From assembly GCA_963711565.1 (NCBI GenBank), contig CAVQEQ010000003.1:896001-960000 (forward strand): a stretch of 64,000 nucleotides of DNA. Reading direction: 5' to 3'. Of this stretch, positions 1-64,000 are shown one piece after another. Made by a program: the position numbers and the translations under genes. The DNA is from an uncultured delta proteobacterium. Its GTDB lineage: Bacteria > Desulfobacterota > Binatia > Binatales > Binataceae. Every line of letters starts with the position of its first letter. Within the stretch, counting starts at the first letter, position 1. The notes under the pieces were generated by a model that worked only from the letters and a program-made list of their open reading frames with translations, was not told where the DNA came from and did no database searches.

Positions 1-1
1 A

Positions 2-283
2 TCGTTCTCATTCACACTCAGCAACTCGGCCAAGAGCGGACCGCCGATCACCTTCGCAAGCCCGATAGCATTTTCGGTTCCGGCGAGCAGCCCGCAGGTA
101 TTCGGGTTCCCACAGTCGGGCGTCACGACCTGCCCTCAGCAGCTCCTACCGAAGAAAAAGTGCAAGTTGACCGTGCTATTCGAACCGGCCTCGAAGGGTC
201 AGCAGCCTTCGTCGGCGATAACCGTCTTCGACAACGCGACAGGCAACCCCCAGACGATTCCGCTAAGCGGGTCCGGGAAGTAG
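2..283 (+). CDS. 3' end of a secreted/surface protein with a C-terminal Ig-like (choice-of-anchor D / ASH-like) domain, partial
   Basis: Frame 2 is open from the window edge to TAG at 281-283: ...FTLSNS...TTCPQQLLPKKKCKLTVLFEPASKG...ITVFDNATGNPQTIPLSGSGK, the typical C..L....C...V.F.P / Q...LSG.G pattern. Confidence 0.7.
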   Translation, partial: SFSFTLSNSAKSGPPITFASPIAFSVPASSPQVFGFPQSGVTTCPQQLLPKKKCKLTVLFEPASKGQQPSSAITVFDNATGNPQTIPLSGSGK

Positions 284-308
284 CGCTGGCGTTCTCTCCA
301 CGAGCCTC

Positions 309-350
309 AAAAGAAAGCGGCGGACCACATGGTCCGCCGCTTTCTGTTTT
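309..350. terminator. Bidirectional intrinsic terminator
   Basis: Hairpin agaaagcggcggacca-ca-tggtccgccgctttct with an A-tract on the left and a T-tract on the right, between convergent genes. Confidence 0.85.
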
Positions 351-371
351 GGTCGGCGCGCAGTGGTGTGC

Positions 372-1799
372 TTACGCGTCGTAGTAGAGCGCGAATTCGT
401 ACGGATGGGGCCGCAACCGAATCGCGCTGACTTCGTTCGCCATCTTGTAATCAATCCAGGTCTCGATCAGGTCCTCGGTGAACACGTCGCCCTTGAGCAG
501 GAACTCGTGATCTTTCTTCAGGTTGCCCAGTGATTCCTCGAGCGACGCGGGCATGCTCGGCACCTCGGCGAGCTCGGCCGGCGTGAGTGCGTAGATGTCC
601 TTGTCGAGCGGCTGTCCGGGATCGAGCTTGCGCTGGATCCCGTCGATTCCCGCCATCAGCATCGCGGAGAACGCGAGATACGGATTGCAGGTCGGGTCGG
701 GGAAGCGTACTTCGATTCGCTTCGCCTTCGGCGACGGCGAGTACATCGGGATTCGCACCGAGGCCGAGCGGTTGCGTGACGAATACGCCAGGTTGATCGG
801 CGCCTCGAAGCCCGGCACCAGCCGCCGGTACGAGTTCGTCCCCGGATTGGTGAAGGCCGCGATTGTCGGCGCGTGATGCAGGATGCCCGCGATGTAGTGC
901 ATCCCAAGTTCCGACATCCCGGCGTAGCCGCTGCCAGCGAACAGCGGCGTCTCACCCTTCCAGATGCTCTGATGGGTGTGCATGCCGGTGCCGTTGTCGC
1001 CGAAAATCGGTTTGGGCATGAAGGTGGCCGTCATCCCGTGGCGGACCGCGACGTTCTTGACGATGTATTTGTACCAGGTCAGCCAGTCGGCCATTTTGGT
1101 CAGCGTCTGAAACCGCATGTCGATTTCGGCCTGGCCCGCGGTGGCGACTTCGTGATGCTGTTTCTCGACGCGGATTCCGACCCGCTCCATCTCGAGCACC
1201 ATCTCGGTGCGGATGTCCTGCAGGGTGTCCACCGGCGGCACGGGGAAGTAGCCGGCCTTGTTCTTGACCTTGAAACCGAGGTTCGCGCCTTCCTTGACGG
1301 CGCCCTCGCGCCCGCTGTTCCAGTTACCTTCGTTCGAATCGATGTAGTAGTAGCTCGCATTCTGCGTGGTGTCGTAGCGCAGCGAGTCGAAGATGAAAAA
1401 CTCCGGCTCGGGCCCAAAGAACGCCGAGTCGCCGATGCCGGTGGTCTTCAAGTAGGCCTCGGCCTTGCGCGAGATATTACGCGGGTCGCGCGTGTAATCG
1501 GCGCGGGTGATGGGATCGGAGATGTTGGCGATGATGCTCAGCGTCGGATCCTTGGTGAAAGGATCCATCACCGCAGTGTCTGGATCAGGAATCACCAGCA
1601 TGTCGCTGTTGTCGATCGCCTGCCATCCGCGAATCGACGAGCCGTCGAAGCCCAGCCCTTCATCGAACGGCGCTTCATCTTTGAACTCGGAGATCGGGGC
1701 AGTGAAATGCTGCCACGTGCCGAGCAGGTCGATGAATTTCACATCGACCATCACCACGCCCTTTTCCTTGATCATTGCCAATACTTGTTTTGGCGTCAT
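372..1799 (-). CDS. glnA: Glutamine synthetase type I
   Basis: [47 protein letters not shown], adenylylation-site KDIY, C-terminal [12 protein letters not shown]. Confidence 0.98.
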
Positions 1800-1989
1800 C
1801 GAAGCCGTAACCCTCCTAGCCGCTTAACGGGGCGGCGTATTTGTACCTGATGGTTGATCGATTTCTGAATCTCGTTTTCTGTCACGAAAGCTTCCCGAAC
1901 GCAACGCCCATCCAGTAGGCAGTTGACGCATACTCAAGCAGCTTCGAGTCCTGCATCACTCGCGCATCCCTCAAGGAACCCGTGCATTC

Positions 1990-2005
1990 TGCAAGCATTT
2001 TTCCC
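1990..2005 (-). promoter_or_regulatory. Possible sigma54 (-24/-12) promoter for glnA
   Basis: Minus strand GGGAAAAATGCTTGCA has GG-N10-GC spacing and TTGCA, but the -24 flank deviates from TGGCAC. Confidence 0.3.
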
Positions 2006-2009
2006 CAAA

Positions 2010-3023
2010 TCAGCCCAGCAGCTTGATAAAAGCAAAATAAATGCCGAGCATGACCAGTCCCATCGGCACACCGACCTTCGCCCACGCTGCGCTCCCGATT
2101 CTAAGCGCGCCCGCGCTGACGATGTTGGGAATGTTGCCGGGTATTAGCATCCCACCCGAAACCAGCAGCGATAGAATCGCCTCCCGCGCGCGCGGCAGCG
2201 TCATGCTATGTACCTCGAGCGCGACCAGCGTTGCGTTGTCGAGCGCGGCCGACACCGTGTTGGCCCAGAACAGAAGATCGTTGCTCATCTTGCTGACGTA
2301 CTCGTTCGCGATAGGGCCGTAAGCGTGGCTGATCATCACCAGCCCCGCGATGAACGCAAAGACCTTGCCCGCCTGAACGAAAATCGTCGTGTAGGATTGG
2401 CGTACGTGCATACCCGCCGGCGCTTCCTCGTACTCACCGCGGGCAAACGCGCCGGCGACGATCGAACTCGCCAGCACGCCCGGAAATACCCACGGCGCCA
2501 GCAGCTCGAACAACCCAAGGAAGTGCAGATCGAGCGCCCGTGCGGCCAGCGTCGAGAGCGGCTCGCCCAGCGGCGTCAGCGCCGCGCCCATGCCAATCGC
2601 GAAGCATCCCGCGACTGTCACGCGCACCCGCTTGTCGCCGGCGAAGTGCAGCAGCCCAATCACCTCGATCAGCACCAGCGCGCCGACGATCGCCGTGATG
2701 ATGCTCGAGATGGACGCGATTACAAACACCGACGCTGCCGTCAGTACCGGTCGCGATACTCGGCTTCGCAGCCGCCTGAAGACGCGGTCGAGCCCCGGCC
2801 GCGTCCATCCGAACAGCAGCGCCGCGACTATCACGGCGACGCTGATGGCGACGGGCTCATGCAACGCCTCGAGAATCAACTCGCGCGTAAAGCCGGTGCC
2901 CAGCAGCGTCGCGAGCACGCCGAGCGCGAGGCAGTACAGCTCGATGTTGTGTTCGATCTTCGCGACGGCGAGCGGGCCGAAGAGCAGCAGGACGAGAATT
3001 ACGACGGCGGACGTATGATTCAT
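2010..3023 (-). CDS. DUF1646-family multi-pass membrane protein (putative cation transporter)
   Basis: About 10 hydrophobic segments; motifs GAALTPLGEPLST, SAALDNATL, GGMLIPGNIPNI. Start moved to ATG 3023 because the longer ORF runs through a repeat and terminator. Confidence 0.8.
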   Translation of the reverse strand: MNHTSAVVILVLLLFGPLAVAKIEHNIELYCLALGVLATLLGTGFTRELILEALHEPVAISVAVIVAALLFGWTRPGLDRVFRRLRSRVSRPVLTAASVFVIASISSIITAIVGALVLIEVIGLLHFAGDKRVRVTVAGCFAIGMGAALTPLGEPLSTLAARALDLHFLGLFELLAPWVFPGVLASSIVAGAFARGEYEEAPAGMHVRQSYTTIFVQAGKVFAFIAGLVMISHAYGPIANEYVSKMSNDLLFWANTVSAALDNATLVALEVHSMTLPRAREAILSLLVSGGMLIPGNIPNIVSAGALRIGSAAWAKVGVPMGLVMLGIYFAFIKLLG

Positions 3024-3083
3024 GATCGGCGCGCGAACAACTATCACGCCGGGCTCGCATGCATCCAGCGTCTCGCGATTGTT

Positions 3084-3119
3084 CCCCTTCCCTCGAGGGA
3101 AGGCGTTAGGGATCAGGTT
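3084..3119. repeat. REP-like palindromic repeat
   Basis: ccccttccctcgagggaaggcgttagggatcaggtt, 32/36 identical to 11085-11120. Confidence 0.8.
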
Positions 3120-3158
3120 GCTGAAGGGAAGATAAGGCAGCGGTTCTCTCCGCAAGCC

Positions 3159-3199
3159 AAAAAGAGAAGCGGCGGGTCCGGTTTTCGGACCCGCCGCTT
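3159..3199 (-). terminator. Intrinsic terminator of the porin gene
   Basis: Stem aagcggcgggtccg / cggacccgccgctt followed on the minus strand by ctctttttt-like tract. Confidence 0.8.
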
Positions 3200-3236
3200 G
3201 GCGCATCGCTGCGCGATTGATTTCCTCCCCCGAGCG

Positions 3237-4709
3237 TTAGAAGGCGTAAATGATATTGGCCGCCAGGGTGTCCTGCCCGTGCCACAGATGCTGCCCCGCA
3301 TAAGGCGCCGGTGGGGAACTGCTCACGAAATTGTTGTTGGTGAACGCATTCTGACTTGAATTGTCATGACGGTATTCCAGACGCGCGATCAGTCCCGTCA
3401 CTTCCGGTATCTTGTAGCTAAGTGTCTGGGTGATCTCCCACAGCGTCTGTGCCTGGCCGTCGGTGCGCGCTCCGTCCTCGTCGTCGAAGAATTCGGCGCG
3501 GGTTGCCGCTTCCAGCGCAGGATTGAAATCGTACACCACGTATCCCGCCGCACCCTGCCACGTAGCGCTGTGACCGTTGATCACAGGGCCACTCTGGGAC
3601 GCGTACAGGTACTCGGCTTGCAGCGTCAGGTTAGGTACGAACGACGGCTTCCAGGTCGCGATCGGATCGATCGCGCCCAAGTTGGAATCGGACTTGCTGA
3701 CTCCGGTGTTGGCGGGCTGAACATTCGGGCCATAAATGCCATTGACCACGAGGCTCAGCGACTTGTCCTTGTTGTTGAGTGTGAGTTCACCTTCAACGTT
3801 CGGACCGCCGTTTGAGTTGGCCTGTGGATCATCCCAGCCGTTGTTCAGACCAGCGGTGGCCGATACATAATCGTTGAACGTGTAGCTGGCGCGTACGCCG
3901 GTATGCGTGAGCGGTTCGCCCAGGGTAAACAGCAGGCCGCGGCTCTCGTTGAAGTTCTGATTGTTGTAAACCGGAATGACCTCGGCGCCCAGCAGCGTTA
4001 CGAAACGGCCGGCTTGAAAATTCACGCCCGATCCAAACGGCGCGGTGTAAGTCAGGTAGTACTGCGTCGGATCGAACCATTGCGGCCCGACGTGTCCTAC
4101 GTTCGAGTAATTGGTGCCCGCGGAAATCGAGTTCGCGACCTGGCCGAAATTCAGGTCGGTGACGAATCCAACGGTCCCATCGCGCTCGATGTGCAGATTG
4201 CCCTGCGTGAGCGTAAATCCGTCCTCGTCCCATGCGCGGAAGGTGTTGGTGTTGCCGTTGGGCTGATTGAAGTTATGCTCGTAGCCGGCATCCACCAGCG
4301 CATGAACGCTGATACCAAGATTATCAGAGAGGTTCTTCTGGATCGCGGCGATGTTGGTCTCGGCCAGGCCGACATGCTGGCCGATTGTGGTCGGCGACGC
4401 GGATGCCGCCGGCTGTGCGACAACCATCGCTGCTTCTATCTTTTTCACTTCGCTGGTTGTGTCGTCTGTCTGTTTCTGCAGATTGCCAACCTGCCCGGCT
4501 AGTTGATTGAGCCGCTCCTCCTCGTCGGGCCCGCCGGCGGGTGTAGTTGAGGTGGTCGTGCTGACCACGTGGTGATGATGCCTGTGGGTCGTCGTCGTCG
4601 TTGTCGCTGTCTGTGCCCAGGCTTTCGCATTGCACAGCATCCCGAGCACCGCGACGCCGACCACCAGGCGAAGCCAAGCAACGCCCCGAGTCGTACTCGT
4701 TCTATTCAC
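3237..4709 (-). CDS. Outer-membrane beta-barrel protein (DUF1597/BBP2 porin-like) with N-terminal His-rich and coiled-coil extension
   Basis: GTG start after GGAGGAG RBS; signal peptide ending AKAWA; motifs GRFVTLLGAEVI, THTGVRASY, NNGWD, RAEFFDD, RLEYRHD; C-terminal Phe (IIYAF). Confidence 0.85.
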   Translation of the reverse strand: MNRTSTTRGVAWLRLVVGVAVLGMLCNAKAWAQTATTTTTTHRHHHHVVSTTTSTTPAGGPDEEERLNQLAGQVGNLQKQTDDTTSEVKKIEAAMVVAQPAASASPTTIGQHVGLAETNIAAIQKNLSDNLGISVHALVDAGYEHNFNQPNGNTNTFRAWDEDGFTLTQGNLHIERDGTVGFVTDLNFGQVANSISAGTNYSNVGHVGPQWFDPTQYYLTYTAPFGSGVNFQAGRFVTLLGAEVIPVYNNQNFNESRGLLFTLGEPLTHTGVRASYTFNDYVSATAGLNNGWDDPQANSNGGPNVEGELTLNNKDKSLSLVVNGIYGPNVQPANTGVSKSDSNLGAIDPIATWKPSFVPNLTLQAEYLYASQSGPVINGHSATWQGAAGYVVYDFNPALEAATRAEFFDDEDGARTDGQAQTLWEITQTLSYKIPEVTGLIARLEYRHDNSSQNAFTNNNFVSSSPPAPYAGQHLWHGQDTLAANIIYAF

Positions 4710-4798
4710 TATCTCCTCCCTCCGAGATGCGCGGCCCCTCGCCGCGGCTTCCTGCGCCCACACGTAGTGGGCTACGGTGATTAACCGGCTGCCTTGGT

Positions 4799-4814
4799 TA
4801 CAAGATTCATACCG
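4799..4814 (-). promoter_or_regulatory. Possible sigma54 promoter for the porin gene
   Basis: Minus strand CGGTATGAATCTTGTA versus consensus TGGCACG-N4-TTGCW (-12 is GT rather than GC), about 90 bp upstream of the start. Confidence 0.35.
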
Positions 4815-5009
4815 GTGTATTAATTGAACGATGTCGAAATTCCTTTGTAGAGATAAGGACTTTCGGCCATCGGTCAGTGATTGGTGATGCCCGTATGGAA
4901 TGCATTTGCCGGGTGATTAATCAGATTCGAGCTAGCAGAGTCAAGATACCCCTCTGCGGCGGCATCTCGTGAAGGGCGCATGACCGCATCATTATGAGAC
5001 TGTAAGAAC

Positions 5010-6176
5010 ATGAATTTTGAACTAACAGAAGCCCAAGAAGAGATCGTCAGGCAGGTTCGCACCCTGTGCACAAACTATCCCGACGAATACTGGCGCGAGC
5101 ACGACCGGCGCGCCGAGTTTCCCCACGACTTCTTCGCCGCAGTCGCTGCCGCCGGCTACCTCGGGGTCGCGATTCCGGAGAGCTACGGCGGCAGCGGGCT
5201 CGGCATCACCGAGGCCGCCCTCGTGATGCGCGAAGTCGCCGCTTCGGGCGGTGCGATGGCGGCCGCCAGCGCGGTTCATCTCTCGATCTTCGGCGTCAGC
5301 CCGCTCGTCTTCCACGGCAGCGAGGAACAGAAGCTCCGCTACCTGCCCAAGGTCGTCAGCGGCGAGATGCACGTGGCGTTCGCCGTCACCGAGCCCGACG
5401 CCGGCAACGACATCACGCATATCAAGACCGCCGCCCGCCGCGACGGCGACAACTACGTCATCAACGGGCGCAAAGTCTTTACCACCAAGGCACGCGAGGC
5501 AAAGAGGATGCTGCTGCTCACGCGCACCACGCCGTTCGAGCAGGTCGCAAAGAAGACCGATGGCATGAGCCTGTTCTTCGCCGAGCTCGAACCGTCAGCC
5601 GTTGAAATTCGCGAACTCGAAAAACTCGGCCGTGCCGCCGTCGACACCAACCTGCTGTTCATCGACAATTTGAAAGTGTCGGCGTCGGATCTGATCGGCG
5701 GCGAAGGCCGCGGTTTTCATTGCCTGCTCGACGGCTTGAATCCCGAGCGCATCCTGGTTGCCGCCGAGGCGATCGGAATCGGCCGCGCCGCGATCGCCAA
5801 AGCGGTCAGGTACGCAAAAGAGCGCGTCGTCTTCGGCCGCCCGATCGGACAGAACCAGGCCATCGCGCATCCGCTCGCCGATTCGTACTCCAAGCTCGAA
5901 GCGGCGGAACTCATGATGCTCAAGGCGGCGTGGCTGTTCGACAATCGCAAACCCTGCGGTCCCGAGGCCAATACCGCGAAGCTGCGCGCCGCCGACGCCG
6001 CCTTCGAGGCCTGCGATCGCGCGGTGCAGACGCTCGGCGGTTACGGCTACGTGCGCGAGTACGACGTCGAGCGCTATTTCCGCGAATGCCGTCTGCTGAA
6101 GATCGCGCCGGTGTCGCAGGAGATGGTGTTGAACTCGATCGCCGAGCACGTGCTCGGCTTGCCGCGGTCATACTAG
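5010..6176 (+). CDS. Acyl-CoA dehydrogenase family protein
   Basis: FAVTEPDAG, INGRKVF, GLNPERI, R.VFGRPIGQNQAI, QTLGGYGY.REYDVERYFRE. Confidence 0.95.
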   Translation: MNFELTEAQEEIVRQVRTLCTNYPDEYWREHDRRAEFPHDFFAAVAAAGYLGVAIPESYGGSGLGITEAALVMREVAASGGAMAAASAVHLSIFGVSPLVFHGSEEQKLRYLPKVVSGEMHVAFAVTEPDAGNDITHIKTAARRDGDNYVINGRKVFTTKAREAKRMLLLTRTTPFEQVAKKTDGMSLFFAELEPSAVEIRELEKLGRAAVDTNLLFIDNLKVSASDLIGGEGRGFHCLLDGLNPERILVAAEAIGIGRAAIAKAVRYAKERVVFGRPIGQNQAIAHPLADSYSKLEAAELMMLKAAWLFDNRKPCGPEANTAKLRAADAAFEACDRAVQTLGGYGYVREYDVERYFRECRLLKIAPVSQEMVLNSIAEHVLGLPRSY

Positions 6177-6188
6177 CCGGCGCTGCTG

Positions 6189-6542
6189 ATGCGTAAGGGC
6201 GCGATCATCGTTCTGCTCGCCGGGCTATGCTTCGTGGGCTACGTGTTCTATTCCCTGACCACCGTCGAACCGGTCAAAGTGGCCGACACTCGCCTCGTGC
6301 GCAGCGGCGATGTGGTGTCGGTCGAAGGCGAGGTTCGCAACACCGGCGACGACACGGGCCCGCTCCAGATAGAGGTGCACTATTTCGACCGCGACGGACA
6401 CTCGGTCGGCAAGGACGTCGTCTCGATGGACGGCCTGCGCCGCGGCGCCGCCACTCATTTCAAGAGTCCGCCGCACCGCGACGACGGCGTCGCGGATTTT
6501 TCCATATATCTGAACCACGGTCGAAATCCGTACGGAAATTGA
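6189..6542 (+). CDS. Membrane-anchored small Ig-like (FxLYD-like) protein
   Basis: N-terminal TM; VEGEVRNTG...IEVHYFDRDG.SVG pattern. Confidence 0.65.
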   Translation: MRKGAIIVLLAGLCFVGYVFYSLTTVEPVKVADTRLVRSGDVVSVEGEVRNTGDDTGPLQIEVHYFDRDGHSVGKDVVSMDGLRRGAATHFKSPPHRDDGVADFSIYLNHGRNPYGN

Positions 6543-6674
6543 GCCCGGACGCCGCGCTTCGATTCGCAGCTTGAATATTTTCAGAAGGTTCGCAGTCTAA
6601 ACAGTTTGTAGGCTGCCTTGTCCAGATGTATGAGGCTGGTTCAAGGGGTTCCGACGCGAACATCACTATTATGC

Positions 6675-6734
6675 TTGCCTCTAAGGCGCTATGCTGGTAC
6701 TAACTGTAAGTGTCGAATACCACCATTTTGGTGG
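6675..6734 (+). promoter_or_regulatory. Candidate sigma70 promoter plus palindromic operator upstream of the XRE regulator
   Basis: TTGCCT-N17-TACTAA (6675-6703) and perfect dyad CCACCA-ttt-TGGTGG (6720-6734) in an AT-rich intergenic region. Confidence 0.4.
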
Positions 6735-6791
6735 CGTGCGCGCAAAATCGCATAAAATCGGCACACGTACAAAAGGGGAAAGAGGTTTTCT

Positions 6792-7220
6792 ATGCCACGC
6801 ATCAAGGAACGTACTTTCGGACTGGTCATTCGTGAGCGGAGAAGGCAACTCGATCTGACCCAGGAAGAAGTTGCCCACCGCATCAAAACCTCAACGCCAT
6901 ATGTCGGTCACCTGGAATCCGGCAAACGCCATCCGTCCGACAAGATCCTTACGCGCATGGCGGAAGTGCTTGGACTCGATCGCCGCGAGTTGTTCTTCCT
7001 CGCCAATCCCCGTGCGCAGGCCCTGCTGAGTCCCGAGGTCGAGACCGCGGCCGAATCGGCGTGGGATGACTTCAGGAAGAATGAGCAACTGCGGCGCATT
7101 CACAACGTTACCCCCAGCGAGATGGAGATGCTTTCGCGAGTTGCGTTGCTCGGCGACGTACGTTCGCCGCGCGATTTCATCTACATTCTGAATACCGTGC
7201 GCCACGCAGTCGGGAGATAA
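6792..7220 (+). CDS. XRE-family HTH transcriptional regulator
   Basis: FGLVIRERRRQLDLTQEEVA...YVGHLESGKRHPS; RBS AGAGG. Confidence 0.9.
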   Translation: MPRIKERTFGLVIRERRRQLDLTQEEVAHRIKTSTPYVGHLESGKRHPSDKILTRMAEVLGLDRRELFFLANPRAQALLSPEVETAAESAWDDFRKNEQLRRIHNVTPSEMEMLSRVALLGDVRSPRDFIYILNTVRHAVGR

Positions 7221-7248
7221 CCGATTCGATCGTAGCGAGCCGTTCATT

Positions 7249-7287
7249 AAAAGACGTGAGAGGATTGTCTCTCGCGTCTTTTTTTTT
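7249..7287 (+). terminator. Intrinsic terminator
   Basis: aaaagacgtgagag / ctctcgcgtctttt stem followed by T9. Confidence 0.85.
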
Positions 7288-7318
7288 GCGCAGCGCAAAG
7301 CCTAAGCTCGACCGCATC

Positions 7319-8611
7319 ATGGGCGAACCTGCACCCGCGCGTGAGACCGCGCCGGGAATTCCGCGATGGCCGCAACGCTACACGGTCGTCGCGCTGTTCT
7401 TTCTCGGCACCGCGCTTTGTTACATCGATCGCATCAGTATCTCGGTCGCGATAATCCCGCTTGCCCGCCAGTTCGGCTACGACTCCGCCGCGCAGGGCCT
7501 GGTGCTCTCGGCCGTCTTCTGGGGTTACCTGTGGACGCAGCTCGTCGGCGGATGGATGGCCGATCGATTCGGCGGCCATCGCGTGCTGGCGGCCGGCGTC
7601 GCAATCTGGTCGCTCGCGACTTTCGTCACGCCCACCGCCGCCGCCGCGACATTTTCTGCGCTGCTCGCCGCGCGCGTACTGCTCGGGCTCGGGGAGGGCG
7701 TGAACTTCCCATCGATTCATAGCCTCACGGCCCGCTGGACGCTGCCGTCGGAGCGCGCGCGCGTGCTGTCAGTCAACTACAGCGGGATGTATGTCGGCAC
7801 GGTCGCGGCGCTCATCGCGAGTCCGCTGATCATCAAGGCGTTCGGATGGCCCGCACTATTCTATATTTCAGGCACGCTCGGTCTGGTCTGGGTTGCGGTG
7901 TGGTTGTACGTCGCCGCCGACCGCCCCGAGACTTCATCGAGAGTAACCGTCGCTGAATTGACGTTGATCACGTCGTTGCGCACCGCCGAGCCTCGCGCGA
8001 TGCGAGTACCGTGGGCGGCAATCGCGCGCGAGCAAGCGGTCTGGGCGATCGTCGTCGCGCACTTCTGCAGCAACTTCGGATTCAACATCCTGCTGCTCTG
8101 GATGCCGACCTACCTGCATCACACGTTCAGCGTGCCGCTCGAGCGCGTCGGCGCGTATTCGATCATTCCATGGATCGTGACGTTCTTCATGATAACTTTC
8201 TCGGGCTGGCTCGCCGACGCTCTCATCGCGCGCGGCCTCAGCGTCGGCACAGTGCGCAAGTCGATGCAGACCACGGCTTTCGCGCTCGGCGCAATATCTC
8301 TCATGATGGTGCCGGCGGCGCATTCGCCGGCGATGGCGGTCGCGCTGCTCACGCTCGCAGCCTCGTCCAACGGCATCGGCTCTGCCGCCTTCGGTGTGAA
8401 TCATCTCAACGTCGCGCCGACCTACGCCGGAATCCTGATGGGAATCTCAAACACCTTCGCGACCATCCCCGGTATCATCGGCGTCGCGGCAACGGGACTG
8501 ATTGTGCAGGCGACCAAATCATTCAGCGCGGTCTTCTACCTGATCGCCGCGGTGTATTGCCTCGGGATGCTTCTATACCTGCGATGGGCCAGCGGCGAGC
8601 AGAGGCTCTGA
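7319..8611 (+). CDS. MFS transporter, anion:cation symporter (ACS) family
   Basis: YIDRISISVAI, GGWMADRFGG, RVLLGLGEG.NFP, GILMGISNTFATIPG; about 12 TM. Confidence 0.9.
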   Translation: MGEPAPARETAPGIPRWPQRYTVVALFFLGTALCYIDRISISVAIIPLARQFGYDSAAQGLVLSAVFWGYLWTQLVGGWMADRFGGHRVLAAGVAIWSLATFVTPTAAAATFSALLAARVLLGLGEGVNFPSIHSLTARWTLPSERARVLSVNYSGMYVGTVAALIASPLIIKAFGWPALFYISGTLGLVWVAVWLYVAADRPETSSRVTVAELTLITSLRTAEPRAMRVPWAAIAREQAVWAIVVAHFCSNFGFNILLLWMPTYLHHTFSVPLERVGAYSIIPWIVTFFMITFSGWLADALIARGLSVGTVRKSMQTTAFALGAISLMMVPAAHSPAMAVALLTLAASSNGIGSAAFGVNHLNVAPTYAGILMGISNTFATIPGIIGVAATGLIVQATKSFSAVFYLIAAVYCLGMLLYLRWASGEQRL

Positions 8612-8679
8612 ATTTCTCCGGTAGCGCACTCGCCGAGAGTCGCGATATACCGTCAGATGTCCCCGAGCGCGACCAATCG

Positions 8680-9939
8680 ATGAGCCAGACAAGCAAACTC
8701 TCGCCCTACCGATGGATCATCGAGGTCTTGCTCCTACTTCTGTTGACGGCGCAGTCGTTCGCGTGGCTCGCGCCAGCACCGATACTCCAGGAAATCAGGA
8801 ACGGACTCGGAATCTCGCTGAGTAGCGCCGGCCTGATCATCTCGATCATCGCGCTCTGCATCGGTATCTTCTCGCTGCTCGGCGCACTCGTCGCCGAGCG
8901 CATCGGCGCACTCCGCGCGTTGATTATCGGAATGTGGTTGATGGCGCTCGGACAGATCGCCAGCGGCTACGCTCCGAATTTCGCCGCGCTGCTCGCGTGC
9001 CGCGTGCTCGAGGGAGTCGGCTACGGCCTCGTGATCGCGCCGCCCGGCACGCTCACCATGCAATGGTTCGGTGAAGGCGAATGGCCGTACATCAACATGG
9101 TCAACTTCGCCTTCGGCTACGTCGGACTCACCGCCGTATTCCGCGCGACGCCGGCCCTGTTCGCCGCAGTCGGCTCGTGGCGGATGACTCTGCTGTGGTA
9201 CGGCGTCGGCTCGGCGGGCGTCGCAATGTTGTGGACGATCTTCGGCCGCGAGCATCGCGTCGAGACAGTCGCGGCCGCACCGAGCGCGGTCGAAGAGCCG
9301 GCCGAGCGCGGGTCGGCACTGATGGAAGTCGCGAAGATGCGCAACGTCCTCCTGGTCGCGGCCGGTCTCTTCGGCGGGATGTGGGTGTTCCAGATTTACA
9401 CCGCGTTCCTGCCTGAGTTCTTCCGCACCTACCGCGGCATGTCGATGGCCGAGGCGTCGCTGATGACGCAGGTGCTGCCGTTCACCGGCCTGTTCGCGGC
9501 GCTCGGCGGCGGAATCGGCACGGGGATGTCGGGACTGCGCAAACCGTTCACCTGGCCGATCGCGTTCACGACGTTGATCGGATGCGCCGGCGCGTTGATG
9601 TTTCCCGATCCGCTGTGGATTCGGATATCGCTGGTGCTCGTCGGGATCGGCTCGGCAGGGTCGCTCGCCGCAATTACAACTCTGATTATGGAATTGCCCG
9701 GCATGAATCCGACGCGCGTGGGCGCGGCACTGGGCTTCGTGTGGGCGATCGGTTACTTCGGCGCGTTCATCTCGCCGTTTCTCGGCGGCGCACTCGCCGC
9801 GCACATCGGCTTGCGCACCGTGATGCTCGGCTTCCTGGTCTTCCAGTTCCTCCCGATCATGACGATGTACTTCTTGCCCGAGACCGGCCCGGGCCGCACG
9901 CGTTACGAAATCGAACCCGCCCCCGCCTCTGCCTCGTAG
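8680..9939 (+). CDS. MFS transporter (CynX/NimT-like)
   Basis: About 12 TM; GALVAERIG, RVLEGVG, C-terminal LPETGP; ATG 8680 lies inside the spurious longer ORF. Confidence 0.85.
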   Translation: MSQTSKLSPYRWIIEVLLLLLLTAQSFAWLAPAPILQEIRNGLGISLSSAGLIISIIALCIGIFSLLGALVAERIGALRALIIGMWLMALGQIASGYAPNFAALLACRVLEGVGYGLVIAPPGTLTMQWFGEGEWPYINMVNFAFGYVGLTAVFRATPALFAAVGSWRMTLLWYGVGSAGVAMLWTIFGREHRVETVAAAPSAVEEPAERGSALMEVAKMRNVLLVAAGLFGGMWVFQIYTAFLPEFFRTYRGMSMAEASLMTQVLPFTGLFAALGGGIGTGMSGLRKPFTWPIAFTTLIGCAGALMFPDPLWIRISLVLVGIGSAGSLAAITTLIMELPGMNPTRVGAALGFVWAIGYFGAFISPFLGGALAAHIGLRTVMLGFLVFQFLPIMTMYFLPETGPGRTRYEIEPAPASAS

Positions 9940-9948
9940 TTCCCGCTC

Positions 9949-10119
9949 TGCACAAATGCTCGACGCTTCTTCCCCTCTCCCAGAATCGGCTTTGCACAAT
10001 AAACCCCGTCCTGCACAAATAGTCTACCTGCTGCACAAAAAGGCGGGATGAAGCGGGATCACACGGGACAAACTGGGATGGCGGACCAGTGCGGACTAGG
10101 CCGGACGAGAGCGGACCAG
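9949..10119 (+). repeat. Phased direct-repeat array (4x TGCACAA, 4x GGGA at 10-bp period, 4x CGGAC at 10-bp period)
   Basis: TGCACAA at 9949, 9993, 10012, 10032; GGGA at 10045, 10055, 10065, 10075; CGGAC at 10082, 10092, 10102, 10112. Confidence 0.85.
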
Positions 10120-10145
10120 CTACTGCGCTGAACGCGGGCGGTGCC

Positions 10146-10745
10146 TCAATGCGCGCCTGCAAGCTGAACGGTAGCCAGCCATATTGCAATAGCTGCGGTT
10201 CCCAAAAGGGCTAGGAGTGTCAACCCATCGCCACGTCCTCCCAAAATCTTAACAAAATCACCTAAGGCCGATAGCCCCCAACCAAAGACGGCGAAGCCCC
10301 TAAACCGTGAAAAGGTGACTGTCCTGACCTCCGACGAGCGGAACCCTTCTGCTAAGCGGGCGCCTTCGACGAAGATGATGCCAACCAAAACCACGTCTGC
10401 GATCAGCATCGCAAGGGCAAACATCGCCTCGGAGTTGCTCGGGGGACAATTGGACATACATTTCGGATCGTTGGCTTGGACGTACGCAAACGCGAAGCCT
10501 AGCGCCCACAGCGCGGCGACAGCAGCGCCTGAGCGCTTCGCGTATTGCCCCGCTCCCGGAATCAGAGTACTGCCTGCCACTGCGAGGTTCGCGATCATCA
10601 CCGCACCAGTTACGAGTAGGCCGACCATATCTAAGAAACAGTGCGCCTCGCAGCGCCCCGCACCGTCTGGGACTCGGAACAACCAGAGAACCGCGCCACC
10701 AGCCACAAAGATGGCTAACCCTTTTGCTACATTGCTCTGCCTCAT
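10146..10745 (-). CDS. Hypothetical multi-pass membrane protein with two CxxxC loop motifs
   Basis: ATG after GGGGAGG RBS; about 6 hydrophobic segments; CEAHC and CMSNC; visibly more A/T-ending codons than neighbours. Confidence 0.65.
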   Translation of the reverse strand: MRQSNVAKGLAIFVAGGAVLWLFRVPDGAGRCEAHCFLDMVGLLVTGAVMIANLAVAGSTLIPGAGQYAKRSGAAVAALWALGFAFAYVQANDPKCMSNCPPSNSEAMFALAMLIADVVLVGIIFVEGARLAEGFRSSEVRTVTFSRFRGFAVFGWGLSALGDFVKILGGRGDGLTLLALLGTAAIAIWLATVQLAGAH

Positions 10746-10817
10746 TTTGCCTCCCCAAAATCGACTGTCTACCGAAACAAACCAGCCTGTATGACGGGCA
10801 TGCAGTCCTCCCTCCCG

Positions 10818-11120
10818 TGTCATTCAGAGCCGCCGCGGCGAAGAATCCCGGATCCTTCTTCCCCTCTCCTAGAATGGGAGAGGATCGAAGGCGCGGGTCG
10901 AGTTAGGATGTTGCGTTCCGCGCCACTGATTACCCGCCTCGCCCGCTTAGTTGCGGGAGAGGCCGCGCCGAAGGCGCGGGCGAGGTTATTCAGCGCGCGT
11001 TCTTCGCGCGCGATTCAAAATTCTGCCTCTGCCTTTTATTTTTTGTTCCCCTTCCCGCTCGGAAGGGCTCTCTCCTATTTTGTCCCCCCTCCCTCGAGGG
11101 AAGGGGTTAGGGGTTAGGTT
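10818..11120. repeat. Cluster of REP-like palindromic elements
   Basis: tgtcattcagagccgc..gcggcgaagaatccc; cctctcctagaatgggagagg; cctcgcccgc..gcgggagagg..gcgccgaaggcgcgggcgagg; cccttcccgctcggaaggg; ccctccctcgagggaaggggttagggg. Confidence 0.75.
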
Positions 11121-11121
11121 C

Positions 11122-11916
<795 letters not shown>

Positions 11917-12024
11917 CGTGTTTTTCCAGCCGCGGAAATCCTATCTGCACCCCGCCGCATATTCCATCGCGCACTGGTTTGCCCTTTTTGCGATTACAAA
12001 CCTAAGATGGCCGAGGGGACCGAC

Positions 12025-12843
12025 ATGGCGGTAATTGCAATCAGTCAACAAATTGGCAGCAGAGGCATCGAGCTCGGCGAGCTCGCGGCGCAGCAACTCG
12101 GTTACCGGTTCCAGACCGGCGAGCAATTGATCGCCGAAACCGCCAGGCGCTTCAACGTCAGCGCCGATCAGATGAAATGGTTCGACGTACACAACCCGCA
12201 TTTCTGGGAACGGAAGACCGACGGCAGCCGCTTCGCCGCGTACTATCGTGCCGTCTTCCTGCAGGAGGCCGCGCAGGACCGGATCGTCGTCGCGGGCCGC
12301 GGTTCGTCGCATTTTCTCCCTGACGGCGGATGCGGCATCAGGGTGCGCACGATGGCTCCAGTGGCCGATCGCATCAAGCAGGTGGCGAAAGACGAGAAGC
12401 TCGCGCCGGCGGCGGCGGAGAAACGCGTTCGCGATTTCGACACCGAACTGAAGGCTCGCATTCACAGTCTGTTCGGGCAGGATATTGAGGACCCGGCGAT
12501 TTACGACCTGGTAATTAACACGGCGCGACTTTCGCTGGCGTCGCACGCGAACACGCTCGCAGCCCTCGCGACTCATATCGACAGTGAAGGCAACCCCGAA
12601 CGCACGAAGCGCATGAACGACGCTGCGATCGCGGCGCAGGTGCATGCGGCGCTGGTGGCGCACCCGAAAATCGGCGACTCGCAAATGTCAGTCAATTGCT
12701 CGGCCGGATGCGTGCGCGTAAGCGGTCCGGGACTGGTGCCGCCGTGGGACGAGCTCGTGATCGAAGTCGCGCAAACGATCGAAGGCGTCGCCTCGGTCGA
12801 AGTCGGCGCCGAAGAAGATCCCGTAACATTGACTACCAGTTGA
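12025..12843 (+). CDS. Cytidylate kinase-like family protein with C-terminal BON-like domain
   Basis: VIAISQQIGSRG.E, VVAGRG, DPAIYDLVINT, then IAAQVHAAL...V.VSG...AQTIEGVASV; RBS GAGGGG. Confidence 0.8.
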   Translation: MAVIAISQQIGSRGIELGELAAQQLGYRFQTGEQLIAETARRFNVSADQMKWFDVHNPHFWERKTDGSRFAAYYRAVFLQEAAQDRIVVAGRGSSHFLPDGGCGIRVRTMAPVADRIKQVAKDEKLAPAAAEKRVRDFDTELKARIHSLFGQDIEDPAIYDLVINTARLSLASHANTLAALATHIDSEGNPERTKRMNDAAIAAQVHAALVAHPKIGDSQMSVNCSAGCVRVSGPGLVPPWDELVIEVAQTIEGVASVEVGAEEDPVTLTTS

Positions 12844-12854
12844 CCGCCCCCGGA

Positions 12855-13316
12855 ATGCGCGCACTCATCATCTTTTTCGCCACTGGAATTTATTCCGGAT
12901 ACGCTCCGATTGCGCCGGGAACCGCCGGCTCGGTGGTTGGACTGGTGGTCGTGTGGCTCGTATTCGGTCCGCTCTGGATTCATTCGCCGGCGCTATGCCT
13001 GCTGGTATTCGCGATCGCGTTTGCGATTGCATGCTGGATTTCCGATCGCGCCGAGAAAATTTTCGACAATCACGACGATTCGCGCATCGTGATCGACGAA
13101 GTCTTCGGTATGGCCGCGACGATGTTCGGCAATCCGATCACGTTCGGCTGGCTGATGCTCGGATTTCTGCTGTTTCGAGTCGCCGACGTGGTCAAGCCGT
13201 GGCCGGCGAGCTGGTTCGATCGCCGCATGCGCAACGGCGCGGGCGTGATGCTGGATGATTTGGCTGCGGGGATTTATGCGAATATTGTGCTGCAGGTGAT
13301 CGTGCGCTTGCTCTGA
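12855..13316 (+). CDS. pgpA: Phosphatidylglycerophosphatase A
   Basis: PIAPGTAGS, HDDSRIVIDEVFG, FRVADVVKPWP, GVMLDDLAAG. Confidence 0.95.
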   Translation: MRALIIFFATGIYSGYAPIAPGTAGSVVGLVVVWLVFGPLWIHSPALCLLVFAIAFAIACWISDRAEKIFDNHDDSRIVIDEVFGMAATMFGNPITFGWLMLGFLLFRVADVVKPWPASWFDRRMRNGAGVMLDDLAAGIYANIVLQVIVRLL

Positions 13317-13342
13317 AGGTACACGCCCGCAAGGAGTTCCCG

Positions 13343-14626
13343 ATGATTCAGAACGCTGTGATTCTTTCCACCGGCGACGAAATCACCACCGGCAAGGTCG
13401 TCGATACCAACGCCAACTATCTTGCCGACAAGCTCGCGGAAATCGGAATCGATCTCGTTGCGGTGCTCACCGTCGGCGACGTTCCCGACCGCCTGGAGTG
13501 GGCGTGGCGCACCGCCATCGCGAGAGGTGACGTGGTGATTTCGACCGGCGGCATCGGGCCTACCGCCGACGACCTGACCACCGAAACTATCGCGCGCGTC
13601 GCACGCGTGAAGCTGCGGCGCGATGAAGCCGCCGTCGAGCACATGACGCGATTGTTCGCGAGCATTGGCCGCCCGATGCCCGAGAACAATCTCAAGCAGG
13701 CGGACTTCCCCGAGGGCGCAACCATCATTCAGAATCCTCTCGGCACCGCGCCCGGCTTCAGAATGCCGGTGACGCTCGGCGGCCATACCGCGCATCTGAT
13801 CGTGCTGCCCGGCGTGCCGCGCGAGATGAAACCGATGATGGAAAATACGGTGATCCCGTGGATCGCGGCGAATCGCGGCACCGACAAGGTTTACGCGGTG
13901 AAGATTTTCCAGACCTTCGGTATGAGCGAGTCGGCGCTCGACGAAGCGGTGGCGGGATTGATCAAACCCGAAGAAGCCAAGGTCTCGTTCCGCGCGAGTT
14001 TCCCGCAGATTTCGCTCAAGATCAGAGTAGAGGGAGCACCCGGCGAGGTCGATCGCAAGCTGGCGGAGCTGTCGCATCGCGTGCGCGAGAAAATCTCGCA
14101 GTTCGTTTACGCCGAAGGCGACACCTCGATGGAAGAAGTCGTCGGCCGCCTCTTCATCGAGAAGAAATTTACGCTGGCGGTCGCCGAGTCATGCACCGGC
14201 GGACTGATCGGACATCGCATCACCAACGTTCCCGGCTGCTCGCAATACTTCAAAGGCGACCTCGTGACCTACACCTACGACGTGAAGGAAGGAGTGCTTG
14301 GGGTTTCGGCGGAGACGCTGAAAGCGCATGGCGCAGTGAGCGAAGAATGCGTACGCGAGATGGCGGCGGGCGTTCGCCGCCGCATCGGCGCGAGCGTGTC
14401 GGTCGCGACTTCGGGAATCGCGGGACCCGACGGCGGCACGCCGGACAAACCGGTCGGCACGGTCTGCATCGCGCTGTCAGCCGACGATCAGAGCTTCACC
14501 CGCCGCTACCAGTTTCGCGGCACTCGCGACTGGATCAAGCTGATCACGTCGCAGGTCGCGCTCGACTGGTTGCGGCGATACGCGCTCGGTCTGCCGATCG
14601 CCGACTCGACGCTGTTCCGCCGCTAG
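13343..14626 (+). CDS. cinA: Competence/damage-inducible protein CinA (MoCF-like + PncC domains)
   Basis: GDEITTGKVVDTN, TGGIGPTADDLT, LPGVPREM, AESCTGG, SGIAGPDGG..DKPVGTV. Confidence 0.95.
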   Translation: MIQNAVILSTGDEITTGKVVDTNANYLADKLAEIGIDLVAVLTVGDVPDRLEWAWRTAIARGDVVISTGGIGPTADDLTTETIARVARVKLRRDEAAVEHMTRLFASIGRPMPENNLKQADFPEGATIIQNPLGTAPGFRMPVTLGGHTAHLIVLPGVPREMKPMMENTVIPWIAANRGTDKVYAVKIFQTFGMSESALDEAVAGLIKPEEAKVSFRASFPQISLKIRVEGAPGEVDRKLAELSHRVREKISQFVYAEGDTSMEEVVGRLFIEKKFTLAVAESCTGGLIGHRITNVPGCSQYFKGDLVTYTYDVKEGVLGVSAETLKAHGAVSEECVREMAAGVRRRIGASVSVATSGIAGPDGGTPDKPVGTVCIALSADDQSFTRRYQFRGTRDWIKLITSQVALDWLRRYALGLPIADSTLFRR

Positions 14627-14629
14627 CAC

Positions 14630-15007
14630 TCATCTGACGCGCGCGTAGTTGATCAGATCGCTGCCGGTGCCGGCCAGCGCAAGCTTCCCGTTGGCCGCGG
14701 CGCACTGGACCGCGTTCGCCGAAGTCGCGTCGGTGCACAGCACAACATTCGTGTCGCCAGTGAAGCACGCATCGTTGACTGTCGCGTTACCTTGAGCGAG
14801 TTGCACGTGTCCGGCGCAAAGATTGGCCATCTGCTTCACATCCACGGAACCAAAGACGCTGTTTGCCCACACGCCGGTCACATCATTTGACGCGGCGCGC
14901 GCTTTGCCGTCCGCCGGTGGAGGCCCGGGATGCGGCCCACGACCGCATCCAGAGCCAAGCAGGGCGAACAATGACAGTGCAGCAAGAATTGTCGTTCCTG
15001 TCTTCAT
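14630..15007 (-). CDS. Putative lipoprotein, four further Cys in mature part
   Basis: MKTGTTILAALSLFALLGSG-C lipobox-like signal followed by a Pro-rich linker. Confidence 0.65.
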   Translation of the reverse strand: MKTGTTILAALSLFALLGSGCGRGPHPGPPPADGKARAASNDVTGVWANSVFGSVDVKQMANLCAGHVQLAQGNATVNDACFTGDTNVVLCTDATSANAVQCAAANGKLALAGTGSDLINYARVR

Positions 15008-15016
15008 GTTTCCCAA

Positions 15017-15397
15017 TCAAACAAATTCAGCACTCGCCCGTTTTACGCTGACGCCTCCGAACATCGAGTACGCAAGAATGTCCAGTGGTAGACGAGCGTC
15101 CTCCTCGTCGCTTATCGAAGCGCTCGACTCCGAACTGTTCGCGGCTGTTTGCCGGCCGCGCAAATCGATCTTGCGCCCGCCGAATATGCTGAAGCCGTCG
15201 CAGATCACTTTTTCGTCGGGGCGCACTCTCACTTTGGCACCGCCGAATATCGCGACGACGGTAACAGCAAGCTCGGGCGGCGCATTCGTGAGGTCCAAAT
15301 CAAGTCCGCCGAAAAGAGCAAGGCCGAAAAACGACTCGCCACGATGGAGCATGCTGCCGTCGATCCTGTTCCCGGAAAAAATGGCCAAGCTCACCAT
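15017..15397 (-). CDS. Soluble LiaF C-terminal-like / Toastrack-type beta-repeat protein
   Basis: Five repeats AIFSGNRID, ALFGGLDLD, AIFGGAKVR, SIFGGRKID, SMFGGVSVK; no TM helix. Confidence 0.7.
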   Translation of the reverse strand: MVSLAIFSGNRIDGSMLHRGESFFGLALFGGLDLDLTNAPPELAVTVVAIFGGAKVRVRPDEKVICDGFSIFGGRKIDLRGRQTAANSSESSASISDEEDARLPLDILAYSMFGGVSVKRASAEFV

Positions 15398-15404
15398 GAT
15401 CGCA

Positions 15405-16145
15405 TCAGTTCGCGTGCTTGATGTCGCCGTTGACTGCCGCGTTGGCCGCTGCCGTGAAGATATCCATCGGCGCCAGCGGTGGCCGGCGCTTGCGCTTCAG
15501 GTCGGCGAGCTCGGCCTGGGCCTTGGCTTCGGTGTTGCGCTGGCGGATAGCTTCGAGCTTGTCACCGAGTTCGGAGCCGGCGATTTCGTGATTGACGCCC
15601 GCCTGCGCGAGCATCCGCTGAATCGACTCGCGCACTTCTTCGAGCGCGCGAACGTCGTCGTCGGACGAAATCTCTTCGAGCGCGCGCTGGATTCGCACGC
15701 GCGCCTGCGCATTTCTCATCCGCGCGATCATGCGGACCTTCTCGACCTTGAGCTTTTCGATCTCGCCCTTGAACGAGATCAAATTCTTCTTCGCGTCCTC
15801 GGCTTCCGTCGTCAGCTCGCCGAGCTCTTCGCGCAGCCGGGTGCAATCGCCGTCGAGGATGTGCTTGCGCTGGATCAGGATCAGCGCGCACTGGTCCTCG
15901 TTCATATCGGCGGCCTGCCCCGCTTCTTCATCGACTTCCTTCATCTCGGCGAGTTTCTCGCGCAGCTCGCGCTCGAGCTTGTTGCGCATGTAGATAACGC
16001 CGGCCGCCGCGGTCTTGAGCTGATGATAGCGCTGCACGCGATCCGAGATCGCGGACTCGTACACCGCCTCGGGGTCGCGCGCCTCGCGCGCTTTAATCCA
16101 GCGGCTGAACTTGCCTCCGAGCAATTTGAAAAATCTTGATAACAT
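15405..16145 (-). CDS. pspA: PspA/IM30 family protein
   Basis: Amphipathic N-helix MLSRFFKLLGGKFSRWI, DPEAVYESAI, long coiled coils, C-terminal AELADLK; RBS AGGAG. Confidence 0.85.
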   Translation of the reverse strand: MLSRFFKLLGGKFSRWIKAREARDPEAVYESAISDRVQRYHQLKTAAAGVIYMRNKLERELREKLAEMKEVDEEAGQAADMNEDQCALILIQRKHILDGDCTRLREELGELTTEAEDAKKNLISFKGEIEKLKVEKVRMIARMRNAQARVRIQRALEEISSDDDVRALEEVRESIQRMLAQAGVNHEIAGSELGDKLEAIRQRNTEAKAQAELADLKRKRRPPLAPMDIFTAAANAAVNGDIKHAN

Positions 16146-16197
16146 TTTCGTTCTCCTTTTGGCCGCGAGCGCAGCCGCGTTCTTCTTTTCTAGATTT

Positions 16198-16680
16198 TCA
16201 GATCCAACGCCTGACGCGGTACGCGTAATCGCGGTAGTCCTGGCCGAAGAGCCGCTCCATCGTCTCTTCCTCGCGCGGGATCACGAGCCGATCGATCACT
16301 GCGAAGAAGACGGCCGGCGCCAACAGCATCGCGATCGACCCGAAGAAAATCGCCAGTCCTAACAACGTCGTCGCGAGGCCGAGATACATCGGGTTTCGCG
16401 TCCAGGTATATGGCGGCTGCGCGACGAACGCGGTCGGCTCGCCCCAGGGCTTCCTGGTGGTGTCTCGCGCCTGGAAAATCGCGGCGGCGAAACATGACAC
16501 GCCGACGCCGCCCGCAACCACCAGCAATCCAATCACCTGGTACCATCCCACCGAGCGCTCCTCGGGCAGCATGAAATGGAGCACGAGCGTGACCAGCAAC
16601 AGCACGCCCGCCAACAGGGGCGGATGAATCTTCATCGTCGTTACGGTGGTGCTGGAGGATTGAGATTCGGCGGTGTTCAT
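16198..16680 (-). CDS. Isoprenylcysteine carboxylmethyltransferase / PEMT-family membrane protein
   Basis: PPYTWTRNPMYLG, IPREEETMERLFGQDYRDY..RVRRWI. Confidence 0.9.
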   Translation of the reverse strand: MNTAESQSSSTTVTTMKIHPPLLAGVLLLVTLVLHFMLPEERSVGWYQVIGLLVVAGGVGVSCFAAAIFQARDTTRKPWGEPTAFVAQPPYTWTRNPMYLGLATTLLGLAIFFGSIAMLLAPAVFFAVIDRLVIPREEETMERLFGQDYRDYAYRVRRWI

Positions 16681-16708
16681 TTTCTATCTTCTCCGCGTTT
16701 GCGCGAAA

Positions 16709-18169
16709 TCAATTGGTGTCACTCTTGGTGGCCTGCGCGAGCCCGATATTTTCGATCGTAATCCCGAGTTCGCGCATTTTCTGTTGAAAGCTTTGGCGGT
16801 ACATCCCGGTCCGTTCCGCGGCGCGCGAGATATTGCCGCCGGTGGCCCGCAAAGCACGCACGAAGAAATCTCGTTCCCAATCGCCGACGAATTTTTCTTT
16901 CGCCTCGCGAAACGTCATTGCCGATTCGCCGTTCTCGGTCGCCGCCGATCCGTGATTCGACGTGCTCGTTGCTGGCGAGCTGGCGTGGTCGCCCTCCGGC
17001 TCCGAGCCGGCGAACAGATCTTCCGCGGTAATCTCGGCTCCCGCCGACAGGATCACCGCCTGCTCGATTGCCGCCTTGAGCGAACGCGCGTTGCCCTTCC
17101 ACGGAGCCTCGACGCACGCGCGCATCGCCTCGGGCGTGAGCTGTTTTTGCGGCGCGGAAAAACGATTGCACGCCTCCGCAATGAAGTGCTGGACCATCAG
17201 GGGCACATCTTCACGCCGCTCGCGCACGGGAGGCACGCGAATCTCGACGACCTTCAGGCGGTAGTAGAGATCCTCGCGAAACTTGCCCTGCTCGATCATC
17301 GCTTCGAGGTCCTGGTTGGTGGCCGCGATTATTCGCACATCAACGCTCAGCGGCTGATTCCCGCCGATCCGCTCGAACACCTGCTCCTGCAGCACGCGCA
17401 GCAACTTGGCCTGCGTCTCGAGCGCCATGTCGCCGATTTCGTCCAGGAACAACGTGCCGCCGTTAGCGGCTTCGAATTTTCCTTCGCGACGCGCGACGGC
17501 GCCGGTGAACGCCCCCTTCTCGTGGCCGAACAGCTCGCTCTCGACCAGCTCGCGCGAGAACGCCGCGCAATTGACCGCGATAAACGGCTTGCGCGCCCGC
17601 GGACTGCGAAAATGTATCGCGCGCGCCACGAGCTCCTTGCCGGTGCCCGATTCGCCGCGGATCAGAACCGTGACGTCGGTCGGCGCGACCTTGTCGATCG
17701 TCTCGAACACCCGCATCATCGCGCGCGAGCGCCCGACCATATTCTCGAAAACGCCCGTCTCGAGCCGCACCTGCTCGAGCAGCTGGCTGTGCTCGCGCTT
17801 GAGCAGTTGCGTCTCCATCACCTTGCGCACTTTCAGGCGCAGCTCGTCGTTGTCGAACGGCTTGGGCAGGTAATCCTCGGCGCCCGCCTTCATCGCTTCG
17901 ACTGCGATTCGCTGAGTGCCGAACGCGGTGATCATCAACACCGCGCACGCGGGATCGAGTTCGCGCACGTGCTTGAGCAATTCGAGCCCGCTCATTCCCT
18001 TCATGCTGAGATCGGTGATGATGACGTGGAACAGTCCCGCCTTGACCTTCTCGAGCGCTTCTTCGCCCGACTCCGCGGTCTCGACTTCGTAGCCCTCCTT
18101 GGTGAAGAGTCCCTTGAGCGCGATGACGATTCCGCGCTCGTCGTCAACTACCAGCAATCGGCCTTTCAA
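16709..18169 (-). CDS. Sigma54-dependent response regulator (NtrC family: REC + AAA+ + HTH)
   Basis: [50 protein letters not shown]; TTG start overlaps the kinase stop (TTGA). Confidence 0.95.
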
Positions 18170-19755
18170 TTTCGTAGCCTCGAGGTCTGAGTGGATGGCG
18201 CGCCCGCCGCCATTGGGACGATCGGCGTAGTTGTCGCACCGCCGCCGTTGTTTTGTGCGTTGTTCTGCTGGATAGGTTCAGCCGCTTCTCCCACGATGTC
18301 CGGCGACTCGGGCCGCTCACTCGTCGCGCACGGCGCCATCGTGGTCGGAACCGCCGACGACTGGACTACGTCGTCGTTATCGCGCACGGCGTCGCTGAGC
18401 GGAATCGCGAGCACGAACTCAGTGCCCTGCCCGACGATGCTGTGCACTTCGATCGTCCCGCGATGCGAGTCGATCACTTTTTTCGCTACGCCCAGGCCGA
18501 GCCCGGTGCCGTTGGTCTTCGACGTGTAGAACGGATTGAAAATTTTCGCGATCTTGTCGTCGGGGATTCCGCAGCCGTTGTCGCGAATCCTGACCGCCGC
18601 CATGCCCGCACCGTTGTTTTGTATCGCAAATTCGAGCCGGCGCTCCCCGGTCGTCGATTCCATCGCGTCGATCGCGTTGTCGATGATGTTCGAGAAAACC
18701 TGCCGCAGCTTGTCGGCGTCTGCGCGCACGGTCGGACCGCTCAGGTACGCGCGCGAGACCATCACCGAGTTTGCCTCGAGCTTGCTGCGCATCTGCGTGA
18801 GCGCGCCGTCGACCACCCACGCCAGATTTACATTTTCGAACTTGTAGTCTTCTTCCTTTGCGTATTTGAGCAGATGCGACACGCTGCGCTCGACGCGTGC
18901 AAGCTCATCGAGCGCGACCTTCGCGTACTCGACGTTCTCATGCGAGGTCGGATCCTCGCCCATTTGCTGCACCAGGCTCTTCGCCGCCGCGATCGGATTG
19001 CGGATTTCGTGCGCGAAGGTCGCCGTCAGCTCGTCCAGCGACGCCTGCTTCTCGGTCCGCAGCTGCTCTTTCTCCTGCAAAACTTCGCGCTGAACTTCGC
19101 GCGCGACCGCCGGCTGGAAAACCCGGTCATGTACCCATCGCCAGCCGTACACCGCCGAGAAATGGCTGACGATTCCAAATCCCCACCCGAGCGCCGGCCA
19201 GATGAACCACGGATATCCGCCGAACCCGGTCGTCATCAGGTTGATGATGAACAGGAAGCCGATGATGATTCCGTACCACATCAGGTGCACGAAGAAGCCG
19301 GCCTCGGCCTGCGCGCGTTTGCGTGCGCGGTCGTAGGTCTGGCGCTCGGCGTCGTTCTTGAACTGCGGTGGCGGCGGCATATCCTGCGCGGGATCGGCGC
19401 TGACGCCTCCATACTTATGCGTCTGCTTGTCGAAGCGCTCCTTCAGCTTGCGCTCGAATTTTTCGGCCTTGGCCTCGAACTTGCGCGCCATCTTGGAATC
19501 GAAGTCGCGCTTTATCTTGGCGTGCAGATCGTTGGCGAAGCGCTCCGCCGACGCCGTCGTGGACGCCTTGGCTTGCTCGGCCCACTTCGACCAGTCGCGC
19601 GACCCCCTCGAGCCGCGCCGCCCGTACTGCGACCAGTCGTGCTTCGACCAATCGTATTTCGACCAGTCGCTGTACTTCATCCAGCGCAGACGGTTTCGCT
19701 TTCGATGTTGCACGACCGCGTAAATGATTAGTGCTACTATGAAGATGCCGAACAT
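18166..19755 (-). CDS. Sensor histidine kinase with 2TM domain and N-terminal DWS(K/Q) repeats
   Basis: AHEIRNP H-box, [33 protein letters not shown]; 2TM-like segment GFFVHLMWY...INLMT...[18 protein letters not shown]. Confidence 0.93.
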
Positions 19756-19856
19756 CCTGTCTCACCTGGGCCCGGAAATGCCGGTCCGTCTAATTGACCT
19801 ATCGAGTCGCCGCAGCTAAAACAATCGCCATTTATTTCCGGGTCCTGACCTCTAAC

Positions 19857-19872
19857 AGCAAAGGAGATGCCG
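19857..19872 (-). promoter_or_regulatory. Sigma54 -24/-12 promoter of the kinase-pspA operon
   Basis: Minus strand CGGCATCTCCTTTGCT matches TGGCACG-N4-TTGCW with exact GG-N10-GC spacing, about 100 bp upstream of the ATG. Confidence 0.7.
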
Positions 19873-19944
19873 ACGCCCGCGGGCGCGAAAAGTCGAGCAT
19901 TCGCGCGGATTCCATCGATCATGCGGGCGCACGCGACGCCCCAG

Positions 19945-19976
19945 TGCAGTCGCGCCATTGCAGCCCCCGCACTGCA
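19945..19976. promoter_or_regulatory. Candidate enhancer (UAS): three TGCA at 14-bp spacing
   Basis: TGCA at 19945, 19959, 19973; TGCAG-N8-CTGCA dyad at 19959-19976; about 75-105 bp upstream of the -24 element. Confidence 0.5.
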
Positions 19977-20036
19977 TCGAGCTCGAGCCTCGCGCTTCCT
20001 TGACTTCGACCGCGATCGGCATATTTTCATGTTTCG

Positions 20037-20846
20037 ATGACGCAGTACTGGCCATTCTCGGGACTGATGCGACAGAACGCGCTGCGCGAGCGGCTGATCG
20101 TCTCGCTCGATCTGCGCGACCGCGGCGAAGCGCTCAAGCTGGTGGACCGGCTGGCGCGGGTGGTCGGGATGTTCAAAGTCGGGCGCGCGCTGTTCGTCGG
20201 CGGCGGCCCGGATTTCATTCGCGAGATTCGCCGACGCGGCGCCGAAGTCTTTCTAGACCTCAAATTCCACGACAGCCCGCAGAAGGTGCTGCGCGCCGCC
20301 GTCGAGGCGACGCGGCTTGGCGTCAAGATGTTCGACCTTCACCCCTACGGCTCCAACTGCGGCTCGACCGAGATGATGACGCGGACGCGCACCGAGGTCG
20401 CACGCATCTGCCGGACCGAGGGTCTTCGGCGCCCCAGTATCCTGGCGATCGCGACGCTCGCCGAAATGAAGTCCGCGAATTCAAGCCCACGAACGCCGGT
20501 CTCGCCCGACCGGGTCACCGAGATCGCGCGCTTCGCCGCCGACGCGTCGCTCGACGGCGTCGTCACGTGGCCGCATGAAGTCCCGCGCGTTCGCAACAGT
20601 TGCGGACGCCGATTCATTATCGTGACGTCGGGCGTACGGCTGCGCGAGGTCGCGAGCCCAGCCTCGAATGCGATCACCGCCGCCGACGCGATCCGCGCGG
20701 GCGCCGACTACGTCGTCGTCGGCAGTCCGATCTGGAGTGCGACCGAGCCGATTCGCGCCGTGCGCGAGATTACCGACGACATCGAGCGCGGACTGCGCAA
20801 CAACCCGCGGCGCACGTTTGAAATTCTCAACCCCCGTCCCGTATAG
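20037..20846 (+). CDS. Divergent orotidine-5'-phosphate decarboxylase (PyrF) homolog
   Basis: LIVSLD, FKVG, FLDLKFHD, AIRAGADYVVVG; several substrate-binding motifs altered (see findings); alternative start 20067. Confidence 0.8.
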   Translation: MTQYWPFSGLMRQNALRERLIVSLDLRDRGEALKLVDRLARVVGMFKVGRALFVGGGPDFIREIRRRGAEVFLDLKFHDSPQKVLRAAVEATRLGVKMFDLHPYGSNCGSTEMMTRTRTEVARICRTEGLRRPSILAIATLAEMKSANSSPRTPVSPDRVTEIARFAADASLDGVVTWPHEVPRVRNSCGRRFIIVTSGVRLREVASPASNAITAADAIRAGADYVVVGSPIWSATEPIRAVREITDDIERGLRNNPRRTFEILNPRPV

Positions 20847-20929
20847 TCTCTCTTCGATCTCTCCGCGTTTGTCCTTCTCTATCGAAGCAAACTGCGATTG
20901 TGCGAAATGCCTGCAGCCGGAGCCTGTGC

Positions 20930-21757
20930 TTGCTTGAAATCCTGACTAACCTGTTCGCGCTGTCAATCGGCGCCGGTTTCATTGGCGCGATCTCGGGCCT
21001 CGGCGGCGGCGTCTTTATCGTGCCCGCGCTGATCATCTTCGCGCACATGCCGATGAAGGTCGCGGTCGGCGCGAGCCTCATCTCCGTCGTCGCGACCAGC
21101 GCCGGCGCCAGCGTCGCGTTCGTGCGCGACGGATGGACCAACCTGAAAGTCGCGATGGTGCTCGAGTGTGCAACCGTTACCGGCGCGGTGATCGGCGCTT
21201 ATCTCGCCGGCGTCGTGCCGACCGTCGTGCTCGAATTGCTCTTCGCCGCGATGATGCTCCAGTCCGCATATTTCACAATCACCAAGCACGGCGACGACAT
21301 CCTCACCAAGGGCGACGCGCTCGCCGAGCGACTCGAACTTTCGGGCGAGGTGCCCGATCTCACCGGCAACCCGATCCACTACGAAGTCGTGAAAGTTCCG
21401 CAGGGCGGTGCGCTGATGGTGGTCGCGGGGCTGATGTCGGGTCTGCTTGGGATTGGGTCGGGCGCGCTCAAGGTGATGGCGATGGACTACATCATGCACT
21501 TGCCGCTCAAGATTTCGAGCGCGACCAGCAACTTCATGATCGGCGTCACCGCCAGCGCCGGCGCACTCGTATTCCTCGCGCGCGGCGACGTCGCCACCAC
21601 TATCGCGGCACCGGTGGCAATCGGCGTCACCGTCGGCGCACTAACCGGAAGCCGTATCCTGCCGCACATCAAGGTTGAATATCTCAGGACCGTTTTCGTG
21701 ATAATTCTTCTGCTGATCGCGGCCGAGATGGGATGGCGCGCGCTATCGGGAATCTAG
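20930..21757 (+). CDS. Sulfite exporter TauE/SafE family membrane protein
   Basis: GLGGGVFIVP, GASLISVVATS, SGLLGIGSGALKV.AMD, SSATSNFMIGVTA; TTG start after GGAG. Confidence 0.9.
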   Translation: MLEILTNLFALSIGAGFIGAISGLGGGVFIVPALIIFAHMPMKVAVGASLISVVATSAGASVAFVRDGWTNLKVAMVLECATVTGAVIGAYLAGVVPTVVLELLFAAMMLQSAYFTITKHGDDILTKGDALAERLELSGEVPDLTGNPIHYEVVKVPQGGALMVVAGLMSGLLGIGSGALKVMAMDYIMHLPLKISSATSNFMIGVTASAGALVFLARGDVATTIAAPVAIGVTVGALTGSRILPHIKVEYLRTVFVIILLLIAAEMGWRALSGI

Positions 21758-21760
21758 GCG

Positions 21761-22150
21761 ATGCCAAAACAGGAAGAAGATCGAATACTCAGGGAGTGGA
21801 CGCCGATTCTGCTGCGATCGATTCTGATCGCAGCGATGATCCTCCTCGTGGCCGGACTCGTCATGACCTACACCTTCGCGCCCGACTATTACGTCGATCG
21901 CTACCACGAGGTGCAGCAAGGGCACCTGATGGGCAGAGAAAAATTCGCCCTGCTGTACGACAGGGTTCGCGAGGGCAATCCGCACGCGGTTCTGACCATC
22001 GGGCTGTTCGTGCTGACGCTCGTCCCGCTCGCGCGCGTTGCGTTCTGCTTCATCCTCTTCATCAGGGAACGCGACTACACTTATGTTGCTCTCACCGCCT
22101 ACGTGCTTGCGGGCTTGATCGTCGGCGTGCTGGTTGGGAGTGTCGGTTAG
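21761..22150 (+). CDS. DUF1634-family membrane protein
   Basis: Three TM; GLFVLTLVPLARV...ERDYTY; standard partner of this TauE subfamily. Confidence 0.8.
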   Translation: MPKQEEDRILREWTPILLRSILIAAMILLVAGLVMTYTFAPDYYVDRYHEVQQGHLMGREKFALLYDRVREGNPHAVLTIGLFVLTLVPLARVAFCFILFIRERDYTYVALTAYVLAGLIVGVLVGSVG

Positions 22151-22183
22151 AGATCGATTAGTATTCGGACGGAGGTAGGCGCA

Positions 22184-22957
22184 ATGGAAATCAAAGGCAA
22201 GGTCGGCGTCATCACCGGTGGCTCATCGGGAATCGGGCGTGCAACGTCGGAGCGATTGGCGAAGGAAGGCGCCGCGATCGTGGTCGCCGATCTCGACGAA
22301 GCGGGCGGCGCGGAAACCGTCAAGCGAATCGAGAGTGCGGGTGGTCGCGCCGTTTTCGTGAAGGCCGACGTCACCAAACTCGACGACGCGCGACGAATGC
22401 TCGACACTGCGATGTCGAAGTACGGCCGCCTCGACATCCTGCACAACAACGCCGGCATCGGCGTCGGCGCACCCGGCTATCCCGACGCGCCGCCCGAGCG
22501 ATGGCACCTCGTAATCGAGATCGATCTGCAAGCCGTGATTCTCGGCACCGGCCTCTCAGCCCCGCTGATGCAAAAGAACGGCGGCGGCGTCATCATCAAC
22601 ACCGCCTCAATGGCCGGCCTGTATCCGCATCGCCAGGACGCGGTTTACGGCGCGGCCAAGGGCGGCGTCGTGAACTTCACGCACTCGCTGGCATCGTGGG
22701 CGTCGGAGCGCAAGGTCCGCGTCAACTGCATCTGCCCGGGCATCGTCGATACTCCGATGGTGCGACGAGGATTGGAGCTGGCGAAGCAACACGGCATCAA
22801 GAGCTGGATGCCGTCGAGGATAATCCAACCCGAAGAAATCGCGGACGCAGTAGTGAGCTTGGTGCGCGACGACTCGCTCTTCGGCTGCTCGCTGGAGGTG
22901 CGCCCGACCGGCCGCCAGATTGTAGATCCGCGGCCGGCACCCGGCTCCCGCAGATAA
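22184..22957 (+). CDS. SDR family oxidoreductase
   Basis: TGGSSGIG, NNAG, YGAAK, NCICPG. Confidence 0.95.
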   Translation: MEIKGKVGVITGGSSGIGRATSERLAKEGAAIVVADLDEAGGAETVKRIESAGGRAVFVKADVTKLDDARRMLDTAMSKYGRLDILHNNAGIGVGAPGYPDAPPERWHLVIEIDLQAVILGTGLSAPLMQKNGGGVIINTASMAGLYPHRQDAVYGAAKGGVVNFTHSLASWASERKVRVNCICPGIVDTPMVRRGLELAKQHGIKSWMPSRIIQPEEIADAVVSLVRDDSLFGCSLEVRPTGRQIVDPRPAPGSRR

Positions 22958-22980
22958 AGGAGGGGGCAGCCCTTCTGCGC

Positions 22981-23292
22981 TCAGGCAGCAGAGGACGTTC
23001 GGTGAACCGGAATTCGTTCGAGTTCGGTGCGCAGTTCGCGCTCGGCGCGCCAGAGGTCGCAGGCTTGCTGCATCCGCAGCCAGATTCCGGGTCCGTTGCC
23101 GCAGAACCGGCCGAGCCGCGCGGCCATCCCCGGCGTAATCGATACCTTCTCGGCCATAATCCGATGTAGCGTCTGCCGCGTTACGCCAAGCTGTCGCGCC
23201 GCCTCGCTGACTGAGAGACCGAGCGCGGGAAGGACATCCTCGCGCAGGATGGCGCCGGGATGGGTCGGCCTTCGCTTCGCACTATCTTTCAT
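22981..23292 (-). CDS. higA: HigA-family antitoxin
   Basis: PTHPGAILREDVLPALGLSVSEAARQLGVTRQTL...WLRMQ; start uncertain (23292 or 23310). Confidence 0.9.
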   Translation of the reverse strand: MKDSAKRRPTHPGAILREDVLPALGLSVSEAARQLGVTRQTLHRIMAEKVSITPGMAARLGRFCGNGPGIWLRMQQACDLWRAERELRTELERIPVHRTSSAA

Positions 23293-23360
23293 TGCTGGCT
23301 TGATTATCATGATTGGCTTCCCGAAATCCGGAGCATCGATTATATGGCTACGCTTGAAGC

Positions 23361-23636
23361 TCAATGGTATTGCTCAAGGTCAACCTGCCACGCGTCACCC
23401 TCGTGCCACTCGAAAGTAATGCACCAAGGACCGTTTACGTGAACGCTGTAGCGCTGCGGCTTGCCGCTGAGAGGGTGGAAGTCGAAGCCGGGAATGTTGA
23501 GATCCCGCAGCGTTGCGGCCCGTTCCAGCGCATCCAGTCTTCGAATCGTCCTATTTTGGAGATCCGCCGCCACTTTTCGGCTTCGACCTTGGCGAAACAG
23601 CTCGCCAAGCCCCTTGTGGCGGAAGCCCCGTATCAC
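23361..23636 (-). CDS. higB: HigB-family (RelE/ParE superfamily) toxin
   Basis: IRGFRHKGL.ELF, FHPLSG, YSVHVNGPWCITFEW, VDLEQYH; toxin-first order. Confidence 0.92.
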   Translation of the reverse strand: MIRGFRHKGLGELFRQGRSRKVAADLQNRTIRRLDALERAATLRDLNIPGFDFHPLSGKPQRYSVHVNGPWCITFEWHEGDAWQVDLEQYH

Positions 23637-23645
23637 CCGGAAAAC

Positions 23646-23670
23646 GTAACACACCCGGTTACAGGTGTAA
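23646..23670. promoter_or_regulatory. Probable higBA operator palindromes
   Basis: GTAAC-N7-GTTAC (23646-23662) overlapping TTACA-GG-TGTAA (23659-23670), just upstream of higB. Confidence 0.6.
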
Positions 23671-23714
23671 ATCGCCCCGCTACACAGCGTCCGTTAAACG
23701 CACTCTAATCTAAT

Positions 23715-24851
23715 TCACCGCGCGCCGGCGGCTGCCGACTCTGCCTGAAACTCCCGCGAACTCCTGCTCAGCTTTGGCATTACGTGCTTGCCGATTAGGT
23801 CGACCGTCTGCATTACCTTTTCGTGGGGGACTGCGCCTACCTGCACCAGCATCAGGAGTAGATCTACTCCGGCGGATTCGTAGAACTTTGCGACCTTGAG
23901 GCAGTCTTCCGGGTCGCCGACCATCACGGCGCCTGCTTCGATTCGTTTGTCGAGATCGGCGAGCGACATCCGGTAGTCGCCGATTGCGACCGCCGCTTCC
24001 GCCAGTTTCTTGTAGTATTCGTAGCCCTTTACTTCCTGTTTGGCGAAGGGCGTGAACAGCTCGGCGGCTTTGCGCGTGGTGAAATCGATCGCGTCCTTCG
24101 CGATCACCTTCGCTTCTTCACGCGTCGGCGCGCATACACAGACCGTCGCCGCCGCGACGCGATCGTTCACGAACGCGCCGACCGGCTCGCACGTTTTGAT
24201 CGCCTTCTTGTAAACCGCGATCAGGTTGTCGAGCAGCCCCGGCTCTGAAATTCCGAAGCCGAGCGCGCCGATTCCCTTCTGCCCCGCGATTTCCCACGTT
24301 GACGGCTGCGTCGCCGCCACCCACATGGGAGGATGCGGTTTCTGGATCGGCTTCGGTATCACCTCGCGCTCCGGCATCTTGAAAAATTTGCCGTCGTGGC
24401 TGAACGTCTCGTTCATCCACATTTTCGGGATCGCGGCGACCGCCTCTTCCCACATCGCGCGCGAATCTTCCGGATTCACCTGGAAGCCGCCGAGCTCCTG
24501 CTCGGTGATCGAGCGGCCCGAGCCGAACTCGACGCGCCCGTTCGACATGATGTCGAGCACCGCGATTCGCTCCGCCACGCGCACGGGATGGTTGAATGGA
24601 ATAGGCAGCAGGCAGATGCCGTGGCCGAGCCGAATCCGCAACGTCACCTGGCTGAGCGCGCCATACCACACTTCGGGCGCCGACGAGTACGACCATTCGC
24701 TGAGAAAATGATGCTCGACAGTCCAGACCGAATGGTAGCCGAGGCGGTCCGCGAGTTTCACCTGCTCGGTGGCCTGCTGGTAGATGTCGTACATGAAGCC
24801 GGGGTAATGGGGGCGGCTCCGCTGAAGCTCATACTGCAGCGCAAATTCCAT
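23715..24851 (-). CDS. LLM-class (luciferase-like) flavin-dependent oxidoreductase
   Basis: ADRLGYHSVWTVEHHF, HPVRVAERIAVLDIMSNGRVEFGSGR, PKPIQKPHPP. Confidence 0.93.
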   Translation of the reverse strand: MEFALQYELQRSRPHYPGFMYDIYQQATEQVKLADRLGYHSVWTVEHHFLSEWSYSSAPEVWYGALSQVTLRIRLGHGICLLPIPFNHPVRVAERIAVLDIMSNGRVEFGSGRSITEQELGGFQVNPEDSRAMWEEAVAAIPKMWMNETFSHDGKFFKMPEREVIPKPIQKPHPPMWVAATQPSTWEIAGQKGIGALGFGISEPGLLDNLIAVYKKAIKTCEPVGAFVNDRVAAATVCVCAPTREEAKVIAKDAIDFTTRKAAELFTPFAKQEVKGYEYYKKLAEAAVAIGDYRMSLADLDKRIEAGAVMVGDPEDCLKVAKFYESAGVDLLLMLVQVGAVPHEKVMQTVDLIGKHVMPKLSRSSREFQAESAAAGAR

Positions 24852-24874
24852 CGACTCGTTCCTCCGTCAGTATT

Positions 24875-26023
24875 TCAGGGGTGAGCCGCATCCGGGCGCG
24901 CGGCGGGTTGTGCGGCCGTAATTCCTCCCGGCGTTTTCCACGAATGAATCTCGGCGAGCGCGTGACGGCCGATGAGGTCGATCGACTTCATGATCTTGTC
25001 GTGCGGGATGCCGCCGTACTGCAGAAAAAACAGGACCTGGTCGGCGCCGAGATCGCGGTAGCGGCTCGCGACGCGCACCGCTTCGTCCGGCGTGCCGACG
25101 GCGATCAGGTCGCCGTCCTTGAGGAAGTCGTAGTAGTCGGTCGTGAACTTGGCGGGATCGAACTTCGACGCGGTCTTCAAATATTTGTAGGACTCGTCGG
25201 TCTGGCTCGCCGCCGCGACGCTCGACACCAGCTCGAAACCCTTGCGCACGTACCACAACACTGCTTCGCGCGCGAGATGCTCGGCCTCGTAGGGGTCGTC
25301 GCTGACGAGACCCATGATGTTCATCGAGACCTGGTTGTTAATCGTCTGCCCGACCGGCCGCGCGTTCCTGATTCCTTCGCGATAGATATTGATTCGCTCC
25401 GCCACCTGCGCCAACTCGACGCCGAGCGTGAAGCAAAGCACGCCCAACCCGCGCTCCGCGGCCAGCCCGAAGGTGGTGGGATTGGTCGCGGCGACCCACA
25501 TGGGAGGATGCGGTTTCTGAATCGGCTTGGGGATCACCGAGACGGGCGGATCGACGGTCCAGTACTTGCCATGCATCGTGAACGGATCTTCGCGCCACAT
25601 CCGCGGGATCGCCTCGACCGCCTCGGCCCATCGCGGGCGCGTCTCTTCGGGACGCACGCCGAAGCCGAGCAGCTCGTCCATCGTGGTCGCGCGCCCGGTG
25701 CCGAATTCGACGCGTCCGTTGGACATGATATCGAGCATCGCGATCCGTTCCGCCACGTGGATCGGATGATTGAACGGCAGCACGACGACGCCGTGACCGA
25801 CACGAATCTGCTTCGTGCGCTGGGTGACGCAGGCAAGGAAAACCTCGGGCGCCGAGCAGTAGGAAAATTCGTTCAGGAAGTGATGCTCGACGGTCCACAC
25901 CGAATCGAAGCCGAGGCGGTCGGCCAGTTCGATCTGCGCCATCGTTTCCCAGAACACGCGATATTCGTGATCGGCGGCGTGCGGCTTGATCGACTCGATT
26001 TCGTAGATGAGGCCCGCCTTCAT
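24875..26023 (-). CDS. LLM-class (luciferase-like) flavin-dependent oxidoreductase
   Basis: ADRLGFDSVWTVEHHF, HPIHVAERIAMLDIMSNGRVEFGTGR, PKPIQKPHPP; ATGA overlap with the TetR gene. Confidence 0.93.
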   Translation of the reverse strand: MKAGLIYEIESIKPHAADHEYRVFWETMAQIELADRLGFDSVWTVEHHFLNEFSYCSAPEVFLACVTQRTKQIRVGHGVVVLPFNHPIHVAERIAMLDIMSNGRVEFGTGRATTMDELLGFGVRPEETRPRWAEAVEAIPRMWREDPFTMHGKYWTVDPPVSVIPKPIQKPHPPMWVAATNPTTFGLAAERGLGVLCFTLGVELAQVAERINIYREGIRNARPVGQTINNQVSMNIMGLVSDDPYEAEHLAREAVLWYVRKGFELVSSVAAASQTDESYKYLKTASKFDPAKFTTDYYDFLKDGDLIAVGTPDEAVRVASRYRDLGADQVLFFLQYGGIPHDKIMKSIDLIGRHALAEIHSWKTPGGITAAQPAARPDAAHP

Positions 26024-26664
26024 TTGGCGATGCTCCATTGGCGCATGAACTCGCGGGCCTGGCGGCGCAGCGAGCGGCGCAAATCGAAGCGCGGTCCGTG
26101 CAGATACCAGAGCATCGCGAGTCCCAGGTAGCTCGAAAAAATCTGCGTTGCCGCCCAGGCTGGATCGAGATCCGCGTCAAAAATTCCGAGCCGCTGCCCG
26201 CGCTCTACCTGTTCACGGAAACTCGCGATGCCGCTGAGATTCGCCTTGCGCATCGAGCGCAGCACCCGCGGCCCAATCTTGTGCGATTCGAGCGCGATGA
26301 TCAGCAGTAGCCGGCTGACCCACGGATTCTTCTCATTGAGCGCCGCCATCGTGTCGAACATCCGCTCGAACTCCGCGCGGAACTCGACGGTATTGGTCGC
26401 GCGTGCCGATTTCTCGAAGATCAGTTCCCATTCGCCGAGCACCTTGGCGACGACCGCGATGAAAAATTCTTCCTTGTCGGCGAAATGCCAATAGAGCGCG
26501 CCCTTGGTGACGCCCGCCGCGCGCGCGATTCGCGCCAGCGAGGTGCCTCGGTATCCGTACGACGCGAACAGATCCATCGCGGCGTCGATCAACACCTGGT
26601 CGAGCGAACCGCGCCGGCGCGTCGGTTGCGTCGGCGCCGCATTTTTGCGTGCTGGTGATATCAT
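26020..26664 (-). CDS. TetR/AcrR family regulator
   Basis: AAMDLFASYGYRGTSLARIARAAGVTKGALYWHFADKEE. Confidence 0.95.
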   Translation of the reverse strand: MISPARKNAAPTQPTRRRGSLDQVLIDAAMDLFASYGYRGTSLARIARAAGVTKGALYWHFADKEEFFIAVVAKVLGEWELIFEKSARATNTVEFRAEFERMFDTMAALNEKNPWVSRLLLIIALESHKIGPRVLRSMRKANLSGIASFREQVERGQRLGIFDADLDPAWAATQIFSSYLGLAMLWYLHGPRFDLRRSLRRQAREFMRQWSIAK

Positions 26665-26706
26665 CTGAACGATCGGTATGGTGAGGCAGTGCGGGTGCCG
26701 AGGTCA
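26665..26706 (-). promoter_or_regulatory. Candidate sigma70 promoter and TetR operator
   Basis: Minus strand TTGACC-N18-CACCAT followed by imperfect dyad CATACCGATCGTTCA immediately before the ATG. Confidence 0.4.
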
Positions 26707-26840
26707 AGCGCGATGTGAACTAGACGCAGCGCCGCTAAACGCGCGTGATTAAAATCGCGCGTGACGCTGCGACAGACGCTATTCTGCGCTACCGGCGGCG
26801 AGGGCGCCGCCGATCGGATGCGATCAGTCGATCGCGCGGA

Positions 26841-27065
26841 TCAGTTCTGGCTGGAAGTGCCGCCGTCGGGACCTTTCATGTTCCGCTCGAGGCACCAGCG
26901 GTCGATCACCTCGGCGTTGAAACGCCAGTCGGTGCCGATCCTGAAGCCCGGCAGCTCTCCGCGGCGAAGCAGCTTATAGATCGTTGATGGATGCACACGC
27001 AGGTACTCGGACAATTCCTTAACTGTCATCACCCGCGGCAAGCTATACTTTGTTTCACTAGCCAT
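26841..27065 (-). CDS. Small excisionase-like (HTH_17) DNA-binding protein
   Basis: VMTVKELSEYLRVHPSTIYKLLRRGELPGFRIGTDWRF; RBS GGGAG. Confidence 0.88.
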   Translation of the reverse strand: MASETKYSLPRVMTVKELSEYLRVHPSTIYKLLRRGELPGFRIGTDWRFNAEVIDRWCLERNMKGPDGGTSSQN

Positions 27066-27353
27066 GACATCTCCCGGTAACGTAAGTCCCGTCACCCTCC
27101 TACTTCCTGGATTTGATGCTCTTTTTCGCATCCGTCTAATGATTCATCCGCCCCTTACGCCCACCATGAGCCTTTTTGAATGTCTCAAAATCATCGTTGG
27201 CGGTCAAGAGCAGCCTAAGAGGATTTCCGATACTTTTCGCAGGTTTTTCCTCTTCTACTACGTGCGAAAGTCACTTAATTTTGCAGAGATACCGATAGAA
27301 AATGCGCATCAAAGCTTCTAACTGCGCCTGTGTGCGTTGAAGAGATCTTAACT

Positions 27354-27884
27354 ATGCGAAATCTCCATCGAATATCAATTGCGCTAATCTGTATTTTATT
27401 AGCTTATGCCCATCCGGCGCAAGCACAACTGTCACTGACCAGTACCGCCTTCGCCCGCGGATCAGCGATTCCTACCGACTACGCATGCACTGGCGATGAT
27501 CGATCTCCTGCGCTGAGTTGGAGCAACGCGCCGGATGCGACGAAATCGTTTGTATTGATCGTCGAAGATCCGGACGCACCGGGTGGCACATTTATTCACT
27601 GGGTGGCGTACAATATCGCGGCTCAGATAACTTCTCTGCCGACAGGCGTGCCACAAACCACGGAAATCGCAGGCGGCGGAAAAAATGGAGTCAACGGTTT
27701 CGATCACATCGGCTACAATGGACCGTGTCCGCCGCCGGGAAAAATGCATCACTATCATTTTCGTCTCTTCGCGCTGGACTCGAGATTGACTCCAGGTGAC
27801 AACGCGCGTGCGGACGCCGTCGAGTCCGCGATGAAGGGTCACGTGATCGCGACGGCCGAATTGATCGGCACATTCGAACGATGA
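27354..27884 (+). CDS. YbhB/YbcL (PEBP / Raf kinase inhibitor-like) exported protein
   Basis: Signal peptide AHPAQA; SPALSW, EDPDAP, HW, GYNGPCPP, HHYHF.LFALD. Confidence 0.92.
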   Translation: MRNLHRISIALICILLAYAHPAQAQLSLTSTAFARGSAIPTDYACTGDDRSPALSWSNAPDATKSFVLIVEDPDAPGGTFIHWVAYNIAAQITSLPTGVPQTTEIAGGGKNGVNGFDHIGYNGPCPPPGKMHHYHFRLFALDSRLTPGDNARADAVESAMKGHVIATAELIGTFER

Positions 27885-27902
27885 GGTGAAAGCGGTTCAA
27901 CG

Positions 27903-28499
27903 ATGAAGACGTTACTCAAAATTGTTGGCGGAGTGATTGTGCTTGCGGTCGTCGCGATCGTCGGCTGGCACTACTATCAAATGCATCGCGCGCGGCAGGC
28001 CGGCTTGCTCACCGAAGACATCACGCATGACGGCGATATCTGGAAGGCGGATTTCACCGCGCGCATCCCGGCGCCCGAGCAAACCGTGTTCGACGCGATC
28101 AAGAACGTCGAGAACACTCACAGCGATCAGGTCAAGTCGGTGCGGGTCGTATCGCAAAGCGGAAATAAAAAGACCGTCGATATGGATATCGCGGGGCCGG
28201 GCGGACAAGTGATTACCACCGAGCTCGAATTCGAGTATCTGCCCGACGAGAAAAAGATCGTCTACAACACCGTCAACAACCCGATGCTAGAGACCCAGGC
28301 CGTGTACCAGCTAAGCGACGAAGGCGCGAGCACGTTCATCGACTATCATCAGAATACCCATATGCTGCAGTCGCTTCCCGTCCCCGACGGCGTCATCAAG
28401 CAGGTCATTCGCGGCATCTTCGTGTCGCAGCTCGAAACCTTGAAGCGCCAGCTCAACATCACCACCGCGGACCAGACTGACGACGACGACGATCCTTGA
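27903..28499 (+). CDS. Membrane-anchored hypothetical protein, possibly SRPBCC/START-like fold
   Basis: N-terminal TM; RIPAPEQTVFDAI..., C-terminal helix QLETLKRQL. Confidence 0.55.
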   Translation: MKTLLKIVGGVIVLAVVAIVGWHYYQMHRARQAGLLTEDITHDGDIWKADFTARIPAPEQTVFDAIKNVENTHSDQVKSVRVVSQSGNKKTVDMDIAGPGGQVITTELEFEYLPDEKKIVYNTVNNPMLETQAVYQLSDEGASTFIDYHQNTHMLQSLPVPDGVIKQVIRGIFVSQLETLKRQLNITTADQTDDDDDP

Positions 28500-28528
28500 G
28501 CGGCGCTGCGTTTCGCGCGAGTAACCCG

Positions 28529-28885
28529 ATGAATGAAATCGACGCGCAGCTCGCCCTCGGCGTCGAGTTGTTCAATCGCGGCGAATTTTTCGAAGCGCAT
28601 GAAGCGATGGAAGACGCGATGAACCTGCTCGATGACGACACCGCCGATTGGGATTTCTATCTCGGGCTGCTGCGCGCGTCGGTCGCGAATCACAAGCTCG
28701 GCGACGGCGAACTGTCGAGCGCGCGGCTGCATCTGCGCGCGGCGCTGAAATTCCTCGCGCCGTATCCCGACCGCCATCGCGGCATCAAGCTGCGTGAGTT
28801 CCGCAGCGCGCTGACGGCGGAGCTGGCGCGTCTTGAATCTCAGGCAGCGACAGTCACACCGCCGCGCATCGAGCTCGAAGGCTGA
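28529..28885 (+). CDS. DUF309 family protein
   Basis: GVELFNRGEFFEAHEAMED...FYLGLLR.SVA.H. Confidence 0.85.
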   Translation: MNEIDAQLALGVELFNRGEFFEAHEAMEDAMNLLDDDTADWDFYLGLLRASVANHKLGDGELSSARLHLRAALKFLAPYPDRHRGIKLREFRSALTAELARLESQAATVTPPRIELEG

Positions 28886-30180
28886 TGGTTCCCTTCGCCG
28901 CAGAATTCGTGACGTCCGCGTTCGGGCGCGAGGGATGGCCGCGATGGAACCGCGCGGAGGTCGCGCTCGCGGGCAGATCCAACGTCGGCAAGAGTTCGTT
29001 GCTCAACGCGCTGGCGAAAGTTAAGGGCCTCGCGCGCACCAGCAAGACTCCCGGCCGCACGCGATGCCTCAACTTCTTCTCGATCAACGACAAGCTCGCG
29101 GTATGCGATCTGCCGGGCTTCGGCTACGCAAAAATGAGCCACGTGGAAGCCGCAAAAATCGCCTCCATCATGGTGGAATACATGCAGGGCCGCGCCAATC
29201 TCGACGCAATCGCGATCCTGATCGATTGCCGCCGCGGCCCGCAGGAGGACGAACTCTCTCTGGCTCGTATGGCCGCCGAGCGCGGCATCGAAGTGATTCC
29301 GGTCGCGACCAAATGCGACAAGCTGCGCCGCTCGGAGCGCGCCGCCGCGCTCAAACGCTTCGAGTCGATGCGCGTGCCGCCGATTTTCTGCTCGGCAACG
29401 TCGGGCGAAGGAATCGACGACCTGCGCCGCCGAATCCTCGCCGTCGATCGGAAGAAGGCGGCGAAAACCACTCCCGTCAGCGCGTCAAACTCCGCAACCT
29501 TTGACGAATGGCTGAAATGGGTTTTCGATCACCCGGTTGCAAAAGACACGTCGGACGAATGGTGGTGGCACGAGCCGGACGCCGATGAAGGCGGCCGATG
29601 GTTGGACCGTCCGCCAGTTCAGGCACTGACGTTCGTTGCGAAACTCTTCGAGAACCCGCTGCAATACTTGTCTGCTTACAGTGACGCGCAAATTAATCAG
29701 GGCCTGAACTTCATCGTCTTTCGAGCCTGCTCGCGCCACTTCGATTGGCTCATAGACGGCAGAGTTGATCTCAATCTTAGGAAACGTTGCATCCGATCAA
29801 TCGAGAATCTTTCGCGCGAATTGTTCGCGCCAAGATGTTCCGACAACGTGAAGATCTACACCAAGCCGCTGGACCATATGTGCGATATGCTTTGGGATCT
29901 CGTTGTGCGCGACGCTGACGCCCGCGTCGATAACCCCGACGGTACCTATTCTCATGTCCGTGATACCGAGATCGACAAGGAGTTTCTCGCTACGCTCGCT
30001 GGCATACTTGCGATTCCAAGCATCGCGTGCCAGCAATCGGCTCTGCATGGACTCGGCCACTTGGTGCGCGATGCCCGCTTGGGCTGCGAGGTCATTCAAA
30101 AGTATCTGGATGACCATTCGAACCTCCGGAGCGATCTCAGAGAATACGCGCTCAAGGCACTGGCCGGCAGAGTGATGTGA
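28885..30180 (+). CDS. engB: Ribosome-biogenesis GTPase EngB/YihA fused in frame to a ~230-aa unknown C-terminal domain
   Basis: GRSNVGKSSLLN, SKTPGRT, DLPGFGYA, TKCDK, SAT..EG in the first ~195 aa; no stop until 30180. Confidence 0.85.
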   Translation: MVPFAAEFVTSAFGREGWPRWNRAEVALAGRSNVGKSSLLNALAKVKGLARTSKTPGRTRCLNFFSINDKLAVCDLPGFGYAKMSHVEAAKIASIMVEYMQGRANLDAIAILIDCRRGPQEDELSLARMAAERGIEVIPVATKCDKLRRSERAAALKRFESMRVPPIFCSATSGEGIDDLRRRILAVDRKKAAKTTPVSASNSATFDEWLKWVFDHPVAKDTSDEWWWHEPDADEGGRWLDRPPVQALTFVAKLFENPLQYLSAYSDAQINQGLNFIVFRACSRHFDWLIDGRVDLNLRKRCIRSIENLSRELFAPRCSDNVKIYTKPLDHMCDMLWDLVVRDADARVDNPDGTYSHVRDTEIDKEFLATLAGILAIPSIACQQSALHGLGHLVRDARLGCEVIQKYLDDHSNLRSDLREYALKALAGRVM

Positions 30181-31076
30181 CGCCCGAAGTCTCAGTAATC
30201 ATCCCGACGTACAATCGGCGCGCGATGCTGCTCGTGGCGATCGATTCCGTTCTCGCCCAATCAACCCAATCGTTCGAGTTGATCGTCATCGACGATGGTT
30301 CGACTGATGGAACTGGCGAGCAGCTGGCGCGGCTCGGCAAAGCGATCCGAATCGAATGTATTGAGCATCGCGGTCCTGCCGCTGCGCGAAATCGAGGCGT
30401 GGAATTGGCACGCGCGCCGTTGATCGCGTTCCTCGACTCGGACGATCTCTGGGCGCCGGCCAAGCTCGAACTCCAACTCGCTTTCATGCGCTCGAATACC
30501 GACTGTGCGATCTCGCAGACGAACGAAATCTGGATTCGCAACGGACGCCGCGTGAATCCCGGCATCCGTCATCGCAAGCGCGGCGGCGATATTTTCATCG
30601 ACTCGCTTCGCACCTGCCTCATTAGTATGTCCGCGACTATTATGCGCACCGATCTTTTCCGCTCGCTCGGCGGCTTCGACGAGTCGATGGATGCCGCCGA
30701 GGACTACGACCTGTGGCTGCGAATCCTTATCGACCACGAAGCCGGCCTGCTCGACGAGCCGCTGGTGACGCGTCGCGGCGGGCATCCAGATCAAACCTCG
30801 GCGACTACTCCCGCGATCGATCGCTTCCGCATTCTCGCGCTGACGAAATTGCTCGCGGACAATCGGCTCTCGCCAACGCGTCGAAATGCGGTGGTCGATG
30901 TGCTCGCCGAGAAATGCCGCATCTACGCCGGTGGTCTTCGACGTCGCGAGAGGATCGATCACGCGAAATTTTACGAGCGAGTCGCCGACGGGTCGCACCA
31001 GTGGCGAGCGGATGAGTTCGATTGCGCTGCGAAATCGATGCGCTCCACACTTCGCGAAATTTCACATGGATGTTGA
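30177..31076 (+). CDS. Glycosyltransferase family 2
   Basis: VSVIIPTYNR, IDDGSTD, AARNRG, FLDSDD, EDYDLWLR; GTGA overlap. Confidence 0.92.
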   Translation: MTPEVSVIIPTYNRRAMLLVAIDSVLAQSTQSFELIVIDDGSTDGTGEQLARLGKAIRIECIEHRGPAAARNRGVELARAPLIAFLDSDDLWAPAKLELQLAFMRSNTDCAISQTNEIWIRNGRRVNPGIRHRKRGGDIFIDSLRTCLISMSATIMRTDLFRSLGGFDESMDAAEDYDLWLRILIDHEAGLLDEPLVTRRGGHPDQTSATTPAIDRFRILALTKLLADNRLSPTRRNAVVDVLAEKCRIYAGGLRRRERIDHAKFYERVADGSHQWRADEFDCAAKSMRSTLREISHGC

Positions 31077-31602
31077 CGGAATTGACGCGCAGATCCGCGA
31101 GCTTGCTGCCGCGCGGCGCCTGCCACCGAGCCACCTCGCGCGATGGCTCGCGATGGATGCGCCGTCGCGCGCCGCCCTGCTCGAAATCGCGCGCGGCCTG
31201 CGGCTTCGCACCGGTCAACTGGCGACCGCGCTCGACACTCTCGAAGAAATCGCGGTGCGCGAGCGCGTCAATGTTGCAGCGGTGCTCGACTATCCCGAAG
31301 TTCGGCGCATCGTTCACAATGCGGGCTCGACCCCGTCACGCGCCAGCGCGCTCCTGGAGCGGCTTCGCGCGCTTCGGTATCCCGAGCTGAATAGAGTGCG
31401 GGAACAACTCCGCACTGAAGTCTCGGCGCTGAAGTTGCCGCGCGGAATTTCGCTGGACTTGCCCAGGGAGCTTGGCTCTGATGAGGTCACGGTTTCGCTT
31501 CGGGTGCGGAGCGCCGCCGACTTGGCGCATCTGCTCGATGCGCTCGATCAGAAGCGCGCGGGACTGACGCGGATTATTGAAATGCTGGGCGGCAAGAAAT
31601 GA
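31066..31602 (+). CDS. Hypothetical helical protein (resembles the C-terminal part of ParB-like proteins seen next to SPL-like genes)
   Basis: Overlaps both neighbours; L..LEEIA.RE, LRALRYP, LKLPRGISL. Confidence 0.6.
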   Translation: MDVDGIDAQIRELAAARRLPPSHLARWLAMDAPSRAALLEIARGLRLRTGQLATALDTLEEIAVRERVNVAAVLDYPEVRRIVHNAGSTPSRASALLERLRALRYPELNRVREQLRTEVSALKLPRGISLDLPRELGSDEVTVSLRVRSAADLAHLLDALDQKRAGLTRIIEMLGGKK

Positions 31603-32705
31603 AGCGCGAATTGAAATTCGACCTCGACGCCGTGTTTGTCGAGGATGGATGCGCCGATTCCGCGCTGGCGACGCGTGTCCTTCAATCGATTCCGCGCGAT
31701 GTGCCCGTGACCCATATTGCTGACGCGCGCGAGGCCGCGCGGCCGGAGTCCGGCGCGCCCGATCCGTTCGGCGCGGGCAAACGCCGGCTCGTGATCGCGC
31801 GGCGCAAGACTCCGTTCCTGATGCCCTGTCCTGCGGGCTCCTCGAAGTTTGCCTGCTGCGGATATCTCGTCCTCACGTTGGCGTCGAACTGCCCGATGGA
31901 TTGCTCATACTGCTTCTTGCAGGAATATCTGGCCGACAATCCCGCTTTCCAGGTGTACGCGAATTTCGCCGATTCATTCGACGAACTCGACCGGCTCTGT
32001 GCCAATGCTCACGGGCGCACGTTCCGGGTCGGCACCGGTGAGCTGGCCGATTCGCTCGCGTTCGATTCGATTACGTCGATCAGCCGCGACCTGATCGACT
32101 TTTTTTCCGCGCGCGAAAATCTGACGCTCGAGCTCAAGACCAAGACCGACGAGATTGAGAATCTTCTCGCGATGGATCCTCGCGGCCGCGTGCTCGTCTC
32201 ATGGACGTTGTCGCCGGACGTGGTCTATCGAAGCTCGGAGCATCTGACTGCTTCGCCGGCGGCGCGAATCGCGGCCGCACGCGCCGTGCTCGACGCCGGC
32301 TACCGCGTCGCGTTCCATTTCGATCCGCTGATCGCGTATCCCGATGCCGAGCGCGACTACCTGCTACTAATCGACGAGCTGCTCGACGTTGTTCCGCCGA
32401 ATCAAATCTCGTTCATCAGCATGGGCGGCCTGCGGATGACGCCGCGACTGCGCGGCGCTGCGCGCGGCCGTTTTCCCAACGACCCGAAGCTGTGCGGCGA
32501 GGACGTGCTCTCGGCCGACGGCCGCTTCCGCACCTTCACACCGCTGCGGTTGAGTCTTTACCGCACGCTGGCAGAACGTTTCAAAAAAGCCAGCGCAACA
32601 ATCCCTGCCTACCTGTGCATGGAGCCCGCGAGCGTCCATGAGCACGTGTTTGGCGCGACGCCCGCGCGACCGGCTACAATCGGCGAGCGCCTCGCGCGCA
32701 GTTAG
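31599..32705 (+). CDS. Spore photoproduct lyase-like radical SAM protein
   Basis: CPMDCSYC; RVGTGELADSL, LELKTK, SWTLSP, FHFDP, YLCME. Confidence 0.85.
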   Translation: MKRELKFDLDAVFVEDGCADSALATRVLQSIPRDVPVTHIADAREAARPESGAPDPFGAGKRRLVIARRKTPFLMPCPAGSSKFACCGYLVLTLASNCPMDCSYCFLQEYLADNPAFQVYANFADSFDELDRLCANAHGRTFRVGTGELADSLAFDSITSISRDLIDFFSARENLTLELKTKTDEIENLLAMDPRGRVLVSWTLSPDVVYRSSEHLTASPAARIAAARAVLDAGYRVAFHFDPLIAYPDAERDYLLLIDELLDVVPPNQISFISMGGLRMTPRLRGAARGRFPNDPKLCGEDVLSADGRFRTFTPLRLSLYRTLAERFKKASATIPAYLCMEPASVHEHVFGATPARPATIGERLARS

Positions 32706-33578
32706 ATGGCGACACGAAAAAAATTCGCCGCACGCCCGAACTCGATCGCCGCATCGAACGGAAATCTTCGCGGCGCGCGCGCGGCGATCGACCGGCCGAT
32801 CGGCGTCTTCGATTCCGGCATCGGCGGACTCACCGTGCTGAAAGCGCTGACCGCCGCGCTGCCCGGCGAAGACTTTATCTACCTTGGCGATACCGCGCGG
32901 CTGCCTTACGGCACGAAATCCAACGAGGTCATCGTCCGTTACTCGAAGGAGAACACCGGCTTCCTGCTAGCCAAGGGAATCAAGATGCTGGTGGTCGCAT
33001 GCAATACGTCCAGCGCGGTGGCGCTCGACGCGATCGCATCGGACACGATGGTGCCCGTGATCGGCGTGATCGAGCCGGGCGCACGCGCAGCGGCGAAGGC
33101 GTCGCGCAACGGCAAAATCGGCGTGATCGGCACCGAGGCGACGATCGCGTCGGGCGCGTACACGCGCGCGATCCAGCGGCTCAGCCCGCGCGCGGAAATC
33201 TACACGCGCGCATGCCCGCTGCTGGTGCCGCTGGCCGAGGAAGGATGGACCGACAACGCGGTCGCGGAACTGACCGTCGCGCACTATCTCGAGAGCCTCA
33301 AGCAGAGCGGCATCGATACCTTGCTGCTCGGATGCACGCATTACCCGCTGTTGCGCGAAATGTTCGTGCGAATTCTCGGACCGCGCGTGAAGATCGTGGA
33401 CTCCGCGACTGCTACTGCCACTGACGTGCGCGATCGGTTGCGAACGCTCAAACTCGCCCGGCGCACTGGCGACGGCAGTCAAAGTTTCTTCGTCACTGAG
33501 ACGCCAGACCGCTTCGTCCGCGTCGGCCGAAGATTCCTGGGTCCGCAGGTCGAGTCCGCAGTGAGGATCGAGCGGTAG
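32706..33578 (+). CDS. murI: Glutamate racemase
   Basis: GVFDSGIGGLTV, GDTARLPYG, VACNT, LGCTHYP. Confidence 0.97.
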   Translation: MATRKKFAARPNSIAASNGNLRGARAAIDRPIGVFDSGIGGLTVLKALTAALPGEDFIYLGDTARLPYGTKSNEVIVRYSKENTGFLLAKGIKMLVVACNTSSAVALDAIASDTMVPVIGVIEPGARAAAKASRNGKIGVIGTEATIASGAYTRAIQRLSPRAEIYTRACPLLVPLAEEGWTDNAVAELTVAHYLESLKQSGIDTLLLGCTHYPLLREMFVRILGPRVKIVDSATATATDVRDRLRTLKLARRTGDGSQSFFVTETPDRFVRVGRRFLGPQVESAVRIER

Positions 33579-33583
33579 CCCTA

Positions 33584-33740
33584 GCCTCTCTCTATCAGGG
33601 AGAGGCCGCCGTGCGTCCGCGCGCGGCGGGTGAGGGTCCCGTTTAGAGAGATGTCCTTCCGCGCCTTTCCGGAACCAGGAATTTGGACCCTCACCCGACA
33701 CTAAAGGTCTCGCGTCGGCCTCTCCCTGATAGAGAGAGGC
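33584..33740. repeat. Inverted pair of REP-like elements (BIME-like)
   Basis: Perfect 24-bp inverted repeat gcctctctctatcagggagaggcc (33584-33607 / 33717-33740) with inner inverted repeat cgggtgagggtcc / ggaccctcacccg. Confidence 0.9.
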
Positions 33741-33880
33741 AAGATCGGTCCCATCATGCGCCCCGCTTCACCTCTCTCCTGTCCGGCGATTTCACGATAA
33801 GATGATTTCCAGCTAAACTTGCGGATCAGATCGCGCCCGGAACCTAACTTCAAACTTGCTGCAAAAATCGCTCATATAAG

Positions 33881-36559
<2,679 letters not shown>

Positions 36560-36578
36560 CGCGGCGATTCGCAATCAG

Positions 36579-37775
36579 ATGAAAGTCGCACTCGAACCCG
36601 CCAGCGTGCGCGGATTTCGATTCGCCGGCGTCAGCGCGGGATTGAAGACCAAGGCGGGCGCGCTCGATCTGGGAATCATCGCGGCAGATCGTCCGGCCTC
36701 CGCAGCCGCGGTGTTCAGCGCGAATCGCGTGAAGGCCGCGCCGGTTTACGTGACGGCGGACCGCGTCAAGTCGGGACGTCTCCAGGCGGTCGTCGCGAAC
36801 TCGGGATGCGCCAACAGCTTCACTGGCGAAGCGGGGATGCGGCTCGCGCGCGATTCATGCGCGCACGTCGCGCAGTTGCTGGAATGCGCGCCGGAGCTGG
36901 TCGTGCCATCATCGACCGGCGTGATCGGCCATCTTTACGATTTCGCGAAATTCAAAAGCGGCGCCGCCGATGCGGTCCGGTCGCTGCGTGAGGACGGGCT
37001 CTCTGATTTCGCGCACGCAATCATGACGACCGACACGCGCGCCAAGATCGCTTCGACTACCTTCAAGGCGGGCGGCGCGACGATCACGCTCGCAGGCGCG
37101 GTGAAAGGCGTCGGCATGATTTCGCCGAAGATGGCGACGATGCTCGGCTATCTGGTTACGGACGCGCTGATCGCTCCCACTCCCCTGAAAAAGTCGCTCA
37201 AAGCCGCGCTGCCGACGAGCTTCAACGCGATTACCGTCGATGGCGATATGTCGACCAACGACACGGTGATCATCATGGCGAGCGGCGCCGCGGGAAATCG
37301 CGCGTTCGGCGCGCGCGATCAGGTCGTGTTCGATCGCGCGGTCGAGGAAATTTCGGCGGCACTCGCGCGCGAACTCGTCCGCGACGGCGAAGGGGCGACC
37401 AAGCTCGTCACCGTCGAGGTGCGCGGCGCTCGAACAGTTGCCGACGCCGGGCGCGCGGCTCGGCAGATCGCGAACTCGCCGCTGGTAAAGACTGCGTTCT
37501 TCGGATGCGATCCCAACGTCGGTCGAATCCTGATGGCGGCCGGATCGTCTGGCGCGCTCGTCGAATCCGACAAGCTGGTACTGTGGATCGGCGGGGTGAA
37601 GGTCGCCGCGCACGGCCGCCTGCTGACTGAGGCGCTCGCGGATGCGGGGACTGCGATGAGGTCGCGCGAATTCCAAGTGCGGCTCGATCTACGATTGGGA
37701 AAATCGACCGCCACGATTCTGACTTGCGACCTGAGTTACGATTACGTGCGAATCAACGCGGAGTACACGACCTGA
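36579..37775 (+). CDS. argJ: Bifunctional ornithine acetyltransferase / N-acetylglutamate synthase
   Basis: NSGCANS, STGVIG, IMTTDT, KGVGMISPKMATML, DGDMSTND, DGEGATK, INAEYTT. Confidence 0.96.
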   Translation: MKVALEPASVRGFRFAGVSAGLKTKAGALDLGIIAADRPASAAAVFSANRVKAAPVYVTADRVKSGRLQAVVANSGCANSFTGEAGMRLARDSCAHVAQLLECAPELVVPSSTGVIGHLYDFAKFKSGAADAVRSLREDGLSDFAHAIMTTDTRAKIASTTFKAGGATITLAGAVKGVGMISPKMATMLGYLVTDALIAPTPLKKSLKAALPTSFNAITVDGDMSTNDTVIIMASGAAGNRAFGARDQVVFDRAVEEISAALARELVRDGEGATKLVTVEVRGARTVADAGRAARQIANSPLVKTAFFGCDPNVGRILMAAGSSGALVESDKLVLWIGGVKVAAHGRLLTEALADAGTAMRSREFQVRLDLRLGKSTATILTCDLSYDYVRINAEYTT

Positions 37776-37791
37776 GCGGAGGGGATTCTCC

Positions 37792-38097
37792 ATGGCGAGC
37801 TTCATCAAAGTTGCGAAGGTGGCGGACGTGCCCGAGGGCAGCGGCAAGCTCGTCGAAGCCGGCGGCAAACAGATCGCGCTGTTCAATGCGGGCGGGAAAT
37901 TCTTCGCGATCGACAACACCTGCAAGCATCGCGGCGGCCCGCTGGCCGAGGGCGACCTCGACGGCACCACCATCACGTGCCCGTGGCACGGATGGGAGTA
38001 CGACATCACGACGGGCGCGAACCTCGACGACGCCAGCATCAAGCTGGGATGTTACCCGGTGAAGGCCGACGGCGACGACATTTTGATTGAAGCGTGA
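37792..38097 (+). CDS. Rieske-type [2Fe-2S] ferredoxin
   Basis: CKH...CPWHGW. Confidence 0.93.
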   Translation: MASFIKVAKVADVPEGSGKLVEAGGKQIALFNAGGKFFAIDNTCKHRGGPLAEGDLDGTTITCPWHGWEYDITTGANLDDASIKLGCYPVKADGDDILIEA

Positions 38098-38115
38098 CGC
38101 GCGCGCAGCAAGGAT

Positions 38116-38838
38116 TCAGCGCGCGGCAAACATGCGGCCCGCGACGTAAGTCGCGCCGGCGGCTGCTACTCCAACCAACATGCTTTCGAGTCCGCTGCGC
38201 CACCACGAGCGGCTGGTGATGATCGTCTTCAGCGCGCCGACTGCGAACAGCACCACGATGGTCGAGACGGCGGACACGCTCAGCGCGCGGCCCGGCTCAA
38301 AAAAGATGTACGCCCACACCGGCACCGCCGCGCCCGACAGATACGACAGCCCGACCGCAAACCCCGAGCGCACGGGACTTTCGAAGGACTCTTCGTTGAA
38401 GCCCAGCTCCTCGCGCATCATCACGTTGCTCCATCGGTCGGGGTCCGCCGTGATATGCGCAACGATCTGATCGAGCAACGGCCCCGCGAATCCCTTGTTT
38501 CGATAGATGCTGCTGATCTCTTCGCGCTCGCGCTCGGGCCATCGGCGGATTTCGTCGCGCTCGCGTTCCACTTCGCTTTGATAAAATTCGATCTGCGAGC
38601 GCGCCGAGATAAACGCCGCGAGTCCCATCGCGACCGCGCCTCCCAGCATCTCCGACAGTCCCGCCATCATCGCCGCGTTGCCGGTGACAAACGCGCCCGC
38701 GACGCCCGACGTGACTGCGAACGACGCGACCAGTCCGTCGTTCAGTCCGAGCATCACGTCGCGCACCCAGCTTCCGCCGGCGGCATGGACCTGCTCCGTG
38801 TGATGGTCGTAGTCGCGGCTGAAAATCGAAAAAGCCAC
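38116..38838 (-). CDS. VIT1/CCC1 family iron/manganese transporter
   Basis: RDVMLGLNDGLV, GAVAMGL, MMREELG. Confidence 0.92.
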   Translation of the reverse strand: MAFSIFSRDYDHHTEQVHAAGGSWVRDVMLGLNDGLVASFAVTSGVAGAFVTGNAAMMAGLSEMLGGAVAMGLAAFISARSQIEFYQSEVERERDEIRRWPEREREEISSIYRNKGFAGPLLDQIVAHITADPDRWSNVMMREELGFNEESFESPVRSGFAVGLSYLSGAAVPVWAYIFFEPGRALSVSAVSTIVVLFAVGALKTIITSRSWWRSGLESMLVGVAAAGATYVAGRMFAAR

Positions 38839-39662
38839 TACCGGGTTCCTCCGGCGAGCGGCGCGACGACCTGATCCGTGGCCGGCGCCGCGCGGCGCTT
38901 GCGGCGATCGATCGAATCGCGCGCCGCTTTGACCTCGGCAATCATCTTGCGCGCGGCCGCGCGGTCCGGCCGATGGCCGAGGTAGGAATAAAGAAAATCA
39001 AGCCGCGCCGCGCGGCAGAGAAATCGCCCGATGCTGCGATCGAGATGCACGAGGTTCAGAATTCTGCGATCCCACGAGACGTTCGCGACGCGGCGAAAAT
39101 CCTCGAGATCGATAAAGTACACTTTGAAGCCGCCGGCTTCGTTTTCCTCGACCATGATGTTGGTCTCTTGCAGGTCGCGCGTGTAGAGACCGGACTCGTG
39201 CAGGCGCCGAACTTGCGCGGCCACCGTGTCGGAAATCTGTTTGCGGCGATGCACGTTGCGTCCCTTGATTTCCCCCGGGCCCAGCATGAAGCGGCTCAGC
39301 GAGTCGGCATTGAGGAGCGCGCGGCTGACGAGATACGAGGCTCGAATCGCCCCCGCCTGGTACATATCCATCGCCGCTAGCGGCTCCGGATGCGCGAGGC
39401 CGTGCGCTTCGAGCATCGCGGCGCCGGCGAGCGATCGTGCGGCGCGCGATCCGCGGATTCGTGCGTAAACGCCGCGGAGCCATGACGCAACCTCGACGCG
39501 CTTGATGAACGCGGGCCCTGCGCCGGGCGCCTCGAGGAATCCCGCGCGCGTTCGCGCTTCAGACTTGAGCACGCGAAATTCCGGCGACGCCATCAACTCG
39601 TCGGCGCGCTCGACGACTGCGCGCCATTCCGCCGAGCGCGCATAGAGGACTACCGTGCGCAT
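38838..39662 (-). CDS. Lipopolysaccharide kinase (Kdo/WaaP/InaA) family protein
   Basis: FIKR, LHESGLYTRDLQETNIMV, FIDLED. Confidence 0.82.
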   Translation of the reverse strand: MRTVVLYARSAEWRAVVERADELMASPEFRVLKSEARTRAGFLEAPGAGPAFIKRVEVASWLRGVYARIRGSRAARSLAGAAMLEAHGLAHPEPLAAMDMYQAGAIRASYLVSRALLNADSLSRFMLGPGEIKGRNVHRRKQISDTVAAQVRRLHESGLYTRDLQETNIMVEENEAGGFKVYFIDLEDFRRVANVSWDRRILNLVHLDRSIGRFLCRAARLDFLYSYLGHRPDRAAARKMIAEVKAARDSIDRRKRRAAPATDQVVAPLAGGTR

Positions 39663-39754
39663 GCGCGATCAAGCCTAGCTCTTTCGCGCGCCGAGGGCAT
39701 CGGGGGATATCGCGGGCGCGAGCCTCGCAGTCGCTCGCGCCCTTGACGATGCGG

Positions 39755-40189
39755 CTACTTCTTGGGTTCGACGATTAGCGAACCGCCGACATGTCCGGCG
39801 TGCAACTGACAAAAGAACGGGAACACTCCCGCCTTGTCGGCGACAAACGTGATCGTCTTGGGTTCGCCGCGCGTCACGACTTCGGTGATGTTGTATGCGG
39901 GAATCGTAAAGCCGTGCTGATTCTCGGCGCCCGGCACCAGATTTTTGAGCGTCAGTTTCACCTTGTCGCCCTGATCGACCGCGATCACGCTCGGCAGCCA
40001 GATCTTCGCACCATCCGCTTCGATCGAAACCATCGTGAAGCTCCGGGTGCCGGCCTCATCCGGCGCTGCCGCGGGAGCCGGCGCTGCGGGCGCTGCGCCT
40101 TGCGCCATCGCGATTCGGTTCGCGCCCGAAAACATGAACGCAGCCACGACCGCAATCGCGGCCATCGTTTTCAACATTGCCTTGGTCAT
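39755..40189 (-). CDS. Exported cupredoxin-domain protein, nitrosocyanin-like
   Basis: Signal peptide; GDKVKLTLKN, HGFTI, FVADKAGVFPFFCQLHAGH. Confidence 0.85.
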   Translation of the reverse strand: MTKAMLKTMAAIAVVAAFMFSGANRIAMAQGAAPAAPAPAAAPDEAGTRSFTMVSIEADGAKIWLPSVIAVDQGDKVKLTLKNLVPGAENQHGFTIPAYNITEVVTRGEPKTITFVADKAGVFPFFCQLHAGHVGGSLIVEPKK

Positions 40190-40240
40190 CGGAAGTTTTC
40201 TCCTTGTTAGCAGACCAATGTATCACGACAACGGCGAAAC

Positions 40241-41260
40241 TCAGCCGTTGAATCGCTTCGCGAGTTTAGCCCATTCGGCATCGTCTGTCCCGGCGCGATA
40301 CGGAATATAGAAGGCGACGCGGTCGAGCAGTCCGTCGTAGCGCTCCTTCACCTTGTCCGCGATGTCGTCGAATGTGCCGGAGACCGTGTACACGTCGAGC
40401 ATCTCGTCGGTGATCTCTTTCGCCATCGCGACCCATTCGCCCCTGGCGGCCTTCTCGTTCAGCCGCTGCGCAACGTCGCCCCAACCGTGCATGTCGAGCA
40501 CGATTTTGTAGGTTCGCGTCGACGCGTAGAACGAGATCTGCTGCCGCACAGCTTCGCGCGTCTTTTTGATTTCGTCCTGGTTGCGGCCGACGATCACGAA
40601 CGCCGTCGATTGAATCTCGAAATCCTTGCGCGAGCGTCCCGCTTTCTTCAAACCCTTCTCGACGTTCGGCAGCACGTACTCGCGCAGGTACTTGGGCGAG
40701 TTGAAGGGATGCGCATGCAAGCCCTCGCACAGTTCGCCCGCCAACCGGATGATAAGTTCGTTCACGCCCGCGATGTGAATCGGCACGTTCGGGAAGTTGT
40801 GCCGCGCGGGCGTGAAGAACGGCGTCATCAGCGAGAAGTTGTAGTACTTGCCCTGGAACGAAAGCTTCGCGCCGCCCTCCGACCAGCATTTGAAGATCGC
40901 GCGCAGCGACTGAAGATACTCGCGCAGGCGCGGCACCGGCGCTTCCCATTTCGTGCTGTAGCGGCGCTCGATATGGCCCTTCACCTGAGTGCCGAGTCCG
41001 AGGACGAAGCGGCCCTCGGAAAGTCCCGCCAGATCCCACGCGGTCGCGGCGGTAATCATGGGGCTGCGCGGAAACGCAATCGCAACCGAGGTACCCATCT
41101 TGATTCGCTTCGTATGCTCCGCGATCAGTGCGGCCGGGAGGAAGCCGTCGTTGCCGGCCTCGGGAATCCAGATCGCATCGAATCCCGCGGCTTCGGCGGC
41201 GCGGGCGGCGGCAGGAACATCGCGCAGGTTGCGCGTCGAGAGACCGGTGTCGAGCTTCAT
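40241..41260 (-). CDS. LLM-class, probably F420-dependent oxidoreductase (TIGR03617-like)
   Basis: IAFPRSPM, GRFVLGLGTQVKGHIERR, YYNFSLMTPFF, ISFYASTRTY. Confidence 0.88.
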   Translation of the reverse strand: MKLDTGLSTRNLRDVPAAARAAEAAGFDAIWIPEAGNDGFLPAALIAEHTKRIKMGTSVAIAFPRSPMITAATAWDLAGLSEGRFVLGLGTQVKGHIERRYSTKWEAPVPRLREYLQSLRAIFKCWSEGGAKLSFQGKYYNFSLMTPFFTPARHNFPNVPIHIAGVNELIIRLAGELCEGLHAHPFNSPKYLREYVLPNVEKGLKKAGRSRKDFEIQSTAFVIVGRNQDEIKKTREAVRQQISFYASTRTYKIVLDMHGWGDVAQRLNEKAARGEWVAMAKEITDEMLDVYTVSGTFDDIADKVKERYDGLLDRVAFYIPYRAGTDDAEWAKLAKRFNG

Positions 41261-41358
41261 GGTTTTCGCTCCCGTGTAAATTTTTCAACGAGCGTTGCAG
41301 AATCGTAACAAAGCCCGCGGCAAACTGGCAAAGCCGGCAACCGACGGAAAAGAACGCG

Positions 41359-42174
41359 TCAGCGCCGCGAGGCCGCGCGTTTGCGGATCACCTCGAGCAC
41401 GCGAGCGGGGTAGTCGCTGATCAATCCGTTGACGCCCATGTCGAGCAGTTCCGACATCTCGGCTTCCTCGTTCACCGTCCAGACGTGCACTTCGACTCCG
41501 ACGCGATGGGCGAACTCGATACTCTCGGGCGTGACGAGTTGCCACGATTCATAGCTGCGCGGGATTTGAACCGCGGCGGCGGGCGGACGATAGCCGGCAT
41601 CGCGGGTTCCCATCGCATTGATGAACATTCCGGATTCCAGGTACGAAAAGTTGGTCGGAATCTCCGGCGCCAGCCTTCGCACTTCATCGAGCGGTTGCTG
41701 ATGCTCACTGGCAATGAGGACACTGCGGCGCATCCCGGCGCGATCGATCACGTCGAGCATCGGCGCTACCACGCTCGGCTCTACTTGCTTGATCTCCATC
41801 TCGATCCGCATGTTTGGAAAAGCCGCGAGCACTTCCGCCAAACGCGGCACCCGAATGCCTTTGCCCCTGAATGGACATGTCGCGCCGTCGAGCGTGAACG
41901 TCCGGCCCGCATCGGCGGCCGCGACCTCCGCATATGTCATCTCGCGGATGACACCGGCGCGACCGCAAGTGCGCTCCAGATGGTCGTCGTGACTAACGAC
42001 GATTTCGCCGTCGCGCGTCATATGAACGTCGCAATCTAGGTACTGAATGCCAAGCGCGGCGGCGGCGCGAAATCCTTCGAGGGTATTCTCGGGGTGCGTA
42101 CCTGCGGAGCCGCGATGCCCGAAGGCGCGCGGAATTGCGGGCGTGAAAAAGCCGATATTGGGATGCTCGCGCAT
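41359..42174 (-). CDS. Glycerophosphodiester phosphodiesterase
   Basis: HRG...PENTL, DVHMTRDG.IVVSHD, EIK, VHVWTVN, GLISDYP. Confidence 0.92.
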   Translation of the reverse strand: MREHPNIGFFTPAIPRAFGHRGSAGTHPENTLEGFRAAAALGIQYLDCDVHMTRDGEIVVSHDDHLERTCGRAGVIREMTYAEVAAADAGRTFTLDGATCPFRGKGIRVPRLAEVLAAFPNMRIEMEIKQVEPSVVAPMLDVIDRAGMRRSVLIASEHQQPLDEVRRLAPEIPTNFSYLESGMFINAMGTRDAGYRPPAAAVQIPRSYESWQLVTPESIEFAHRVGVEVHVWTVNEEAEMSELLDMGVNGLISDYPARVLEVIRKRAASRR

Positions 42175-42268
42175 TTCAGATGCGACGCGTCGCGATCTCA
42201 GCACTAACCGGGAAGCTGCGAACTAGCAATGGCGGAAAGGCTTGGCGCGGAACGGCGAGACGTTCAAA

Positions 42269-43730
42269 TCAAAGAGCGCTGTCGGATGCGGAGGTCTCGA
42301 GGCGGCTGCTGGTGATTCCGCGCAGATGCCTGACTGTCCCCAGGGTATGACCCAGCGTCACGTGGTACATGTCGCCGAACTTGGAGATCGCCGGCTTGCG
42401 CTCACCGCTGGCGATGAAGTGGCTGCCGAGATCGGGCAGCTCAGCCAGCGCGGACTGGTACTGATCTTTAATCTCGTCGAATATCGCCCTCATCCGCGGC
42501 GACACCTGGTGATTCTCGCCGAGGTGCTCGGTCAGAGGATTCACCCAGGCGCCGTCTTTCTCCATCGCAAAGTGCAGATGCGGCCCGGTCGAGAGGCCGG
42601 TCGAACCGACATTTCCAATCAGCTGCCCCATGTGAACGTAGCTGCCCGGTTTCACGTCGGGACTAATCTTCGACAGATGACCATAGATGCTGACCATCTC
42701 ATGCTGATGCTGGATGCGTATACAGTTGCCCAGCTCGCCCTGCCATCCCGCGCTGATGACGGTGCCGTCGGCGACCGATTTGACCGGCTCGCCGTACTTG
42801 GCGACCAGATCGACACCCACATGCGGACGGTACTCGTGCAAAATCGGATGATAGCGATGGAAGGTGAAGCCGGACGATATGTACTCGAAATTTAGCGGGA
42901 ACTTGAGCGACTGCGGACCAAGCGCGTGGCCTTGTTCATCATATAGATGAGGTTGGCCGTGCTCGTCCGCGAACGAGATTGCGGTCAGCGTTCGGCTGCC
43001 AAAGCGGATTTGCGCCGCCTGCACGTCGCCAACCAGCGTATACGAGCCGTCGCGGCTGACCTTCTCCTGGTAAATTAGCTTGACTGCGGATCCTGGCTTG
43101 AGCCGGTTAAGATCGTGGCGGTCCGAGAACGCATCCTGCAGCGAGTTGAACAATCGGCTTGGGGATGCCGTGCTCGGCGGCTGCGTGCTGGAAGTTGTCC
43201 TTGACCGCAAACGTCATCTTTATCGGGCGAATGTAATACTCGATTGGCCTAATAGCGGCCTTGAGCACGCCGGCGCCGAGGCTCGCCCCGATAACCGTGG
43301 AGTTTTCGTCGAGATCGTACTTGATGCCGCGCATCTCGCCGGTCTCGGGATCCTTATATAGCGTCAGCGGATGCCCGCTTTCAAAATAGCGGTTCGCGAT
43401 GATGCGCTGGATGTACGAGGCCCACTGACGCGCTTCGCTCGGTCCCATCCCTGCTTCGCGAAGATAGCTTTCGATTGGCGCGGTGCGTTCGAGCGTCGTG
43501 CTGATTGTGATTGAGGGAGCAGCGGGTTGGGCCGACTCGGGCTGTTCGACTACCTCAGGACCGTCCGTGCCAGCGTCAATCTCGGAGCTGAGGGTATCGA
43601 GCGGCGATGAAATAGTCTTCGGATTTGCTTGGAAAAAAAGAAACAGCGCGGTGGAAGTCGCGATCAAAGCCACGACCATCCCGATCAACGCGCGTGGATA
43701 TCCCACGAAGCTTCTCCCCCGAGCCGCCAT
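42269..43730 (-). pseudogene. M23-family peptidoglycan endopeptidase (MepM-like), split by a +1 frameshift at ~43149
   Basis: N-terminal ORF has a TM anchor; C-terminal ORF has HVGVD, YGHLS, GSTGLSTGPHLH; removing one base gives ...GIPKPIV-NSLQDAF... Confidence 0.8.
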
Positions 43731-43906
43731 CGCTAGAAACGCTAGGCGATTCGGTTACCCAACGCAACCCCAATGTGTCCCAGGTTTGCAATCCGGTTAC
43801 GTCGGGGACACGAATCCACGCAACTCCGGTTACAGAAGGCACAGTTGAACCTACGCGCAGATAACATGTGGATCATTATTGTGAAGGAGAGCGTTCGTGA
43901 AATTCG

Positions 43907-45028
43907 TCAAGGGCAGTTTCGAGCCGCCCGATACCCCGCCTGCTCCGCAGCTTCGCGGCTAGGAAACTCGACGCGATTCTCGGGCGCCATCTTGTCGTAA
44001 GTCCCGCATCCGGGCCACGCGTAAATTTTGCTTCGCCGATTGCCGACGATCTGATCGGCGACCGCTGATGAAACAACCGGCGCCGCGGCGGGGCTCGCCG
44101 CATGCATCGTATCGTTCATTGCAACCGGCTGAGTCCAGATCTCATTCAACAGGCTCGCGAGCCTGAATCCCGCCTTCGCAAGCTGGTGACCAGCGATCGT
44201 GTCAGCGTGGCCCAGATAAGAGGAGTTAAGTTCGACTTTGGGTTTGTTGCCGCACACGGCGGCGGGGGGAACGCATGGCTCGACCGGAAGTTTAAGCGCT
44301 TCGTATATTTCGGAATGAGCGATTTGATTCGATTCCCATGCGATATCGTCGGTATGTCCCGGAACCCACGCGTCGAGTTCTTTTTCGGCCGCGTATGTCC
44401 GTTCCAGCTTGTGAGCGGTCGTCTCGGGCTTTCCGGAATCGATTTCGTATTCGAGATCGCGCACGACGGTAGTGTCCCAGACCGCGTGAAGATTCGTTTC
44501 CAGCGAACGCAAATCGACAATCACGCAATTGCCCCCAAGATCCCCGTTGTTCGCGGCGTGAAGAGGTTGATGGATGTCGCCGACAAAATGAATCAAGAAC
44601 GCCAGATCGCCGGCAGCGCCCCAGCGGTCGTAGTTCGCGTCTTTCAGGCGCTTCGAGTACTCGTCGATTTTAGCAGTAACGCAGTTGCCCTCATGGCATT
44701 CTCCAGGAACATCTATGCGCCGGTCTTTCAGGCAAATGTCGATGAAGTGCCATGGCTTCGTGAGAGGATATTCTTCGCGGAACTCGGGTCGATCGGGAAG
44801 GATCGCAGCCGCCTCCATCGCTGTTGCAGTTGCACTTTTGTTGGGTTGCGCGCCAAGGATGCTCGCAACATGAATCTGAGCGGTAGGGGTGAGGTTATCC
44901 GCCGCAATAACCGCGACGATTTTGTGGCCTTGGTCTCCCCAACCCCACGCCGCCACGGGGCAGAGCAGAACTGCCAGCATGACGTTCGTAATTCGAAGTG
45001 CGGTTGAACGCGTTTTCTTTGTTAGCAT
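43907..45028 (-). CDS. Secreted S1/P1 nuclease with C-terminal Ada-metal-binding-like domain
   Basis: Signal peptide then WGDQGH; WHFID, HFVGDIHQPLH, NLHAVWD, QLAKAGFRLA; tail GNRRSKIY...C...F.SREAAEQAGYRAARNCP. Confidence 0.88.
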   Translation of the reverse strand: MLTKKTRSTALRITNVMLAVLLCPVAAWGWGDQGHKIVAVIAADNLTPTAQIHVASILGAQPNKSATATAMEAAAILPDRPEFREEYPLTKPWHFIDICLKDRRIDVPGECHEGNCVTAKIDEYSKRLKDANYDRWGAAGDLAFLIHFVGDIHQPLHAANNGDLGGNCVIVDLRSLETNLHAVWDTTVVRDLEYEIDSGKPETTAHKLERTYAAEKELDAWVPGHTDDIAWESNQIAHSEIYEALKLPVEPCVPPAAVCGNKPKVELNSSYLGHADTIAGHQLAKAGFRLASLLNEIWTQPVAMNDTMHAASPAAAPVVSSAVADQIVGNRRSKIYAWPGCGTYDKMAPENRVEFPSREAAEQAGYRAARNCP

Positions 45029-45066
45029 GGCGCCACTCATCCTGAACCGCACCTTTCCTTCCCAGG

Positions 45067-45082
45067 GTAAGACGTGTAAGAC
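45067..45082 (+). promoter_or_regulatory. Probable vapBC operator (tandem GTAAGAC)
   Basis: GTAAGAC-GT-GTAAGAC 6 bp upstream of the antitoxin ATG. Confidence 0.45.
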
Positions 45083-45088
45083 AACATT

Positions 45089-45340
45089 ATGAGCTCATCG
45101 ACTCTCTCGACCAAGGGGCAACTCGTCATCCCGACTCAATACCGCAGAGCGCTGAACCTGCGGCCGGGGGATAAAGTCGAGGTGACGCTTAAAGGACAAC
45201 AATTGATATTGGAGCGCAAATCCGCCCGCGCAGCAAAACTGACGCGCGGAAGGTTCGGGCGCCCCGTCCTGGTTTCGGCTCCGGGAGCTCCGGCGATAAC
45301 GACCGAGACCGTGAACGCGCTGCTCGACGAGCTCCCATGA
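45089..45340 (+). CDS. vapB: AbrB/MazE/SpoVT-family antitoxin
   Basis: STLSTKGQLVIP...R.ALNLRPGDKV; ATGA overlap with the PIN toxin. Confidence 0.88.
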   Translation: MSSSTLSTKGQLVIPTQYRRALNLRPGDKVEVTLKGQQLILERKSARAAKLTRGRFGRPVLVSAPGAPAITTETVNALLDELP

Positions 45341-45735
45341 GTCATCTGCTCGACGTGAACTTCCTGATTGCGTGTGGATGGCAGTCGCATGCCAGCCATG
45401 TACGAGCAAGCCGATGGCTCGGCCGCGCAAAGTCGTTTGCGACCAGCCCCCTCAGCGAGATGGGCTTTCTCAGGGTCAGTCTTAGTCCCGCCTTTGGCGC
45501 GCGCTTCGAAGACGCGATCGCGGCACTCGAAGCGATCGTTCGGATGCGCGGGCATCGATTCGTACGAGACGATACTCGCGCGCGATCGTTGCCCTTGGTC
45601 GCCAGTACCAAGGATGTTACGGACGCCCACCTGGTCTATCTGGCGCGGCGGTATCGCTTGAAGCTGGCGACCTTCGACGCAGCCCTGTGTGACAAACCAT
45701 GGGCCCAAGGAGTGGCCGAGGATCCCACGATCTGA
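45337..45735 (+). CDS. vapC: PIN-domain VapC toxin
   Basis: LLDVNFLIA, EMGFLRV, VTDAHL, LATFD. Confidence 0.9.
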   Translation: MSHLLDVNFLIACGWQSHASHVRASRWLGRAKSFATSPLSEMGFLRVSLSPAFGARFEDAIAALEAIVRMRGHRFVRDDTRARSLPLVASTKDVTDAHLVYLARRYRLKLATFDAALCDKPWAQGVAEDPTI

Positions 45736-45809
45736 TCCAAAGTACAAAAATTTCTCGCAACGAGACGGGTAAACCTGATTCTGAGGATTTTTGAAAACCT
45801 GGGCTACCG

Positions 45810-46250
45810 ATGCCAATTGCTGCACTTGACCTCGGACGCCGCCGCATCGGAATCGCTGTCACCGACGCGGCCGCGATGGGCGCGCATCCGCTTGGAATCG
45901 TCGAGCGGCGAGCGCTCAAGCACGACCTCGACGCGATTGCCACGATGCTGCGCGACCGTCACGTCAGCACTATCGTCGTCGGTCTGCCGCTCAACATGGA
46001 TGGCACCGAGGGTCCCGCCGCCCGCTCAGCGCGGACGTTCGCTGAGCGTCTCGCAGAGGCGCTGCACGTCGCCGTCGAGATGTTCGACGAGCGGCTGACG
46101 AGCTTCGAGGCACGTGAGCGTCTCGCGGGCATGCCGGCCCCCAAGGGTGCGCGCAAGACCGGCCTCGACGCGCTCGCCGCGGTCGTCATCCTCGAAGGCT
46201 GGATGCGAGCGCACCCGGATAAAGTTAGTGCGGACAAGAGCGGAACTTGA
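45810..46250 (+). CDS. ruvX: RuvX/YqgF (pre-16S rRNA nuclease / Holliday junction resolvase-like)
   Basis: ALDLGRRRIGIAVTD, VVGLPLNMDG, DERLTS, D.LAAVVILE. Confidence 0.95.
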   Translation: MPIAALDLGRRRIGIAVTDAAAMGAHPLGIVERRALKHDLDAIATMLRDRHVSTIVVGLPLNMDGTEGPAARSARTFAERLAEALHVAVEMFDERLTSFEARERLAGMPAPKGARKTGLDALAAVVILEGWMRAHPDKVSADKSGT

Positions 46251-46370
46251 TTGAAATGAAACCCGCCGTGGGTTTCATGCTTCCTTGGGCAGGGGGTGAC
46301 CCCTGCACCCAGTGTTAAGAGCGATCGCGGTTGATGAAAAATCGGCGCGCTAAAGATAGTCTCAGCTTGG

Positions 46371-47387
46371 ATGAAGCTTGCGGTATCACTTCTGGTAATC
46401 GCGATCCTCATAGGCGCGACGTACGCCGCGTTTTCGTATTACTGGCTTAGTCCCACCGAAAAATTCGCGCCGCCGCGCGAGGTCACGATTGACAAGGGCG
46501 AGTCCTTTCGCCAAATCGCGCGAGCGCTTGCCGACGCCGGCGTCGTGCGCAGCACGCTCGCACTTCGCTTGTACGGCCGCATCAGCGGGACTGCGAGCCA
46601 GATCAAGCCCGGTGACTATGCGTTCAAGGGCGACGAGCGCATCACCGACGTGATGCGCCATCTGGTCAATGGCGATTTCATCGTCGTGACGATCACGATT
46701 CCCGAGGGCCTTACCGTTCATGAGATTGCGGAGCGGGTGGCGCAAACCGGCCTCGTCTGCGAAGACGAATTCGAGGATGCCGCGCGGGACGGCGCGATTG
46801 TGAGGGCGCTCGGCCTGATGCCGCTCGGCGCGGAAGGCTACCTGTTCCCCGCGACCTACAAATTTTCGCCGCACGCCAAAACCGACGACGTGCTCGCCGC
46901 GATGCTCGCGCGGTTCTTCCAGGTCCTCACGCCCGAGGTTGAGGAGCGCATGTTCGCGGACGGCCTCGACGCGCGGCGGCTGGTCACGATGGCTTCGATC
47001 GTCGAGAAGGAAGCGAAGGCGCCGGCCGAGCGCCCCCTGATCGCGGGTGTCTTCTACAATCGGCTGCGGCTTGGGATGCCGCTGCAATCCGATCCCACTG
47101 CCGAATACGAGCTCGACGGCGTCAAGGAGTCGGCCGCCAGCGCCGTTCATACAACCTCCGCCTTCAACACTTACGACTTCACCGGCTTGCCGCCGGGGCC
47201 GATTGCAAATCCGGGATTGAAATCAATCGAGGCCGCGCTGTATCCGACGCAGACCGATTATCTCTATTTCGTCGCGCGCGAAGGCGGTACTCACGTCTTT
47301 TCGAAATCGTACGACGAGCATCGCCGCGTGATAGCCTCCGAACGGAAACCGGCGCCGGGGAAACCAACTACAACGCCGGTAAAATAG
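46371..47387 (+). CDS. mltG: Endolytic transglycosylase MltG
   Basis: TIPEG, EGYLFPATY, ASIVEKE, NRLRLGMPLQSDPT, GLPPGPIANPG, YLYFV. Confidence 0.96.
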   Translation: MKLAVSLLVIAILIGATYAAFSYYWLSPTEKFAPPREVTIDKGESFRQIARALADAGVVRSTLALRLYGRISGTASQIKPGDYAFKGDERITDVMRHLVNGDFIVVTITIPEGLTVHEIAERVAQTGLVCEDEFEDAARDGAIVRALGLMPLGAEGYLFPATYKFSPHAKTDDVLAAMLARFFQVLTPEVEERMFADGLDARRLVTMASIVEKEAKAPAERPLIAGVFYNRLRLGMPLQSDPTAEYELDGVKESAASAVHTTSAFNTYDFTGLPPGPIANPGLKSIEAALYPTQTDYLYFVAREGGTHVFSKSYDEHRRVIASERKPAPGKPTTTPVK

Positions 47388-47443
47388 GGTCCTTCGGGCC
47401 GACGATTGAACGGTCGCATCTGCGTCGAGTACGCTATAGTTTC

Positions 47444-49024
47444 ATGCCTGTGGACAATCCGGTCGAGACTATAGGTGCTGCGCGCGCGCGACTCGCGCGG
47501 CTGGCCGCAATCCGCGCGATGCTGTGCGCGGTTGCGCCTGCCCTCACCGCGATAGCGTTGGGATTGTTGCTCGAACCTATCGGCAGCTTGACCTGGGCGC
47601 GCTACGGCTACTCGCTCGCGCCCGATCGCGCCAACGTGCTGAGCCTCGCGTTGGTCGGCGCGGGCATTGTGGTGCTTGCGGCCGGATTGGTCATGGCGTT
47701 TCGCGCGTATCGACGCGCCGACGATTTCGTCTCGGCCGCCGCCGAGCTCGACGACCGCCTCGAATGCAATCAGGAGATCGTCACCTTCGCCACTCTCGCC
47801 GATCCTTCCGCGCCGGAGAGCGGCCGGGCGCGGCGCACGCCGTTGTTCCCGATTCTGTGGCGGCGCGCAATCGCGTTGTTCGGCGGACTCAACGTCCGCC
47901 GCGAATTCAGACTCGAAGTCGGCGAGCCGCTCAAGCGTTCCTCGATTTTTGCCGGCGTGGTCGCGCTCGCGATGGTGCTCGCGACGTTGGGCTTGGTGCG
48001 CGCGCCGACGCCCGCGAATCGGGAAGCCGCCAAGCTGCGCGCGATCGCCGAGGAGATCGCCAAAACCGCGACCGGTCCCGGCGATACCGCGCTCGCCGAC
48101 AAGATTCGCGCGGCAGCCGACGCGCTGGAAAGTCCCGAGCTGCCGCCCGAAGAGAAGAAGAAGCGCATCGAGGATGCGATGCGTGAGGCCAACCACGCCG
48201 CCGAGAAGCGCAACATCAGCGAGGCTGGAAAAAATCAGGCGGCCGGCAAATCCACCGCGCAGAGCGGGAAGGGCAACGGCAAGAGCCAGGGCCAGGGCAA
48301 CTCTTCCGGCACCGGCAGCGGTCAGGCCAAGGCGGGCACGGGATCCGGACAGACTGCGGGCGGCAACAACCCCGGTTCGGGCAATGGCGGCGCCGGCAAC
48401 AACTCCGGCAAGAACGACGGCGGCAACGGCTCTGCGAAAAACGACAAGAACGATCGGAACAAGGGCGCCAATTCGAACATCGAGCTCAACAACGAACTCG
48501 CCAAAGCCGAAGCGCAGGTCGAGACCCCTAACGCGAAGAATCCCGGGCCCGACAGCAAGCCTGGCAACGACAAGAACCAGAGCGGCGCCAACAAGCCCGG
48601 CGACAAGCCCGATCTGAACGGCGGCAGCCAGCCCGATCCCAACCGTCCCGGCGAGATCCCGAAGCCAGGCGCCAACGGCGATCGCAATGTTCCGTCCGCC
48701 GGCGGCAATCCCAAAAACAACCGCGACATGGGCTCAAACATGGGCGATACGCATCTCGGCGAGATGCCGACGTCCACCAATGCGCAGCGCTTCCTGAAGC
48801 CCGGCGAGAAAGGCTCGACGGTCGATATCAAGGACGCGCGCTACGTCATGTTCCGGCTGCCGGGCGCACCCACTTCCGGTAACGGCGGGAGAACTGTCCT
48901 CGACGCCGATCAGCCCAAGGCGACTACTGCTTACGTCAATGCTCCGCTGGCGCCGAGCGCCGACGACGCGCCGCCAGACGAACGACAACTCGTGCCGCCG
49001 CGTTATCGCGACATGATTCACTAG
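47444..49024 (+). CDS. Membrane protein with coiled coil and Gly/Asn/Lys/Pro-rich low-complexity tail (first gene of MoxR cluster)
   Basis: Three N-terminal TM, helical region, GN-rich tract, terminal VPPRYRDMI typical of MoxR-cluster partners. Confidence 0.7.
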   Translation: MPVDNPVETIGAARARLARLAAIRAMLCAVAPALTAIALGLLLEPIGSLTWARYGYSLAPDRANVLSLALVGAGIVVLAAGLVMAFRAYRRADDFVSAAAELDDRLECNQEIVTFATLADPSAPESGRARRTPLFPILWRRAIALFGGLNVRREFRLEVGEPLKRSSIFAGVVALAMVLATLGLVRAPTPANREAAKLRAIAEEIAKTATGPGDTALADKIRAAADALESPELPPEEKKKRIEDAMREANHAAEKRNISEAGKNQAAGKSTAQSGKGNGKSQGQGNSSGTGSGQAKAGTGSGQTAGGNNPGSGNGGAGNNSGKNDGGNGSAKNDKNDRNKGANSNIELNNELAKAEAQVETPNAKNPGPDSKPGNDKNQSGANKPGDKPDLNGGSQPDPNRPGEIPKPGANGDRNVPSAGGNPKNNRDMGSNMGDTHLGEMPTSTNAQRFLKPGEKGSTVDIKDARYVMFRLPGAPTSGNGGRTVLDADQPKATTAYVNAPLAPSADDAPPDERQLVPPRYRDMIH

Positions 49025-49048
49025 ATTCAGTACAAGGAAGGACAACGG

Positions 49049-50068
49049 ATGGGAGCGGCTCCTCAACAGGTTTCACCCGACCAGCGGGTGGCGGATTTTC
49101 GCAAGACCTTCTCGCGCGCCGAGAGCGAAGTCGCGCGCGTAATCGTCGGCCATCGCGAAGTGGTGAGAAAAATGCTGACCGCGCTCTTTTGCGGCGGCCA
49201 TATTTTGATCGAAGGCGTTCCCGGACTCGGCAAGACCCTGATGGTTAAGGCGGCCAGCGAAACCCTCGGCCTCAGCTTCAAGCGAATCCAGTTCACACCC
49301 GACCTGATGCCCTCGGACATTATCGGCACGCAGGTGCTGACCGAATCCGACGGCCATCGCGAATTCCAGTTCAAACCGGGCCCGATCTTCGCCCACATGG
49401 TCTTGGGCGACGAGATCAATCGCGCCACGCCGAAGACGCAGTCGGCCGTGCTCGAGGCGATGGAAGAGCATCAGGTCACTGTTTTCGGCACCACCTACGT
49501 CCTCGATCCGCCGTATATCGTGCTCGCCACGCAAAATCCGATCGAGCTCGAAGGTACCTATCCACTGCCCGAGGCGCAGATGGATCGCTTCATCTTCAAA
49601 GTCGTGATGGGATCGCCAAAGCCCGACGAACTGCGCGAAATTCTCAATCGCACCACCGGCACGGCGCAGAACAAAATTCAGCCGCTGTTCGAGCCCGCCC
49701 GCGCGCCGGCTGCGATCGAGAATCTCAAGGCCCTGGTGCGCGAGGTGATGGTTGCCGAGCCGCTCGAGCGTTACATCATAAGCGTGATCGGCGGATGCAC
49801 TCCCGGCGGCCCCGGCGCGATCCCCGAGGTCTCGCAGTATCTGCGTTTCGGGCCGAGTCCGCGCGGTGCACAGGCACTGATACTGTGCGCCAAGGTTAAT
49901 GCGCTGCTGGCGGGCCGAGTGAGCGTTAGTTATGACGATATCGACGACGCCATCATCCCGTGCCTGCGTCATCGCTTGCTGCTGAACTTCCAGGCCGAGG
50001 CTGAAAGTGTTTCTTCGGAATCGATCCTCGAGCAGGTGATAAAGCGGCTCAAGAAGCCGCGCACGTAG
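49049..50068 (+). CDS. moxR: MoxR-family AAA+ ATPase
   Basis: EGVPGLGKT, RIQFTPDLMPSD, DEINRATPKTQSA, ATQNPIE.EGTYPLPEAQ.DRF, GPSPRG. Confidence 0.96.
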   Translation: MGAAPQQVSPDQRVADFRKTFSRAESEVARVIVGHREVVRKMLTALFCGGHILIEGVPGLGKTLMVKAASETLGLSFKRIQFTPDLMPSDIIGTQVLTESDGHREFQFKPGPIFAHMVLGDEINRATPKTQSAVLEAMEEHQVTVFGTTYVLDPPYIVLATQNPIELEGTYPLPEAQMDRFIFKVVMGSPKPDELREILNRTTGTAQNKIQPLFEPARAPAAIENLKALVREVMVAEPLERYIISVIGGCTPGGPGAIPEVSQYLRFGPSPRGAQALILCAKVNALLAGRVSVSYDDIDDAIIPCLRHRLLLNFQAEAESVSSESILEQVIKRLKKPRT

Positions 50069-50071
50069 CCG

Positions 50072-50971
50072 ATGTTCGGATTGCCGGATGAGTTTACGCC
50101 GGGATTTCTCGCCCGGCTCGAAAAGCTCAGGATCAGAACCCGCCAGCGCTATGCGGGGCTTGGCCGGGGGATGCACCTGTCGCCCAAGCGCGGTTCGTCG
50201 CTCGAGTTCAACGACTATCGCCACTACTCGCCCGGCGACGACTTCCGCTACATCGACTGGGGCCTCTATGGCCGCAGCGACAAGCTCTACATCAAGCTCT
50301 TCCAGGAAGAGGAAGACCTGCTGACGTACATCTTCGTCGATGCGAGCGCGTCGATGGGATTCCCGGCCGGCGACCGCAAGTTCGAATCCGCGATGCTGAC
50401 CGCGCTCGCGCTTGCGTACGTCGCGCTGGCCAGCGGCGATCGCGTGATGCTGCGTGTGCTCGGCGGCAAGGGCGCGAAAGTCGATCCTTCGTTCGTCAAC
50501 GGACGCCATCGGATCGTCGAGCTCGCGCGCCGTCTCGCCGATCTGAAGCCCGGCGGCCAGTTCGACTTCGCGACTTCGCTGGCGACCGAGCTGCTCTCGA
50601 TTCGGCGCGCCGGCAAGGTGTTTATCGTTTCCGACTTCCTGATGCTCCTCAACTCGGTCACGAAAGGCCTTGGGATGTTCACCGCGGCCTCGATGGATCT
50701 CACCGCCGTGCAGATTCTTGGCGGGCGCGAGCTTAACGGACAGGGGCTCGACGGCGACGTCGAGGTGATCGATTCGGAATCGGGCGAGCGGTTGCGCGTG
50801 TCGATCGGCGAGCGCGAGCGCACGCAGTATCGCGAGACGATGACGCGTCTGACGCGCGAAATAAAATCTTTCTGCCTCAAGCGCGGGCTGCACTACTCGC
50901 TTTACACGACCGACAACGACTTCCAGCAGTTTTTCGTCCGCGCGACGCGCGACCTCGGCCTGGCGCACTGA
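50072..50971 (+). CDS. DUF58 (VWA-like) protein
   Basis: GSSLEFNDYRHYSPGDDFRYIDW, DASASM, VSDF. Confidence 0.93.
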   Translation: MFGLPDEFTPGFLARLEKLRIRTRQRYAGLGRGMHLSPKRGSSLEFNDYRHYSPGDDFRYIDWGLYGRSDKLYIKLFQEEEDLLTYIFVDASASMGFPAGDRKFESAMLTALALAYVALASGDRVMLRVLGGKGAKVDPSFVNGRHRIVELARRLADLKPGGQFDFATSLATELLSIRRAGKVFIVSDFLMLLNSVTKGLGMFTAASMDLTAVQILGGRELNGQGLDGDVEVIDSESGERLRVSIGERERTQYRETMTRLTREIKSFCLKRGLHYSLYTTDNDFQQFFVRATRDLGLAH

Positions 50972-50982
50972 AGAGTTATACG

Positions 50983-52790
50983 ATGGGATTCCTCTACCCC
51001 GGCGCGCTCGTATTTTTCGCCGTCATTCCGGCGCTGGTGTTGGCGTATCTCGCCAAGGAGCGGCCGTCGCGCGTGACAGTCTCGAGCGTGATGGCGTTCC
51101 GCGCGCTGCGCGGGTTCCGACGCGAGCGTTTCGGTGGGTGGCCGCGGCTCGACTGGATGTTCTTCGCCGAGGTTTTCATCCTGAGCCTCGTCGTGCTCGC
51201 GATGGCGGGTCCGTTCATCTGGAAACGCACGGCGCCGCTCGCGGTCGTGCTCGATAATTCGGCGGCGATGCAGGCGTTGACGCCCTCGGGCAAGAGCCGT
51301 TTCGACCTCGCGCGTGAAAAGCTCGACGCCGAGTTGGCGGCCGAAAATGGCGCCGGCGAAATTTCCGTTTATGTCACGGCGCCGCAACCGCGCCGCGTCG
51401 CGCCGCCGTTCATCACGTTGACCGGGGCGCGACTCGCGCTGTTGCGCATCAAACCGAGCGACGCACCCAACGATCAGACGACGCTCGAGAACTTTCTCAG
51501 CAACCTCGCCTCGGAGGCGCGCGTCGCCAAGGTGATTTTCGCCGGCGCCAACGCGCTCGCGTCGCCCGTTCCCGCGCGGATTCATCCGATTGCGGTCGGC
51601 GACGCGGTCGCCAACGTGGCGATCGGCTCGTTCACACTGCGGCGCGAAGTCCTTGGCGCGGAGGCGCTTCACGCGAGTCTCACCATCGCCAACTTCAGCC
51701 CTGAAACGCGCACGCTCGATCTCACCGTGACCGGCGACGGCAAGGAAGTTGCGCATGCCAGGGAGGCGCTCGGCGCGCGCGAGACCGCGACGCTCGAATT
51801 TCCCGCGATCCCGCCCGCGCGGATTTACGAGGCGAAACTCGCCCCCGACGACGCGCTCGCGCTCGACAACGTTGCCTACGCGACCGCGGGCTCCGTCAAG
51901 AACGTGTCGATTCTCTTCGTCAGCCCGACTCCCGCCGACGCCGAGGGACTGAATTCGATTCCCGGCGTCGCCGTCACGGCGAAATATCCCGATTCATATT
52001 CGCCCGCCGAACTCGACAACTACGATCTCGCGATCTTTGAATACGCCACGCCCACGCAACTGCCCGCCGTGAACACGATGCTGGTGATGCCGCCGCCGGG
52101 CGATCCCGTCTTTGGCTTGTCGGTGACGCCGACTACAAGAGTCGAGATTGCCGGATGGCGCACGACCGACACGCTCACCGACTCGGTGAATTTCCGCTTG
52201 CTCAGCCTGCGCGGCGGCGAGTATTTCGGGACACATCCGTGGATGAGCCAGGTCGTCGGCGGCGACGGCGGCTCTTTGCTGTTGAAGGGCGAGCGCGGCG
52301 CGCATCGATTCGTGGCGACCGGCTTCAATCCGTTCCCGTATCTCGGGCGGCGCAACCTGCCGATGTCCGTGCTCACACTCAACGCGATCAGCTATCTCGC
52401 GGGACTCGGCGGCAGCAGCGGCAGCTACCGCACCGGACAGCCGTGGCTGGCGCCGGCGGCGTCGAGCAGGTGATCCTCCCGTCGGGAAGAAAGAAAGCCG
52501 CTCACCCCGGCACGCTCTTCACCGACGTGTCGGAGCAGGGAGTCTATGAACTGGTCGGTCCCGGCGGCGTCGAGACGCCGCGCGCGGTCAACCTGGCCGA
52601 CTTGACCGAATCCGATCTCTCCAGCTCGCCGCTGCTCAAGGTCGAAGGCGCGAACTCGGGTTCCGCCGCTGAGCCGGTAATGCAAAAGTCGTCGCTCAGC
52701 GACTACCTGCTCCTCGCGATAATCGCGCTGACGGCTCTGGAAGCCATCATCGTCTATCGGCGCCGGCGTATGATCGAGGCCGCGCAATGA
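50983..52790 (+). pseudogene. BatA-domain / VWA-like membrane protein, split by a -1 frameshift at ~52458
   Basis: MGFLYP...VSSVMAFR...LAMAGP BatA pattern, LDNSAAM; second frame continues GVEQV...GVYEL...AVNL...ESDL...TM...RRR and overlaps the next ATG (ATGA). Confidence 0.78.
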
Positions 52791-55363
52791 TTCCCGCGGG
52801 CATCCCGCACGATCTGACGTTCGCGCATTGCGAGGTGCTGTACCTGCTCGCGCTCCCCGCGCTCGTTCTGCTCTGGGGTCTTTTCAACGCACGCGAACTT
52901 CGCCGCGCGTTTGCGCCGCTGATACGGGCGATAGTGCTCGCGCTATTCGTCGTCGCGCTGGCAAATCCGCAGCAGGTGATGCATTCCGAGGGCGCGGCGC
53001 GGCCCGCGATCGTCGATGCCAGCGCGAGTATCACACCCGCCATGCGCGCGTGGACGCTGAAGCTGCTGCGCGACGACCTCGGTCTGCGCGCGGGAGATCC
53101 CGCTTACGTGTTCGCCGGCGACGTGGCGCCACAATCGATCGGCGGCGTCGAATCGGCGTTCGCCAACGGCGCCGGATGCGCCGAATGCAAGCCCGACGCG
53201 ACCAACCTTGAAGCCGCGCTCTACCGGATCGCCGCCGATCCCGACGCACACGGCGGCCCGGCCGTGATGGTGACCGACGGCTGGCAGAATCGCGGCGACG
53301 CCGAGCGCGCCACCAGCGCAATCGTTAACGCGGAGATTCGCCTAGACATCTTTACGCCCCCCGGCGCCCGCTCGATTCCCAATGTTGCGATGACGGCGCT
53401 CTCGCTGCCGCCCGCGCTCGAGAAAGCCGCGCCGTTCCAGCTCGGCGTCACGATGGAAAATCTCAACGACGCGCCCGTGACCGGCTCGATCGCAATCGAG
53501 CGCGACGGCGCCCTGATCGACGAGCGCAAGGTCACGCTGGCGCGCGGCTCGCAGCGCTTCGACTTCCCGGTCCGCACTGAAACCGCCGGCCTCGCTTCGT
53601 ACTCCGCAACCTACAAGCCCGACAATCCCGCCTTCGACGCGTACCGCGAAGACGACTCGCTCAAGGGATGGGTTGGAGTGGGCGCGCGCCGCAAAGTTCT
53701 GATTCTCACCGACAGCGCGAAGGACGCGGATTACCTCGGCACGGTCGTCAATCGGATGGGACTCGAACCGACCGTCGTGCCCGTCACCGGCGGGAGTTGG
53801 GACGGCCCCGTCGCCGGCTACGACGCGGTGCTGATCAACAATGTGCCGAGCGAACGTATCGCGCCGGCCGCGCAGGCTGCGATGGCGGCGTACGTGGCCC
53901 GCGGCGGCTCGCTCGCGATGATCGGCGGCGATACGAGTTTCGGTCTTGGCGGTTATATCGACAGTCCGCTCGAGCAAGTAATGCCGGTGACGATGAAACC
54001 GCCCCAGCACAAGGAAAAGAAGCGCGCGCTAATTCTGATTATCGACAAATCGGGGTCGATGGGCCGCGACGAGAAACTCACTTACGCCAAGGCCGCCGCC
54101 GAGACGGTCACCCAAAATCTCAAGGACAACGACCTGATCGGCGTTATCGGATTCGACTCGCAGCCGTTCGTCGTCATCCCGTTGCAATCGGTCGGACAGA
54201 GCCGCGCGTATTTCAATCAGATGATCGACCGGCTCTCGGCGCACGGCCAGACGTTCCTGATTCCCGCGCTGCGCGAGGCCGAACGCACACTCGGCAACAA
54301 CGGCGCACAGGTCAAGCACGTCGTAATCCTCACCGACGGCGAAACCGGCGGCACCGCCGAGATGTACTACGACCTCGTGTCGCGGATGCATCATGATGGC
54401 GACACGACGATCTCGGCGATCGCGGTCGGCACCGAAGCTAACGTCGATTTGCTGCAGGCGATCGCGAAGTACGGCGGCGGTTCCTACTATCAGACCGACA
54501 GTGCGAGCAATCTGCCGCAGCTCTTCGTCGAGGATTTTAAGGCGCATGGCGGCGAACTCACGATGGTGGAAAAAGAATTCACCCCGCGCACAGCAGATCC
54601 TGACCCGATTCTGAAGGACCTCGCATCGCGCCAGATGCCGCCGCTCAAGGGCTACGTCTCGACCGAGATCAAACCGCGCGCCACGATGGACATGTACGTC
54701 GATCGCAGCGACACGCGCGAGCCCGTAATCGCGAGTTGGAAATACGGCGCTGGCAAGGTGATGGCGGTGACGACGGACGCGAGCGGGCGCTGGTCCGGCC
54801 CGTGGGTCACTACAAATATTTTCGCGCCGTTGTGGGATCGGCTGCTTACCTGGATGACGCCGGAAATACCGACCGAACCGAAGATCAACGTCGCACTCGG
54901 CTACAACGCGGGCCGCATCAATATCAAGCTAACCGACTACAGCGCCGAGCCCGGCGCCGCGGCGCGGCTCGTCACGGTGCTCGTAACGCGGCCCGACGGA
55001 ACTCGCACTGAGACCGCGCTCACCGAGGAAGTTGTGGGCGAACTGTCGGGATCGGTTAACGCGCCCGCGCCGGGCAATTACTACTTCGAGGTGCGCTCGC
55101 CCGCCGGCAAGGACAAGAAATTCCCGCCGCTCGCCTTCACCGTCAGCCCGAGTGTCAACGCTGAATTGCCGCGCCCCGAGCCGAACTACGCCCTGCTCGA
55201 AACGCTGGCATCCGCAACCGGCGGGCGTCTCAATCCGTCGCCGGCTGAAGTCTCAACCGAGCGCGCGACGCTCGAGCGCCGGGTCTCGATGAATCCGTAC
55301 CTACTCGTCGCCGCGATGATTCTGCTGATCGGAGAAGCACTCGTCCGCCGCCTGACGGCATGA
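52787..55363 (+). CDS. Large VWA-domain membrane protein (BatA-like N-terminus, two VWA domains, glutamine amidotransferase-like insert)
   Basis: DASAS..TNLEAAL..VTDG; YDAVLINNV..GG..SFGLGGY; MIDAS DKSGSM..T..LTDG; C-terminal TM ending VRR. Confidence 0.88.
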   Translation: MIPAGIPHDLTFAHCEVLYLLALPALVLLWGLFNARELRRAFAPLIRAIVLALFVVALANPQQVMHSEGAARPAIVDASASITPAMRAWTLKLLRDDLGLRAGDPAYVFAGDVAPQSIGGVESAFANGAGCAECKPDATNLEAALYRIAADPDAHGGPAVMVTDGWQNRGDAERATSAIVNAEIRLDIFTPPGARSIPNVAMTALSLPPALEKAAPFQLGVTMENLNDAPVTGSIAIERDGALIDERKVTLARGSQRFDFPVRTETAGLASYSATYKPDNPAFDAYREDDSLKGWVGVGARRKVLILTDSAKDADYLGTVVNRMGLEPTVVPVTGGSWDGPVAGYDAVLINNVPSERIAPAAQAAMAAYVARGGSLAMIGGDTSFGLGGYIDSPLEQVMPVTMKPPQHKEKKRALILIIDKSGSMGRDEKLTYAKAAAETVTQNLKDNDLIGVIGFDSQPFVVIPLQSVGQSRAYFNQMIDRLSAHGQTFLIPALREAERTLGNNGAQVKHVVILTDGETGGTAEMYYDLVSRMHHDGDTTISAIAVGTEANVDLLQAIAKYGGGSYYQTDSASNLPQLFVEDFKAHGGELTMVEKEFTPRTADPDPILKDLASRQMPPLKGYVSTEIKPRATMDMYVDRSDTREPVIASWKYGAGKVMAVTTDASGRWSGPWVTTNIFAPLWDRLLTWMTPEIPTEPKINVALGYNAGRINIKLTDYSAEPGAAARLVTVLVTRPDGTRTETALTEEVVGELSGSVNAPAPGNYYFEVRSPAGKDKKFPPLAFTVSPSVNAELPRPEPNYALLETLASATGGRLNPSPAEVSTERATLERRVSMNPYLLVAAMILLIGEALVRRLTA

Positions 55364-55923
55364 AGAAACACGACCCCATCCACGCGAACCATCGCGTGCA
55401 GCGCGACTATCCCGCCAAGGCGAAACTCTGTCCGCTGTGCGGCGCCGCAATGGAGTCGCGCCTGCTGATGCCCGAAAACGCCGCGCGCAAAGTCTGCACG
55501 CGATGCGGCTTCGTGCTGTTCCCGGGACCCAAGCTGGTCGCCGGATGCTTCGTGATCGACACGGAGCGCGTGCTGTTGATCCGCCGCGGCATCGAGCCCG
55601 CCGTCGGCAAATGGACGTTTCCCGGCGGCTACGTCGATTTCGGCGAGAACGCCGCCGATGCCGCGCTTCGCGAAACGCACGAGGAAGTGGGGATGCGCGT
55701 CGCACTCGGCCCTTTGCTCGGAGTGTTCAACGACGCCGCGATCACCGTCGTCGTCTATCTCGCCACGCCCGGCAAAGAACCGCCATCTCTCACCGTCGAA
55801 GCGACCGAAGTCCGCTACTTCGGGCCCTCCGATATCCCATGGCACGACCTAGCCTTCCCCACCACCACCGACGCAGTGACCGCCTGGGTCGCCCTCGTGC
55901 GAGGAAGTAATACAAGTAGCTGA
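55360..55923 (+). CDS. NUDIX hydrolase with N-terminal zinc ribbon
   Basis: CPLCG..CTRCG; Nudix box GGYVDFGENAADAALRETHEEVG. Confidence 0.93.
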   Translation: MKKHDPIHANHRVQRDYPAKAKLCPLCGAAMESRLLMPENAARKVCTRCGFVLFPGPKLVAGCFVIDTERVLLIRRGIEPAVGKWTFPGGYVDFGENAADAALRETHEEVGMRVALGPLLGVFNDAAITVVVYLATPGKEPPSLTVEATEVRYFGPSDIPWHDLAFPTTTDAVTAWVALVRGSNTSS

Positions 55924-56008
55924 ACGGGTCGGCGAAAAATCCAACGATTTCGCTGTTGCCGCCGGTGGCATGGTCAAAAATCATGCTTAGGTTTATGTTC
56001 GGTTCGGT

Positions 56009-56635
56009 TTGGCGAAAATGAACAAGCGACACAAGCATCCTCAGGACGGAAATCCCGGCATGGATGGTGAGTTCGATCCGGCAAACGCCGGTTCCGAATC
56101 TGAGCAGGGCGGCGATTTAGAGGCACAGCTCGCCGAGAAAGACAAAGAAATCGCTGAGCTGAAGGACAAGTATCTTCGCACGCTCGCCGACTCTGAGAAT
56201 GCGCGCAAGCGAATCCGCCAGCAGAGCGACGAATCCGTGCGCATCCAGCGCGAGGCGATTCTCCGCGACCTGCTGCCGATCATCGACAACCTCGAGCGTG
56301 CGCTCGCGGCCGCTCGCAGCGGCACAGACGCCAGGACGATCGTCGATGGCGTCGAGATGACGGTGCGGGCGCTGATCGATTTCCTGCGGGCGCAGGGCGT
56401 CACGCCGCTGCAGTCGGTGGGGCAAGCCTTCGACCCCAATCGGCATGAGGCGGTCGATCACGTGGCGTCCGAGGTGCATCCACCGAACACGGTCATCGAT
56501 GAATTCCATCGCGGCTATCTGATTGGTGATCGCACGTTGCGGCAGGCGCGAGTCTCGGTCGCGAAGGGAAACGGGACCGATTCCGGAAAGCGAAACGGAG
56601 GCGAAACCGATGCTTCCGACGTTGAAAATAACTGA
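56009..56635 (+). CDS. grpE: Nucleotide exchange factor GrpE
   Basis: LRTLADSENARKR, LLPIIDNLERAL, FDPNRHEAV, GY.IGDRTLRQARVSV; start may be 56018. Confidence 0.95.
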   Translation: MAKMNKRHKHPQDGNPGMDGEFDPANAGSESEQGGDLEAQLAEKDKEIAELKDKYLRTLADSENARKRIRQQSDESVRIQREAILRDLLPIIDNLERALAAARSGTDARTIVDGVEMTVRALIDFLRAQGVTPLQSVGQAFDPNRHEAVDHVASEVHPPNTVIDEFHRGYLIGDRTLRQARVSVAKGNGTDSGKRNGGETDASDVENN

Positions 56636-56684
56636 AGCGTGATTATCTCTATCTTAAGTTCTATATCAGGGGACCTTTAGGAAA

Positions 56685-58616
56685 ATGGCAAAAGTTATCG
56701 GTATCGACTTGGGCACGACGAACAGTTGCGTCGCGATCATGGAGGGTGGCGACCCCGTAGTTATCGCCAACTCCGAGGGCAGCCGCACGACGCCATCGGT
56801 CGTCGCATTCACGGAAGCGGGCGAGCGGCTCACTGGTCAGATAGCCAAGCGCCAGTCGATCACCAATCCAACCAACACAGTTTTTGCGATCAAGCGCCTG
56901 ATGGGCCGGCGTTTCGATGACGCCGAGGTTCAGAAGGCGATAAAGGTGCTGCCGTACAAGGTCGTGAAGAACGACGACGGCGCGGCATGGGTCGAAATCC
57001 GCGGCAAGAAATACAGCCCGCCGGAGATTTCGGCGTTCATCCTGCAGAAGATGAAGCAGACGGCCGAAGACTATCTCGGCGAGAAGGTCACCGAGGCCGT
57101 TATCACCGTGCCCGCGTACTTCAACGACAGCCAGCGCCAGGCCACCAAGGACGCCGGCCGTATCGCTGGACTCAACGTGCTGCGAATCATCAATGAGCCG
57201 ACGGCGGCGTCGCTGGCGTACGGTCTCGACAAGAAGAAGGACGAAAAGATCGCCGTGTTCGATCTCGGCGGCGGCACGTTCGACATTTCGATTCTCGAAC
57301 TGGGCGAAGGCGTCTTCGAGGTCAAGGCGACCAACGGCGACACCTTCCTGGGCGGCGAGGATTTCGATCAGCGCGTCATCGACTACCTGGCCGACGAGTT
57401 CCGCAAGGACCAGGGGATCGATCTGCGCAAGGATCGCATGGCGCTGCAGCGGCTGAAGGAGGCCGCCGAGAAAGCCAAGACGGAACTGTCCACCGTGACA
57501 GAGACCGACATCAACCTGCCCTTCATCACTGCGGATCAGTCCGGACCCAAGCATCTCAATATCAAGCTGACCCGTGCGAAGCTCGAGGCGCTGTGTGCCG
57601 ACCTGCTCGACCGGCTCGATGCGCCGTGCGTGACTGCGCTGCGCGATGCCGGCCTCAAGGCCAGCGACATCAACGAGATCGTGCTGGTCGGCGGCATGAC
57701 GCGCATGCCTGCGGTGCAGGAGCGCGTGAAGCGCCTGTTCGGCAAGGAAGGACACAAGGGCGTCAACCCGGATGAAGTCGTCGCGATCGGCGCCGCAATC
57801 CAGGCGGGCGTGCTCAAGGGCGAAGTCAAAGACGTGCTGCTGCTGGACGTGACTCCGCTGTCGCTCGGAATCGAAACGCTGGGCGGCGTGTTCACCAAGC
57901 TAATCGACAAGAACACGACGATTCCCACACGCAAGAGCCAGACCTTCTCGACCGCGCAGGACAATCAGACGGCGGTCACGATTCGCGTGTTTCAGGGCGA
58001 GCGCGAGATGGCGTCGGACAACAAGCTGCTCGGCCAGTTCGACTTGATCGGAATTCCACCGGCTCCGCGCGGGATGCCGCAGGTCGAGGTCACGTTCGAC
58101 ATCGACGCGAACGGAATCGTGAACGTGCATGCCAAGGACCTCGGCACCAACAAGGAGCAGTCGATCAAGATCACCGCGTCGTCGGGGCTCAACGAGGAAG
58201 AGATCAAGAAGATGGTGCGCGAGGCCGAGGCGCATGCCGCGGACGACCATGCTCGCCGTCAGCAAGCCGAGGCGCGCAACAAACTCGACAACCTGATCTA
58301 TACGACCGAGAAGACGCTCAAGGATCACGGCGCCGAAGTTGACGACGCGGGACGCAAAGCGGTCGAGGACGCGCTCGCCGACGCGAGGACCAAGCTCGAG
58401 TCCAAGGACGCCGACGAGATCAATCGCGCGGCCGAGGCGCTACAGAACGCGTCGCACAAGCTGGCCGAGGCGATGTACAGCAAGACCAAGGCTGGCGCGG
58501 GACCGCAAGCGGCCGCTGGTCCACAGGATGGCGCCGGCGGCCAGAGCGGCAATGGCGAAAGCGGCGCGAAAGAAGACGTCGTCGATGCGGACTACAAGGA
58601 AGTCAAAGATCAATAG
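56685..58616 (+). CDS. dnaK: Chaperone DnaK
   Basis: [35 protein letters not shown]. Confidence 0.99.
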
Positions 58617-58624
58617 TCACCGAT

Positions 58625-58648
58625 GGGGCCGCGCAAGCGGCCCCTTTC
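58625..58648 (+). terminator. Hairpin / weak terminator after dnaK
   Basis: ggggccgc-GCAA-gcggcccc-ttt. Confidence 0.65.
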
Positions 58649-58701
58649 ACTTGGCACCTGCAATGGCGTCGCCACCGATGTTCGCATAGAATCTTTGCGC
58701 G

Positions 58702-59838
58702 ATGCCGACAGCCCAAAAACGCGATTACTACGAAGTCCTCGGCGTCAATCGTGGCGCCGGTGAAGTCGAGCTGAAGAAAGCCTACCGCAGTCTCGCCATC
58801 CAGTTTCATCCCGATCGTAATCCCGGCAACAAAGACGCCGAGGAACGTTTCAAGGAACTCAACGAGGCCTACCAGGTCCTCTCCGATCCCGAACGGCGCA
58901 CGCAGTATGACCGCTTCGGTCACGCCGCCTTCCAGGGACCGCAAGGCGGTCCGGGTGGATTCGGCGGCTTCGACTTCAGCCAGGGCTTCGAGGAAGTTTT
59001 CTCAGACATTTTTGGCGATTTCTTCGGCACGGGCCGCGGACGCTCGCGCTCGCGCACCCGGCGCGGCGACGACCTGCGCTACGATCTCGAAATCGAATTC
59101 GAGGAAGCGGCGCGCGGGATTGAAAAAGTCGTAAAGTTCCAGCGCCTCACGCAATGCGAAGCCTGCAACGGTACCCGCGCACGCGGCGGCTCCAGCGGCG
59201 CACGCCAATGCCCCAATTGTCGCGGCAGCGGCCAGGTGCGCACGCAGCAGGGATTCTTCTCGATATCGACGACCTGCGGACAATGTCGCGGCGAAGGCAT
59301 GATCATTTCCGACCCGTGTCCCAAGTGCCAGGGACAGGGACGAATCCGCAAAGCCGAATCACTCTCAGTCAAAATCCCGCCCGGCGTGGACAACGGCTCG
59401 CGGCTTAAGCTGCGCGGCGAGGGCGAGGCCGGCTACGGCGGCGGACCGCAAGGCGATCTCTACGTCGTCATCCACGTCAAGGAGCACGAGATGTTCGTGC
59501 GCCAGGACAACGACGTGATTATCGAGGCGCCGATCAGCTTCCCGCAGGCGGCGGTCGGCACCGAGATCGAAGTGCCGACGCTCGAAGGCAAAGTTAAACT
59601 CAAGATTCCATCGGGCACGCAATCGGGAAAAATCCTGCGGCTGAAGGGCAAGGGCATCGTCGATCTTCACGGCTACGGACGCGGCGATCAGCTGATCAAG
59701 GTGATCGTCGAGACGCCGCGCAGCCTGACCGCGCGCCAGCGCGAGCTGCTCGAGGAATTCGCCAAGCTCGACGGCAAGGCCGTCAACCATCCGCTCTCCA
59801 AGGGCTTCGTGGACAAGCTCAAGGAGATGTTCGGCTAG
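58702..59838 (+). CDS. dnaJ: Chaperone DnaJ
   Basis: J domain with HPD, G/F region, four CxxCxG repeats. Confidence 0.98.
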
Positions 59839-59878
59839 CCTGCGTGCCAAGCGCCACCAGGCGAAGGAGCGTAACGCT

Positions 59879-60088
59879 ATGGCCTGCAACTCGTGCGAAA
59901 GCAGCGGAAGATTCCGGGCTAGCTATTGTGATGACTGCGAGCGCTGGACCTTCCACGTCGATAAGCGCGACCTCCTTATCGCGGCGGGCTTAATGGTGGT
60001 TGGCGCGGTGGTGCTCCTTCAGCCAGAGCTTATCGTTGCGCCCGCCGGCATCATGTTCGCGAAGCGCGTAGTCGGCGCGCTCGTGTAG
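59879..60088 (+). CDS. Small zinc-ribbon membrane protein (hypothetical)
   Basis: RBS AAGGAG; CNSC...CDDC followed by a hydrophobic C-terminus. Confidence 0.55.
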   Translation: MACNSCESSGRFRASYCDDCERWTFHVDKRDLLIAAGLMVVGAVVLLQPELIVAPAGIMFAKRVVGALV

Positions 60089-60102
60089 TCAATTCCGCGC
60101 GC

Positions 60103-60513
60103 TCAGCGCGGGACGTGCACCAGTTCCAGCTTCAGGCCGTCGGGGTCGGTGAAAAACACCGAGTAGTATCCCGGCAGGTAGTCGTACTCCCTCGGCGGGT
60201 CGGTGACCTTGCCGCCGTTGGACGAGATTTTTGCAGCCAGCTCGTCGATCTGCTGGCGGCTCTCTGCCGCAAACGCAATCTCGCACAGGCCGACTCGATG
60301 GCGATGGAACTTGTCGGCGCGAAATTCCGGATCGGACGGCCGAACCCAGAGCGAGCCATGGTCGCCGAAATAGCCCGTCGTGACGTCGGTATCCGCCTGA
60401 TCGTAGGACATCGCCTTCGGATAGCCGATCTGCGGCATCAGCCACGAGTAGAACTTTTTCGCCGCCGCGTAGTCGTTGACGTTGACGATTATATGATCGA
60501 CTCCAGCGCGCAT
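60103..60513 (-). CDS. VOC / glyoxalase family protein
   Basis: GVDHII.NV.D...AKKFY, EIAF.AES, YYSVFFTDPDGLKLELV; RBS GGAGG. Confidence 0.92.
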   Translation of the reverse strand: MRAGVDHIIVNVNDYAAAKKFYSWLMPQIGYPKAMSYDQADTDVTTGYFGDHGSLWVRPSDPEFRADKFHRHRVGLCEIAFAAESRQQIDELAAKISSNGGKVTDPPREYDYLPGYYSVFFTDPDGLKLELVHVPR

Positions 60514-60548
60514 CAGGACACCTCCCACCAACTAACTCGGTGTGTGTA

Positions 60549-61415
60549 CTAGACTTGTAACCGGCCGAGCGCGTTGAGCAAAGCCGCGCGCATCACTCCG
60601 GCCGGTGGCGCTACACGATTGAACAGCTTGAATGCGAGCTCGCCCTGGTTGACCAGCATCCCGGCACCGTCCGTCGCACGCCGGCCGGCGGCGAGTGCGG
60701 GCTTGATGAACTCGGTCGGTTCACGCGAATAAATCAGATCGTAGAACAAGCAATCGGTAGGAGTTGAATTGTAATCGAGACGCGCGAAGCGCCCCGTCGT
60801 CAGGCCCATCGAGGTCGCGTTGACGATCAATCGCGCGTCTGCCAGCAACTCCATATCTACCAGCGCGTCCAATCCGCGAGGCTCGCCTGCCGCGCGCGCC
60901 CCCCTGGCTGAGAAACGCCGCGCGAGCGCCACCGCGCGAGCAGGCGTGCGATTCGCGATCACGACCCGACTCGCGCCCAGCCGGATGCATGCGAGCACCG
61001 ACGACGCCGCGCCGCCGCCCGCGCCGATTACAATCGCGAGTCGCCCGCGCAACTCGCATCCAAGATCGCGCAGGTCGCGCTCGAGCCCACGCGCATCAGT
61101 GTTGTCGCCGCGCAGCACGCCGCGCCGATTTACGACGCAGTTGACCGCGCCGAGCATGCGTGCCTCTCCGCTAAGGTCCTTGATGATCCGCGCCGCGGCT
61201 TGCTTGTGCGGTACGGTCAGGTTTACGCCGACGATTCCGAGCGCGTGCATCGCGCGAAGTGCGGGCCCGAGATTGCCGGCGGTCACACGAAACGCCGCAT
61301 ACGTTCGGCTCATGCCGAGCGCTGCGTAGGCGGCGTTGTGCATCGCGGGCGATTTGGAATGTTCTATCGGATCGCCGAAGATCGCCGCGACCGCGGTGTC
61401 GCTGGTGATAGGCAA
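60549..61415 (-). CDS. aroE: Shikimate dehydrogenase
   Basis: HSKSPAMHN, GVNLTVPHK, GAVNC, NTD, GAGGGA, NATS, DLIY, GMLVNQG. Confidence 0.95.
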   Translation of the reverse strand: MPITSDTAVAAIFGDPIEHSKSPAMHNAAYAALGMSRTYAAFRVTAGNLGPALRAMHALGIVGVNLTVPHKQAAARIIKDLSGEARMLGAVNCVVNRRGVLRGDNTDARGLERDLRDLGCELRGRLAIVIGAGGGAASSVLACIRLGASRVVIANRTPARAVALARRFSARGARAAGEPRGLDALVDMELLADARLIVNATSMGLTTGRFARLDYNSTPTDCLFYDLIYSREPTEFIKPALAAGRRATDGAGMLVNQGELAFKLFNRVAPPAGVMRAALLNALGRLQV

Positions 61416-61421
61416 GTGAAA

Positions 61422-61994
61422 TCAGCCGGCGACGGGATGAGCGGCGCGCTCGGCGCGCACCTCTTCGGCGGTGAACACCCAGCTATACTTCAGCCCCTCG
61501 CGCGCGAACGCGTCGGCCGCGCCCTCGCCGCGTTCCACCAATGTGATTGCGGCTATTACGTTCGCGCCGGCTTCACGCATCGCAGCCACAGCTTGCAGGC
61601 TCGATCCGCCGGTCGTGTTGGTGTCGTCGATCACTGCGGTCTTCAGCCCCGGCCTGAACGCGCCTTCGACCATTTGCTGCAGGCCGTGCTGCTTGGTTTC
61701 CTTGCGCACGAAAAACCCGCGAACATCGACGCCATTGCGATACGCCGCCGCCATCACCGCGTCGGTCACCGGCAACGCGCCGACCGCCATGCCGCCGAGT
61801 TGCTCGACGCCCGCCGCCTTCACCAGCTCGAGCACCAGTTCTCCGGCAAGATACGCGCCACGTGGCAGGTACAGCGTGCGTTTGCAATCGAGGTAGTAAT
61901 TGGACGTGCGCCCCGATGAGAGCGTGAGCTGACGCTCGAAGTACGACTCCCGGGCGAGCATCGCCAGCAGTTCGTGGCGTTCTTCGGATTTCAT
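61422..61994 (-). CDS. pyrE: Orotate phosphoribosyltransferase
   Basis: LSSGRTSNYYLDCK, VRKETKQHG, VIDDTNTTGGS. Confidence 0.93.
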   Translation of the reverse strand: MKSEERHELLAMLARESYFERQLTLSSGRTSNYYLDCKRTLYLPRGAYLAGELVLELVKAAGVEQLGGMAVGALPVTDAVMAAAYRNGVDVRGFFVRKETKQHGLQQMVEGAFRPGLKTAVIDDTNTTGGSSLQAVAAMREAGANVIAAITLVERGEGAADAFAREGLKYSWVFTAEEVRAERAAHPVAG

Positions 61995-62177
61995 AGTTGG
62001 GTGATCTTAACGGATGCAGCGCGGGGCACAAGAGCGATATAATATTGGTCGCGGTGGTGATAGCGTCAAAGATGCCCGAAGGGAACAATGGACCGCGCGT
62101 TACGGTCCGCAGGGTACCAAAAGGAGAGGCAGCGATGTCGCCACGAGTTTCGCGACTCGGGCGCCACGCGATAATAA

Positions 62178-63245
62178 GTGATTAGCAACGATTCACCCCG
62201 TGTTATCGGAACCGGCACTGCGTTACCCGCCAACTACGTCGATCAGGAACAACTGACCTCGCGCCTGCGTGAGCTGTGGGAGCGGCGCTGGTCGGATCTA
62301 CGCCGTTTCGACAAGATCCAGGGCGCGCTCGGAATCACCGGGCGCCATCTCGCCCTGCCGATCGAGCAGTACATTCCGCTCGACACTTTCGCCAAAACCA
62401 ACGACGCGTGGATGCGCGTCGCACCCGAGGTCGGCACCGCGGCCGCTGAAATCGCGCTCGAACGCGCCGGCCTTAAGCCTCGCGACGTCGATCATCTGTT
62501 CTTCGTCACCGTCACCGGCATCGCCGTTCCGAGCATCGACACTCGCGTAATCAGCGCGCTCGGGATGCGCAAGGAGATCAAGCGCACGCCAATCTTCGGG
62601 CTGGGATGCGTCGCGGGAGCGGCCGGCACCGCTCGCGCCGCCGACTATATCCGCGCGTTCCCGTCGGAAGTCGCGATGCTGCTGTCGATCGAGTTGTGCT
62701 CGCTCACGCTGCAGCGCGAGGATCTTTCCATCGCCAACATCATCGCCTCGGGCCTTTTCGGCGATGGCGCTGCCGCGATGCTGATCGGCGGCAATGCCAA
62801 CGCGGAGTCCGGTCCGCAGGTAGTCGCGACACGCTCGCTGGTTTTTCCAAACACCGAAGAAATTCTCGGCTGGGAAATCGTCGACAGCGGCTTCAAAATC
62901 GTCCTGTCCTCGAAGCTCACCGAACTGGTCCGCGCCAACATCCTGGACGAGGTTGATTCGTTCCTCGCGACGCAAAAAATCGACCGCTCGGATATCCGCC
63001 ACTGGATCGCGCACGCCGGCGGCCCCAAGGTGCTCGAGACTCTCGAAGGCGCACTCGCTCTGCCTGAGGCCGCGCTGGCGCGCTCGTGGCGCTCGCTGCA
63101 ATCGGTCGGAAACCTGTCGTCGGCGTCCGTGATGTTCATCCTCGACGAATTACTCGAGGACAACGAAGCCGCTCCCGGCGACTACGGCCTCATCATCGGG
63201 ATGGGTCCCGGGTTCTCGGTCGAGCTGGTTCTGCTGAAGTGGTGA
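62178..63245 (+). CDS. Type III polyketide synthase (SrsA/BpsA/Pks11-like)
   Basis: Catalytic triad GLGCVAG / WIAHAGG / GNLSSAS; ELCSL, LFGDGAAA, MGPGF. Confidence 0.95.
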   Translation: MISNDSPRVIGTGTALPANYVDQEQLTSRLRELWERRWSDLRRFDKIQGALGITGRHLALPIEQYIPLDTFAKTNDAWMRVAPEVGTAAAEIALERAGLKPRDVDHLFFVTVTGIAVPSIDTRVISALGMRKEIKRTPIFGLGCVAGAAGTARAADYIRAFPSEVAMLLSIELCSLTLQREDLSIANIIASGLFGDGAAAMLIGGNANAESGPQVVATRSLVFPNTEEILGWEIVDSGFKIVLSSKLTELVRANILDEVDSFLATQKIDRSDIRHWIAHAGGPKVLETLEGALALPEAALARSWRSLQSVGNLSSASVMFILDELLEDNEAAPGDYGLIIGMGPGFSVELVLLKW

Positions 63246-63255
63246 CCTCGGCGAA

Positions 63256-63828
63256 GTGGTAATCTCGCTCCGCACCTATCTGATCATCCTCGCGCTCCTC
63301 GTCGTCGAGCGCATCTTCGAGCTGGATCGCGCGCGCCGCAATGCGCGCCGGGCGTTCCAGCATGGCGCGGTCGAAGTCGGCCAGGTTCACTATCGCGTGA
63401 TGGTCGCACTTCACACGCTCTTCATCATTTCATGCGCCCTCGAGGCAGTATTCATCCCGCGCGCGTTTCCGCCGGTCGTGGCGTGGATCGCGCTGTCGGC
63501 TGAAGCGATCGCGCAAGCGCTTCGCTACTGGGCGGTCGCGACGCTCGGCGATCGATGGAATACGCGCATCATAGTGAGTCCTGACCGCACGCCCGCAACC
63601 AACGGCCCCTACCGCTTCATGCGTCATCCCAACTATCTGGCGGTGGTCATCGAGATCGCGGCGGTGCCGATGATCGGCGGCGCGATCTTCACCGCGATCA
63701 CATTCTCGATCGGCAACGCGCTGATTCTCGCCGTGCGAATACCGGCGGAGGAACGCGCGATGGGCGGGCGCTACGCCGACGCACTCGGCTCGCGCCGCCG
63801 TTTTCTCCCTGGCCTGCGACACGGCTAG
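63256..63828 (+). CDS. ICMT-family methyltransferase (SrsB/BpsB-like)
   Basis: LRYWAVATLGDRWNTRI, GPYRFMRHPNY, RIPAEE; adjacent to the type III PKS. Confidence 0.92.
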   Translation: MVISLRTYLIILALLVVERIFELDRARRNARRAFQHGAVEVGQVHYRVMVALHTLFIISCALEAVFIPRAFPPVVAWIALSAEAIAQALRYWAVATLGDRWNTRIIVSPDRTPATNGPYRFMRHPNYLAVVIEIAAVPMIGGAIFTAITFSIGNALILAVRIPAEERAMGGRYADALGSRRRFLPGLRHG

Positions 63829-63837
63829 GATGGTTCG

Positions 63838-64000
63838 GTGTTCTTCGCACCGTTCCTCGCCTTCTACGCGATAATCTTTTTCCTCGTCCTCGCGTTCTTT
63901 TTCATCCTGCTCGAAATTCACGTCATCAGTTACGCTTTCGTAACGCTCGGCCTGTCGCCCGAGATGGCCTTCACGGCTCTTCTCGTGAGTCTGGTCGGCA
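63838..64000 (+). CDS. DUF1614-like membrane protein, 5' partial
   Basis: GTG start; MFFAPFLAF...ISYAFVTLGLSPEMAFTALLVSLVG runs off the window. Confidence 0.6.
   Translation, partial: MFFAPFLAFYAIIFFLVLAFFFILLEIHVISYAFVTLGLSPEMAFTALLVSLVG

Follow-up and report, generated by a model that had tools for sequence, protein, structure and literature searches.

The signal that is read by the phage-shock (Psp) response is still debated. Its enterobacterial form (pspF and pspABCDE) places PspA under a sigma-54 promoter served by an AAA+ enhancer-binding activator, PspF, which has no N-terminal regulatory domain. A locus in a Candidatus Binatus genome (class Binatia) resembles this arrangement, in that pspA lies under a predicted sigma-54 promoter beside an AAA+ enhancer-binding activator. 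However, the activator here carries a receiver domain, is encoded inside the operon and is without PspF's YLW patch, and the PspF model TIGR02974 gives it a score of 280 against a cut-off of 443.55. In addition, a kinase replaces PspB and PspC, neither of which was found in the locus or in the 94.9%-complete genome by a profile search in which the controls matched.

The Firmicute Lia system (liaIHGFSR) and the actinobacterial PspA-PspAA-HISKIN-REC operons also co-encode PspA with a membrane kinase and a response regulator, sometimes together with a Toastrack-type domain. In contrast to these, the regulator here is of the sigma-54/NtrC type, the sensor is a 2TM protein, and there is no LiaI and no LiaF membrane domain. 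Regulators of the LiaR type are REC-wHTH proteins (PMC11237479), whereas this one is REC-AAA+-Fis HTH. The supplement of the same paper has 12 HISKIN rows, all of them on REC+wHTH systems and none on an AAA+ regulator.

A further likeness is to ZraSR-ZraP and to Desulfovibrio DVU3381-82 and DVU1418-19, which are sigma-54 two-component pairs. PMC4987338 and PMC4641369 describe ZraSR-type pairs as autoregulated sigma-54 systems with an envelope-stress output; in the present locus both properties are predicted, the autoregulation from sequence. In one relative, the motif described below also precedes a Spy/CpxP-family gene. However, the hairpin helices of the present kinase are joined by ~5 extracytoplasmic residues with no periplasmic sensor domain, there is no ZraP in the locus, and PspA is the main target. 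Finally, PspA-flotillin (band 7) operons resemble the locus in having a PspA effector without PspBC, but they contain an HTH regulator and flotillin and no kinase. The combination of kinase, sigma-54 activator and PspA was not found in the surveys and other literature searched. The individual parts all come from known families, and the novelty lies in how they are wired and in the regulon.

Gene order and domains of the locus

The window (the whole stretch of DNA analysed) is 64,000 nucleotides long, and the operon with its promoter region occupies 14630..19976 of it, with six co-oriented minus-strand ORFs (Table 1). The first-pass annotation had described six tightly packed genes, and re-reading of the ORFs returned the same gaps of -4, 28, 52, 7 and 9 bp, the last of these with the lipoprotein ATG set at 15007. 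The genes are presumably co-transcribed.

Table 1. Features of the kinase-activator-PspA locus, in window coordinates
Feature	Position	Strand	Basis
Predicted lipoprotein, 125 aa (Cys21), Binataceae accessory	14630..15007	-	C-terminal four-cysteine beta domain
Stand-alone LiaF-like_C (Toastrack-type) protein, 126 aa, sporadic accessory	15017..15397	-	Sub-threshold Pfam match; no transmembrane helix
PspA/IM30 (ESCRT-III-like) protein, 246 aa, core gene	15405..16145	-	PspA_IM30 Pfam match
PEMT/ICMT-family membrane methyltransferase-like protein, 160 aa, Binataceae accessory	16198..16680	-	PEMT PF04191
NtrC-family regulator, 486 aa, core gene	16709..18169	-	REC (D53), AAA+ with GAFTGA, Fis-type HTH
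Intramembrane-type histidine kinase, 529 aa, core gene	18166..19755	-	Pfam 2TM PF13239 + HisKA + HATPase_c
Sigma-54 -24/-12 promoter site	19857..19872	-	Consensus GG-N10-GC; 24/24 genus loci
Second palindrome, overlapping the first	19945..19962	-	Motif scan
Distal 18-bp palindrome YGCAGY-N6-RCTGCR, predicted activator-binding site	19959..19976	-	Best-scoring genomic copy; motif conserved class-wide

Pfam domain matches agree with the identities first given to the kinase, the REC-AAA+(GAFTGA)-HTH regulator, the PEMT-like protein and PspA. The regulator matches REC (108 bits), Sigma54_activat and HTH_8, and the PEMT-like protein matches PF04191 at 42 bits (cut-off 25). The proposal would have fallen had the 246-aa protein not been PspA-like by HMM or structure. 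It is PspA-like by both: PF04012 covers residues 2-219 at 71 bits against a cut-off of 33.9, and structure comparison matches it to Vipp1/PspA structures (E 1.4e-16). In 10/10 rows, the hydrophobic moment of its amphipathic N-terminal helix ranks among the highest 8% of windows. A second PspA, encoded with flotillin (C4:208064) in the same genome, could do the repair job.

The kinase consists of an N-terminal hydrophobic helix, a charged cytoplasmic linker, the 2TM hairpin, HisKA (H249) and HATPase_c. The N-terminal segment is thus a third hydrophobic one beyond the hairpin, which corrects the first-pass annotation. Among NCBIfam models, ZraS matches the kinase second best (157 against a cut-off of 479), and the predicted structure of the kinase (pLDDT 64.7) matches generic kinase cores only. 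A more distant 2TM kinase, P0248, labelled Myxococcota, exists, and a metagenome scan with it returned one locus at 33% identity. Among the viral contigs searched, no relative was found.

Scans of the locus for sigma-70 promoters and terminators gave matches at chance level. Short ORFs are present in the 100-nt leader, but their frames lack conservation, and a leader peptide is therefore not claimed. RNA runs reached a word share of at most 10%, only as contigs of relatives, and form the basis for no expression claim.

A conserved unit of three genes

A neighbourhood search bore on the proposed conservation of the cluster with a divided outcome. The kinase-activator-PspA core is conserved, but the six-gene layout is present at only 12/80 Binataceae loci; the unit that is conserved comprises three of the six genes. 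The kinase is matched in 66 of 201 Binatia genomes, from 10 of 20 families, and in 56 of these 66 a same-strand PspA lies <4 kb downstream. Kinase and PspA are 1408-1808 bp apart in the 43 linked genomes outside Binataceae, so the activator is the only gene that fits between them, and PspA directly follows the activator in all 43. PspA identity across families is ~42-46%. A phylum-wide search with a single PspA query matched 4/201 genomes, all in the class, and found none elsewhere with this query.

The other three genes behave differently. The methyltransferase-like gene is present at 55/67 Binataceae loci and at 0/15 loci of other families, and the lipoprotein gene at 52/77 Binataceae loci; once counted as part of the general design, both are Binataceae-level add-ons. 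The C-terminal domain of the lipoprotein resembles those of phage tailspikes, with a Z of 8.7, close to the best value that searches of this kind usually give. A Foldseek search with the lipoprotein gave no match under E 0.001, and its Atlas matches are clusters without names. The LiaF-C/Toastrack-like protein indeed has no transmembrane helix, and its match to PF09922 falls under the Pfam cut-off (14.9 bits against 29, E 0.025). Among 25 homologues, 4 match PF09922 at E<=0.1 (best 0.0025), and Atlas feature matches of 0.98-0.93 are to clusters that are 13-57% PF09922, with a recognition score just under the mark. The gene is found at 13/77 Binataceae loci and at 0/15 PspA-containing loci of other families. 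A fixed inhibitor of the kinase, as which it was also considered, was rejected because the gene is too sporadic.

The label 'Psp/Lia hybrid' is weak because the methyltransferase, lipoprotein and LiaF-like genes are Binataceae add-ons. Its Lia half is unsupported, given this sparse distribution, the missing transmembrane part and the sub-threshold Pfam match. What did hold is that the layout differs from both Psp and Lia, with a receiver-bearing sigma-54 activator coupled to PspA without PspBC. The three accessory genes are probably lineage-specific passengers of the same promoter.

PspA is itself not universal. Three genomes that are 95-100% complete (G355, G371 and G359) keep the kinase, activator, promoter and palindrome and have no PF04012 match, an observation that speaks against a PspA-only role. 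Two others (G339 and G398) have PspA only elsewhere in the genome. Therefore, the kinase-activator pair is not tied to PspA. What if the pair controls an unrelated programme, such as lipid or developmental metabolism, with PspA as an old passenger? This would agree with the five genomes that lost PspA from the locus with the promoter intact, and with the second PspA in this genome. However, PspA has been kept in order and intact in 56/66 genomes, at the identity given above across families, and envelope proteins make up most of the other motif targets. A mere passenger role is very improbable.

Promoter, palindrome and predicted regulon

The -24/-12 promoter and upstream dyads first reported are present, as one consensus site and two palindromes. 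The sigma-54 site is kept in all 24 genus loci that have upstream DNA (1/25 had none), and rpoN was found in the genome by profile search (434 bits). The palindrome accompanies 3 of the 155 sigma-54-like sites in this genome, and the operon site scores highest. Across the class, 60/201 whole genomes have the 18-bp palindrome plus sigma-54 pattern; 55 of them are kinase-positive, 2 further ones have it ahead of a partial or broken kinase and 3 are without a kinase, counts to be read knowing that the motif was defined on the same loci and that related genomes are not independent. Eleven kinase-positive genomes are without the exact pattern, and reversed-pattern controls matched in 4 and 2 genomes. 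From these sequences, the operon is likely autoregulated. Since the genome encodes at least 16 enhancer-binding proteins, the palindrome could be bound by a different one; TIGR02974 has 16 matches in the genome, none over its cut-off.

The palindrome and sigma-54 motif also precede small one-helix membrane proteins (only 8/29 of these promoters carry the palindrome above threshold), a Spy-like (LTXXQ) and PEMT pair in L211, and a P450-P450-MFS cluster, above threshold here and in 9 relatives. In this genome the P450 promoter lies on C2 near 197982 and the small-protein promoter on C3 near 1544734. The P450 promoter site occurs in 13/18 kinase-positive and 0/9 kinase-negative genomes. Other targets are a different P450 (L213), two soluble methyltransferases (L183 and L217) and an ABC ATPase (L168). 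The activator probably also switches on small membrane proteins and detoxifying enzymes via this shared motif. With P450s, MFS and methyltransferases among the targets, a chemical role is suggested no less than a repair role.

Perhaps what the pair detects is one particular lipophilic compound or lipid in the membrane (an antibiotic, terpenoid or sterol-like molecule), and it runs a modification-and-export regulon, with PspA as the repair arm of detoxification. In line with this are the enzyme and ABC ATPase targets, including two PEMT-like genes under the motif, the nearest solved P450 structures, which act on vitamin D, macrolides and steroids, and the survival of the pair without PspA. However, the 5/18 kinase-positive genomes without the P450 promoter site include two of the same genus, and the site is known only within Binataceae and from one unrelated case. 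Moreover, PspA is the only target common to several families, and targets seen in a single genome may be chance. Dedicated detoxification is an unlikely account of the pair.

Control of the activator and the candidate signal

The activator is likely controlled by phosphorylation, with PspA as effector, because it has a receiver domain and is without PspF's PspA-docking patch. Two residues of the YLW docking loop, taken from PMC3791423, are L52 and W56, and both are absent in 43/43 regulators read (2/45 loci gave no read). PspF-type docking of PspA on the activator was rejected for this reason; such a contact is unlikely.

PspA, or a small membrane protein, might instead also be a feedback regulator. 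It would bind the long cytoplasmic linker of the kinase and keep the enzyme off until damaged membrane titrates the regulator away, a partner switch like that of PspA and PspF but moved onto a kinase. This would make sense of the invariant place of PspA after the activator outside Binataceae, of the missing PspB and PspC, and of a gene for a 72-73-aa one-helix protein that precedes the kinase at 3/4 loci of the PspA-less family. The linker is conserved as a charged, helical segment with no known sensor domain, but poorly so in length (56-133 residues across relatives) and in sequence. The pair also persists without PspA, and the PspF-type docking patch is absent. A complex prediction for kinase residues 60-305 with PspA scored 0.03 against a mark of 0.32, which gives no reading either way. 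Such feedback seems decidedly improbable.

On balance, the kinase-activator-PspA operon is probably a membrane-stress response that amplifies itself. A disturbance within the bilayer would be sensed by the membrane-embedded kinase, which would phosphorylate the receiver of the sigma-54 activator (H249 to D53). The activator would in turn bind to the conserved 18-bp palindromes and start transcription from the sigma-54 promoter. PspA, presumably a membrane-binding ESCRT-III-like polymer, would act as effector and not as anti-activator. The wider output would comprise the one-helix membrane proteins, the Spy/CpxP-like protein with a PEMT paralogue, the ABC ATPase and P450-P450-MFS, which fits damage by lipophilic compounds. 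Membrane stress would be the signal.

A bolder form of this proposal is tentative and rather doubtful, namely a third, class-wide phage-shock design with a sensor not described before. A three-helix 2TM kinase might read the state of the bilayer directly, be tuned by PspA or tiny one-helix proteins, and drive via sigma-54 a regulon of ESCRT-III-like repair, P450/methyltransferase modification and lipophilic-toxin export. If true, the 2TM domain (PF13239), so far of unknown function and linked to membrane sensing by the present reading, would receive its first function. One kinase would do the work of PspB and PspC and of the PspA-PspF switch, and this three-gene circuit would be a simpler one in which to pursue the signal question. 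The conserved palindrome and promoter make a ready-made reporter, and the system can be rebuilt in E. coli. For the abundant uncultured class Binatia, this is a first predicted stress regulon.

The six-gene locus and its conserved core

The first-pass annotation described six tightly packed, co-oriented genes preceded by a -24/-12 promoter with upstream dyads, and both descriptions hold. All six are minus-strand genes, flanked by pyrF and cinA and spaced by gaps of -4, 28, 52, 7 and 9 bp, behind one consensus sigma-54 site and two overlapping palindromes. RpoN is encoded in the window's genome, along with at least 16 enhancer-binding proteins. At the other end, the stops of cinA and the lipoprotein gene converge 3 bp apart, and no terminator-like site is found on the operon strand at 14626-14630. 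Genus-wide, the leader is retained with an ATG some 20 nt from its start, but its frames are not conserved; it may be what is left of a small gene.

Features of the six-gene locus, its surroundings and related loci (coordinates without prefix are those of the window; G000 is its genome, with contigs C2, C3 and C4; L049 and L283 are fetched loci)
Feature	Coordinates	Strand or orientation	Remarks
pyrF	20037-20846	divergent from operon	upstream flank
Palindromes	19976-19945		two, overlapping
Sigma-54 site	19872-19857		consensus
Leader	19756-19856		100 nt
Kinase	19755-18166	minus	2TM PF13239, HisKA, HATPase_c
Regulator	18169-16709	minus	REC, sigma-54 AAA+, Fis HTH
PEMT-like	16680-16198	minus	domain search
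PspA	16145-15405	minus	71 bits, cut-off 33.9
LiaF-like_C	15397-15017	minus	14.9 bits, below cut-off 29
Lipoprotein	15007-14630	minus
cinA	13343-14626	convergent with operon	downstream flank
Cytidylate-kinase-like/BON, pgpA and cinA genes	11797-14626	plus
Two short overlapping ORFs	22981-23654	minus	presumably resembling a HigBA toxin-antitoxin pair
Two tandem ORFs	23715-26038		presumably resembling luciferase-like monooxygenases
HTH - membrane protein - small protein - flotillin - second PspA operon	G000:C4:208064-211859 (L049:8053-11859)	minus	known type of context
TetR-P450-P450-P450-MFS cluster	G000:C2:194142-199926 (L283:4142-9926)	minus	sigma-54 site and palindrome between first and second P450
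One-helix protein family, about 57 aa	G000:C3:1544504-1544677 and C3:1050017-1050392		no Pfam match; often tandem, behind sigma-54 sites

Which of these genes make up the system? The kinase is present in 66 and this type of PspA in 63 of 201 Binatia genomes, and 56 of the 66 kinase matches are followed on their own strand by PspA within less than 4 kb. For the remaining 10, PspA is on another contig (3), a contig edge intervenes (2) or the fetched DNA is without PspA (5). Outside Binataceae, the gap in each of the 43 linked genomes has space for the regulator and nothing else, and tblastn (E 1e-3) finds no PEMT, LiaF-like or lipoprotein gene in the 15 such loci fetched. Family-level counts come from the best 80 of 290 loci of a genome scan, a set biased to close kin. 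Within it, kinase and regulator occur in 67/67 loci with sufficient upstream DNA and PEMT in 55/67; the lipoprotein gene is found in 52/77 and the complete six-gene order in 12/80. Given these counts and the non-Binataceae loci, the system is kinase, activator and PspA, the rest being Binataceae add-ons. The earlier reading of a hybrid with Lia rests on a sporadic LiaF-like gene (13/77 among the best 80 of 290 loci). In three genomes, 95-100% complete, no PspA match accompanies the kinase and activator, although promoter and palindrome are kept as well, so the role of the pair extends further than PspA.

The PspA of the window aligns lengthwise with Vipp1/PspA structures and keeps the amphipathic N-terminus. 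Neither PspB nor PspC was found in the window's genome. For the 126-aa protein, the signs lean towards LiaF-like_C. Over 62 residues the C-terminal domain of the lipoprotein is similar to its counterparts in tailspikes (Z 8.7, rmsd 1.9), and PF24146 matches weakly in 7/28 cases; as a lead only, the domain is perhaps a sugar-binding fold. Several Binataceae loci (L055, L057, L116, L126, L149) carry tandem copies of the lipoprotein gene.

Promoter, palindrome and predicted regulon

Within the genus, every locus for which upstream DNA is available retains the sigma-54 site (24/24). Among kinase loci of other genera or families, 23/25 keep it with a match to at least 10 of the 11 consensus positions. 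In a set of 131 loci, some genomes being counted twice, 105 have a kinase match with such a site; the others are cut, kinase-less or weaker. An 18-bp palindrome, YGCAG-N8-YTGCR, lies within 170 bp in 100 of these 105, compared with 0.125% of random windows. This palindrome was defined on the kinase loci themselves, and so it was searched for in 201 whole genomes. Palindrome and sigma-54 pattern together occur in 60, of which 55 are kinase-positive; in the others, 2 matches stand before a kinase that is partial or broken and 3 genomes are without kinase. The exact pattern is missing from 11 kinase-positive genomes, and reversed-pattern controls matched in 4 and 2 genomes. These are bare counts, and related genomes are not independent. 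At loci L175 and L216 (genomes G412 and G351) the motif precedes kinase genes apparently broken or cut.

The palindrome accompanies 3 of 155 sigma-54-like sites in the window's genome: one belongs to the six-gene operon, one to a P450-P450-MFS run on C2, and the third to a one-helix protein of 57 aa on C3. P450 loci, whose best matches may be paralogues, have upstream DNA in 27 of 30 cases; 13/27 show a sigma-54 site and 10 of these 13 a palindrome above threshold. All 13 belong to kinase-positive genomes; the site is seen in 0/9 kinase-negative genomes and is missing in 5 kinase-positive ones. The 57-aa family occurs in 26/34 kinase-positive compared with 2/27 kinase-negative Binataceae genomes. 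Its loci have a sigma-54 site in 24/29 and the palindrome in only 8/29, so another activator may serve them.

Elsewhere than at the kinase, the motif stands before genes for small hydrophobic proteins (32-88 aa) in 3 or more families. Unnamed membrane protein families of this size lie directly 3' of palindrome and sigma-54 site at L174, L182, L190 and L212, at L194, L195, L209 and L210, and at L220. In genome G244 (L211:304-1298) a Spy/CpxP-family gene (LTXXQ, 55 bits), then a PEMT paralogue, stand behind the motif. Further predicted targets comprise P450s, two soluble methyltransferases, an ABC ATPase, one more kinase and a handful of unrelated genes. A second, shorter 2TM kinase lies behind the motif in genome G296 (L171:1654-2709), and the distant 2TM kinases P0234, P0237, P0248 and P0249 resemble it. 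A one-helix gene of 52-73 aa sits between promoter and kinase at L051:7752-7973, L053:893-1114, L052, L062 and L066:940-1098, including three genomes without downstream PspA.

Predicted mechanism and relation to known systems

The N-terminal hydrophobic segment of the kinase is followed by basic residues (clear in 9/11 rows, 1 being short at the start and 1 weaker), and by the positive-inside rule the charged linker of 56-133 residues that follows is cytoplasmic. Then comes a helix-loop-helix hairpin, with about 5 residues outside the membrane, running into the HisKA helix. The kinase is without an outside domain, and the signal therefore likely arises within or beside the membrane.

H249 of the kinase is invariant and D53 of the regulator stands at the acceptor position. 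The regulator scores 397-456 bits against NtrC/AtoC/ZraR, compared with 280 against PspF. PspF contacts PspA via Y51, L52 and W56 (PMC3791423); positions 52 and 56 of this patch differ in 43/43 regulators read. Because these docking positions differ, the activator is likely controlled through phosphorylation, and PspA would then serve as effector. Judged from sequence, a membrane-stress mechanism is favoured, with some reserve. Weighing against it are the PspA-less genomes that keep the pair and its promoter and, in the window's genome, the enhancer-binding proteins mentioned above and a second PspA, encoded with an HTH gene and flotillin.

Earlier reports describe related arrangements: pspA alongside kinases in Actinobacteria (PMC9239133), control of the PspF type together with envelope-stress pairs that use sigma-54 but have no PspA, ZraSR among them (PMC3041696, PMC4641369, PMC4987338), and an example two-component pair sensing a membrane-active compound (PMC7472640). 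In the part of PMC11237479 covered, PspA-linked kinases differ in pairing with REC+wHTH regulators (HISKIN rows 12/12; NtrC rows 3/3 inspected). No description of the present layout was found in the literature searched, as far as its texts were available; most subscription journals fell outside its scope, and the PMC11237479 web app and PMC9239133 external data could list it. The system works like Psp and Lia, but by its regulators it is a member of neither. This wiring of known parts is real and conserved and apparently undescribed; sigma-54 two-component PspA system is the name that suits it best.
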